A DNA stretch of 63,690 nucleotides, filler included, from Intoshia linei (lineage: Eukaryota; Animalia; Orthonectida), in assembly GCA_001642005.1 (NCBI GenBank). It is 4 parts of 4 records of this genome, joined end to end, with 100 filler letters (N's around TTAATTAATTAA, not from the genome) between each part and the next. Parts side by side here need not be neighbours in the genome. Positions count along the whole stretch, not along the records: positions 21,459 to 53,302 come from LWCA01000336.1; 3 more parts are not named here. The stretch is one strand, 5' to 3'. Positions within the stretch are counted from its first letter, which is position 1. Each line of letters opens with the position of its first letter. The notes beneath the pieces are model-generated. The model searched no databases. It saw only the letters and a list, made by a program, of their open reading frames with translations, and was not told the origin of the DNA. Of this stretch, positions 1 through 63,690 are shown piece after piece. The translations under genes were made by a program, and so were the position numbers.

Positions 1-348
1 GACTTGTCAATTCTGTAAAAAAACAAGAGAATCATTTCCAATAATACATTTTAACTTTCATTTTTTATAGAAACCTCCAAAGTTAATTGCGTTATTATCA
101 ATATTTATCAACAACCAAGAAAATAAAATCAACTTTTTTTTGGAAAAAACGACTTTACGATTTGAAAATATGACGTTAGTTAAAATGTTAGTTAGAAAAA
201 ACAACTTTATGTTACTGAAAATGTCTATAATATGTAATAAATGTATGTAATTTTCATGAACACCCAAAAAAGTGCTGTGGACCCCGTTGAGAATGCATGG
301 TCTATTGTATTATTTTTATTTACTTGTTATTAATTTTGTATGAATTAG

Positions 349-2905
349 CCTGATCGAACTTTTAAAATGATAATGTATACACCACCTGTTCGTTACTTTG
401 TTTTACAGGCCGCCGGAATCAAAAAAGGAGCTAGTCAACCTGGTAATAATTAGTGTTCTTTTGAATTATAATTTATAATCAATGGTCGTACATAAAAGAG
501 TTTTGCAATACTGTATTGCGACTCGAATCACGATACGAACTAAAATTATCGCCCTAAAGCACGAACTCGTGATCGTGTTGCAGAAATATAGTGCATGTAG
601 ATTTCTCTTCGGAGAATCTTCGGAGAAAGCCTAATTTTTCAAAAATGACCAAAATTGTAAAAAATAATATTTGTGAATATCAACTACATTTGTATTTTGA
701 ATGTTAAAGTTGATTTATTTGAAGATAGGTAACTAGGGGTTATAGGGCTTACACTGATTACAGTTAAAAAGTTTGAGAATCACTGCAGTAAAGTATATTA
801 ACTTATATACTCCCAGACAAATTTTTCCAATTTTTTGGCTTCGATTTTTCCAAAAATTTGGGAAGTTAATACATACTTGCCTATTTCTCACCATATATAA
901 TTTTAGGTAATTAGCAATTGTATTTATGGAGTTATTTCACATTCCATATGTTCACATTGGGAGAATAAGGCCAATAAAAGCGTGCATATATAAAACCGCA
1001 TCGTCAATATACCTAATTATTTCATCAATTGTAGCCAATACATGAATTCATCATATGGTGTTCATTAAATTCGGTTATCACATTTTTAACAAAAAAATAT
1101 AAAAAATTTTTTCAGTGAATTTTTTTTTTGCTTTGAAAAATTGATTTGGCCCACTGTCAGTGACACAGGAGGCTAATCGGTGAAAACTCATAACTAATAT
1201 ACTCGAATGTTATATAATATATTAATTAATTTAATTTTTCATAGTTAATTAACTTTGTTTCAATTTGATACGTGTTTTTATAAATGTAATGTTGTGTGAC
1301 CATATAGTCACACTGGGAGTATATGGGTTAATTATCATTGCAAGCTATCGCATACCAAGATCAAATTATTTCCTTTCAAACTTACTATCCTCCGAAAAAT
1401 ATTATGGAGGAATATATTTTTTTGAATTACTGTTTACCTCCAAAAATGTATGAAATCCTATTTACTATTACTATTTCCTATGTAATCTGTTGTCCCTCTT
1501 TTTGAAAATTAAACGAGTTGAAGAATTTAAAAAAATATATACGCTGATACGGATTTTAAAATCATAAACATTATCAAAAATTTAAATTTAAAAAAATTAT
1601 ATCTTCAGGGCCAAAACCCCAAATTACCCTTCTTTTTTTAATGAAAACAGTTATAATTTCAACAAATTTACAGGTGGTACAGTTGTATCCTGTTAACACA
1701 TACCCCATTAACATTTCCAATAAATAAATATGGGTGAAAATCTATTTAATTCTTTCTTTTGAAATTCATTTTTAATATTATACACATATTTTGTCTAATA
1801 AATTCAAAAAATGGGATAAAATTTTTTTTAAAATTCTTAACGCAAATGTTAAACAAAAAATTAAGATGGAATAATTCACTTTAAAGTGAAAAGTAATGTG
1901 ATATGACGATTCCATCTGAAACAAGTTTAGGAGCCACTCCCTTAAAGCATTGATAATAGTGAATAGTAGCATTTTTAAGTTAGATTTTCAACATGAATTT
2001 ATTTTTTTGGTAGAATAAAAGTGTGCCCTCGGCAGAGCTAGGTGCTGTTTGTACATAACAGTCAACCTAGTATTAGTATATAATTTTATGATATCATTGT
2101 AACACTTGAAATTTATTGATTAAAAATAAATTGAAATTACGATAAAGTCAACAATAGAATTTACAATTCCATAGAAAAACATTAAAAAAATATTGGTTTT
2201 AGATTTTTTCCCATTCATTTCCAAAATAACAATATTATCCTCTCTTTTCTTAAACTATTCCATTTTTTGATATTTTAATGTATACATCGTCAAAATTAAA
2301 AAGGGTCAGGTTACTAATTTTATAAAAATTTGTCGTTTTCAGATGGAATTGCCCAACATGTATATTTTTAAAACGATTTTCTTCAATAAAAAATTAACCT
2401 GTGAATAGAGACTTTATTAATGTGAATGAAAAAATAAACTTTGTTTTTTAGCAATGTTCATCGCGGACCCCATTTAAAAAACGCAGTTATAAGTTTTTTC
2501 AAAAACCAATAAAAGTTGAAATTTACTCACATGTCAAGTAATTTTAAGATTGATGTATTCAACGTAGGCAGACTGTCTATTCTGAATGAATAATTGGATT
2601 TGTACATGTATCAATAATTCTGAATTATAGGTAAAGAGATAGCTGGAATTATTACGTTGAAACACGTTTATGAAATTGCTAAAATAAAGAGTAGCGATAT
2701 AATTTGGAAAAACAAACCATTACAATCAATATGTACTGCTATTATAGCCACGTGCCATTCTATGGGGATACAAATACGAAAGAGTATAAGTGATGAAGAA
2801 TTGATGACATTTTACCAAGAACGAGAAAAAGTTGTCGCTGAACAAGAAGCTAAGGTTCTAGCAGAAAAACAAGCTAAATTAACTAGAGCTTTAATCAAAA
2901 GTTAA
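349..2905 (+). CDS. MRPL11: Mitochondrial ribosomal protein L11 (uL11m), last two exons (349-442, 2631-2905); 5' exons upstream or not located
   Basis: Spliced translation PDRTFKMIMYTPPVRYFVLQAAGIKKGASQPG|KEIAGIITLKHVYEIAKIK...LQSICTAIIATCHSMGIQI matches the uL11m C-terminal motifs (PDRTF, AAGI.KGA, G.EVAG..TLKHVYEIA.IK). Joined by a 2.2-kb GT-AG phase-1 intron. Confidence 0.92.
802..1327. mobile_element. piggyBac-like MITE, copy 1 (about 526 bp)
   Basis: TTAA on both flanks (798-801, 1328-1331); terminal inverted repeat ..ATACTCCCAG / CTGGGAGTAT..GGG; inverted second copy at 36798-37322. Confidence 0.8.
1485..2070 (+). mobile_element. Non-autonomous Helitron-like element, 5'-truncated
   Basis: Shares the family core ACAGGTGGTACAGTTGTATCCTGTTAACAC and the 3' end GTGCCCTCGGCAGAGCTAGGTGCTGTTTGTAC..ATAACAGTCAACCTAG|T (short hairpin, then CTAG, then T). 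Confidence 0.7.
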
Positions 2906-3677
2906 TAAAGTTTAAATGAGTATTTGTGGAATTAATTGGGTTTTACAACGATTTATTGTTTTTCAATTGTGGTTAGCGACTTCACATCATATTTGCGCTT
3001 TTTTCAATGAATTTCATTATTTACTTCATTATTATCGACGCTATGGTCTAATATGATCATTGACCATATTAGCAAAACCATTATATACTTTAATTTTTAA
3101 CGGTTATATTGTTTCGTATGTATATTAATTTATTCCAGTGGTTTTAAATTTTTTCCCAGTTCGATTTGAGCAATGGATACGCCCGATAAATCCATGGTAA
3201 TATAAATAAATGGACTAACACTTTTCGCTGTTACTCATCTTCTGATCGGTCCGTATACCCAGTGGCTAATATTGGTTATAAACATATATAGGAATCTATC
3301 TTTTATGGATCAAGTATAATGTGGAGATGTAGTTTTAATAAGATTTAAAAAGAAATAACTTTAAAAACTATTGTACAATGTACATTAATATTAGACAAAT
3401 TATATTGATTTTTTCGAATTAAAATGGACGTAATTGCTGAAACAATGAGCCCAAAATTTTAATAGGAATCTGCAAAATTGATCACTACAATAAAAAAATG
3501 TCTGACTTAAAACGAATAAAATAAAAACGTAATGCAGTTCTGAGAAACATGGATCAAGAGTAAATTTTACTATATCAACAATAACGTAGGTTATATACAT
3601 TGATTTTCATTTAGAATCTGATTAATTGGAATATACAGTAATTTTAACTAATTTATATTATTAAAACCCAATTAGAC

Positions 3678-3866
3678 ATGAAAACCACCACCAATAATAT
3701 GCAAAGACACGTTATGCAACTCAGGACTGAATTAGCCATTGAAAGACAGCTTATATCTAAAACTACTGCCGAATTGTTTGAATTGACTCAAAATGCAGAA
3801 CCTCATGATCCAATCCTCAATTCATTTAATAAATCGAGTTCCGGGAGCAAATGCACAATTTTGTAA
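3678..3866 (+). CDS. Heterotrimeric G-protein gamma subunit (62 aa, intronless CDS)
   Basis: V.QLR.E..IER..IS....EL...DPIL is the GGL pattern; C-terminal CaaX box CTIL. Confidence 0.85.
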   Translation: MKTTTNNMQRHVMQLRTELAIERQLISKTTAELFELTQNAEPHDPILNSFNKSSSGSKCTIL

Positions 3867-4122
3867 AAAACAAGATCCCAACACAATTATATTAAAATTA
3901 TTTGTAAAATTATATAAATACAATATAATTTTCCATGTTAAATATTTTTAGTTTAATTGCATTAAAATATAAATGGTAATTTCATTACATTAACATTTAA
4001 CATACAAATGTCCAAATTTAAAAAAATACAGTTTAAAATCAATTTCAATTAAACTTTATAATTTTTTTATATTATTGATATTCATTTTTCGCTCATTACG
4101 TGTTTAAATTAATTGTAAAAAA

Positions 4123-5368
4123 ATGGAAAAGTGCCCGCTAACTCACAAAACCCAAGAAACTTGTAATTTTAAATGGTTCAAATACATGTAAATTTAGTGA
4201 AGAAGGAATTTGACGATTCAAAAAAACAATTATTTCCTAAAAATTTCAAAATTACTGGAGATATGTTTTTTTATTCAAAAAAAAGCATGAACAATATTCA
4301 TAGTTGTATTTCTGTGAAAAAAAATATCAAAAAAACAAAAAAAGATGTTGACATGAAAAACACTGAGAAATCAACAAAATTGGTACATTTCGTTTTTGTT
4401 TTTCTTTTTTTATTCGATTTTATTTTTATTTTTTTATTCGTTTCTTCTAGAATCGATATTATGATGGTGAACAAGAAAAGATTGTACTTAAAAAACGAAC
4501 TGTTCCCCATCCTACAAAATTGAAAAAATCTCTTGTTCAAGGAGTTGTTTGTATTATTTTGGTTGGAAAGTATAAAGGAACGGTATGTTTTTTATTATTT
4601 ACTTATTATACGCGCATTTTAGAGAGTCGTTTTTCTTAAGCAACTCAAAAAAAGTGGTTTGATTTTGGTTACAGGTATTTTCTATTTTTGAAATTACGTT
4701 ACTTTTTATTTAGGACCCAAGTATTTGAATAGATGTCCTTTGAAACGCATATCGCAGAGTTATGTTATTGCAACAAAAACTGTTTTGGATATTAACGTTG
4801 ACGCTCACCTCAAGGATATTAATGATGACGATTTTTCCGCAAAGCAAAAGTATATTAAAAGGAAAGACAATCCTTTAATGAAAATTAAAAAGGTAGTTCA
4901 TTGTATAATTATTAAAATGCTTATATATTGTTTAAAAATATATAGAATTTATAATTTTATAATTAAATAATTCTAATTTTGAAGAACTTTATAATTCTGA
5001 CCGATTTAGTTAGTGGTTAATATTACAGGGTTTCTCAACCGATAAACCTAAATCTAAATGCACCCTTATATGAATTAGTGAAATTATCCCTATTTTATAA
5101 GAATTGCAGTTGACTAATGTAGGGTTCTAGATAAATTTAAATTGAATGTATGATGAGTATTTTTTTGATTATTTAGCTTTACATTTGTTAAATCATTTAT
5201 TTATAGAAATACAAGGCATCCGAAAAGAAAAAACAAGTTCAAGATAAGGTCGATGCAATTGTTAAAAAAAGTATTTGCGATAGAGAAGATTCTATCTACT
5301 TGAAAAAATATTTATCTAGTAGGTTTGGATTGTTGAAAGGACAGTTTCCTCATTCTATGATATTTTAA
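4123..5368 (+). CDS. RPL6: 60S ribosomal protein L6 (eL6), about 6 exons
   Basis: Spliced GVVCIILVGKYKGT|RVVFLKQLKKSGLILVTG|PKYLNRCPLKRISQSYVIATKT and C-terminal YLSSRFGLLKGQFPHSMIF*; small GT-AG introns. The start codon is tentative. Confidence 0.92.
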
Positions 5369-6478
5369 CTTTTATATTGTTAAATTTCATTAAAAAGTTA
5401 ATTATAAATTGTATTGTCGATTCCTTGCTATTGAAATTTATCCGTTTGCAATATAAAAATGAATGTTTGTGTTACAGTTTGAAAAAAGTAATTGAAAATA
5501 ATGCATATTTCTGGTAAAGTTTTTTCAGAATTTTTTTATCGCAAATTTCATTTTCACACATAGAATTCTTAAATGTCAAAGACCTATTACCTTTTTTTCT
5601 AAAATAACCACTAGAATTTAAAAAAACATAAATTCTAGTATTTATTAAATTCTCGGTCTTAGAAAGTTATATCGTCATAATTAAAACCACACATCACATT
5701 TTTTTTAAAAAATAAGTATTGATAAAATTATGAACATTATCAATAATCTTAAAAACTTACATTTTTACCATCAAAACCTCAAAATTATTGTTTATTTAAA
5801 AAAGTACAAATGTAGTTATTTCCAGTTAACAAAAAATAAAATCTTACAAATTGACGCCTTTAGAATCAAAATAACATTTATTTTTATTTCGAAAATTAAA
5901 ATATTAATGTATTACCATAAAATTTGAAATAATTGCCTACAATTAAAACAAGAAAGATTATTCTGATAAAGTTGATATAAGTACAAAAATATTATTTTTA
6001 TTTAATCTGAAATGAGTCATTTCAAATGACCTGTCCATCGTAGAACAAGTTTGCGAACTGCTACTTTAAATGGTTGATAAAGTGAATAGGAACATGTTTG
6101 TTAATTTTTAAAATTTAAGGAATCTTAGTTTTTAACCGTGGATCAAGAGTTTCAAATTTATGATACTATCCGTATCGGTAAAAACTGATTTTAAGTTATT
6201 TTACATTTTTGAATAGACATTTTTCTAAAAAAAGTTAATATTCAGAGATATTTTTACTTTGTTAGTTAGAAACTTCATAAACTCTGAAATATTGCATAGC
6301 TAACTGATGTATCTTTTTTTAATATAATCTTAAAAACGTTTAGATTATTTGCCAGTGTGTAAACGAAATTAAATTTTCGCTATTATTAATTAACTTTTAT
6401 TTGTAAATTGAATGCAATCAATTTCGAAAAAATCTTAAGATGAAGAAAAGTTTATTATAGTTAATTATCGTAATTTAA

Positions 6479-9400
6479 ATGGTGAAAAAAACAAAATTAG
6501 GAAAATCGAGGAAGGACAAATTCTATAAACTATCCAAAGAAATTGGTATAAAATAAAAGTACAATATAAAATTTTAACTAAACCTAGGATATCGCTCTCG
6601 TGCTTCTTTCAAATTGCTACAATTGGAAAGGAAATACCATTTTCTCGCTGAATCGCGAATTTGCGTGGACCTATGTGCTGCTCCAGGAAGTTGGCTGCAA
6701 GTCGCAGCAAATCACATGCCTGTGTCGAGTTTATTGATAGGTAAATTATTATCACATTGTAATCAATAATGTAGTATTGATTACATTAAAAAGATATAAT
6801 AATTTTCTACATATTACATGAAAAAAGTATGTAATTTATTGAATTAGGTTGTGATTTGGTACATATTAAGCCTATAACAAATTGTATTACTTTTGAATCT
6901 GATATTACCACTGAAAAATGTAAACAGGTTGGTAAATTGCTATTTATTTTGATAATTTTTAGAGACTGAAATCGGAACTTCACAATTGGAAAGCTGATCT
7001 GTTTTTACACGACGGAGCACCAAATGTTGGACAATCATGGATTCACGACGCGTATCAGCAAGGTTTATTAAATTTTATTATTTATAAATTTTCGTATAGT
7101 CAAATTGTCATTATCTGCTTTCAAGTTGGCTTGCAGTTTTTTACGTAGAGGTGGATGCTTTGTCACTAAAGTGTTTCGATCCAAAGATTACAATTCCTTG
7201 CTGTATGCTTTTCGAGAATTATTCGTCACTGTCACAGTAACAAAACCTTCCGCTTCTCGTAACGAATCGTGCGAAATTTATGTTATTTGCCAAAATTTCA
7301 AAGCACCGACAAATATAGATAGTAAATTATTTGATCCCTCTTTTGTTTTTGAAGAAAAGTCCACAAATGAGGCTGGAAATGACATGTACAAATCTAGACT
7401 TTTCAAAAACTTGTCTAGAAAAACGTACATTTTACTAAAATAGTTTTAAACGTATTTTAGTAAAGCTGATGGATATGAGGACGATAGCGTTTATCATGTA
7501 ACTTCAGATCTTGATTTTATAAAGACAACCGAACCTATTCATGCTCTAGCAAATTTTAATAAAGTGATTTTTTTATATTTATATTTATTTTTTCATTTTA
7601 CTTTTATTTGGATTTTAGATTGATATCATTACAGATGTTATTTTAAGCGATCCTGCTACCTCGGAAGATATTAAAGAGTATTGTTCTGATTTAAAATTAA
7701 TTGGAAAGCCTGAAATTAAAAATTTAATTAAATGGCGACGAAAGATTATACAGAATCATTTTACTGAGAGTGAAAATGTCGATCATGTAGCAGAGGACAA
7801 ACTTGAACAGGAAAAATTAAAGTATGATAGAAGGTTGGAGTATATTTCTTTAGAAGAAAATAGGGAAGTTAAAAGGTTTGTTTTCTAGTTTTTAGGATTA
7901 AAAAATTAATTTCAACATTTTACAATTATCATTAAATACAATATAATTACAGAAAACTTAAAAAGCAAAAAAAATTAAAAAAAAGAAACGAACTTAAAAC
8001 CCAATTAAAGTCAAGGGATCGGGAAGGGATTGATGCAGAAGAAACATCTGAAAAAATGTTTAGTTTGGCGTCTTTGCAGGTTTTTATTTACTAAAAATTT
8101 TAAATTAATTAATATACATTGCACTAACATGACGCCAGTTTATTATAAACTTTATATATCAATTTGTTTAGAATAAATCAAAAAAATACTACACATCTGA
8201 TGAAGAATCCAATGCAGAAGTTGGAGCATCTGAAGCAGAATCGTATAAATTATTTTAATTGTATAATTGACGAAATTTTTTTAGATTTAATGAAAATTTA
8301 ATTGTTGATATTGCAGATAAAAACAAAAAAAGAAAAGACGTCGTGGCCAAATGGTTTAACAAGGTTTTTATTTTTACTTGTAAAGAATAATTTATGCAAG
8401 TTAAATTTTAAATTTTAAGCATAATTCAACTTAACATTTTTTAATTTATTTTTTATGGTCACAGTATATTAAAATGTTTCAAGGTGTCACTCGCGGCTGT
8501 ATTGATATCTGCTGTTTGTCGAAGAAATTTTTTCTAATAATAAAAACTTTTATTTAAATCTATTCGATTCTTAAATTTAAAAATCATTATGCTGGCTAAT
8601 TTTTATTTAACGGTATTTCTCGTTGACAAAAAAAATTTTTGATTTTAAAATTTAAAATTTTGTGGTGCTTTTATGAAACATTTATTGGAACTGATTTGAA
8701 TCGACTCCACCGATTCATTTTTATTCAATGCAGAATATGATTTTAATAATCAAGATAAAATTTATCGATATGTGAATAATAATACACTAATGTACTAGAA
8801 AATTAAAAATAATTTAATTTTAAGGTGCATTAGTTTCAGTTATTTTTTATAGCCTATAAACTCAACGCTAAAAAGCATAGCCGGTTCACTAGAGCTTGCT
8901 TAGTTTTTAATGCCAATACGTTTGGTTTAGTCAGTATTAGTGGAATTTTATAAACACTTTACTTTTTTAGTAATACAATTGTGCCTTCAACAGGGATTTT
9001 TTATTTCTTTCTATTTTTTTAGATAAATGAAAATTTTCTAGTTTTTTTTTTCAACCAGAATATTTATTAATTGTATTTATTAATTTATTTGATTAATATA
9101 CTCTATTTCATTATTTACTCTGTTCCTTAATATCTTGAAAAATTAATTTATTTTTAACAATCGATTTGGATGAACTCGGTTGAAATCCCCAGTCCTGACC
9201 CAACTTGATTGGACCAGCCTGTATTATATACATTTTATATTTTTAGGATGTATTTAAAAGCACTGAAAACGATGAGAATGACGATGAACAAAAATGTGAT
9301 AATAATACTGAAATTGATATTATTGTACCCAAACAAAATCCTGAACTTAAAACCAAAAAAGGTGCATTTACATTTCATTCAACCTCCATTATTGTTAAAT

Positions 9401-12308
9401 GGTCAAATTTTTTACTGTATAATTTACATTGTTGTCTTTCATTTTAACTAAATAAAATTAGATGCCTGTAATGCGACTTTTCAAGGTGCATGGGCTTGTA
9501 AAAATTATAGATTGCCAGTGCAGGGATCTAATTAACATTCTCATTCATTTTTGTGAACTTTTCATAAATTATGGAAGACTGTCAGTGTAATGACTTACAA
9601 CTTGTGAGTGTTATAAATATAATGTACTCTGGATGTCCTTTTATTTTTTATTATACATTTTTTGTTTTGTAACTTTGAATTTAGCAAAGTTCAATCTAAC
9701 TCCGATTCAATTAGCGTTAGGAGAAAAAATAGTGGAATCGAAAAAACAACGACTTGAAATTATAGAAGATTCTTTCAACAGGTTCTTATTTAATATTACA
9801 ATTTGAACTGTTTGTATTTGGAAATATCAGAGACATGAGAGTTAACTATGGGGCAGGGTCAGATGAAAATTGTAGCCTATATACAAATATATATTTTTGG
9901 GTTCAACTCCATTTTTTAAGTTTTTTTCAGCGTTACCCTAGACCAGGGGTGCACAACTTTTCCACCAATTCAGCCACAATGCTGCTTTTTTCATTGATAC
10001 TACGACCGCACAAAATTTACTTCGACATTGAGAAAGTTTACTCTGGACCTAAATTTTAGGTCTAATAAAATAGTTTTCTTTAAATTTTAATATCAGCAAG
10101 TTTTAATTAATAATTTTTAATTAAAATTAATCCTTAATTCACTCATATAAATTAACACCATATTTGTCATTTAATCTGAATCGGAATAAATAGCAATAGT
10201 AGGATTAATGCAGTGCTTCTCATGGGGGTGACTGGTCACCCCAAGGGATGAATACGATGATTGTAGGCGAATCTACAATTTTCAACATATTTCATTAAAT
10301 CATTTAATTTAATTTAATCTTATGAGAAAAAACCTAAATTTTACCAACCCTTAAAGAAAAAAATCGCTTTTACCAATATTTTTATGAAAAATCCCATTTT
10401 AATAAATTTTTAGATCAATAATTCTTCTGACTGATTCCATAAGAAAAAACCTGATTTAAAAAAACATTAATCATTAATTTTTTGGTAAATAATTAATAAT
10501 AATTGGACTACAGAAAAAAGTTCAATTAAAAATCGATTTGTTAATACATGAGAGTGGAGACATAAAAAAATAAATATGTAAATATTAATAATGACATAAC
10601 AAAAGATAGCAGTGATTGCCTTGATTTTGTGTGCCCTTCGCTAACATTTGAGAAACTGGGGCAAAGTCAAGAATGTAAAACGAAAAAAGAAAAGATTGAA
10701 CGTTTTTTGTCATAAGATTTTTATTTTGGCGTTGGAATAAGTGATTTTTCTTATAAAATTTGATAAAATCGTATTTTTAAAAAAATACCGGTAAAAGTCG
10801 AATTTCTCGTTAGGGTTTAAAATGGTATTTTTTATTAAATTTTATTAATGATGTGATAAAAGTGGGATTTTTGAAAGAATAATGTATCGGTCGTCTAGGC
10901 TTTTGTATAAATTCCCAACATCTGGCAGATGTGTAGTAAATATTAAAAATTCTATATAAATAAACAAAAGTTAATAAAATTTTGTTATATTTTATTTAAA
11001 TCACCGGACCTCAGGAATATAGTTTTTGACCACCAAGGTACTAATTTTTTACAGGTTAAAGTTGAAATTTACAGCGGGTTGGCTCCTTACTACGGGTAAT
11101 GAAAATGTTTGACGAGAGACGTGTACTAACTAATTATGTATCATAATCAGAAGCACGAACTTTTAAACTTTGTCAATAACAATCGTTCATTAATAGTGAA
11201 TTATTATTGGCCTTTAATTAAATTTAATTCGAAGATATAATCCCTTCAAAGCTTTACCTGGTTTACACGGTATAATACAAGGGAGTTGTTACTTTTATTT
11301 TGATTCTCATTTATATTATAATACCTATAAATGATATTTTGACGAAAAAGTTCTCGATTATTTTAATCTAATCAATAGGTATGCAAACAATGACAAAAAT
11401 TTACCTGATTGGTTTATGGATGATGAAAAGAAGCACATGACGAAAAACGTTAAGGCTGATGAGGTTTGGATTTTTATTTCAATTAACTTTACTTTAAAAA
11501 AAGTGGTTACATGAAAATATTGATTGAAATTTTCATCTTCCATACTAATAAATTATTATTAAGTAATAATGGGTTGGGTGTCAAGTTGAAAACCTCATAT
11601 ATTTTGATATTTTGCCGTTTAAAATAAAGTGTCTTTATAATAGTGAAAATTCTAATTACAAAACCAAAATAAAATAAAAAAACATGACTTAAACTTAAAT
11701 AAGTATTAGTTGGTCTAAAATTTAGACTTTTATTGACCCAAATTTGAACAGGAGTTAGAACAATATCCCAATTAATATCATCAAGATTTAAATGATCGTA
11801 TGGATATTTTTTTAATATAGACTACATAAAAACTTAAAAATTGGTTTTAGACGCGAATAAACTATTATGCTGAAAGGGACAGAGCTGTGGATACAAAAAC
11901 GATAACGAAATCAGTTCAAGCTAAGATGAGAAAGAAAAAAAGAGTAATATAATACAATCCTTTAATTTACCCGATTTTATACTAGCAATTTCATGCCACT
12001 CAAAAAGCGCGTAAATTGGCCGAAAATATTACGGACAATTTAGATATGAATGAAGGTGAAAAATGGCAGTCGATAAAAAAGTATTTAATGTGTATGAATC
12101 AAATATGACATTTTTATTCAGAATATATAAAAAGGCTGGCCTTTTAAGTGCAAAAAAGAAAGAAAACGTGACATATATAGTATGTAAACAAGGAGCCGGT
12201 AAAAAAGTCAAAAGACCAAAAGGAGTAAAGGGCAGATTCAAAGTGGTGGATGCCAGAATGAAAAAAGACAACAGAAAAAGTAAAATAAAACTGAAAAAAC
12301 GCTATTAA
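6479..12308 (+). CDS. FTSJ3: Pre-rRNA 2'-O-methyltransferase FTSJ3/SPB1, about 16 exons
   Basis: N-terminus [32 protein letters not shown]; SAM motif DLCAAPGSW; K-D-K-E tetrad ([29 protein letters not shown]); Spb1 C-terminal [12 protein letters not shown] and [19 protein letters not shown]. Confidence 0.95.
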
Positions 12309-12677
12309 CCTGTACATGAATTTTTTGTCTTGTAATATTTGAAATTATAAAATAAATTATCTAACCCAACGTACATTTTACATCGACATTAATGGTACAC
12401 CGACCTAGATGGGAATTTATTGATCAATGAATTGATTATTTACCGTTTGAATCGTGGTTACGAACTTGTGCAAATATTTGCATTTCATTCTTTCACTATA
12501 ACATCCTATGGCAACCAGAAGCAGAAATGCAATCAGTTGCTATTATAATTTCTTTTAATACGACTACAACTGATACTATTGCTACCAGTTATATTGCTAT
12601 ACAGAGCAATACTAATAAGATAAATAAATTTCTGTATTATCGTATATTAAACTAGATTTTACCAATTTCTCTTTAAA

Positions 12678-13649
12678 ATGGTTGAGATGACAGAATTGAA
12701 ATTTTCCTGCAGTTTGGATGAACAGGCAGAAAGATACACAGGTGGGTTTTGTTGAATAATTGATAATGATATTATTTGGGGTCATTTGTTTTCAACAAAA
12801 AATTTAGAAATGAAGATGAAAACATTTGAAATGGCCAAGAAATGTGGTTGTACCGAATTGGATGACAGAAATTTGCTGTCTGTTTCGTGTAAAAACGTGG
12901 TAGGAAATTTGCGAGCCTCCTGCCGAATGATAAATTCAGTATTAGCACAACATGTGCATGTCATGGAGACGGAATGTCTTACTGAAGACCCCGTTGCATT
13001 GCAAAAGAAGCAACTAATCCTAGACTATCGAGCAGGGGTAAATTTTCATGAAATATTTATTATTGTGTTTTGTAGATTGTCAAAGACATTACCCGGGAAT
13101 GCATTGAAGTTATCGAATTAGTTGTTGACTACGTCATATCTAAATGTCCTCCTGATAATCACGAACATAAATGCTTCTTTTTGAAAATGTAAAATTTAGT
13201 ATTTTTGGTTTATATTTTTAGGGTTGGGGATTATTATAGATATTATGCTGAATGCTTAGATGATGGAGTCGATAAAAACAACATTTCTGATAAAAGTGAC
13301 GAAAATTATAAAAAGGCGTATGAATTAGCAAAACAACATCTCCCCTGTACCAATTCAGTTAGACTCGGATTAGTGTTGAACTATTCAGTCTTTCACTACG
13401 AAATTAAAGGCAATCAAACAGCTGCTTGTGATTTAGCAAGAGTCGCATTCGATGAGGCCATTGCCGAACTTGATACTCTTTCCGAAGATAGTTACAAGGA
13501 CTCAACTTTAATTATGCAACTTTTACGAGACAATCTAACTTTGTGGACCAGTGATGTCGATGGTAATATTCTTTAATTTGTCCATTTTCTCATTTTTCAC
13601 AGATGAACAGAAGGACGAAAAAGATGAGGAGACTAAAGAAGAAAGTTGA
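12678..13649 (+). CDS. 14-3-3 protein, divergent, 5 exons
   Basis: [76 protein letters not shown], acidic tail. Confidence 0.95.
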
Positions 13650-13722
13650 ACTTCGTAGTTATTGTCTAAATAGTATCTTCATAATCTGTTAAATTACATT
13701 TAAATTCCATTTTTTCTTACAT

Positions 13723-14449
13723 TTAATTTTTAAACATATTTGCTTTCTCTTTGAATCTTCGTCGACTTTCCGCTTTTTCTTCGGCAGCCTTTTTTTTCTC
13801 AAGTTGTTCTTCCTTTATTTCATCTTCCATAGCTTTTTTCTTGGATTGGTCGTTTATCTAAACTTTATACAATGTTAACTTTCGTCAACCTTTGACTCAA
13901 AAAACCCTTTAGCTCCTTTTACACCTTCTTCGTCCACGTCTATACTGGTTATTTGAGAGTAAATCGAATAAAGTGTGCTGTCTTTGTCTACTTCTCCCAT
14001 TCTTACCTTTTCGAAAATCATTAAAAACTAAATAGTGTACATTTTATTGAATCATTGCACACTTACTTCGTACAAGGACACGTGATTGTCCATATCTTCG
14101 TCGATTTTTTTCATAAGACCTGCAAGTACTATTATAAAATGTGTACATTACCTTTTATGTTTAGATGGGTTTGTGGCATTTCTAGTGATTCCATGAGTAA
14201 TTTAAGCTCGTGCATATTTAGTTTGTTGTCCTTGTCCATATCAACCCTATTTTTGTATTTTTTTTATTTTAAAATATACTTTTTAAATGACAATTGGTAC
14301 TTGTTTAACTCCTTTCTGGTAAAATGTGGAAATTTAGAATAAACATTGTCGAGCTTATCCGTGACTAACGGTGATTCGTAACCCTCTTCGTGTGCATCAA
14401 TCAATTCACACCTTTTGTTTAGTTTAGATGCAAGTTCATTTGAAGCCAT
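13723..14449 (-). CDS. EF-hand domain protein D (swiprosin-1/EFHD1/2 family)
   Basis: Spliced NVYSKFPHFTRKE...VDMDKDNKLNMHELKLLMESLEMPQTHLNIK...IDEDMDNHVSLYEFLMIF...IDVDEEGVKGAKGFFESK plus a C-terminal coiled coil ending RRRFKEKANMFKN*. Confidence 0.9.
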
Positions 14450-15776
14450 TACTTTACAAATTAATTACTATAGATTTTTATTTTAAACTGTAAAGTTACA
14501 TTAGATGTAGGTAAATTTTTGTTTATTTTAATGGGTACTAGTGTCATTGTATTTACCTTGAGATGTTACTTTTATGTATTTATACAATAAATCAATATTT
14601 GACATATTTTTTACAAATTAAGATAAAGGTTATGCAAAACAACACTTGATAATTTTAATGCTTCTATTATTGAATTGTTAAGTTATCTATAAGAGAAAAC
14701 AAAGTGGAACATGAAAATTATTATTAATAAATTTAAAAATTGATTTAAGGGTCCGTGGTATTCGCGTATCACAAATGGCCATGACGCAAAATCTTTGACG
14801 ACCCGCCTTAATTTAAATAAAGATGTTGTTTCTTGGCTACCTCTAGCAAATACGAAGTAACCAAATATTTATATAACTAATAATATTGGCAATTATGTAA
14901 TGGCGTGCTGAGAATTATTTACGTTTATATTAAAAAATCTACAAGCTATATTTTATTGATACAAATGTATTAACTTAAAATCTAGTAAGCCTCTGAAGGT
15001 TTTTCAATTTTAAGTAATGAGACATCAATTTAAAATTTTTTATAATGACCAGTAGTGGTTTAAAGTCTCATTGGGAACCTCTCATTAAAATGTCGTAGTC
15101 CCTTAATATTATAGAGTAGGGTGGGCACTAGTTTTCAGGTAAGCTGCCAAACCAAAATACAAAAAGAATTTTTCAGCTGTATTTATACTGTAGATAAATT
15201 CCAGAAATTTTAAGGGATTCGTGAAAAAGTTATTCCAGGAGGTTTAAAGGCTTATAATTAATATATTAAAAATTCGATAAAAATATTTTTAGATTTTACA
15301 TATTAAAAATAATGAGCTAGATATTGTAGTTTGTCATATCGAATTTAATATTGTTTAGATATGAATTTTGAAGGATCGTATTAACAAATTTTGATAACCA
15401 TTGTTATGACACTGGGTGAGATAAATGATCAATTCTGTGTATTCTTAATATTTTTAAAATCAATTTATTCCGACACTTGTTTGAAAAGTCCTGAAACATG
15501 ATTTGAAATTTGTTTCGTATTGATCCAATCGTCATGATGCAAATTTTATAGTTATTGTTCGGCGTGCTTCGGACCATGTTGCAGTTTTATTGGACTTTTT
15601 TTCGAGGCTAAAAATTATGCGTATTTTTAATTTTCCAAACTTTTCTACTATGTAATATTTCATTGTCATTGTACGGGAAAATCAAATTAAAAATAAAGAA
15701 ATAAAAGTGCCAACTTACATATTGTATGTTTTAATAATATGAACAGGTAATATTAAATATAAATAATAAAAGGTAA

Positions 15777-18700
15777 CTAAACACTGAGCTAAAAAATAAT
15801 TAATTTAAAATTATAGAAATTTACAGAAAAGTTGTTAACAGTCTTTATAGTTTTATCAGTAGAATCATTACGGTGTTCACATTTAATAGTCTTTATCAAC
15901 ACGTTTTTACATTCACCTAATTGAACAATACAATGGATAATTAAAAATTACCACTTTTAACTCCATATATAAATTATTATTCTATGCGGCGTTGCATATA
16001 TATGATTACAATCTCATTAAATATTTGCATTTTTAGTGGTGTTTTAAACTTTTTGATGGTGCTATAAATTTTTAGCTGTCAGAAAGTATTATAATAAAAA
16101 ATAATTCGTCAAATTTCCATTGTGTTATAAATATAACTGATAAACCTTATTGATTAAATGTTAAATAAAATGTATAGTAAAGTGGTAGATTTCTAGTGGG
16201 TAAATTAAATCAATAATTAATAAAATAATAAGTTGCATCGCTAATAAAAAGTCTTAAACAAAATATGCAAATTTCATTGCTTGTCCTAATAGTTCTAAAT
16301 TGGTACGTCATTTAATTATTTTAATAACATTTCGCCTTGTTTGTCTACATTTCAAACACTCGAATGAAACGATTTTAATTTAAAATATTTTATATGAATA
16401 CAAAACAAACCTCCCCAAAACTTTACACATGAATCATCAGATGAAGAACACAAAATTGTTCCCATCATATTCCAACTAATTCTGTTGTACTAGAATGCTA
16501 TAATATAAAAATATTTCAAAATTACTGTAACATCGTCATTATTTAGTTTTAAGACAGTAAATTCATTAATGCTCTCGTCATCTTCAACTCTAAATTAAAA
16601 AAAATAATATATATTTGGGCATGTAGGCGCCAATTAACATTGGTTTACTAACCGAGGAATTGCGCTACAACAGAATCAACAAAAAATTACGTTGAAATAC
16701 GTATAACGTACAAACTTTTTGAAGCAACAGCTAAATCTAAGTAACTAGATCCATAATTTGATGCAAATGCTATATCACTGACCAAAGTTTTAATTTCAGG
16801 TATTTCTTTTATTATTTGATATTTTCTAAAATAAAGGTGTCATTGTTTACCTTTAGGGTAGCACATTTCAACCCTTTTATAAGACCGTCAGACAATTCTC
16901 AAATTTACTTAAGTCATCATGTGGGGTATGCCCGTATCGGACTTTTACTGTTATTAATATTAAAGTACATTTAATGTATTTTAAAAATAATTTTTCATAA
17001 ATACAACAATGTAAGTTCAACTCATCGTTTAATATTTTCTTAATAATTTGTGTTAACAGGAAAAAGCTGAATTGCTGTCATTATTTTGAAATGTTAGGAC
17101 TTTATTTTTCCATTTTTTTTAAAAAAAAATCATTTATGATTTTGGACTTAAAAACATAGGTTTTTAAGATATAAATTTATGATATGATTTTCAAATCTAT
17201 CATTTAAATTTAATTCCAAACTAAGTGCATTTCTCGATTATGTAAAAAACGCGTAGCGTGACACTGGATACACTGATATTAGAAACACTGGATTTTCCCT
17301 TACAATGCTAATCAATTGTTAGTGCTAATAAAATTGAATTTTTCTCCATAATAATATTAAATTAAATCCTGAAATATTACATTAATTTTACGGTGTACCC
17401 TGGAGTCCACATGAACCCTTTGACAAGCACTAGAGTAGATGATAAATATTTACTTTGTACTTTCTTTTAGTTGATAAATATATACACCACCAGTAGGATT
17501 AAAGTGATTATTGCTTACAGTTGTACCGACTGCAATTAGAGGTGTGTGCATTCTGTAAAAAAATAATAAAATAATTGATAAATAATTAATTTAGGTCAGT
17601 GGTTCCAACTGATACAACTTTACGACCCACATTTCATAAAAAAATAGCGTGCCCCACAAGTAAACTTAATTAATTTTATTGTACAAAAATTGATTAACAA
17701 TAAATTTAAATAAAACACTTCATATCCCTTCTAAAATTATACACTAAACATAATCATAATCAGTAGTCAATTTCAAATGTCTAACAGTTATTTTTAATTT
17801 TTTTTGGAATCATTTATTTTAAAGCTTTTCGTCAAAAAAGTATAATAATTTTAAAATTAAGTCAATTTTTCGTAGAAAACAGTTTGGCGTAGATACCTGT
17901 ACGTATAAGAGAATTTAAGGTACTAATAATTATATTATAGAGTGGAAATATAGTTTCATTTATTCCATTTAAAAGGTTTTTCTAAAATTATTAGCAACTC
18001 TTAGGAGTCTGCACCTTTTGATAGCCACTACATCAGGTTGTTTCAAAAATCTTTTCAAATCTAAATAATATTCTTATTCCTTTGATGTATTTATCTGAAA
18101 TTTCAGAAGAAGTAATTTTACAATAGTGTTAAATATGACGAATTTAATAAATGTTAAATACGGAGATACAAATTATTTATGGTATTTTTCAAATTTAGAA
18201 ACTTAAGTGACAGTAAGAAAATTTCATAAAGGCTTGATAAGTATGGGTTTCCAAATTGAGTAAAAAAATGAATTATAAACAGTCTGAAACCAGTACCTTG
18301 AATAAAAAATAATATACTGTGAAGCAGACCAAGATATACATGTGCAAGAATTATCACATTTAACTTCATATTTTAATAACCATGAAGTGAGATCGACGGG
18401 ATTTACACATTCATACATTCTAAAAATGCCATCAATTGCACAAGCAACCTAAAACATTAATAAATAAAATTGGTCAAATTAGTTCCACTAAATAACATTT
18501 ATCGGTCTAGTTTTTGACTTTAAAAATAAAATTGTGTATAAATGTAAAAATTAGCAGTAAACGAAAAAGATGACATTGTTGACAAATATAAGTATGCAAG
18601 TTTTTGAAATTTCCTGGACTAGACTTACCCTTTACCCACTAAATCATAATTTTTAATTTTTAACTTTTTGAAAAATATCTTAAACGTTAACCGAAAATAT

Positions 18701-19726
18701 GAATATATCATTTACCAGCTTACACCCTTCTCGTTTATGAGCAAAATCAATCCCAACCACTGGAGAACGACTGTCTACGATATCTGTGCGTTTGATCCAT
18801 TGAGTGCGAGTATTATTTAGCTCGTAATTTAAAGGTTCGTCTACTCCTGCTAAAAATTTATTATAAAAAAATTAAAAAAAACATACAAATTTCTTCATAA
18901 ATCCGTACTGTACAATCGTAACTACAAGTTGCAATAACTTGACCAAAATATGGATCTGCCCATTTCACTCTCCAAACAGGTCCGGAGTGACTCTTGAAAT
19001 TTAATCAGGTTTTTTAATTATATTTTTTTACATTAATTACTGTATTAATATTAATAAAAACATTGTTAACCTACACTCTAGAACCAATGTTTTTAAAATT
19101 TTTTACGGAAATGTTAACAAAGAAAAAATTAAGATATTATAATTCACTTTAAAGTGAAAAGTAATGTGATATGATGGTTCCCCCTGAAACAATTTGGGAA
19201 CCACTCTTTTAAAGGATTGATAAGAGGATTTTTAAGTTAGTTTTCAACGTGAATTTTTTTTAAGTATAATAAAAATGTGCCCTCGGCAGCGCTAGGTGCT
19301 GTTTGTGCGTATTACATAACAGTCAACCTAATAAATTATAAAATGGTATTATTGAAGTTTCAAAGTAAATTATAGATTCTACATAAATATCATCAATTTG
19401 CAGCACCAAGTTGGGATTTCCAATCCTGAATTATCGCATAATAAAATTAATATTATAAAAATTTGCAAGTACAAAATAATATTTGCTAAAAATTACATTT
19501 GTATAAGTTACTTGCCATTTACCGTCCACAACGTCCCAAATCTAAGATTAATATTTTAAATATTAAATTATTAAAATTAAATCTAATTTTAAAAAATGTA
19601 AATATATTTTACGTTGATTGTGTGATCTGTAGAACACGTTGCCATTCTTTTACCATAATAATCATAGCTTACATAGTTTATTATGTCCTTGTGCTTGCTG
19701 ATTAGTTCTACTTCTTTAAGATTCAT
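15777..19726 (-). CDS. SEH1L: Nucleoporin / GATOR2 subunit SEH1 (WD40), about 12 exons; 3' end tentative
   Basis: Spliced [100 protein letters not shown] all match Seh1 motifs. Confidence 0.92.
19090..19330 (+). mobile_element. Helitron-like family, 3' fragment (inside a SEH1 intron)
   Basis: Near-identical to 1830-2070, including the GTGCCCTCGGCAG.GCTAGGTGCTGTTTG 3' motif. Confidence 0.7.
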
Positions 19727-21358
19727 CTTGAAATTTAAACTTTATTATACTTTCATGTACTTTTCCAATTTAAAAAGTTTAGAATAACCTTTAGTAAAAA
19801 TACAGCAAAACTCTTTTTAACCTGCCTTTCTTTTAACAACATAGCTACCTCGAACCGTTGTTAACGCCTATTCGAAAATCACCCTCTAAAAATTGACATC
19901 TAAAACGGTCCTTTATAAAAATCGTATGAATTAATCTAAATTCTCAACGCAAACATACAGTTAGCCATGTATTGTTGTAGCGATACATCTTAGAGCGACA
20001 TAATCATCTATTTTACTAATTTATCATATTATTGAATTTTATCAGAAAATTTCGTAAGTTTCTTATGGGAAAATTTTTTTCTCCATTTGTAAATTATTTT
20101 TATTTTAGGGTGACCAATACCTTGCTAGGTTCGACTCTGTGAACTATTATAGAACTAAATTAAATCGTTACATATATTGAATTTTACGCACGTAAAAATT
20201 ATTCAGTTTATTCACTAAAACTTAAATTCATTTTGATCAAATCATGTATACGTTCACTGATAATAATAATGAATGAATAATAATGAAAAATATTCTAATT
20301 TAATTTTATTATTAAAAAACTATTATCTTTATTTTATTTAAAATTTTTATTTGGACCACCTAGAATTTCCTGTAAACCACTTTCGGAACCAATGCTCTAG
20401 TATTAATTATATAATATAAATATATATTATATTATTATATATTTAATTATATATTATACATATAATTATAATTGTTTTTCAATGTTAAAACTTTATAAAA
20501 AAAAATAATAAAACCTTGATGTTAAAAAAATTTATGTATATAAAATAATTTTATATGATATATTAAAATAAAGTAAAATCTTTACAAAATCCATCATTTA
20601 CAAATAAAACTCTACAAATTACCACATAATTCAAATTTTGGATTGGTTTATAAGAAATTTTTTTTACCCAATTTTTAAAGACTTTGTAAAAATTTGGTAC
20701 ACTTTTTAAGGGAACATATTATTTTTGAATATTTTGAAGATAATTTTTGAATTTAAATTTTGTAAAGTTATTAAGGGCATATTCTAAAATTTTTAAAATT
20801 GGGTGAAAAAAACATTATTTAATGCAAACGAAAAATTGTATTTACTGTAAATTTTTTTAAAATTCTAGGACTATTTTTATTTTTATAAAAAAATAATAAT
20901 CTGTGGGTTTCATTGTGAAAATTTACTTTTTGAGGTTACCATTTATGATAATGCTTATGATTTTAAAACTTATCCCAGAATGTATGTTTTATAAAATTTT
21001 AGGACGTGTTTCATTTTTAAAACAAAGGGTAATTTGTGGTTCTGAACGTGAAGCTATGCGTTATTGATTCTGAGATTTACGACAATGTTAATGATTTGAA
21101 AACGCATTTTAGAAATTATGTTTTTTTTAATTTTTAGACTGATTTTATTTTTAAACAAAATGGCAACTTGGGTTTTTGACCTCGAAGAACTTAAATTCGG
21201 AAACTGAAAAATAGACATACACCTTGACAAAACTTTAGAGTACATGTATTATATTGAAATATAAGAAAAACTAAAAGGAATTATAATCTAATTTTTTTCA
21301 ATGTTAAAACAATATGGTATATCAGTTATTGCCCCGAATTTTAAATTGTGTAATTATG

Positions 21359-21458
21359 NNNNNNNNNNNNNNNNNNNNNNNNNNNNNNNNNNNNNNNNNN
21401 NNTTAATTAATTAANNNNNNNNNNNNNNNNNNNNNNNNNNNNNNNNNNNNNNNNNNNN
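21359..21458. other. Scaffold gap with artificial TTAATTAATTAA linker
   Basis: N-run with a central TTAATTAATTAA (stops in all six frames); identical structure at about 53303-53402 and 61390-61489. Confidence 0.95.
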
Positions 21459-21617
21459 TGTATAGTATACATGTATGTAAGTAAAGGATAATATGGGTAA
21501 CATTAATTCAGTGTTTCGTAACAATGATAGAATCTGGTTATGATAAAGGGATCGTAGTCAAAAAAAATTAAGGTGATACAATTGTATAATTAATTTTTAC
21601 TGACAGTCACATTAGAA

Positions 21618-24600
21618 ATGGGAAAGGTCGTATCCTACACGGCTTTAGTATATGATTTGATAATTTTGACATGATAAGCTAAACGTATATTTTAGATTGC
21701 ACATGTGCGAAATTATGATGCGGATAAAATTTTAAACATTTTAAAACCATTATTAATCACTTTTGCAATTGTTATATTTAGTACTAAATGTTTCAATTTT
21801 GTAAGGAGCGGTAGAAATAAAATGTAAATACATGTATATACATAATAATGTTTATTATTATTACAGGGTTTATATCCCTTTTCAAGAGGACTCTTCAAGT
21901 GGGATTGTATGGAAGGCAATTGTTAATGTTTTAATAATAATTGCCATTGTGGTAGTAATGACTTTTATTTTTATTTTACTCTACAAGTACAGATTTTATA
22001 AGGTAATATATACTATTTATCAGAATGTCGTTTTTGATTCTTTTTGCATAATAATTAAATGTTTAATTTTGCGCATTAGATAAAATTTTCCAACCTTACC
22101 CTCTTTGATCAAAATATTTGTATATTTATAATTAATTTAAGCTGAAGACAATGATGTGAAAAAAAATTTTTTTGGTCAATTATATCAACACTTTTAGCTG
22201 AATATTTCAGCTTTATTTCCAGGCAACTCTGTACGTGCGTGCGTGAGACTAACAATGTAAATTCACCGTACAATGTACTAAATTTCACCGGAAATTGAAA
22301 ACACGCCTACATTTTTTGCTGAGCTATAAAATATGTCAATATAATGACTTTTATAAACATTGTGAACCGCGTGATTCAAAATTTTGTGGAATTTGGACCG
22401 CGAGTTGATTAAGCTGGTCACCACTGGTCTGTGATTTATGACATAGACTGTTTTGTATTATATTACTTACTTATATTAATGAGTATGTATTAAAAACCTT
22501 ATAAAAATATAAACGAGCATTAATTGGCAAAAGGTGTGTTTTCGTGTTAAAAATACACACATGAGGTAGTTTGTAACACTTAAAAAATTATACATCTTAA
22601 AAAAAATCGTTAAAGAATTAGATTAATTGAGAAAACACTTGCGTATCATTGAAAACCTTGCTGAAAATTTTCACTCATATAGGTAAAAAATTTAGCTTTT
22701 GTTTCAATTATAGGGCTGAGTAACAATTTTTAGTAGAACATGCACCAAAAAATAATTTTTGAATTTCAAAATTAATACAACATTTGATTTGGTTGCCATC
22801 ACTGGTCTATGTTGTCTGGTGAGTTTAAAATGTAAGTACGGATGACAAACGGGAGAGTAAATATGATCTGATTTAAAATCAAAATAGGAAACCAAAGCAA
22901 AATGATTTTTCCAATAATATAAGTGGACAATATACTACTCATATTAGAGCTCTGCTACCGACACAGGTAACCCCGTGCTCCTTGTCATTTCCTATCTGCA
23001 AACGGGTTATGAAATGATAAAATGTTTTTTGAATATGGGCGGGCCGAGTTAAAAATTGAAAAATTATCAATTAACCTATAAAAATTTACATAGATATGAT
23101 GATTTTGCATCTGTCTCAGTGCTTCTCACATGGTGCGCTGCGACGCATTAGTGGACCTGCAGCTGAATCTGATTTTTTTAAAATTTTAACTATTTATTAT
23201 ATGAAATGAAAAAGCACTAAAACAGTAACTTTAAAATATATTTTTCTGTAATTATAATTATCCTCTAAATTTTATTTCAAAATTTCAATTATAAATTATT
23301 GCGTTTGAGGGAACCCTTATTAAAAAAGTTTGCGAAGCACTGATTTTCCGAAATGTTTAATATATTGCTAATTGGAAAAAATTTAGTAATTTGGTTTATT
23401 AATTAAAGTTTACTGTGAGTACTAGAGTTCTGCAACGTGGTTCAAGGACGATCCGAAACATGAATGTTAAAATTTTATCAATAAGAATTATTCTTTCCAA
23501 AATTTAATCCGAGTACAAACATGAACTTTGTATCTTCTTAATTATGCCTTAGAATCTAAGGCTTAGATAATGTGGGAGATTGAGTCAATACTGTTTGATT
23601 AGAAAAATTTTTTAAATGGGAGAGCTAAGAGTTTGTGAACTAAAAATACAACACAAGCGGGTAGGAACTGAAGAATAATGGCACGTGCAGGGCTCAAATT
23701 CACATGATTGTATTTTTATTTATTATAGGTTATCAATGCATGGTTAATTTTGTCTACAGTACCAGTTCTTTTTTTGTTTTCAATGTTATATATTGAGTAA
23801 TTTTATAATTTAAAATAATGATATAAAAGTATCAATTAGAAACGTTTTTTCGTATTTAAACTTGCGGCTAGACTGGTTTACGTTATCTTTTATAGTTTGG
23901 AATTTTGGTGTCGTTGGAACCATCGCAGTTCATTGGTTATCTCCAATTAAAGTTCGTCAATCCTATTTAATATTGATTAGTGCTTTAATTGCCATGTTGC
24001 TCATTCAAAATTTTCCTCGTTGGACTACATGGGTTTTGCTTGGCGGTTTGGCTATATATGGTTTTTTATTGTTGACTTTACACTATTTGAAAAACAAATT
24101 AATTTAATTTTTAATAATAGATTTATTTGCTGTTTTATTGCCGAGTGGGCCTTTAAATATGCTTGTAAAAATCGCGCAAGAAAGAAATGAACCTATATTT
24201 GCATCACTCATTTATACTGGTTTATTTAAAAAATTTTTTAAACTGCATTTATTTATAATTATTTTGAACTAGCTGGAGTAGCTTTTTTGGCAAATGGAAC
24301 AAAAATAGAAGGTTTTTAAATTGAAATTAATTTAAGATTTCTATGACTATACCTCCGTTGATAGGTTTACACTGTTTTGTGGACTATGTTGTGTTTTTTA
24401 ATTCAATTATAGCCCATTTATTTTCATTTTTAATAACATTTTAATTCCTTTAATTAACCCCAAAAACTATCGATCTATATATACATTAGGGTGTCACATT
24501 TTTTCGAAAATTTTAGAATTCGATGGGCAATTAGCACTAAAAGTGTGTATTTTTAAAATAGAAAAACTAATTCGCAATCAAAAACATGTAACGCTATCTA

Positions 24601-27600
24601 TTCAAGTTTCGTTTGTCATTTTAAATATCTCATTAAAAATATTATGGAGAAATTAAAACGGAACTTTATTTTAACGGAAATTAACGTTTGAGCTTTTAAA
24701 CGTGGTACCGACTTTATAATATTGTTCTCGATGTTTAGTTATACTGTTTATTTTTTAAATTTGTTTTTAGCTCAATTTTTTTGGTTTTATTAACGATTTA
24801 ATTTCTCGAATTCTGGCTATTTACATTATTTAAATTGTATTCAAAGCATCCAAAAAAATAACTAATAATAATTAAATAATAGGAAACATAAACGTTAATA
24901 AACTTAATACGATTATATAGATAAAGTTGACAATGCTGATGTACTTACTGATGATGAGAATGGTAGTGAAATTCAATCGAATGTATCGAAACATTCAATT
25001 AATTGTCAAGATGTTGAAACGTCTAGTAATATTAAAAGCGGGGGAAATCGCATATCCAATGGATATAGTGATAGTTTCGTGCAAGATGATCGTACTAATA
25101 TATTAGTAGCTACGTCGGAACATGTTACCAATGATTCTGTAATACAAAATTCACATAATGATTCCGCTGTAAAAAATAAACCCAGAAGAAGAAATAATGC
25201 TATTAAGAAAAATAATTATGGACCTCGACCTGTTAGATTATATGACGATGAAGAAGTTGATGCTCCTCTAGGTATGTTAATCATTCTTATTTATGTAAAG
25301 CAACCATTCTCAACGGGTCCATATCAGTTTTTTGGGTCCATGAAAAATTTAAAAAAATAAAATAAAGAGAAAAATGATATCTCCGCAATTATAGTAATTA
25401 TTTCTAATTAACGCCATATAATTTATTATCTATTTTCCATTAAGACTAAATTTAAGTGATTCCCCAAATTCCCCTTACTTTTTTTTGAAAACAGCTCTAG
25501 AATTTCAAAAAATTTACAGGTGGTACAGTTGTATCCTGTAGTACAGTTGTATCCTGTTAACACACATAAAAAATTTCAATCCGAATAAGTGACGACCTTT
25601 ACATTTATTTATTGAAATTTTTGAGTACTCACATCTGAGTACTTTGCAGCTTAAGGATTTATATACTATCAACAGGGGCACCAGTTGTACTGATATCAGT
25701 GATATCAGCAGAAATATGCTTATCGTAGCCAGCTGGTCGCAAAAATTAAAAATACTATTATAAATTGAAAAACTAGTAATTTTATATCATTTATAGACAT
25801 GTTATGTATATATAGACAAAATATTACTTGTAAATAAAGTTTACAAATAAAAATGAATCAGGCGAATAATAGAGGTTTGATTGGATATGAAATGGAAATG
25901 TTAGATTTTTTAAATTACAATTTGTCCGTAGAGAGTTAATAATGTAAATTAAAGATTAGCTCAAGGTAATTTTAGAAATTCATAGTTTACCGTGTATTGT
26001 AATGGTTTATTCGAGTATGAATGATCAATATCAGTATAGATGAGTAAAAAATATTAATTTTGTGTCAATAATTAACGGAATCAGCACTTTAAAAACATAT
26101 TTCGGATGAATTTTACCAACATTGCAAATCATAGTAATAAATATAATATGATTTTTTTTAGTTTACAATGTTAATAAAATAATTAGTCTCGAAATGAATA
26201 ATGAATCAAAAAAATGAATACTAAAGTGCTTTTTTGACCGTGAAGGCGTCAGATTGACATTTTGTTTGTGTGTGTCAACAGGGTACAACTGTAAAATTTG
26301 TTTTTTTTTAATTCTTGGGCTGTTTTCATTTAAAAAAAGGTAATCTGTGGTTTTGATCATGAAAATGATATTTTTTGAGGTTGCCAATTATGATAATGCG
26401 TATGATTTTAAAAACTATTTCAGAATTTATGTTTTATAAAATTTGAGTACATGTTTCATTTTTTAAACAAATGGTAATTTATAGTTTTGATCATGAAGGG
26501 ATGTAATTTTTGCGTATCTAATCTAATTTTTGTGCGTTTCTGATGCTAAGATTTACGACAATATTAATGCTTTTAAAATGCGTCCCAGAATGTATGTTTT
26601 ATTAAATTTTTGTGTTAATTTTTTTTATAACAAAAGGGAACATTGGGTTTTTACCCTGCAGGACTCAAATTCTGAAACTGAAAAAATTGGTAAAAACACG
26701 TCCCGTCAAAAACTGCATTAGAAATTGGGTTTTTTTAAATAAACTGTAACACAAAGACATTCAATTTTACATAAATTATAGTGGCCTCAAAAAATATGTA
26801 AAATATTGTACTATTAATTTCTGTTTATTTGGTGATAAATGTAAAGCCAAAACTACTTATCGATGATGACGAATAAAAATTTTTGGCTTAAAATTTATTC
26901 CAAATAAACTAAAAGTGATAGTATGTATTTTTCTGGTCACTTTATAAGTGAAGGATTAAATTAAATTTTAATCGGAGTATTATTTATTTAAAATTATCGT
27001 GTGAAACAATATATAGCTCAAAAATATGTTGACGTTTATTAAAAATATTTATATTGCTAATGGCCACCTGGATAATGTTGAAAATATCCTATACCACGCT
27101 GAAGAGAGCACTTAAAAACCCCTAAAAAATATATTTTTAGAAAAATTTACCGTAAAAACATTAAGTGTTTTCCTTTTTAAGGTTTTCGCGCGCATTTCCC
27201 CCTTGTTCTTAAATGGCGCCAATGATTTTATTTTAAACATGGATACGATTAATGTACGAACCACTAAGACATACCAAATTTAGAGTGAAAAAATGGAATA
27301 TTTAACTTTACAGGGCGTTTTTACCATAAAAGGGGTTTTTTAACTGTAAAAAATAATCTAAAATGTAGATTATAAATTTATAATATATGTAACCAAATGA
27401 ATTATAGTATTATGCTAGTTACCGACTATATGTTTAAAAATAAACATCACCTATTATATAGTATTTTAAAGTTATTAATTGAATTCCGCTTAATGTTTTT
27501 TGAGAATTGAGAATTTTTAATAATGCATATTATTTTTCACATATTAAAGCATACTCTCTGCTCATGTGCTAATTTTTTTTTTTTGATTAGCCCTAATATA

Positions 27601-28138
27601 GTGTTACTTGTTTGAAAAAATTCGTGTGCTTCAAAACTTTAAAACAGTAAAACGTGCTTTTAAGACTTTTTAATTTGATTATTGAATATTACGTTTGCGT
27701 AAATTTATTTAGTAGTTTCGATCATGGAATGAATGGCATTCTATATATCTATAACTTTAAATATTAAATATACTGTGCCGATATTTGTTTGATAAATATG
27801 TAATAGATTAATTATTCATATTTTTTAGATACAATCAAATTGGGTCTCGGTGATTTCATATTCTATAGTGTTTTAATTGGATTGGCTTCAATTGAATCAA
27901 GTATAAACACTACGATTGTTTGTTGTATTGCAGTCTTGATGGTTTTTATTTATTCATTTTTATATTTACATTCCGTTTAATTTAGGGACTTATATCTACT
28001 GTAGTTATTTTAAACATTAAACAGAGGGCACTACCAGCACTTCCTATATCGATATTTCTCGGATTAGCTCTCTATTTCTCATCTGTTTTTATGGAACCAC
28101 TGGGGTGTTTTATGGCGGCCAATATGATTATGATTTAA
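21618..28138 (+). CDS. PSEN: Presenilin (gamma-secretase catalytic subunit); start tentative
   Basis: [27 protein letters not shown], catalytic YD (the Asp codon is split by an intron at about 24061-24120), [31 protein letters not shown] (GxGD), ALPALP; stop at 28136-28138. Confidence 0.95.
24487..24815 (+). repeat. Interspersed repeat (TE end beginning TTAGGGTGTCACA), with an inverted copy at about 53585-53915
   Basis: About 330 bp reverse-complement match between the two loci. Confidence 0.7.
26180..26760 (-). mobile_element. Diverged Helitron-like family copy (related copies at about 20860-21250, 41480-41690, 43200-43810, 44240-44550)
   Basis: Reverse complement carries the GTTGTACCCTGTTGACACACAC core and shared blocks such as GAGATTTACGACAATGTTAATGATTTTAAAACGCGTC. 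Confidence 0.6.
27085..27345. repeat. Interspersed repeat with an inverted copy at about 55470-55745
   Basis: CCTATACCACGCTGAAGAG...GGCGCCAATGATTTTATTTTAAACATGGATACGATTAATGTAC matches 55500-55745 in reverse complement. Confidence 0.7.
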
Positions 28139-28827
28139 AAATACGAATTGAATGTTGCTCAAGTAGATTTAATAAATTTTTACACTGATTTAATTTCCTG
28201 CAAGTATCGATAAGTATAATTATGTTTCAAATAATGTTATTTATTGCATTAGTGATGAATTTATATTGCTAAATATCTACATTACTTGAGGGCTACCTGA
28301 ATATATATAGCGAGAATGAGGGACACTTACCATTATGGAGTTCGGCTTCTTGGTAAAGTAAACATTTTAATTCCATTTTTCTTATTTTTAGTTAAATTTT
28401 AGCAAGTTTAATTCTGAATGGATTAGTAGATATGGAAAGCTTTATATAGCAGTGATACAACACTATGTTGGGAATGGCGAGTCGCTATCAAAGTCAAGAC
28501 TTAAATTAAAATTATATATACAGTACACGACATAAGTCTTAGGCACTCAAGATATTCTCATTAAAAGCTAATATAACGTTGACAAGGCGAAACTTGAAAT
28601 TAAATATCAGAATAAGTAAAGTATATAAGGGTAAAGAGTGGCCCGCGAGTAAAATTAAAAATTTCGAATAATTTAAATTTATTTAATGCAACAAGTAGCA
28701 TTAAACCAAATCTTATACATTTAATCATTAAATCAAAATAAAGTTAAATTACACAAAAATTTTTAATCTCAAAAAATGATTCCTTTGCGGCAGGGCCTTG
28801 GATATCCAGCAGTAATTCCTTATAAAA

Positions 28828-29730
28828 TCCATATTTATATAATATGCTACCCAATATTTATTTGTGTGTGTGTTCCACTTTATTTCAACAACTACCAATC
28901 TTAGAATTTTATAAAGTCCACATTTCAATAACAGTTTTTTCCGGGTGATAATAAGATAAATTTCAACCTCCCAAACTAACATCTTACGGGTCAAAAACTC
29001 CAATTGTCCTTTTTTTCGAAAATCAAACGAGTTGGAAAATTTAAAACAATATATACGCTGATACCGATTTTAAAATCATAAATAGTATCATAAATTTAAA
29101 AAATTTATATCTTCAGGGCCAAAACCCCAAATTACCCTTTTTTTTTTTTTATGAAAACAGGCCTAGAATTTAAAAAAATTTACAGGTGGTACAGTTGTAT
29201 CCTGTTAACACACACAGTACAGTTGTATCCTGTTAACACACATAAAAAATTTCAATCCGAATAAGTGACGACCTTCACGATCAAAAAAGTATTTTAGTAT
29301 TTATATTTTTTTTTCCGAAATATTTCATTAAATAAAATGTGAAATAATTAACAGTTCGAAAATTAATTAAAAAAAATATTATTCTGATAGAGCTTATTCC
29401 AGTTGATATAAATAGAAAATTTCAAGCCCAGAAATCAACGAATTCCCGGTAAAAAATAATTTTTAATGTATTATCAACCAATATTTTTCAAATATTTCGA
29501 TTAAATAAAAATTGAAATAAGAAATTGAAGTAAATATTGATCCTACAATTTCAAAAAAAAATGTGTATTGAACGTTTACACATTTCCAATAAAGAAATAT
29601 GGGTGAAAATGTATATAATTCATTTCTTCCGATTTTTTTTCACCATTGCAATTTTTAAATTTCAAATTCTCATTTCAAAATTTTTGTTTCAAATTTAAAC
29701 TACAACAACGAAACTAAAAGTATTACAACT
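28828..29730 (+). mobile_element. Helitron-like family, 5' portion
   Basis: A|TCCATATTTATATAATATGCTAC 5' end followed by a TTTGTGTGTGTG microsatellite and the family core. Confidence 0.7.
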
Positions 29731-30822
29731 TTTTTATTATCATTTTTATATTTATTACAATCCTTGGTTACTATTACGTATTGGTTATAAAAATTTTGGT
29801 ATACTCAAGTAACTTTCTATATTTCATATTAATAAATTTAAAAAGTAGGCCCCTCATGACTGTAGGAACGGGTCATATGATCCCTAGACCTTTGGTATAA
29901 ATTTTTTTTTATTGTTGTAACTATTTTATTCAAATAAAAAATTTGAAATAATTAATGGTCCCAGAATTTAAAAAAAGATTATTATACAGCTTTTTCCAGT
30001 TGATATAGATACAAAATTTCAACCTCAAAAATCTAAAATAAAAATCTGTATTTTATTTTTCATATATAAAATAAACACTGTCTTCGTCGACAATTATGCT
30101 GAGAATTTCTCGTACGTGTAAAAGTCAAATTTATCAAGTTTTTTACTCTTAATATTAAAACATTAGATTGAAGTGAAAGAAGTTTCTTAACATTGAACTG
30201 GTAATATTTCAGGTTGATTTAATAAGACATATAAGTTTTTGATTTATATAATTTTTAGTTAACTATAATAACTTTTATTACTGTACGACGTACAGTAATA
30301 AAACATTTTAAATCGTTTACTAATAACAAAACGTTCCCGGGGAACACAGATAGGCCACTCGTTTATTAAAATTAAACTTACAGTGCGCATGATTTTATAA
30401 TCAGTATACTATTTTTGTCAATATTGTTTAAAATTTAAATCACATCCATATACGATTAAAAATAAAATGAAACTAGACTCGTTAGATTGATTTAGAAATT
30501 CATGTTTAAAACAATAAAACACTGAATGTGCAACACACTATAACAACCTAATAGCTCAACCAACGCACAACTATCTACTAATAACGCACAAGTCGTTAAC
30601 TGTAAATTTGTAATTGGTTTCAATTGAACAAAACGTGTTTGCAAATTATACAATCCTATACCATGGATATATTAGAATACAACTTTTAATATCCAGCTGT
30701 ACATTCGATAAAGTTATAAATATACATTCTCACTGATTTTAGTTTACACTATATTAAATTTGACGCACTTTTCTCGATTTATATGAAAATTTGTAAGAAT
30801 TGAATATTAAATTTTACAAAAA

Positions 30823-33800
30823 ATGTCGAATTGTCGAAGTAAGAATCATCAAATTTTAAAAGCACTTAGTGACAATTTGTCTGCAATATCTTCTGTAAAG
30901 GATGTTAAGGATGTAAAAAAAAACAATAAACTTGATAAAGTATTTTTTTAATTTAAAAAATAATCATGAGTCGTTTATAATTTTCATATATTTATTAGTG
31001 TCATGAAGAAACTAAAAGATTGATACAATTAATGATTGAAATAATTAATGGTAAAACTGATAAAAATAATCAGGTTGTTATAATATCTCAACTTACCCAT
31101 GAAATGCTTCAACATGGAACTATTCGACAGTTGATTTTGTTGTTGGAGTATATCCGATTTGAGGTTTTTTATTTTTTTTCATTTTTGTATATTTTTTAGA
31201 CTAGAAAAGAGGTGGTCAAATTGGTTAAGGCTCTTCTTAATCAACAAATTGTGTCCAGTGATCATGTAATTGAAAAAATGTTTGATCAAAAACTCATCTA
31301 CCTATTAATCTCAGAGTAATGTTTTTATTTTATATTTTTAATGAAATAAAACTAAAATGATTGTCTATGAAATAAAAAGGTTAACATTATTATTGAAATT
31401 CTTAAAAGTTAATCAATTTGATTATAAATAATTTGGTGCTTATATGTTTATTACGGTGTTCTAAAATTTTATAAATTAAATTACAAATCTGAAAAAGTAC
31501 TCCAATAGACGCGACACTTTATCTCTTTTAATATTTTTAAAATTAAAATTTAAAATACTATTTGGATTAAATCACTATTTTTTAAACTAAGTTTTGTCGA
31601 TAATTTTCAAATATACCGCAAAAGTATTTGGAATTATTCTGAATTTTAATTTTTATGTTTTCTATGATCATACTAAAAATAGTTAACATTTGTTATTGTG
31701 TTCCGATCAGACACATTTTTGTATTTAATGTATTAGTTCAGTGGTTCTCAACCTTTTTCAGTACATATACCCTTTAGCTATTTTATATTATTGGTGGATC
31801 CCCCTATTATAAAAAAAATCTTAGTCGTACGCTACGTTATGAGTCGATGCTTGTATTGTTTTATAAAATTTTTGACCATAGTTTTTTCGATTGAAAAAAA
31901 TGTAAAATAAGAAATATGTGTAAAAATTGTTATAAAAAATAAAAATTTATATTATAACGCGGGCCGCATAATTGAAGCCTCTGGTCTTGACACTGATGAG
32001 TTACTCAAGGTCATTTGACGAGTAAATTCAGTTGGATTTTTATTCATTAAAGTCGAAATAGCTACAGAAATAGCTGGTAAAATTACAGTTTCTTCCAATG
32101 TGTGAGGTTTACAAGCTTTTGCTATAATTTTTGAAGTTTCATTAGAAGCTGTTAAACCTTCATCTTTTTTGATAACTTCATTATTGAAGATATTGTTCAT
32201 TTTAATCGTTTTAAAGTTGTCACGTTGTTTTGTAAAATACTCTAGTGATGGATTTTTTTCGTTGCCCCAAAATTTATCTGTGGACCCCAAACATTTCATG
32301 TGGACCCCTTAGTGGTTCACATGGACCCAATTGAGAACCACTCTATTAGTCGATCGCATCAAAAAAAGGTTGGGCACCCCTGATCTAGAGCAGTGATGCC
32401 AAAAATATGACATATAAGTTACTAGTGATTTTAATTTTAATGAATAATAATTTCACTAGTGTTACTAGCACAATAATAATATAAAAGTGTACATACCAAA
32501 ATTATTTATCATTTAAAAGTGACACGCAATTAGAAAAGAATACAGCAAAAAAAATTTGTTACGCACCAACTGAAAAGTTTTGCCATCACTAATTTAGAGT
32601 CTAGAATTGAATTTAAAAATTGATAAAAAATCATGGGATGAACACAATACAACTAAAATTAGTTAGCACATCCCATTGTAATATTTTTATTAAATAAAGT
32701 TATTTTTTGTACAACTTTTTTGTATTGGATCTTAAAAATTGACATGCGTCTCCGCAAATTTTTATTATTTCATTTTAATTTTTAAAATTATAGAACACCC
32801 CTAATAATTACATATAATAACTAAACGGTAGTATTATTTATGATTATTTAAATTTGGTTCAAAAATAATACTTTATACGTAGGTGAGTGTTAATGACGAA
32901 ATTGTATCAATATATAATTATGGTCGTTTCATTTAACGTTTATTTAGGTTTTGTGTGTTCATATTATTCTGTCTGTGTGTTATTTTATATGCGCTACTGT
33001 GTATTTATTTTTTTGGATTACAAACTGTAATTAAAACATAAAAGTTAAAATATGGAAAATTTATTTTAAATTTCAATTATCAAGTATCGGTATGTTCGGT
33101 TCTGATAGAAGAATTGGTGATATTACCCCGACCAGTCAGCTGTCACTGTATTTCTGTTGCAGCATTTTTCAAAGATTAATATTTTTCAGTTTAATCAAAT
33201 TATCAGTAATTCTAAATTTAGCTATCATAACAGTATATGCTTTACTTTTATAAAATTGATTGTCTGAGTATACGTAATACGTAACAACGAAATGTTATAT
33301 CAATCTGCAAAATCTGCCCAAGAATGTGCCAAAAAATAATTAAAAACGGTGGCCCTACTGAGTATGTGTTACCGTTTAATTCAAAAATTAAATCCTAGAA
33401 TTTAAAAATACCCGATTTCTAATACGGTTGTTCGAAAATATAAAAATAACAAAATAAAATTAAGTGGGAATAATTCAATTTTTTTAAGGTGACAAAAATT
33501 TTCGAACAATTCTTTAAAGGATTTCTAATAGTGAGCAGTATCATTTTTTAGCAAGATTTTGTAATACTTATTGGTTTGGTTTAATTAAAAAAGTAACAAG
33601 TACATATCGGTCAAGTTAGTAAATACCTAAAAGTTGTGTATATGAATTTTGTTGTAAAAGAATATCAACTACATAAATTGAGAAATATGCCTTGCTGACA
33701 TTTAAATCAATTATTTTATTTAGCTACAACATGTATGAAATCGCTCAAAGTTGTGGAGCTATTTTGAGAGAATGTACAAATCATAATACTTTAGTACGAT

Positions 33801-34459
33801 ACATTTTACAATCTGAAAATTTCTTGCAACTCTTTGAGTTTACCGAAATACCTCAACTTGAAATATCTTATGATGCTTTTTGCACTCTACAGGTTTATTG
33901 ATATATGGTTTAAAATAAAATTATTTAGTCGGCTTTATCCATTAATAAAGCTGCAGCGTCAGAATATTTGGATAAGAACTATGAAGAATTTTTTAGTACT
34001 TGCTATACTGCAATAAATCACGACAATTATGTTTCTCTACGATATTGTTTGATGGTTTTTTATTTTTTAATTATTATGATTCAGTTTTAGTTATTATCAT
34101 CAATACTTCATATTCGAGCCAACCATTCTGTTCGAAACCGATTCATCAATGACCCTGAAAATTTAAGACAAATGATGAAATTGTTGCAACATAAAAGCGC
34201 CAAGATTAAGCTAGATTCATATCACATATTCAAGGTAAACCTGCATGATATATTTATATTTTTTTAGTTGTTCTGTGTCTATGAAAATAAATCTGACGAT
34301 ATTGCAAATATACTTTCAACCAATCGCGATAAAATACTAGATTATCTCAAAAATTTTAAATCCAACCATGATGACGACAAGGATAAATTTAACGAAGAAA
34401 AGGCCTATTTATCCAAAGTTTTAAGACAATTACCGGTACATCAAGATTCCAAACCTTAA
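30823..34459 (+). CDS. CAB39: MO25 / calcium-binding protein 39-like, divergent, 7 exons
   Basis: Spliced IRFETRKE, EIAQSCGAILREC, YDAFCTLQ, DNYVSLR, PENLRQMMKLL, SYHIFK, FNEEKAYL follow the Mo25 family pattern. Confidence 0.88.
31739..32343 (-). mobile_element. hAT (Buster/Charlie-like) internal-deletion derivative carrying a transposase fragment
   Basis: TIRs CAGTGGTTCTCAA / TTGAGAACCACTC; 8-bp TSD TATTAGTT/TATTAGTC; ORF 31952-32299 IIAKACKPHTLEETVILPA...LSNSSVSR resembles the Buster/ZBED5 motif IAK.GKPHTIGE.LI.P..LSN.TV.R. Confidence 0.85.
32391..32591. mobile_element. hAT-type MITE (201 bp)
   Basis: TIRs CAGTGATGCCAAAA / TTTTGCCATCACTA; 8-bp TSD ATCTAGAG/ATTTAGAG. Confidence 0.75.
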
Positions 34460-34527
34460 TTTCTATTTTTATTGTTATTTATAATTTATCTTTTAAATAT
34501 TTAAATAAATCAGCATCATTAATATTG

Positions 34528-37500
34528 TTAATTTGTTAGTTCGTTTTCGTATTGTTTTCGGAAGCAATCTCCCAATGGAAAAAAATCCCAACATCTTTTT
34601 TGGTACAGGGTCCACACGTAAGATTCCTACATGGTTTTTGTTATTTATTCAAGATATTTTTAAACCTGACCCGTGTATTCTGTTTTTGATTTGTTTATTA
34701 AATGCATAATGAAGAATCTAAAAGAATAGGGTTACATTTTAGTTTATTTACGAAAATTTACAGATAGTTTGCAAAATTATGTTCTTTTGTCACATGATTA
34801 TCAAATCCTTGTGGTATCTTATCAAAATAATCTTTTCCTATTCCACAAATGAAACAAGCAGACTAAAATAGTTTAATATTCTATAATTGTCATTGTTATG
34901 TATGTCTCTTTAGTTATATGGAAAAAAACAAATGGGAGGGAAGCGTATTGTGATATATAATTTATAGATTTTTTAAGAGTAATAATTGATTATATGTGTA
35001 TTTACTGTCACAATCACGTATCATTTAAAGATCCTCACGACCACTATGGAAACTAAATTATCAAGAACTTAAACCCAATACCCATGTAAAGAGAAATTAT
35101 ATGATTACCTCCATGTCAGTTTTGACTTGTTCAAGCTGGTTCCTAAGTTCTCCAAATGCATCAATTATTAAACCTAGTTTACAAATTAAAATTACTTAGA
35201 ATTTAATGGGATAATATACCTTGTATAATGGCTAGAAGGATGATTATTACAAAAAAAAAGAATGTGATATCAAATATTATCCGATAGTATTCAATTGGAT
35301 CATTTGCTCCAATTTGATCCAATTCATCACCAATACCTCCACCTGCTCTAATCCCTTTGTATAAATTGAATATGTAGCACTATATTTAACAATTAATATA
35401 ACTAGAAAATAAATCAGATTATTATTTACATATATAAAATTGAATGTCTGTTACCGTTTATTTAAAAAATTAAAAGTCTTAAAATTTAAAAACACAATTT
35501 GTAACACAGTTTTTGATTTACAAATACATTATGTTTTAATCCAAGTTTGATGTTCATAAATTGAGTCACTTCACGGTCAAAATTACATTTTACCTTTTTT
35601 GAAAAATAAAATCAACCCTAGAATTTAAAAAAACAAATTTTAGTCGCGTTTAAAAATTATTAACATTTTTGTAAATCTCAACTATTTCGAGTAGTATTCT
35701 ATAGTGCTAAATTGACAAAAATAAAAATTTAAAAAGATGTAAATAAAAATAAATTACCTGAAAAATATTTTGATAAGCTCAGGTTTATTATACCGTTGTT
35801 ATTAATTCAAAATTTCAAAAATTTTTATAAAGTAAATTAACCCTGAAATTAAATTTATTAATATTTTTGAAATTCCAATTGTATGTATTTATTATAAATT
35901 TACCAGATATTTTGAATTTACCCTAAAGCCTATAGGACTACATTATTATTTCAAAACCCCATTATTAATCCATATATATAACATTTAATAAACAATACCA
36001 TTTCAAATCATCAGGGAAAAATCACCTTTTTCAAATATTTTTTTGAAAAACACGATTTTAGCAAGTCTTATGAGAAAAATAATTAATTTTTCAATAAATG
36101 TTATATATTTCATATTCCCTTTGGGGTCCAAAAAAAGAAATATTTTTAAATGAGGGTTCTTATACTATTTGAATCTGGAACGACTGATATACCGGGTTTA
36201 ACTTTAATTATCGCAATATATATTTGATAAAAATTTTAATATCAATTTTATAAGGATACTAATTTCAGCAAGCTAGGGTTGTCAACTTGTAAAAAAGTGA
36301 AGAACTAAATTAGCAATTGATAAAAATAAGTAAATTTTATACAATTACACAAAAATAACCTATTTTTTTTAAAACATCCAATGACATAACAAATATACTA
36401 AATCAATTAATTAACTTTGGTAAAAATTGCCATCGATGTAACATGTTAGGGTAATAATTTTAAGTTTGAATTAAAAACAACCTTGAACATTCCATTGCAT
36501 ATGCTAATTTTATTTTTGTCCGTTTCAATTAAGTAGTATTTACGGAAATAATTGAATGCTATGACTGTATAAAAATACACAATAATGCATGTTAAGAGTA
36601 ATGTCAGCAAAAGCTATATTTGAAATGAAATGTATAATGATTCAATAAACAACAGTGGTTATTAAAAACTCTATAATGGACAGACCAATATTTTATTTAA
36701 CTAATTTTTCATATAAATTACATTTAATGTTTAATTTGTATCATTAATTAATCTAAAGCGGGTAATTAGTGCTTCCAAATGAAATTTAATTTATTAACCC
36801 GAATACTCCCAGTGTGACCATATGGTAGCACATTACAATTATAAAAACACGTATCAAATTGAAAAAAAGTTTATTAAATATGAAAAATTAAATTAATTAG
36901 TATATTATATAATATTCACGTATTTTAGTTATACGTTTTCACCGATTAGCCTCTTGTGTCACTGACAGTGGGTCAAAACGATTTTTCAAAGGAAAAAAAA
37001 ATTCACTGAAAAAATTTTTTGTATTTTTTATGTTAAAGTTGTGATAACTGAATTTAATAAATACCATATGATGAATTCATGTATTGGCTACAATTTGATG
37101 AAATAATTAGGTATATTGACAGTGCGGTTTTATATATACATGCTTTTATTTGCCTTATTTTCCCAATGTGACCATATGGTCACATAAAATAACTTCATAA
37201 CTACAATTGGTAATTACCTAAAATTTTATATGGTGAAAAATAGGCAAGTATGTATTAACTTCCCAAATTTTTGTAAAAATAGAAGTCAAAAAATTGGAAA
37301 AATTTGTCTGGGAGTATTCGGGTTAAAATGAATTGGCGAATCATTGCTATATACAAACTCTGTTTATAATAGGGGTGTCAGACTCAATTTGCTTGGCGAG
37401 CCAAATGTGACAAAAAAATTATTACGCGGACGGCATAAAAAAACATCTTTACTTAAATCATTATTAAACTAACAGTTTTAATAAATTAATAAAATCAAAT

Positions 37501-40500
37501 AAAAAACAATAATGAAATAAGTGTATAGCTAATGCTAAAATTCCAATCAGGAAAAATAAATCATGAATGACATGCAAAAAAAGAAATGTGGGTGAAAAAT
37601 CTGTGTTATAATATAAATTTTTATTTTTTACACATATTTCTTATTTTACAGTTTTTTCATATATTTTTCATGATTTATTTATTCATTATTATAATTTTAA
37701 CATTATTTATACACTTATTCCATTTTTATTGTTTCATATTTCATTTTATGAATTAAAATTACTATAAATTAATTAAATCTGTTAGTCTTAACATAATTTT
37801 TTGAGTATAGATTTTTTTTGTGCGGCCAGCGTAATAATTTTTTTTTCACATTTGGCTTGCCAAGCAAATTGAGTCTGGCACCCCTGTTCACTATGATACA
37901 TATTTTTTAAATACGCAATTTTTCGCGTATGCACTTAAATTTATCCTTAATATGTGTACTTTAATTCTTAAAACATGACAGTAATGATAATAATTAACGC
38001 TTTCTAATTGATTTAATACTTATCGGTAGTACATTAGTGTACTTATTTAGATTAAACATTTTATCCTTACTTATATATTATGCTACGCAATATTTGTTTG
38101 TGTGTGTGTTCCCGTTTATTTCAATTCTACCAGTCTTAGAATTTTATAAAGCCACATTTCAATTACAGTTTTTTCTGGGGGTGTTAGCAAAATAAATTTC
38201 AACCTCACAAACTCACATCTTACGGGTCAAAACCCCTATTATCCTTTTTTTAAAAATCAAACGAGTTCGAGAGTTTAAAAAAATAAATACTCTGATACAG
38301 ATTTTAAAATCATAAATTTAAATTTAAAAAAAATAAATCTTCAGGGCCAAAACCAAAAATTACCCTTACTTTTTAAATGAAAATAGCCCTAGAATTTAAA
38401 AAAATTTACAGGTGGTACAGTTGTATCCTGTTAACACACACAAAAAAATTTCATTATGAATAAGTGACGCCATCATGGACAAAAAAGCATTTTAGTTTTC
38501 AAATATTTTTTTTCTAAATATTTTATTAAAACAAAAAATGTAAAATAATTAACGGTCCGAAAATTTAAAAAAAAAATTATTCTGATTGAGCTTATTCCAG
38601 TTGATATAAATACAAAATTTCAACCCCAAAAATCGATGCATTCCTGGTGAAAAGTTACCACCGGAAAAAACTGTAATAGAAATTTAGATTTTATAAAATC
38701 CTAAGAAGGTCGTTATTGAAATAAACAATAACACACACAAAAATAAACAAAACATATAAGTAAGGATCATTTTTCCGTAGAATCTCTTTTTTTAACTTAG
38801 ACGGTATATCATTATCAGGGCTGTGTTGAATTGCTGGTAACAGCAACAGCAGCTGCTGTACCGATACAGCAATACTGTTTTTCCAGCATAAGATTTCATA
38901 TATTACATTGAATTTTAGCAGATGTAAAATGAAAATATCACTAAAACCGTATTAACCGTTCATTGTCCATACAAGAAGCAATGAGATTTAAAATAAAATT
39001 TCTATGAAATATACGTGAAATTTGCTAATTAACAATTATTCATTTATAAAAATATAATAGGTTCATTAATAAGTGTTAATTATATGTACTTAAACTTTTT
39101 GTTAGTAAATAGTGTGTCGTTAATCAAATGAAAATCTAGGAATAATACGCAATTTAACACAATTTTGGGTTTACTTCTCAAACATTAGTATAGGTAATTT
39201 TTTATTAAATTAATTCTATTTTTCAAAACATCACTTCGTAAGTTTTTTTTTTTGGATGACAAAAATAAATTAAATATTGACATTATATATATTCTTCCAT
39301 ATATCTTATATATAAAGAATCATCCAGTGTTGATTCAAATAAGCTGTTTCTAACATTTAAGTGAATATTTCTGTGACAAATCTGTGTCAGATTTAAAACA
39401 AAATCAAATTCTAAAATAAACGATTTTGATTGTAAAATAATACTGTAAAAATGTACAGCACTTGTTGTACGACAGCAAAATACAGCATTACTGGTACCAC
39501 CCTGATCATTATACTAATAACCACAATTTATTGTATTGATCAATTAATTCATTAATGCTTCGAATCGATTTATTTGAAATCATTAATGGCGAGTAGCGAT
39601 GCGTTTTAGATCACACCGTAGTTACGTACCTTGTGACAGGTCATGCTTATTGAATCTGTTTAATATTGATATAAATGAGTTGTTTAATATTTTGAATGTT
39701 TTAGGGTGATTAGAATTTAAAATTTTAAAAACCACTGTTATATACATTTTAATATACACTTTTAATTTAATTTTAATTTAATATTATGTATATGCAAAGT
39801 AGAGTGTTTCAAGAAGCTAATTATATCTTTTTGTATCCATAAGGACATCTCCGTAACATCATATAACATCAAATTATTATTATAATATTATAATTATATA
39901 CATGAGAGAAAAAAGTTAAAAATAATAAAAAAAAAATTTTTGCTAGTGTTCTCGATTAAAAAATCAGTAATACTAACTAAATTTGTTACAATGACAAAAT
40001 TGTCAAAATTTATGAAACACTCTAACGTTGATATATTATTACAGCTATTAATAGAAATAAATAATATATGTTACCTGTTTAATGTTGTGTGTCACCTATA
40101 ATATATTAAATTCTACATTATTTCATATTAGTATAGCTTTCAATCAGTTTGTAACAATCAATATTAAACTTGAAAATTAAGATAATTAAACCGCTAAAAT
40201 ATCATTACTCAATTGTGGATAGATATTATTAATTGTGATTGTGATACTTTAAACTTTAAAATTTAAAAAGTGTAAAGCAGCCATGCCAAACTTGGGGTGG
40301 TTTTGAAATTTAATTGCAGCCCGCCGCGACTTTTTATATATTATATTATATATGCCAGTTATGAATCACATCAGAGTAGATGAGTATTTGATTAATGTAG
40401 GCCGTTTCTATTACTTTGTAGTTATAGCTAAATAAGTAGGTTGGTTGTACTGAATTGGTTGGTGGTTAGTAAAATATTAATTTAGTAGCTAAAATGTATT

Positions 40501-43500
40501 CATATCTTCATATCTAAAATTCTAAGACTCTTAGTTATTGAAATAAACGATAACACAGAAACAGACAAACATGAGTTTATATAAGTAAAAGATAATATTT
40601 AAATTATTAATTATTCCAAAATGAAATGTTTATCGTCACTATCACTTTTGAGAATAGCTGAAAGATATAAAATTAAAATTCTAGTCTTATTATACGAACA
40701 TTACTTTAAAAATTTCAATCTTGCACAATGGATACAAAACCAAACAAAAGAATATTTGTCTTATAATTTCCAGGATAAAATTATCATAAAATAATAAAAA
40801 AGAATTAACCCGCCAATATGCTTACTGTACCGAGAAACCGATAAAAACTTCACCCATCTTGTGTATAACACAAGATAATTCCTCCAAAAGATTTTAAAAA
40901 CCAGGAAAACATTTAAAATATATTTTTTACATTTTTATATTGTATTCATATTTATTTTGTATATGAATTTATAAGAATACGATCAAAAATAATTCTATGA
41001 TTAATAACACGTTAAAAGTCTAGCATTGAAAACAATAGTTGTTTTGATCCTGTGAATCAATTATTAATAAAATAAAAGATTATTTAAATTAAAGTTCAGA
41101 CCGTTACTTATTTCAAATTTTTAGTTTTAATATAATAGTTTCGAAATAAAAAAAATTTATTTATTTTAGATTGTTGAAAAAGTGTTTCAAAACACACATA
41201 ATATTGATAGATTCGTTTTTGAAACGTGTTCTACGTTTTGTAATGAAATTAGAAAAAGTAGAGAAATTTCTTTCATTTTGTGTTGACGTAGGTGGAACGG
41301 TCATAAGAATTTCCTTTTATTTTAACAATTTAATTTTACTTATGATAGCGTTCCAGTTCGTAACAACTCATAATATTTTAAAAATAATATTGGAATAAGA
41401 GAATAATTCAATTAAGCTTTATTCTTTTTCTCTCTTTAATTCTTTTTTAGATTGCAATTTATTATAATGCTTATAAATATTTAAAAAAACAATCCCAGAA
41501 TTTGTTTTATAAAATTTTAGGACATGTTTAATTTTTAAAACAAAGGGTAATTTGTGGTTTTGACCATGAAAATTTTCGTTTCTGAGGCTGAGATTTACGA
41601 CAATGTTAATGATTTTAAAACGCGTCACAGAATATATATATTATTAAATTTTTGTGTTTATTTTTTTTTAAAAAAAAAACAAATTTGGATTTTATATAAT
41701 TAAAGGATAGAATTTATAACGTCCATTATTATCTGGTTTGATGTCAGTTCCTAATACACATTGATCTTGATTCACATAATAATGGTTTCCAAAGATGATA
41801 TTTGGAACATTTTTATGATGCGGCCCGCCACGTATTTGAGTTTAACATGGCTGGTATAAAGTAATATTGAGAAAAACATAATTGAATTGGTATGAACTGA
41901 TTAATTAGTTTCTCTATTATAAAATTAATTACAGATTTTAATATTGTGCCGACTGTTTTGAAACAAATAGCAATATCCAATAAGTGAACTGATAAGAAGA
42001 AGGAATTATATAAACCCATCAATGAGAATAAAAGGTATACAAAATTGTATAAAAATGGCTAAAAAATGTAATTATTCAGATAAAAACGTATAAAACTATA
42101 AATAAAATTTTTAATTGATTATATTACTATATATAATATATTAGGTGCTTCTCTATAACAGTGATCACCAAACGCTTTGACATTGGGGCCGGAATAACTA
42201 AAAAAAATCTGCGGGTCAGATGGAAAATATACGGTATTTTAACTACGATTTCAATTTTAAGCTAATGAATTTATAAGTTTCTCATGATCTAAAAATTACG
42301 AATCGACCCCTCGAGTTTGGTGGCCACTGTTCTATACTATTAAATAAAAACTATATTTGAGTATAAGCCACATTTCACACATAAATCAGTTGTAGTATAA
42401 TATTTTTTTAAGTGTTGAACTTATTCCCCCGCCCGACTTAAATGTATCTTAAATATTATTTTGATAATAAAATTTCATTTTTATTCAAAACTAGCTTGAC
42501 TGTTATGTATTTCGTATAAACAGCATCCTAGCTCTATGGAGGGCGGACATTTTTATTCTACCAGAAAAATAAATTCAATAATAAAATTTAACCTAAAAAT
42601 GCTACTATTCATATTAATTATTTAAAGGAGTGGTTCCAAACTTGTTACTTGAGTTTTAAAATAGGATTAGTGACTGCAATATGAATAATTTACAGATGTG
42701 CACAAAATTACGACATACAATATATGCATAGTACAGTAGTCTCCCTAAATTGAAAAGTATCTAAATACACTCAGCGATCACTGTACATGGTAAGAATATA
42801 CATTCCCGCTCTTGAACATGAACACAATTTATTGTGATTTTTGTCATAAATTTCACAATAAATATAGTATGAAATAATTAACTACAGTGTTCAATCTCTA
42901 AAACTTAAACACCATCCATTTTTTTGCAATTAGTGTTCAATTTAGAGAGCGATCACTGTATAAGTTAAATTTGGTCATAAATGAAGTAATAATTGAAGTA
43001 GGAATTTAAAAAAAATTCAAAAAAAAGAAAAATTACGAAAAAAGCTTGAGAACCACTGTTATATAGTATTGGAATACATATCACTACCAAACTACACTAG
43101 GTATATTATTGTTAACAAAGCTACAGTTATATGCACTTTTTTTAAATTGTAGGATAATTATTAATTTTTTTATTTTTAATTTTAATCCAATATTTGAAAA
43201 ATATTATATGATAATATTTAAAAGTTTATTTTTCACCGGGAATGGGTACATTTCTGGATTGAAATTTTGTATGTAAATAATGTGGAATAAGCTGTATCAG
43301 ATAAATCTTTATTTCATTGGAGGACGGTTAATTATTTCAAATTTTTTGTTTTAATAAAATAGTATCGATATAAAACTAAATAAATATTAAAGTGCTTTTT
43401 TGACCATGAAGGCGCCATTTTGTCAGATTGAAATTTTTTTATGTGTGAACTGGATATAGCTGTATCAACTATATTTTTTTTAAATTTTAGGACATGTTTA

Positions 43501-46500
43501 ATTTTTAAAATAAAGTCATATTTAAGGTTTTGAAAATGAAGGTCTGCGTTTCTGAGGCTGAGATTTACGACAATTTTAATGATTTTAAAACGCGTCAAAC
43601 AATTTATGTTATATTATTTCAATTTAGGGCTCATTTTATTTTTAAACATTAGGAAAAATTGGGTTTTTGGACTCAAATTCGGAAAATGAAAAATAGGTAT
43701 CAACATCATCTGTATTAGGAATTGGGTTTATTTAAATTCTACTATTGTCATTTTGTTAAATATAAGGTAACACCAAAACGTATACATTCAATTTTATATA
43801 AGTAAAGGATTATATTACTATATCTGTAATGACAATTCCAATTTTCCATACATTATAATTCCAATCAAATCTGTTTGTATGTCTAAATAATATATTTAAT
43901 TATCCAAAAAAATAGTTATATTTTTAATTCATATTTCTGAATCATGTTAGAATTAAAATTAATTTTGCTCATTATATTTTAACCACATCGGGAAAGTTTG
44001 GAAGGAATCTGTTCGTTATTTTTGATGTACTTCATAATTACTTGATGATCTGGTTAATCATTAATGACATTTAAGAACGAAGAGGCTACACTTAGATTTA
44101 TTTATAATATCGTGTGTTCTTAATTTTTATAAGGTGTAACTCTCTGTCATGAATATTTACATTTTCAGTTTTATATATTAATTTTAATTTTCTACTTCAT
44201 TTTCTAAACAAGGGTCATCTCGGTTTTAATCTGTAAAGGTTGCCATATATGATAATGTTAAGATTTTAGGTAATTTGGGGTTTTGAATATGAATATACGA
44301 AAAAGTGTACGGTTCTGAGACTAAAATATATGATAAGATTAATGATTGTAAATCGCGTCCCATAGTTTATGTTTTATTACATTTTATTTTTAAAAAAAAA
44401 AAATAATTGGGTTTGTGATCTTGAAGAACTCAAATTCAAAAAATTAAACATGGATATAGATATCACCCGCACAAAAAAGTATTAGAAATTGTATTTTTTT
44501 AAATTTGAAGACATATAAATTTGAATATCGGTGTGTTACCGTATATTCAAAAAAATTACAAAGTTAAGGATGTCATAACTATTTTGTGTGTTTACAAGAG
44601 TCTTATAGAGGTGACTAGGGATAATGACACTATGTATCGTTTCTAAAATGTTTTTTTGTAGTCATATCTTTAATTTTTGGGTGGTCCAAAGCTGGGTAGG
44701 TTGGAATCTGGTCGTAGGTCTGATTCACATTAAAAATTAATTCAAATTTTAAATCTTAGTAACTAAATTGTACATTAAAATAATTCGTCCAATTATTCAA
44801 TTGGTTGCACTCGTTACTAGTGATTCTAATTTAGTTACTATGACTCTGATATATAAATATATTACATATTACTATGTAGTTATATTGAGGATACTGATTT
44901 CATTACTAGTTATGATATCAATTAGTTACAACTAGAATTAAATAGATATAATAGTTATGAATCATAACTATTATAACTATTTATATATTATTTATATTAT
45001 ATTATATATTATAACTATTTATATACGAGTTAAAAGTTAATTTACGTTATTTTGGTAACAAATACTTTATTTTAGTAGCTCATACTTTATTTTAGTAATA
45101 CGTACTTTATTATAAAAGTGAAAAATAAAATGATGTCAATTTAATTGTCAATCACTTTAATGTCAATTAGTTTTTCAGTATACTCAAGATTGTTGTATTC
45201 GATATCTGTAAAATTTTTTTTCCTGAAAATACCTAAAAATATCCAGATATTATTAATGAACTACTTAATATCACAACACTCACCCTTAAAAAACTTTGTT
45301 TTTATTGTTTTATTGGTACTTTCTAATGCATTGTTAGTTGAAAGATTATGAGGCGATACCCCTTCATACCAATTTGAGAAAATTTTGATATGTTCATTGA
45401 TGAATTTATTCAAAAAAATTAAATATTTATCAAATAACTGATATTTTTTAATAAACAAATTCTTTCTAATAATAATATTCTCCTCATCAAATGCAAGTTG
45501 CAAAAACAATATATCATCTATTAATTCAGATTTATCATCCTTGAGATATTTTGCCTTTAAATCCAAAATATTAAATTTCATTCAACAAAATTAATTTTAA
45601 TTAACAAATATTACTACAAATATAACAATTAATTAAAAATTAATATACAGTAATGAATTGAACAATATCAAAGGAAAATTTTCCGCTTCACTGAACATAA
45701 AATTGAATTCATCAACAATAAGCAATTCAAGTAATAAAGTATGAGCTACTAAAATAAAGTATTTGCTATTAAAATAACGTATATTTACCAGGTAGCCATT
45801 TATATACTATACATATATATTTATATCCTAATTTATATAAAAGGCTACGCAATTTTTGTTTGTCTGTGTGTCTGTTCAGCTTTATTTAAATAACTACCCG
45901 TCTTACAATTTTTTAAATACCAAATTTCAATTACAGTTTTTTTCGGGACGTATATTAAGATATATTTCAACATCACAAACTCACATCTTATGTCAAAACC
46001 CCAATTATCCTTTTTTTAAAAAATCAAACGAGTTCGAGAGTTTAAAAAAATAAATACTCTGATACAGATTTTAAAATCATAAATATTATCATTAATTTAA
46101 ATTTAAAAAAAATAAATCTTCAGGGCCAAAACCACAAATTACTCTTTCTTTTGAAATAAAAATAGCCTTAGAATTTAAAAAAATTTATAAATGGTAGAGT
46201 TGTATCCTGTTAACACACATAAAAAATTTCAATGCGAATAAGTGACGACTTCACGGTCAAAAAAGCATTTTAGTATTGATATAATTTTTTTCCAAAACAT
46301 TTTATTAAAACAAAAAATGTGAAATAATTAACAGTCCGAAAATTTAAAAAAAAAATTATTCTGATAGAGCTTATTCCAGTTAATATAAATACAAAATTTT
46401 CACCCCAGAAATCTGCGCATTCCCGGTGAAAAATAATTTTTAATATATTATCAACCAATATTTTTTAAATATTTTGATTAAAATTAAAAATTGAAAATGT

Positions 46501-49500
46501 AAATATTGATCCTAGAATTTCAAAAAAAAATGTAAATTGTACGTCTACACATTTCCAATAAATACATATGGGTGAAAATATATATAATTCATTGCTTCCA
46601 AATTTTTTTCATTGCTACGCAATTTTTAAATCTCAAATTTTAATTTTTAAAACATTTTAGATCAAAACATCAAAACAATTAAAATTTGGTTTAAGTTAAT
46701 AACGTTACACTTTTTTTAAAATTTAATGCAATTTAATTGTTTATGTATAACCTTAACATGTTACATTTTATTAGACAATAATATATTTTAGTGTCATTTT
46801 CTATTTAAATTATACAAATATGTTTCAACAAATTCAAGATTCTATGTAAGTCTTAAAAATCGTTAATTATTAATTAATTTTTTAAAAATAATAATTTTAT
46901 ATTATTTAGTCAAAAAAAAGGACCATAAAGAGAATAAAGAGTAAGTTTTATTAATTCATTAATTGTTATCTATTTAAATTAATTACATCATGTAAGTAAA
47001 TAAAAATTTCAACGTAAATTTTATATTTTTTTCTTTTTATCAAGTATATTTATAATTAATTTTTGATTAACTGTTTTAAAATTTAAATTTCTTTTTATTT
47101 AGAGTTCGATATCTATCATCATAGTAAGTTTTATATAATCATCATTTATTAATTAATTATTTATTTCAAAATAATAATTTTATATTATTTAGTCAGAATA
47201 AAAATTATCAAAAAAAATATCAAAATAAAGCCCCTACTAGGAGCCCCCACTGGAAACAGTAAATTTTATAAAATCTTTATTTATTAACTATTTCATTAAT
47301 TTAAAATTGAAATTAAAAGTATTTTTAATATTTTTTAACTATTTAATTTTAACATGTCATGAAAAATTTCAACGTAAAGTTTATTACTTTCTCTTTTTAA
47401 CAAATTTATTAATCACTAATTTTTGATTAACTGTTTTAAAATATTAATTTCTTTTTATTTAGACATTTTAAAAGGCCATATTTGTAATTTTTATAATATT
47501 AATTTATAACTATTTTTTTTTAAAATAATATCATAAATTAATTAAACATTTCAATGTAAATTGTATTACTTTTTCTTTTTAACTAATATATTCATCATTA
47601 ATTTTTGATTAACTGTTTTAAAATATTAATTACTTTTTATTTAGATTCAACAAATTTTGAATTCTGTAATTTTTATAAAATCATTATTTATTAACTATTT
47701 AATTTTATAATAATATCATTAAGTAATTAAAAATTTTAACGTAAATTTTACTACTTTTTCTTTTTAACAAATATATTTATCATTAATTTTTGGTTAACTG
47801 TTTTAAAATATTTATTTCTTTTTATTTAGAGATAGAAATCGTCGTTCATATAAAAGTAAGTTTTAATTTACATTTAAAATTTAAAACACTCAACTCCTAT
47901 AATACATTAATTTAGGTTAAAAAAATTTTTATTTTATTTTTATTTTTAAAAATAAATGTTGTTTTTTTTCATATTTTTGTTTTATGTTTTGTTCAAATTT
48001 GACATGCTTTAAATAGTTAATTAAATTAATATCTACATACAAAATATGTATTAATATAAATTGTGTCATATCATCTGGAAAAATATAAATAACAATTATA
48101 TGAAGTTATGATTTACGGTAATACATTTTTGGTAGCCTTACTTTAATGGGTTTGTACAAGTGATTTGAACCATAATAGATTTAATTTTTAATGCTAAAAT
48201 TAGATATTTCCGCCCTCGGCAGAGCTAGATGCTGTATGTACAAAATAAAAACCAGCCAAGCTAGTATTATATATTTATGTACTCATAAGTTATGAGTACA
48301 TTAAACAAAAAAGAGGAAAAATTGATATAGTTTATGTAACTAGAAATATATAAATATGTATACTATAATACACTAATACAAATATACTAATACATTCAGA
48401 AATATGATAATTAAATAATATGTGTTTTATCCACTTTGTTTAATTGTATAATATCAATTATCTCTTTTTGTTATTTCTATAAACGCTACTTTATCCCCAT
48501 ACTCTATGTCTTATTTTAGAAATTAGTTACATAACTTTGATTTAGTAAATATAGCTCATAACTTTAATTACCATTAATTCTAAATATATCCACACAATGT
48601 ATAACATACATTGGAAACACTACTTGTTATCCAATCTTAAATAAATTTACATTTTTTCTGATTCATAATCACTGGTAATTCCTAAAATCTTTTTTAACTT
48701 CGATATGTCCATAGTATGTAAATATTGTTCATAAATCTATAATTATAGCTATAATATAATTATATATATATTATTTATATATATTATATACAATAATGTA
48801 TACTAGGGGTGTTAATTTTAGTACTTTTTTTGGAAATTTTATAGTCCAAAAGCGGATAAACTCGCGTATGACAATTTGTACGGCTACTCTGAAAAAAAAT
48901 GATTTTAGAGAATTTTTAGCAGAGACGCTTGCCATTTCAAAAAGACATACAAAAATGTTATAAAAAGTTAAATATATAACTTTATTTACTAGAATGCTAT
49001 GATAATATATTGTAGTTGTGGTTTGAGTGGTCTTGTGTTAAATTCAACTCTCCGTTATTTATGTTTTTAGTGAAAATTTTTATCCATAAAAAATAACAAT
49101 TTTTATAAAATTAATAGGTTGACTGTTATGTACTACGTATAAACAGCACCTAGCTCTGCCGAGGGCACATTTATATTCCATCAAAAAAATAAATTCAGGT
49201 GAAAATCTAACTTAAAAATCCTATTATTCACTATTATCAATCCTCTAAAGAAGTGGTTCCTAAACTTGTTTCAGGTGCAACCGTTATATCACATTACTTT
49301 TTCCATTAAAGTGAATTATTCCATCTTAATTTTGTATTTATATCAACTGGAATAAGCTGTATCAGAATAATTTTTTAATTAATAAATGAATTAATAATTT
49401 TTTTTAATTTAAATTTATGATAATATTTATGATTTTAAAATTTGTATCAGAGTGTATATTTTTTTAGATTCTAGAATTCGTTTGATTTTCAAAAAAAAAG

Positions 49501-51375
49501 ATAATTGGGTTTTTTGACCTGTAAGATTTGAGTTTGGGAGGTTGAAATTTATCTTATTTTCACTCCGGAAAAAAACTGTAATAGAAATGTAAACTTTATA
49601 AAATTTTGAGATTGGTAGTTATTGAAATAAACGATAACACACACAGACCAACAAAGCATATTATATAAATAAGGATAAGAACATTAAACATCGATAAAAT
49701 AAAAAGTAATGGAGATTGATTTGAATTCAAAGATACAAAGTTATTAGCCAAACATGGTGATCAACTCAAGACCACTCAAATCCTATATAAAAACCCGTGG
49801 TAACATTCCATCAAATAAAGTCATATTTTAATTTTTGTATAACATTTTTGTAGGGATTTTTTATAATGGTAAGCGTCTCGCAAATTTTTATCTAATTTAA
49901 TTATTTTTTTTATTGCTATTTTTGATTAATTACTCAATTTTTAAAATACTGATTGTATTACATCAACGATCAATTATAATCATTGATTTATAATATAGAA
50001 TCTATATCGTGAAAACTTTTCAGTGTCAACTTACCAACTCATAATTCTAAACACTATTCATCAAGTGAAATTGAAAGAAAAATAGTTAGGGACTACAATA
50101 CCTTATACTTTTTGGTGTTAATAATTAAAAATTCGTTGATAAATTATATTTGAAAATATTAAGTGTACCCATGTTATAGGGTTAAATATTATCACAATAG
50201 TAAATGAAATTAGTGCGATCACGAAATTCGGATCGCGTTTCAGATATTTTATAGAATCTAATTAAATATATATCAAAGCCGTTACCGTTCTTTTGAAGAA
50301 AACATCCCAATAATTTGATGGAAATGACTTTGATCGAATTGCTAGTTTACTAAAATTGTAATAAATTTTAGCAATAAATCCTTTAATTGAGAAGTCATCC
50401 TTTAAATTCTTAATAATCCAATTTCCTTCAAATTTCATTTGATGACAAATATCCTTTTCTTTTACAAATATTATTAAAGGAATCTAAATCAAATATACAT
50501 GTATGTATGAAACATTTTATTACAATGTATTAGTAATTTTAATAAATTAAATTAATTATGTAATAAAATAACAGTACCAATTAACAATCTTATATATTTT
50601 ACAGGAAATCTCCGTTTAGTACGATCAATAATGTTTACATGTTATAATTAAAAATAGAAAACATGATCATATATTTAATTTATATGTATAATTATAATTC
50701 ATTAATAACTAAATGGTCTTTAAATAACACTAAAATAGGTTTTAATTTTAATAAAATTAGTTCAGAAATTTAAACTTGGATTTTAAAATTTGATAATTTG
50801 AAAGTTGATGAATTTTGTGGTCATAAGGGGATATTTTTATAGCAAATTTGCGATACACTGATATAAAAAGTGACAGTAATAAATATATTATTTTTTAATT
50901 AACTTATAATACAATTTTAAATACAACATAATAATAAAACATAAATACATAGTATAATTTTCAATTTTTTAACTTAATAATTTTAATTATTAAATATCGA
51001 CTTCGGACATAAGTTGAATTAAAAAAAATTTGGTTATTAATTGATTAAATTTTTAAATATATATACGATGTAGTCGAAAAAATTTTTAAGGGGCCTTGAT
51101 AAAATATATTACTAAAAAGGGGGCTGTAGACAAAGTAACTTTTGGAACCCCTGGTATAAACTGCTTTGTATATTACGGTATGTAATTTATGATGCTACAA
51201 AATATCTTCTATCAGTACTAAACGTGATTCTCCTGTATCATGGTACCTTTAAATTATAATATGCGAAAATTATTCCTATTGACACAAATATATGTGTGAT
51301 TTTAAGAGAATATATGACACCATTCAAATATTCATAATTTTTTTCAAAACGGAATTGAGTATCATTGGTGTCCAC
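34528..51375 (-). CDS. RYR: Ryanodine receptor, C-terminal channel domain (S2 to C-terminus). Exons about 51247-51375, 50286-50483, 48651-48736, 43819-43870, 41933-42058, 40075-40095, 36482-36613, 35220-35379, 35109-35173, 34762-34862, 34666-34717, 34528-34626; upstream exons not located
   Basis: In-frame splice chain gives AYYNLK|[35 protein letters not shown]|VTHNIKQ|, [11 protein letters not shown], pore [12 protein letters not shown]6 [68 protein letters not shown]. These are RyR-type rather than IP3R-type motifs. Confidence 0.95.
36798..37322. mobile_element. piggyBac-like MITE, copy 2 (525 bp)
   Basis: TTAA|CCCGAATACTCCCAG ... CTGGGAGTATTCGGG|TTAA: perfect 15-bp TIR with CCC/GGG ends and TTAA target duplication. 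Confidence 0.88.
37370..37886. mobile_element. hAT-like MITE with long (about 100 bp) imperfect TIRs
   Basis: AGGGGTGTCAGACTCAATTTGCTTGGC...GCCAAGCAAATTGAGTCTGGCACCCCTG; no clear TSD. Confidence 0.75.
38064..38766 (+). mobile_element. Helitron-like 5' portion joined to an inverted second 5' end
   Basis: A|TCCTTACTTATATATTATGCTACGC start; 38660-38766 is the reverse complement of a family 5' end (..CATATAAGTAAGGA|T). Confidence 0.7.
38816..39504. mobile_element. hAT-type non-autonomous element (689 bp)
   Basis: CAGGG...CCCTG termini, perfect 8-bp TSD ATCATTAT (38808-38815, 39505-39512), subterminal TACAGCA repeats. Confidence 0.85.
42734..42958. mobile_element. Tc1/mariner-pogo-like MITE
   Basis: TA|CAGTAGTCTCCCTAAATTGAA ... 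TTCAATTTAGAGAGCGATCACTG|TA: imperfect TIRs and TA flanks. Confidence 0.6.
45040..45790 (-). mobile_element. Mutator-like (MULE) deletion derivative with a transposase fragment
   Basis: ORF 45261-45581 contains NWYEG...[14 protein letters not shown] (MULE TNN..E motif); inverted repeats at about 45040-45110 and 45730-45785 (TACTTTATTTTAGTAGCTCATACTTTAT). Confidence 0.75.
45826..48264 (+). mobile_element. Helitron-like element: 5' part 45826 to about 46660 and 3' end about 48190-48264, enclosing the micro-exon-like array
   Basis: A|TCCTAATTTATATAAAAGGCTACGC 5' end; GCCCTCGGCAGAGCTAGATGCTGTATGTAC...AAGCTAG|T 3' end in the same orientation. Whether both ends belong to one insertion is not proven. 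Confidence 0.6.
46792..47855 (+). other. Tandem intron-like repeats framing variable micro-exon-like segments (putative micro-exon gene or fragment)
   Basis: AG/GT-bounded segments at 46792-46845, 46910-46940, 47103-47123, 47193-47258, 47463-47483, 47645-47665, 47830-47855, separated by two classes of repeated GT..AG units (64-69 nt and 161-204 nt). Confidence 0.6.
49114..49675 (-). mobile_element. Internally deleted Helitron-like copy with both ends, inserted in a long-inverted-repeat element (about 48825-49880)
   Basis: Minus-strand 5' end A|TCCTTATTTATATAATATGC and 3' end ..GTACATAACAGTCAACCTAT; the flanks (48920-49040 and 49765-49880) are inverted repeats of each other. Confidence 0.75.
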
Positions 51376-52211
51376 CTAATTTAAAAAAAATATATATAAT
51401 ATAGGTAAACTAATATAATTATGAACTTATGGATAATCCGCCCACTATGATTTAAATGAAAATGAACATTCACATTTCAATTATGTTGTTCATTTTAAAA
51501 AATAGTTATATCGTATTATTATTATCGTATTTATCGCTTTAAATTTTATGTTTATGTTAATAAATTGAATTAATTATTTTTAAAAAAATTTCATATAACT
51601 TTTAATTCATATTATAATTATTTTTAATCTTAATAATATATCCTGTTTTGTTACGTTAATTAAATAAGTAATCCAATTAAAATAACCAACTTTGATTAAA
51701 TCATAATTATACTTGGCAACATCAATTAAATAATAATGTATTTAATTAGATGGTTTATGTGTTGAAATAAAATTTAAGTCTAAAAGAAAATATTTCAGAA
51801 AATTCATTGATAGTAAACAAGAAATGCAAGCTGATAATGCTAAAAAACTGTAAAAATGTTTTTGAATTATTTCATAATCTTTTACGTATATAAAAATAAA
51901 TGTCTGTGTATGTTGGTATATGTTTGTGTTACCGTTTATTTAAAAAATTAACAGTTTTGAATTAAAAAACCCCAATTTCTAATGCTGCTTTTCCCCAAGA
52001 CATATTTTTCGGTTTCACAATTTGAGTCCTTTCGGGTAAAAACCACAATTTTCTCTTTTTTTATTAATCCAAAAACAAAAAATCAGCCCTAATCAAGTTG
52101 ATGTAGTTTTAATTAAATTTTAAATAAATTTTTTTAAAAATAAGAATTTGAAAATCAAAAATAGCGTAGCAATAAAAAAAATCCCGAAAGAATCAATTAT
52201 ATAGATTTCCA

Positions 52212-52700
52212 CTAGTGTTGGCAATTTATCGAAATATTTTTATTGATAATTTATCGATAAAAAATAATAAACTAATTTAATTGAAAAATTAATTACAATT
52301 GTTATATTCTTTATTTTTGTTTATAAACTAAAATTTCAAAAATATCAAAACATTAACAACATCGGGTGATATTCTGGATCTTTTCTTAGTTATATAATGA
52401 CCAGTTATTTAGAACGCCCTTTCAGCTTCACAACTGGTAGGTTTAATAGACATAATTGAATAGTAAAATTTATCTAAGTTGCTTGTTTTCCTTCCTTGAT
52501 TTTTTTGATTCTTCCACCCTTGATTTGATTTCCTTGATCACACGATAGAATCATTCTTTTTACAGAGTTATACCAAGTAGGAGGAGTATTGTCATATTCA
52601 CTGTTCCGTTTTTTAAAACTCATTTGAATAAAAACATTTTGCTATTCTATTAAATGAGAAATTATCCATGGTTGCCATTTTGGATACCTCTTCTTCCATC
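52212..52700 (-). pseudogene. Degenerate hAT transposase remnant (dimerisation domain) with TIR-like end
   Basis: Minus strand MSIKPTSCEAERAF*ITGHYITKKRSRISPDVVNVLIFLK (hAT S...ER.FS...T..R.R motif) with an internal stop; TAGTGTTGGCAATTTATCG end. Confidence 0.75.
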
Positions 52701-52949
52701 GATTTTTTAATAACAAAAAAATTTATCCTTCGAATTTTTTTTGGTTAATAATAAATTAATAGAAGTTAATAGCGTTAATAAAGTTAAATTTTATTTTTAA
52801 AAGTTAAATTATATTTTCAAACATTAATTTTGTTTTATATACTTTCGTTTTGTTTTGTTACTTTTACAAAATTAAATTTTGTTTAATTGCAACGCAAATT
52901 ATAAAAACATAAGAGTTGTATGCATATTGTTAGTATTAGAAGTTCAATT

Positions 52950-53302
52950 AAAACATCGAATGACTTTGCAACAGAAATGGCGGAAGCATTTCTATCTGCG
53001 GACATACCTCTAAAAAGTTAACGTTAAGTTAAGAACAATATTTAAAAAAAGGGAATATTCTTGCCATCTGAAAGCAATTGCAAAAATAAAATTGATGATT
53101 TGTATTTAAAAGAAATGGAGAGAATAAAACATTATTGTATTAATAAATTAATCTTTATAATTGAATAAATTAAATAAACGAAATTGATTTAAATGGAAAT
53201 AAGTACATTAATACTATGATCGGAACATTAAAAACACCTTAGAATGTAATAGTATATGATTGTAAAAATATTACAAGTAATATGAACGGACAAATGGTCA
53301 TT
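52950..53302 (+). pseudogene. Degenerate hAT-related (CGGBP-like) transposase fragment
   Basis: DFATEMAEAFLSADIPL.K..LPSES pattern broken by frameshifts and stops; ends at the assembly gap. Confidence 0.5.
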
Positions 53303-54109
53303 NNNNNNNNNNNNNNNNNNNNNNNNNNNNNNNNNNNNNNNNNNNNTTAATTAATTAANNNNNNNNNNNNNNNNNNNNNNNNNNNNNNNNNNNNNNNNNN
53401 NNTAAAAGTTATTTTAACAAAAAATATCTAATAAATTTTGGTATATTATGGAATCTTTGTATTGACCATATTAATTGCAAACATGACTTCATTCAATGCA
53501 AAAATGACTTTATTGCTGCAAACATGACTAACAAGATCGTGAATGTTTTGTATTTGAATGAATTTATTATATTGTAAATATTGAGAATTCGAGAAATTAA
53601 ATCGTTAATAAAATCCAAAAAAATTGAGCTAAAAACAAATTTAAAAAAATAAACTGTATAACTAAACATGGAGAACAAGTATTATAAAGGTGGTACCACG
53701 TTTAGAAGCTCAAACACCGATTTCCGTTAAAATAAAGTTCAGTTTTAATTTCTTCATAATATTTATACAGATATATTTAAAATGACAAATGCAACTCGAA
53801 TAGATAGCGTTAAATATTTTCGATTACGAATTAGTTTTGCTATTTTAAAAATACACACTTTTAGTGCTAATTGCCCATCGAATTCTAAAATTTTTCAATA
53901 ATTGTGACACCCTAATATACATATTGCAAATATAGCAAAATTTATTAGCAAATTCATAACATTCCATTTCAAATATAAATGCAAAAAACAAGTGAGATTG
54001 ACAACAATTAATTTAATTTTAATTTATTTACTAATTTAATTTATTTATTTGTTAATAAATTTTACACGTTGTTTCATAACACCAATTTTAAAATTGTTTA
54101 CCCTATAAC

Positions 54110-54604
54110 TAGTATGTCCAGAAGTACTTATTTTAATAAAAGTACTTATTTTTGACATTTAAAAATAAGTACTAAATAAGTACTCATAAATACCATAGAT
54201 AATTTTAGTCAATATTTAACTTGTAATTTTTCACTTTCTTAATTAAGTGAAGTTTTAATAAATTTATATTTTATAAAAACACACTTTACATCGTTTAATT
54301 TGGATCACTTCAAATTTATTAATTAATAAAAATTAATTATTTTTTAATTATGCCAAAAAAGATTTAATTGTAAAGAGAGTTTATTGATTTTTACAAACAT
54401 TGGGAAAATCATAGTGAATTATGTAAAAAAATAATTTGCAATGATAAATAATAAAAAAATAACATTTACATTTCATATTTTAAATTGTTAATTTTTTTCA
54501 AATTTCAAATTGTTAGAACTTTCAATTTAAATTTTATTGTTCTTTTTGTTTTTAAGATATTTCGAAAAGTACTTATTTAGTACTTATAAAATCTGGACAC
54601 TCTA
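54110..54604. mobile_element. hAT-like MITE
   Basis: TAGTATGTCCAGA / TCTGGACACTCTA TIRs with subterminal AAGTACTTA repeats at both ends. Confidence 0.65.
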
Positions 54605-54611
54605 CTATAGT

Positions 54612-55304
54612 CAGAGTTGCCAGATTAAAAAGTTCATATTGCGCAAAATAGTGCGTTGGAAAACTTTATTAAAACATTAAAAACTCCAAATTGATTTACT
54701 AGAAATAATCATTTACATTGTAAATATAAAATTGTTAGTTTTAAATATATTTTTTAAATTCAAAATTAAGTATTTATTTCATTTGGGATAAATAATTTAA
54801 AAATGTACAATTTTATTTAACTTTCCCGAAAGACAGATATACAGAAAAATACATGCTCGGAGAAGCCTATGAGTCAATAGTGAATAAAATAAGTGGGTTT
54901 TGATGAATAGTTTCCTTAATATCTAAACAATTCAAATATCCGAAATTATTTGATAAAAATAACAAGTATTCGGTTCATTATAACTGTTGAAATGCAAACA
55001 TAAAATAGACGGACACAGATTATTTTAATATTTATTGAGTTTTTTAGTAATATTAATAATAAAATAAAATAAATAAAAGAGTAAATAATAAACAATTAAA
55101 TAAGAGAGTAAAGAAGTAAATATAAAAAGAAAACAATTGTGAACGAGTGATAATTAAAATATTACAACAAAAAACTAAACTTTTTATTTTAAAAATATAA
55201 TTGAACTATAAAATTGATATTTGATTGATATTTACTAAGAAGTGCGTTGGAAAATGTACATAAACAATGGAAATGTACGATGAACGCACTTTCTGGCAAC
55301 TCTG
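54612..55304. mobile_element. hAT-like non-autonomous element
   Basis: Perfect 13-bp TIR CAGAGTTGCCAGA / TCTGGCAACTCTG; flanks ACTATAGT / CCTATAGC. Confidence 0.75.
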
Positions 55305-56102
55305 CCTATAGCTCCTATATTTGACTTAGAAATAAACTGATTAATATTCAAGTTCATTAAAATGTATTTAAAACGTAAATAACTGAATTTCTTAATGACA
55401 AACTCAAATTTTCATAGGTAAAATAATTTTTTGGTAATTATAAATTTTAAAATTTTTATATTTGACCAATATTACAAAAACCCCTTTTTATGGAAGAAAC
55501 GCCCTGTGAGGTTAAATATTTCATTTTTTTACTCCAAAATTGGTATATGTCTTAGTAGGTTGTACATTAATCGTATCCATGTTTAAAATAAAATCATTGG
55601 CGTCAATTAAGAAAAAGGGGAAAAAGAGCGCGAAAACCTTAAAAACGAAAACAGCTTAATGTCTTTACGGTAAATTTTTCTAAAGATATATTTTTTAAAA
55701 GGTTTTTAAGTACCCTCTTCAACGTAGTATAGGGTATTTTCAACTAAAATCTACTAATACTACTCTAATTTATAAATTTTATTTTAATACAAAACTAATA
55801 CCTTTTTTTTAAATAAAAACATCGGATACTCGAAAAATATATAATAAAGTGTCACATTTTTTAAATGTTAATTTTAGGCCCTAAATAACATTTAGTAACA
55901 ATTATAATTGTTAACCCTTTAGCGTAACGCATAACGTATTGTAGATCTTTTTAGTCGATTTTTTTAGATTCAAAAACGACATGGTACGAATCATAACATA
56001 CAGAAGCATTAAAAGATTCATTATAAATATATGCAAAATAAATTTATATACAGTTTTACAATATAATTAAACCCAGACTTTACATACAATTTTATTTATT
56101 AA

Positions 56103-57410
56103 CTAGTCGACTGTTCGGTACTACGTACACAAAACATCTATAGCTCTGCCGAGGGTGCATTTTTATTCTACCAAAAATATATATTAAAAAATAAAATCTA
56201 ACTTAAAAATCCTATTATACACTATATCAATCCTTCAAAAAAGTGGTTCTTAAACTTGTTTCAGGTGAAACCGTCATATCACATTACTTTTTACTCTAAA
56301 GTGAATTATTCTATCTTAATTTTTTTTTGTTAACATTTGCGTAAAAAATTTTAAAAACTGTTATCCCATTTTTTACATTTATTAGACAGAATGTGGGTAT
56401 AACCGGACAAGATTTTTACAGTTTTAAAAAAATTTGTTAAATTTTATTTTTAAATGATAGACCAAATTGAAAAATTATATTCTGAAAAATAGAGAGAAAT
56501 GTGTCTCCTAGTCACCGTAATAATATCATATTAGTATTATTTTATACAAACGAATATTGCATATTTTAAATCATTAAGTGAACTATTTTTGGTAACTAAT
56601 ATTTTTTAAATACATAATTAAAAATAGTGAATCTAATAAAAATAAAAATTTTAATTATGAAATTATCTTTACAAAAAAGACAAAATTTAACCTAATCATA
56701 GGTTTTTTAAAAAATTTCTGGGACATTTTTTACAGTACAATCCACACAAGAAAACGCAAATATAATCCGATGACACAAAAATAATTGATCATCCAGATTT
56801 TTTGTTAAATTAAGTTTTAATAATAAACAAATAGACAAAATTTGAAATGCAACATATATAATAATCATAACGCATGTATACATTGTTTTAACTTTATCAC
56901 GAAATGACAATGAACCTTTGATAGAGTAATATTTTTTTGATTTTATTAGACGTAAGTGTGTTCTTACTTAGTTTTTTTTACTAAGTACTTTTTTGCTTAA
57001 AAAAACTCAGCACAGTACAACTAAGTATTTTTTAAATTTTTAAAACTCCGTAAGTACTTAAGTACTTTAAAATTTACATTACATCAATGTTTTTAATTGT
57101 TAAGACTATGTTTTCAGCAATAAGGTTATGTTTCCAATCGATAGGAGCATAGAAAAAAAACGTTAAAATTTCATAAAAACGCATTTCACATTTTTCGTTT
57201 TAATAAAATATTTCGAAAAAAAATATATGAATACTAAAATGCTTTTTTGACGTTGAAGACGTCACTTATTCGGATTAAAATTTTTTATGTGTTTTGAAAA
57301 AATACAACTATACCACCTGTAAATTGTTTGAAATTCTAGGGCTGTTTTCAAAAAAAAGGAAGGGAAATTTGGTGTTTTGGCCCTGAAAATATAATTTTTT
57401 TAAATTTATA
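56103..57410 (-). mobile_element. Helitron-like fragments (3' end 56103-56400; middle 57180-57410)
   Basis: Reverse complement of the 3' motif ending in CTAG at 56103-56106; family core at about 57300-57320. Confidence 0.65.
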
Positions 57411-59203
57411 ATTATAAAACATTTATAAAATAAAGATTCAATTAATTATTGATACACAATTAGTATTTTTAAGTATTTATTAAATTGGTACTGAATGACA
57501 AAATAGGTTTTTATAAAATTTATGTTATTTATTACAATTTTTAGGATTAAACAGTTTTTAATTTACTTATAATATTACACTAAACAACACTGAAAAATAT
57601 ATTTGCATAATAATAGTACCATCTTGTGGATAATCTAACGCTGATTTCAATTATATATTATATTTATAAGCTATAGTTCATATAACCCATTTATCAAGAC
57701 TTTTAATGTTAAAAAAAATATAAAAGTTTCACTTCAATTCTAAAATTGACTAATTATATCATTCTAATTAATTTTTACATTAAAAAAGGTGAAATTTTTT
57801 GAGATTGAATATTTATTAATTTAAAATGCATGTGTGCGAAATAAACGAATCATATTATTATTGCTTTTTATGATGTATATATTTGCCAAACGCTAAAAAA
57901 TGACTAATAAATGTAAAAATTTGATAATGCAAATATACAGTTTAATATATAAAAATCTACTTTGTAATCCCTCAAATCTATGTCAAACGTTCCATTCGTC
58001 TATAAAAAGATTTAAAAAAAGATTTGTAACACCTATAATATGGAAACACTTAGAAAGTGCGATTGTGTATAAATAATTCCAGCCATTATCATCTCAAAAA
58101 ATAGTTATTTTCATCTATACTGAGAAATCTCCACATCAACCCATTATTACAAAAAAAAATTAATTTTATTAATACATTTTTTTTAAATATCAATAGCTAA
58201 AAATATTGAACTAAACCTTTTCCGTAAATCTGGATTTAGTCCTAAAATTGTGTATTGTTAAAATGGTCATTATAGCTCATATCAAATGTTCATCTTGTTA
58301 AAGTGCTTGTCGTCAGTTAAATTGGTGTACACCTGCAATTAACATTGTTTAAATTTTTGCATAATATAAATTCCATAAAATCCATAATTATTTTTTTTAT
58401 ATTATAAAAATGTGCCCTCGGCAAAGCCAAGTGCTGTTTTTACGTAGTACATAACAGACAAGCTAGTTTCATATAAAATTATCAACATCAAAATAATTAA
58501 GTGTTAGCCACTATCACAATTTTATACCAGTTATTTTATTAGATAAATTATTAAAACAATATTAAACTCTCTCACTAATTAAATAGAAAACTTTAATTAG
58601 CTCTCCCTGACATTAATTATTTTATTAAAATAATAACATTAAAAAAACATTTCGCACCAGTGCGACCGTGGCATAACTATTAAAAAGCGGTAGTCTAAAC
58701 TAACATACAAATGTTTGTGGGTGTAATTTTATTCAAATTTTTGGGATTACATTGACAAGAATTCCACAATTATATTTGATTCATTACTTAAGTCCAGTTA
58801 ATGAAAATTTTAAATATGGTGTATCCACCGAATAAATTAAAACTATAAACTAGCTTTTATATTATTTTAATTATAAAAACTAATTTTCCAGTAGTTAAAT
58901 TTAGTTCAGCGCAAAGGTTGAGAAACACTGCCCTAATTTATAGACTTTGTTTTTATCAAAAATATTTAAATTTAAAAAAATATACCTTCAAAGCCAAAAC
59001 TTAAAATTATCAAATTTATATTACAAAATGAACTAATATTTACGTAAATAAATAAAAAAAATTTGAAAATTTATAATTAAATAAGTTTCTTATGCATTAT
59101 GCAGTGTTGTCAAAAATTTGTATTTTTAAAACTTTGAATACTAAATTTGTTAGATAAATTAAAATAAAATGACATACAATTACTAACATAACATGACTAA
59201 CAA

Positions 59204-60547
59204 TCCTAACTTATATAATATGCTACGCGATTTTTGTTTATGTGTCTGTGTCCTACTTTATTGTACTATATTTTATAAATTTCAACCTCCCAATTTCACA
59301 TTTTAAGAATGAAAAACCCCTGTTGTCCCTCTTTTTAAAAAGCATACGAGTTGAAGAATTTAAAAAATATATACGCTGATGCGGATTTTAAAATCAAAAA
59401 CATTATCATAAATTTAAATTTAAAAAAATTATACCTTTATAGCCAAAACTACAAAATTCATTTTCTTTTTTGAAAAAAGTCCCAAAATTTCAAAAAATGT
59501 ACAGGTGGTAAAGTTGTATCATGTTAACACGCATAAAAAATTTCAATTGGAATAAGTGACGACTTCACGGTCAAAAAAGCATTTTGATATTCATATATTT
59601 TTTTTCCGAAATATTTTATTATAACAAAAAATTTAAAATAATTAACAGTCCAAATTAAAAAAAAGATTATTCTGATATAGCTTATTTTAGTTAATACAAA
59701 ATTTCAACCCCAGAAATCTACGCATTCCCGGTGAAATATAATTTTTAATATATTATCAACCAATATTTTTCAAATATTTCGATCAAAATCAAAAATGTAA
59801 ATATTGATCCTACAATTTCAAAAAAATTTGTATTGTACATTGCTACATATTTCCAATAAAGACATTTGTGAAAATCTATATAATTCACTCCTTCGCAATT
59901 TTTAAATTTTCATTTTCCAAACATTTTTTATCATCTTCAAATTTTAACACTACAGCAACTAATTTATAAAATTAAATTTATATTAACTAAAACTTTATTT
60001 TTTTATTGATAATTGTTACATATGTAACATAAAATCGTAAAAAGAAAAGTAACATTCACAAGAAAAAAAGCCAAAAGTATAGACAAATTTTTAACATCAA
60101 TCATTTTTATATTACAATCTTTTGACATAATACTAAAATTCGACTGAAGATTGAATTAATTATTTATACACAATTGGTATTTTTAAGTATTTATTAAATT
60201 AATACTGAATATATGTCATCAGTGATGTCATCACATTGAAAATGACAAAATGTTTTTATAATTTTATTTTTTTGGAATTTATGCTATTTATGACAATTTT
60301 TAGAATTTAATTGTTTTTACTTTATTTTTGATATTATACACAAATTCTGTCTAAAATAAATTAAAAAAATGGAATAACAATTGTTTTTAAATTCTTTACG
60401 CAAATGTTAACAAAACAAAACAGTGATAATAGTTAATAGTAGAATTTTTAAGTTAGATTTTCAACGTGAATTTATTTTTTGATATAATAAGAGTGCCCTC
60501 GGCAAAGCTAGGTGCTGTTTGTACGTAGTACAAAACTGCCAAGCTAT
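59204..60547 (+). mobile_element. Helitron-like family, near full-length copy
   Basis: A|TCCTAACTTATATAATATGCTACGC 5' end, family core at about 59500, 3' motif GTGCCCTCGGCAAAGCTAGGTGCTGTTTGTACGTAGTAC at about 60493-60547. Confidence 0.75.
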
Positions 60548-61659
60548 TACGTTATAATATACAATCTAATAAAATTTTGATCGAATTACGTTTTATAATC
60601 TTTTAGATTCGAAAATTATTATAAAAATTAATTAATAATGATATGAAAAGATTAGAAAACAAAATAATCAATTTACATTTAAAAAAAAACACGTATTTTA
60701 TAAATGGCTGTATAATTATGGAGCACCAAATAAATAAGATTAAACATTAAAATAATAGTATTACAGGAAAATTTATTTCCATAAGCACAAGAATAATGCT
60801 TTTAAAAGTAACTAATGAATTTTGCATCAATTTAATAATTTACTAAAAATTAAAATAAAGTTACAGGAACTTAATAGTGCTTATAGAAAATAAAGTTGTA
60901 TTTACATCATTGTATTTTATTAGTCAAAATATGAATGAATTTGTTTATTCCGACTCAAAAATAATTTATATATATTGGACAAATAAGTGCATATATAAAT
61001 TTAGAATTTATAAGTAAATTGGATAAAAAAATATTCTATGGTGTGAACACCATTAATTTTTTAATAAAATGGTTTGTAGGTAAAAAATTAATCTTAATAT
61101 TTCAGTTTTAACTTGGGTCTGTTGTCTAAATAAATAATTTAATTAATTAATAAAATAATGAATGCGTTTAAGAAATTTTATTAAACTAAGCTTTATTTAC
61201 TAAAATTTGCTCTATAGACAATTAATCCAGTTTTAGTTTATAATCGTAATATGCTATTTTTTTAATGGTGAATAATATTGTCGCGTTTTATAAATATTGA
61301 ACGGCGTATGAATACTTTGGTGATAAAATAATAAAAAGAGACAAATAGCAGACTACGAAATAAATTACAAATAGATTAATTCCAATAAANNNNNNNNNNN
61401 NNNNNNNNNNNNNNNNNNNNNNNNNNNNNNNNNTTAATTAATTAANNNNNNNNNNNNNNNNNNNNNNNNNNNNNNNNNNNNNNNNNNNNAGAAATTTAAA
61501 GGCAATGTGTTTAAGTAAAATTTAATGGTTATGAAGTATAATACATTTACATTATATGATGGAGGATTGAAAGAAATAGTTATTTATTTATTCATTGCAG
61601 TCACCTATACTTAATTTGGTGTTAAAATTATGAAACATATTTAATTTAATTAAATTTAA

Positions 61660-62020
61660 TTTAAACGTTGGAAGTTGATGAAATTCGCCGATTGGTTCAA
61701 TCCTTTCCGTCAAGTTTAGCTGAAGTTGTAGAAAATAAAGGTGGGAATCTACATAATTATTATTAATTCAAAAAATTATATTTAGAAATTGTTTTTTTTT
61801 GCATTTATATACACATTTCACATAGTTATGACGAATTTTTTTAGTCATGAAAATTTTAATTGCTAATTATTTTATTAATTGATAGATTATTTTTTATAAA
61901 TTTTTGCATAGAACATTTATGACATCAAGACATTCATATATTGTAACTTATATGGCAACTCAAAAATACCATTATTTGAATAAATTTATTTTTTTCACAT
62001 AGTTTTGGGGATGAGTTTAC
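61660..62020 (+). mobile_element. Tc1-family remnant (transposase C-terminus and 3' end)
   Basis: EIRRLVQSFPSSLAEVVENKGG matches the Tc1 C-terminal pattern LV.SMP.RL..VI..KGG. Confidence 0.6.
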
Positions 62021-62026
62021 AATTAA

Positions 62027-62513
62027 TATCTAATTATTATAGTAATAGACAATGCTCCGTGTCATTCACACATTGAAGATATCTTGTCTGAACAAGAATT
62101 TTTGGAGCATTATATATTACGGTATATAAATAATTGAATGCTATATAATATTTTTTAAGATTGGCCCCCTACAGCCCAATGCTGAACCCAATAGAAAAGG
62201 TGTGGTCAGTGATTAAGTCTGAAGTAAAACGACAGTTATCAAGTAATATTAGGTTTCATGTAATAATTATATATTCATATTAGTCAGAATGCCACAAATC
62301 TTAGTCGCTGACAGGGAAAATATGAGTATCATGAATTTTAGGTATATTATGAAAATATATTGAAATAGCTTAATTATTAACAGACTCCAAACATTGGAAA
62401 GGTTGATAACTGAATCTATTGACTACATAATCATACAGTTATGCATTAAATATATATCTGGCATTCAATCTAAATATATTGATGCAATAAACAAGATTGA
62501 TATGCAATTTTGA
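62027..62513 (+). mobile_element. IS630-Tc1-mariner (D35E) transposase, C-terminal half, with three spliceosomal mini-introns; 5'-truncated
   Basis: Removing GT-AG introns 62122-62159, 62243-62283 and 62342-62383 gives the open frame IVIDNAPCH...LRLAPYSPMLNPIEKVWSVIKSEVK...DMQF*. Confidence 0.85.
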
Positions 62514-63199
62514 GGTAATTTTAGTTAATTAATAATTTCAAATAATTTTTAGGGTGAATCAATTTATCTAAATCAAGCAATCATATTTTTGTAAATTAAA
62601 TAATCATAACTAATATAAAACAACTTTTGTTAAAAATGGATATAACATTTAAACAAAATTATTTGAAAAAGAATTTGAAACGTTTATTAAGAAATAGTTA
62701 GAAAAAAGGGATTTTTAGAAATGACTCAATACTGACGTAAAAAATGGAAATTTTCGCCCATATAATACTGATTGTAATTTTAATTAGTTGTAGCGAAGTT
62801 TCTGTTTATATTTACGTAAGGGTTTTGGAATAAACCCACATTATCACATTGAAAGTAATTGTTATCACATTGACAATCTTTATTCCGTTTTGAATTTAGC
62901 TATTATCACATCGGTTGTAATTATTATTATATCGATAGTGAAATGGTATAGTAATGTAAAAATTATCAAATTCTTTTTAAAGTTATTTCCAAAATAACCT
63001 TTGTTCAGTTTATTTTTTCTGATTAATGAAATTTATATTATTATTTATCAGTGGCGACTCTGAGGTCAAAACGTTACTCGTGCTCAACACAGTACCATAG
63101 AAACGAAACATATATAAACTTAATATCACTACAATTAATTAACTTTAAATTAAATTTTATTATCTATAACTATTATTTATACATATATTCTAATGAACG

Positions 63200-63690
63200 T
63201 GGTTTAATGGCAAACTCATCAAGCATCCAAGAATATAGTTCTCCATTAATCTTTATTTCTTTTAACAATTTTTTTTCAATAGATATTCTGGCCATACTGA
63301 AGAGTCTATTTTGCACCATTGTACTTTGATTTGCACTTGAATTGTGCTTGAAACAACCGTAAATATGATCTATCTTTGGTTAATAATATAGATTCAAATC
63401 AACTATTTATTTTACCAAAGCATTTTAACAGTTCTCTATAATTTCCTTGATTAATGCTATTTATACCTTCATCGTGACCACGTAATGGCATTTCTTGTTT
63501 GCAAAGATATAATACAGCATTGGTTAAATGTTTCAGGTACTGCCTATGTTTTTTAACATTTACGTTATGTTTGTAGTTTTTTTAATTTGGCCGTTGTATT
63601 AAGAGCAGATTCAATATCTATATTTCTAAATATTTGAAGGCATTTGTAATTATGTAGATGAGATTGTGATTTACTGTGCCACTTACTATC
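63200..63690 (-). pseudogene. Degenerate hAT (ZMYM1/THAP12-like) transposase fragment, continuing beyond the window
   Basis: Minus strand NAVLYLCKQEMPLRGHDEGINSINQGNYRELLK (RGHDE..N.GN..ELL motif), with stops and frameshifts nearby. Confidence 0.8.

Follow-up and report, generated by a model that had tools for sequence, protein, structure and literature searches.

A Helitron-borne array of exon-like segments inside a ryanodine-receptor intron of Intoshia linei, possibly a captured fragment of a micro-exon gene

How can the introns of one gene be nearly identical when the exons between them share nothing? An array of short segments in the orthonectid Intoshia linei (assembly GCA_001642005.1) is a clean, small case of this general puzzle, and it raises the question of whether the array is a micro-exon gene, a piece of one, or a repeat that looks like one. 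We analyzed a stretch of 63,690 nt joined from four parts of that assembly, filler included, here called the window, in which the array occupies positions 46792–47855 on the plus strand. An earlier note on this DNA had placed it antisense within an intron of a ryanodine-receptor gene, and that assignment was confirmed, with the host gene running on the minus strand and its flanking exons, as read from the sequence, lying at 43800–43869 and 48649–48715.

Re-measurement gave the same array coordinates, segment and unit lengths and edge motifs as had been claimed, namely seven variable segments (E1–E7) separated by six intron-like units (I1–I6). E1 (46792–46845, 54 nt, a multiple of three, hereafter 3n) is followed by I1 (46846–46909), a short-type unit of 64 nt with a GC content of 9%, and then by E2 (46910–46940), a 31-nt segment with a run of eight A residues that is related to a 39-nt segment of contig C2040. 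The long-type unit I2 (46941–47102, 162 nt) leads to E3 (47103–47123, 21 nt), and the short-type unit I3 (47124–47192, 69 nt), which corresponds to a long unit with part of its interior deleted, leads to E4 (47193–47258, 66 nt), where the intron start that follows is the same as that following a 27-nt segment of contig C2316. Thereafter come three long-type units, I4 (47259–47462, 204 nt, with an extra internal duplication), I5 (47484–47644, 161 nt) and I6 (47666–47829, 164 nt), the last being 88% identical to I5 across 148 nt, which alternate with E5 (47463–47483, 21 nt), E6 (47645–47665, 21 nt) and E7 (47830–47855, 26 nt). All intron-like units begin with GTAA(G/A/T)T and end with TTTAG, a branch-point-like TTAAC lies about 32 nt upstream of each 3′ edge, and the splice-site forms agree with those used by the host gene itself (GTAATT, GTAAAT). 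The segments have a GC content of 19–33%, compared with 9–13% for the intron-like units.

The ends of the long units had been described as almost invariant, and their last 50 nt were indeed 90–96% identical in pairwise comparison. The segments between long units had in turn been said to differ mostly from one another, which their pairwise identities of 34–58%, about the random level, bore out in general, although two pairs proved to be related: the 3′ part of E1 resembles E6 at 16 of 21 positions (by eye), and E3 matches E7 at 14 of 21 positions in an ungapped hand count or 15 of 26 in a gapped alignment. Uniform neutral divergence cannot produce so large a contrast between units and segments. 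The further claim of conserved introns with hypervariable exons thus holds as far as the contrast in identity goes, but is only one way of reading it, because the older units, namely the degenerate intron preceding E1 and those introns of C2316 that flank its second and third exons, have diverged about as much as the exons. The anomaly may therefore reflect recent homogenization of some introns only, and not hypervariability of the exons.

One process that would account for unrelated exon pieces between near-identical introns is the invasion of an older coding sequence by a small mobile intron, either introner-like or inserted by reverse splicing. Introners yield such a pattern genome-wide (PMC9860276), and the long units are largely uniform at 161–164 nt, carry their splice signals at the extreme ends and adjoin unrelated exons, much as introners place near-identical introns beside unrelated exon sequence. 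Known introners nevertheless number in the hundreds and are spread over unrelated genes (PMC9860276), whereas the long-type unit has about 6–10 occurrences, all in three related loci. Searching the whole assembly with a 22-nt core of the long unit gave six occurrences at three loci when at most one mismatch was allowed, and only control-level matches with two or three mismatches, so that the close copies number just six, all of them at related loci, and other genes have none. Target-site duplications and terminal repeats were not seen at the unit edges, which were read by eye, and neither the regular 21-nt spacing nor the bias toward 3n lengths would be expected from insertion. The relatedness of E1 to E6 and of E3 to E7 also indicates duplication of whole units, and we regard a mobile intron as very unlikely.

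The earlier note had suggested that the array could be a diversification locus built by tandem duplication of intron–exon units. It is not a free-standing locus that arose by local duplication, but low-copy cargo of one copy of a non-autonomous Helitron. That copy spans 45826–48264 on the plus strand (2439 nt) and encloses the entire array, with TC following a host A at its start and CTAG (48261–48264) preceding a host T at its end. Helitrons are recognized by a TC start, a CTAG end and a hairpin near the 3′ end (PMC4778049). The 3′ terminus of such elements is CTRR in its general form, and their short palindrome lies about 10–12 nt upstream of the 3′ end. Across the family, 12 of 15 copies begin with A|TC and 13 of 15 with TC, while 23 of 28 end with CTAG|T and 25 of 28 with either CTAG or CTAA. 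Insertion occurs between a host A and T, with flanks that vary from copy to copy and carry no target-site duplication. The family consensus hairpin has a 9-bp stem and a 3-nt loop and ends 11 nt before CTAG; in the window copy a mutated remnant of it remains at 48233–48253 (hand-counted coordinates, likewise 11 nt before CTAG), which suggests that this Helitron copy is old. Its longest open reading frame in 45826–48264 is 65 amino acids, and no Rep/helicase gene is present.

Coverage by other family copies delimits the Helitron arms. The high-copy left arm extends from 45826 to 46674 on the plus strand, with alignments to other copies stopping at 46656–46674. On the other side, 47876–48264 (plus strand) comprises a sub-family backbone up to about 48000 and then the high-copy right arm, which carries the 3′ end; here 47876–48275 aligns to contigs C2935 and C201, and from 48047–48070 onward the alignment extends to more than 25 copies. 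A first look gave 2488 candidates for the left arm in the 41.6-Mb genome, 40 of which were scored, at 91–94% identity. Left and right arms are colinear at many loci, where they lie 90–750 nt apart, and in the window copy about 1.2 kb of cargo occupies this place. The cargo opens with I0 (46675–46791, plus strand), a degenerate 3′ portion of an intron of the long type, which aligns with I2, I5 and I6, ends with TTTTAG before E1 and is unique in the genome, and it closes with a stub of a further intron starting with GTAAGT (47856–47875, plus strand). It is thus cut inside introns at both ends and has neither a first nor a last exon, which agrees with the earlier suggestion that the array might be a fragment.

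The earlier note had proposed a search for other arrays and for a parent gene. In the assembly only two further fragments of the array were found, in contigs C2316 and C2040, and no parent gene. Both fragments are shorter than the window array, begin inside introns and lie in mosaics of transposon or viral-fossil sequence. Their exon-like segments measure 27, 24, 18 and 39 nt, and all four have GT/AG edges and 3n lengths. The array unit occurred in none of about 35 other family copies examined. The family carries other cargo as well: the C201 copy holds a rhabdovirus-N-like fragment, which is also fused to the C2040 array fragment. The C2466 copy has other internal tandem repeats. That the C2040 flank might be a high-copy Helitron end was ruled out.

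We searched the assembly for a source gene using the long and short units and their 22-nt core, the unique flanks, the introns of C2316 and the sequences of three exons; these matched the three loci alone, and no source gene was found in the 3520 contigs of the assembly, which may be incomplete. The conserved 3′ block, moreover, had no match in public metagenome contigs. An exon of the ryanodine receptor retrieved no protein of the same species from 1.8 billion representatives, and a look-up of an ORF returned no record.

For the exon-like signals we pooled the segments of all three loci. GT/AG edges with extended consensus were present at 11 of 11 segments, and lengths were 3n in nine of the 11 (18–66 nt, P = 0.0014), the exceptions being E2 and E7; the four segments outside the main array were all 3n (P = 0.012), and eight of the nine 3n segments were open in one common phase (P = 0.045), these statistics coming from just 11 short segments, some of which are of common descent. 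When the seven segments of the window were joined in frame 0, an uninterrupted frame followed by a stop was obtained, as had been reported: it is open for 71 codons, Lys/Ile-rich and without a Met, and is closed by a TAG at the E6/E7 junction. Shuffling within exons matched its length with P = 0.017, making this open frame only modestly improbable by chance. The micro-exon reading was thereby sustained for edges, lengths and phase, but not for a start, since the cargo (46675–47875) lacks a signal peptide as well as a first and a last exon.

Could such an array nonetheless be non-genic, a satellite-like tandem repeat that arose in the center of the Helitron, with monomers of about 185 nt and with splice-like edges and 3n bias produced by AT-richness and chance? 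The array lies centrally in a non-autonomous element, Tandem Repeats Finder returned a period of 185 nt with 2.6 copies and 85% matches, a repeat search found a 148-nt block in four copies, and the monomers taken together have a period of 182–185 nt in 2.6–4 copies. Non-autonomous Helentrons typically contain a short central array with monomers of 140–180 nt (PMC7492417), so that part of the array anatomy needs no gene. The Cg_HINE/DINE-1-type repeats of Helentrons and Helitrons resemble the array in that they, too, consist of few monomers, each about as long as a nucleosomal unit, placed midway in a rolling-circle element that is non-autonomous (PMC7492417). The internal tandem repeats of the C2466 copy, the absence of a start codon and the failure to find a parent gene in the assembly fit this reading as well. 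In those elements, however, the repeat is a family-wide module with monomers similar from end to end (PMC7492417), while here the array is confined to three loci and each monomer holds a 21–27-nt segment unlike its neighbors. Set against the 2488 left-arm candidates of the first look, presence at three loci means that the array is not a feature of the family. Drift of monomers does not make segments of random-level similarity directly beside flanks that are 90–96% identical, and both the extended consensus at every segment edge and the 3n bias, which holds out of sample, are contrary to a plain repeat. We therefore judge a non-genic origin to be possible yet doubtful.

At the opposite extreme, the array might be a functional micro-exon gene, or a portion of such a gene. 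A promoter within or close to the Helitron would then drive plus-strand transcription, and splicing with exon skipping would yield small, variable proteins. Its splice consensus is strong and uniform, down to the regularly placed TTAAC, the segments are symmetric in one phase, and a 71-codon frame is open; gene fragments that Helitrons have captured can be expressed, and a small share of them are under selection (PMC4778049). Against this, the frame has no Met and meets a stop at the E6/E7 junction, signal peptide and terminal exons are missing, the cargo starts and stops within introns, the mutated hairpin marks an old copy, and the array copies in C2316 and C2040 are both broken pieces. To us a working gene at this site seems unlikely. 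Since the array is Helitron cargo and is cut within introns at both ends, capture of a gene fragment is the most likely account of it.

Our preferred explanation, to which we assign a probability of roughly 50%, is that the array comes from the interior of a micro-exon gene with homologous introns, and that this fragment was captured by a Helitron and is now carried as cargo in the ryanodine-receptor intron. The source would have been a real spliced gene, with small, mostly symmetric coding exons set between short, very AT-rich introns that all descended from one ancestral intron, and the non-autonomous Helitron would have taken up a fragment of its DNA. It would then have been in that source gene that introns came to be conserved and exons unrelated, by either of two routes: gene conversion or unequal crossing-over may have homogenized the paralogous introns, with selection maintaining the differences among exons, or exon–intron units may have been duplicated in tandem with the exons diversifying afterwards. 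The window copy is probably a decaying fragment that is now non-coding.

Known cases of gene-fragment capture, such as those of maize Helitrons and the bat Helibat (PMC4778049), resemble this locus in having TC and hairpin–CTAG arms that flank a low-copy exon–intron segment like that of a host gene, in having sister copies with other cargo, and in carrying a fragment without gene ends; they differ in that the parent locus was not found in the assembly here. If the exon reading is true, the cargo records a micro-exon gene that is otherwise missing from the assembly, and series of very small symmetric exons can be acquired and dispersed by Helitrons, a ready raw material for exon shuffling. We know of no description of a run of 18–66-nt exons with homologous introns as Helitron cargo. 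If the exon reading is wrong, AT-rich arrays borne by transposons can mimic micro-exon genes well enough to fool gene finders.

Several non-coding candidates were also considered and rejected. No known RNA family matched within 45800–48300 (E up to 1), and a long unit with its exon folded no better than shuffled sequences (z = −0.84), which makes a structured RNA unlikely. A small-RNA locus in which a promoter-like core precedes each 21-nt product and a snoRNA-like scaffold with variable guides were both discarded in view of lengths of 18–66 nt, only about ten units and no family match. For a Dscam-type cluster of mutually exclusive exons there was no docking site, the reverse complement of the core matching the four units alone in the window, and inverted repeats were at the level of the AT-rich background.

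As a final comparison, we set the array beside the micro-exon genes (MEGs) of schistosomes (PMC10526429), which it resembles in structure. Both have many very short exons, mostly 3n with a few exceptions (6–81 bp in MEGs, 18–66 nt in the array), a structure suggesting unit duplication and transposon sequences at their borders; the introns of MEGs are 0.1–5 kb long (PMC10526429) compared with 64–204 nt here, and the array has no signal-peptide or terminal exon and is itself transposon cargo. It is improbable, though conceivable, that the array or an unassembled source belongs to an expressed MEG-like family, in which symmetric phase-1 exons would be kept different while introns evolved in concert and Helitrons copied and reshuffled the exon cassettes. 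An animal with such a family need not be a flatworm, and the family would then represent a second, independent origin of MEG-like protein diversification, tied to a rolling-circle transposon. Reshuffling of this kind would be exemplified by the placing of a cassette onto a viral-fossil open reading frame in contig C2040.

Reading the array at 46792-47855 (+) again, we found it to agree with the earlier note in its region, its segment and unit lengths and its edge motifs. It consists of seven exon-like plus-strand segments, E1 (46792-46845, 54 nt), E2 (46910-46940, 31 nt), E3 (47103-47123, 21 nt), E4 (47193-47258, 66 nt), E5 (47463-47483, 21 nt), E6 (47645-47665, 21 nt) and E7 (47830-47855, 26 nt), separated by six intron-like units (I1-I6) of 64, 162, 69, 204, 161 and 164 nt, all six having GTAA(G/A/T)T at the 5' edge and TTTAG at the 3' edge. 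Tandem Repeats Finder gave a period of 185 nt over 47362-47830 (2.6 copies, 85% matches), and a repeat search found a 148-nt block present four times in register, the copies being 71-88% identical. In that search the two short units, I1 and I3, were long units minus an internal stretch, with 3' ends belonging to repeat family D2 and 5' ends to family D3, and all six introns are thus of one family. The placement of the array antisense within an intron of a ryanodine receptor (RyR) gene was also correct, because an exon of this minus-strand gene at 41.9 kb matches RyR2 residues 4730-4761 and the exons flanking the array (43800-43869 and 48649-48715) read as what we take to be RyR1-like receptor sequence. 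The window also holds a presenilin gene at 21832-25360 (+), with introns of about 1-1.7 kb and an exon at 23862-24104 matching Pfam Presenilin (E = 6.5e-23).

Directly left of the array lies a repeat of very high abundance (46370-46600), with 2488 first-look candidates in a search of the genome (41.6 Mb in 3520 contigs, the array-bearing piece being contig C2387) and 91-94% identity in the 40 candidates scored of these; the sequence right of the array, from about 48050, is likewise of high copy number. Alignment of 45100-49300 with some 40 loci fetched from the genome showed two arms, each covered by 20-29 copies, the left one at 45826 to about 46674 and the right one at about 48000-48264, with almost no coverage of the stretch between them, and in many loci the arms were colinear, in the same orientation and 90-750 nt apart. 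The element starts with TC, preceded by a host A in 12 of 15 copies, and ends with CTAG, followed by a host T in 23 of 28, having a hairpin with a 9-bp stem that ends 11 nt upstream of the 3' end; the flanks vary between copies and target duplication is absent. Judged on these features the termini belong to a Helitron, the hallmarks of which include the 11-nt distance from hairpin to end that this family has in common with Helraiser (PMC4778049). The copy in the window spans 45826-48264 (+), from TC start to CTAG end, and is an old copy, as its 3' hairpin carries mutations, and a non-autonomous one, since no large ORF was found within 45826-48264. The family as such, with its arms at window positions 45826-46674 and 48000-48264, is a very abundant non-autonomous Helitron of the 41.6 Mb genome, and a second copy has its hairpin and 3' end at about 49120-49180 (-), some 900 nt downstream, in the next intron of the same RyR gene.

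The cargo between the arms is truncated at both ends. The 117 nt from left arm to E1 (46675-46791) can be aligned with the 3' portion of long units (I2, I5 and I6) and end in TTTTAG, so that the cargo starts within a degenerate intron. E7 is directly followed by an intron stub of some 20 nt beginning GTAAGT, whereupon the backbone of the element resumes in a form common to copies on contigs C2935 and C201. Cut within an intron on either side, the cargo is thus an internal piece having neither a first nor a last exon. No Met was found in the joined open frame. That the array is a working gene we regard as improbable.

In a whole-assembly search the array unit was found at only two other loci, on contigs C2316 and C2040. 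Its 22-nt core occurred six times with at most one mismatch, four of these matches being in the window and one each on C2040 and C2316, and with 2-3 mismatches the matches equalled the control count. The C2316 fragment opens with the 3'-terminal 50 nt of a long unit, abutting an inverted left-arm piece that is itself split by another insertion, and then has three GT/AG-edged segments of 27, 24 and 18 nt, followed by sub-family backbone, a mariner-transposase-like remnant and the right arm. The splitting insertion (about 790-1370 of this locus, L006) is about 580 nt long, with inverted ends and a duplicated target TTCTAG(G/A)A, and the stretch at about 2440-3049 has, by eye, the look of a decayed mariner-type transposase. 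The C2040 fragment begins within a short unit, contains a single segment, 39 nt long and related to E2, together with a shortened long unit, and continues directly into an open reading frame. In this segment (5514-5552 of locus L079) and in E2 alike, the codons AGG ACC are read in the same open frame and a single base remains ahead of the intron; as the two are entered in different phases, the 31 nt of E2 may reflect a later one-base change in its A run or a genuine asymmetry. Neither the unique left flank nor the C2316 introns nor three exon sequences, used as queries against the assembly, revealed further copies or a source gene in the 3520 contigs; the hunt for other arrays and a parent gene proposed in the earlier note gave two more loci but no parent. 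An introner-like spread of the introns is improbable, because the copies are few, all in related loci and with no target duplication seen.

At the three loci, each of the 11 segments is bounded by GT/AG edges that fit an extended consensus, and for the four on C2316 and C2040, which the earlier reader had not seen, the edges allow no choice. Lengths are multiples of three in 9 of the 11 (binomial P = 0.0014), in all four of the unseen segments (P = 0.012) and, with the three 21-mers counted once, in 7 of 9 (P about 0.008, by hand), the bias still being significant. Eight of the nine multiple-of-three segments are open in one phase (two bases finishing a codon, one left over), a shared openness that shuffles match in 4.5% of trials. 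The uninterrupted frame described for the joined window segments is indeed present, with 71 codons open (P = 0.017 by shuffling, P = 0.018 against local random segments) before a TAG at the E6/E7 junction, as compared to only 34 on the reverse strand. GC contents are 19-33% in segments versus 9-13% in units, and 42-50% in the C2316 segments (hand count), and the splice-site forms GTAATT and GTAAAT recur in the RyR gene's own introns. Counting against exons are the Lys/Ile-rich frame, the creation of that TAG by the junction, the lengths of E2 and E7, which are not multiples of three, and the small numbers. Neither an Rfam search of the array region nor a public metagenome scan gave a match, and RNA folding of the array unit and a docking-site search gave nothing. 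An ORF look-up was likewise empty, and a RyR exon had no same-species match among protein representatives. The case from sequence for the segments as present or former coding micro-exons is good but not conclusive.

The 50 nt preceding segments have 90-96% pairwise identity (units before E3, E5, E6 and E7 and one other-contig unit) and the 30 nt following them 62-93%, whereas the segments proper have 34-58%, which is the level of unrelated AT-rich strings under free alignment. This contrast is genuine and well beyond chance. The segments mostly differ, as had been claimed, but not all are unrelated, since the 3' part of E1 resembles E6 (16/21, by eye), E3 resembles E7 (14/21 in an ungapped hand count, 15/26 in a gapped alignment) and E2 and E4 have a common start. 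Because the older units (before E1 and around the second and third C2316 segments), at about 60% identity to other units, have diverged about as much as the related exon pairs, the anomaly may lie in recent homogenisation or duplication of a subset of introns (I2, I4, I5, I6 and their other-contig relatives), and exon hypermutation need not be invoked. Gene conversion or unequal crossing-over could have made paralogous introns alike while selection in the source gene preserved the differences between exons, or exon-intron units could have been duplicated in tandem with the exons then coming under diversifying selection; both options fit and are not separable here. As either would require a period when the exons mattered, a genic origin is indicated. 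A non-genic central repeat of the Helitron, of a kind having precedent in non-autonomous Helentrons (PMC7492417), would account for the position of the array and its 185-nt period, but it leaves the random-level segments, their edges and their length bias unexplained, and with the array in only 3 loci against 2488 first-look left-arm candidates we consider it unlikely. The best explanation, with a probability of about 0.5, is that the array is an internal piece of a micro-exon gene, captured by the Helitron. The architecture proposed in the earlier note is plausible, but the locus is Helitron cargo cut within introns and not a free-standing diversification gene.

The frame into which the C2040 array fragment is fused (L079, 5686-5828) is one of a small family of viral fossils that resemble the rhabdovirus nucleocapsid. 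Part of the same fossil is borne as cargo by a Helitron of the same sub-family on C201 (L013, 2296-2565, -), and others lie on C439 (L089, 1414-1926, -) and C2088 (L093, 360-1797 and 2566-2967, -). The nucleocapsid-like frames match Pfam Rhabdo_ncap at E = 1.7e-5 to 0.11, all short of the curated cut-off, and C2088 has a clear Mononegavirales polymerase piece (E = 4e-23). With cargo as assorted as the array and a viral fossil, the Helitron family thus acts as a collector of fragments. Elsewhere on C2040 (L079, 1434-1859, +) an open frame encodes a cystine-knot domain of the TGF-beta family (Pfam E = 1.7e-16), which confirms that the genome is that of an animal. Adjoining the C439 fossil, at 701-1321 (-) of L089, are frames that by eye resemble the reverse transcriptase/RNase H region of an LTR retrotransposon.
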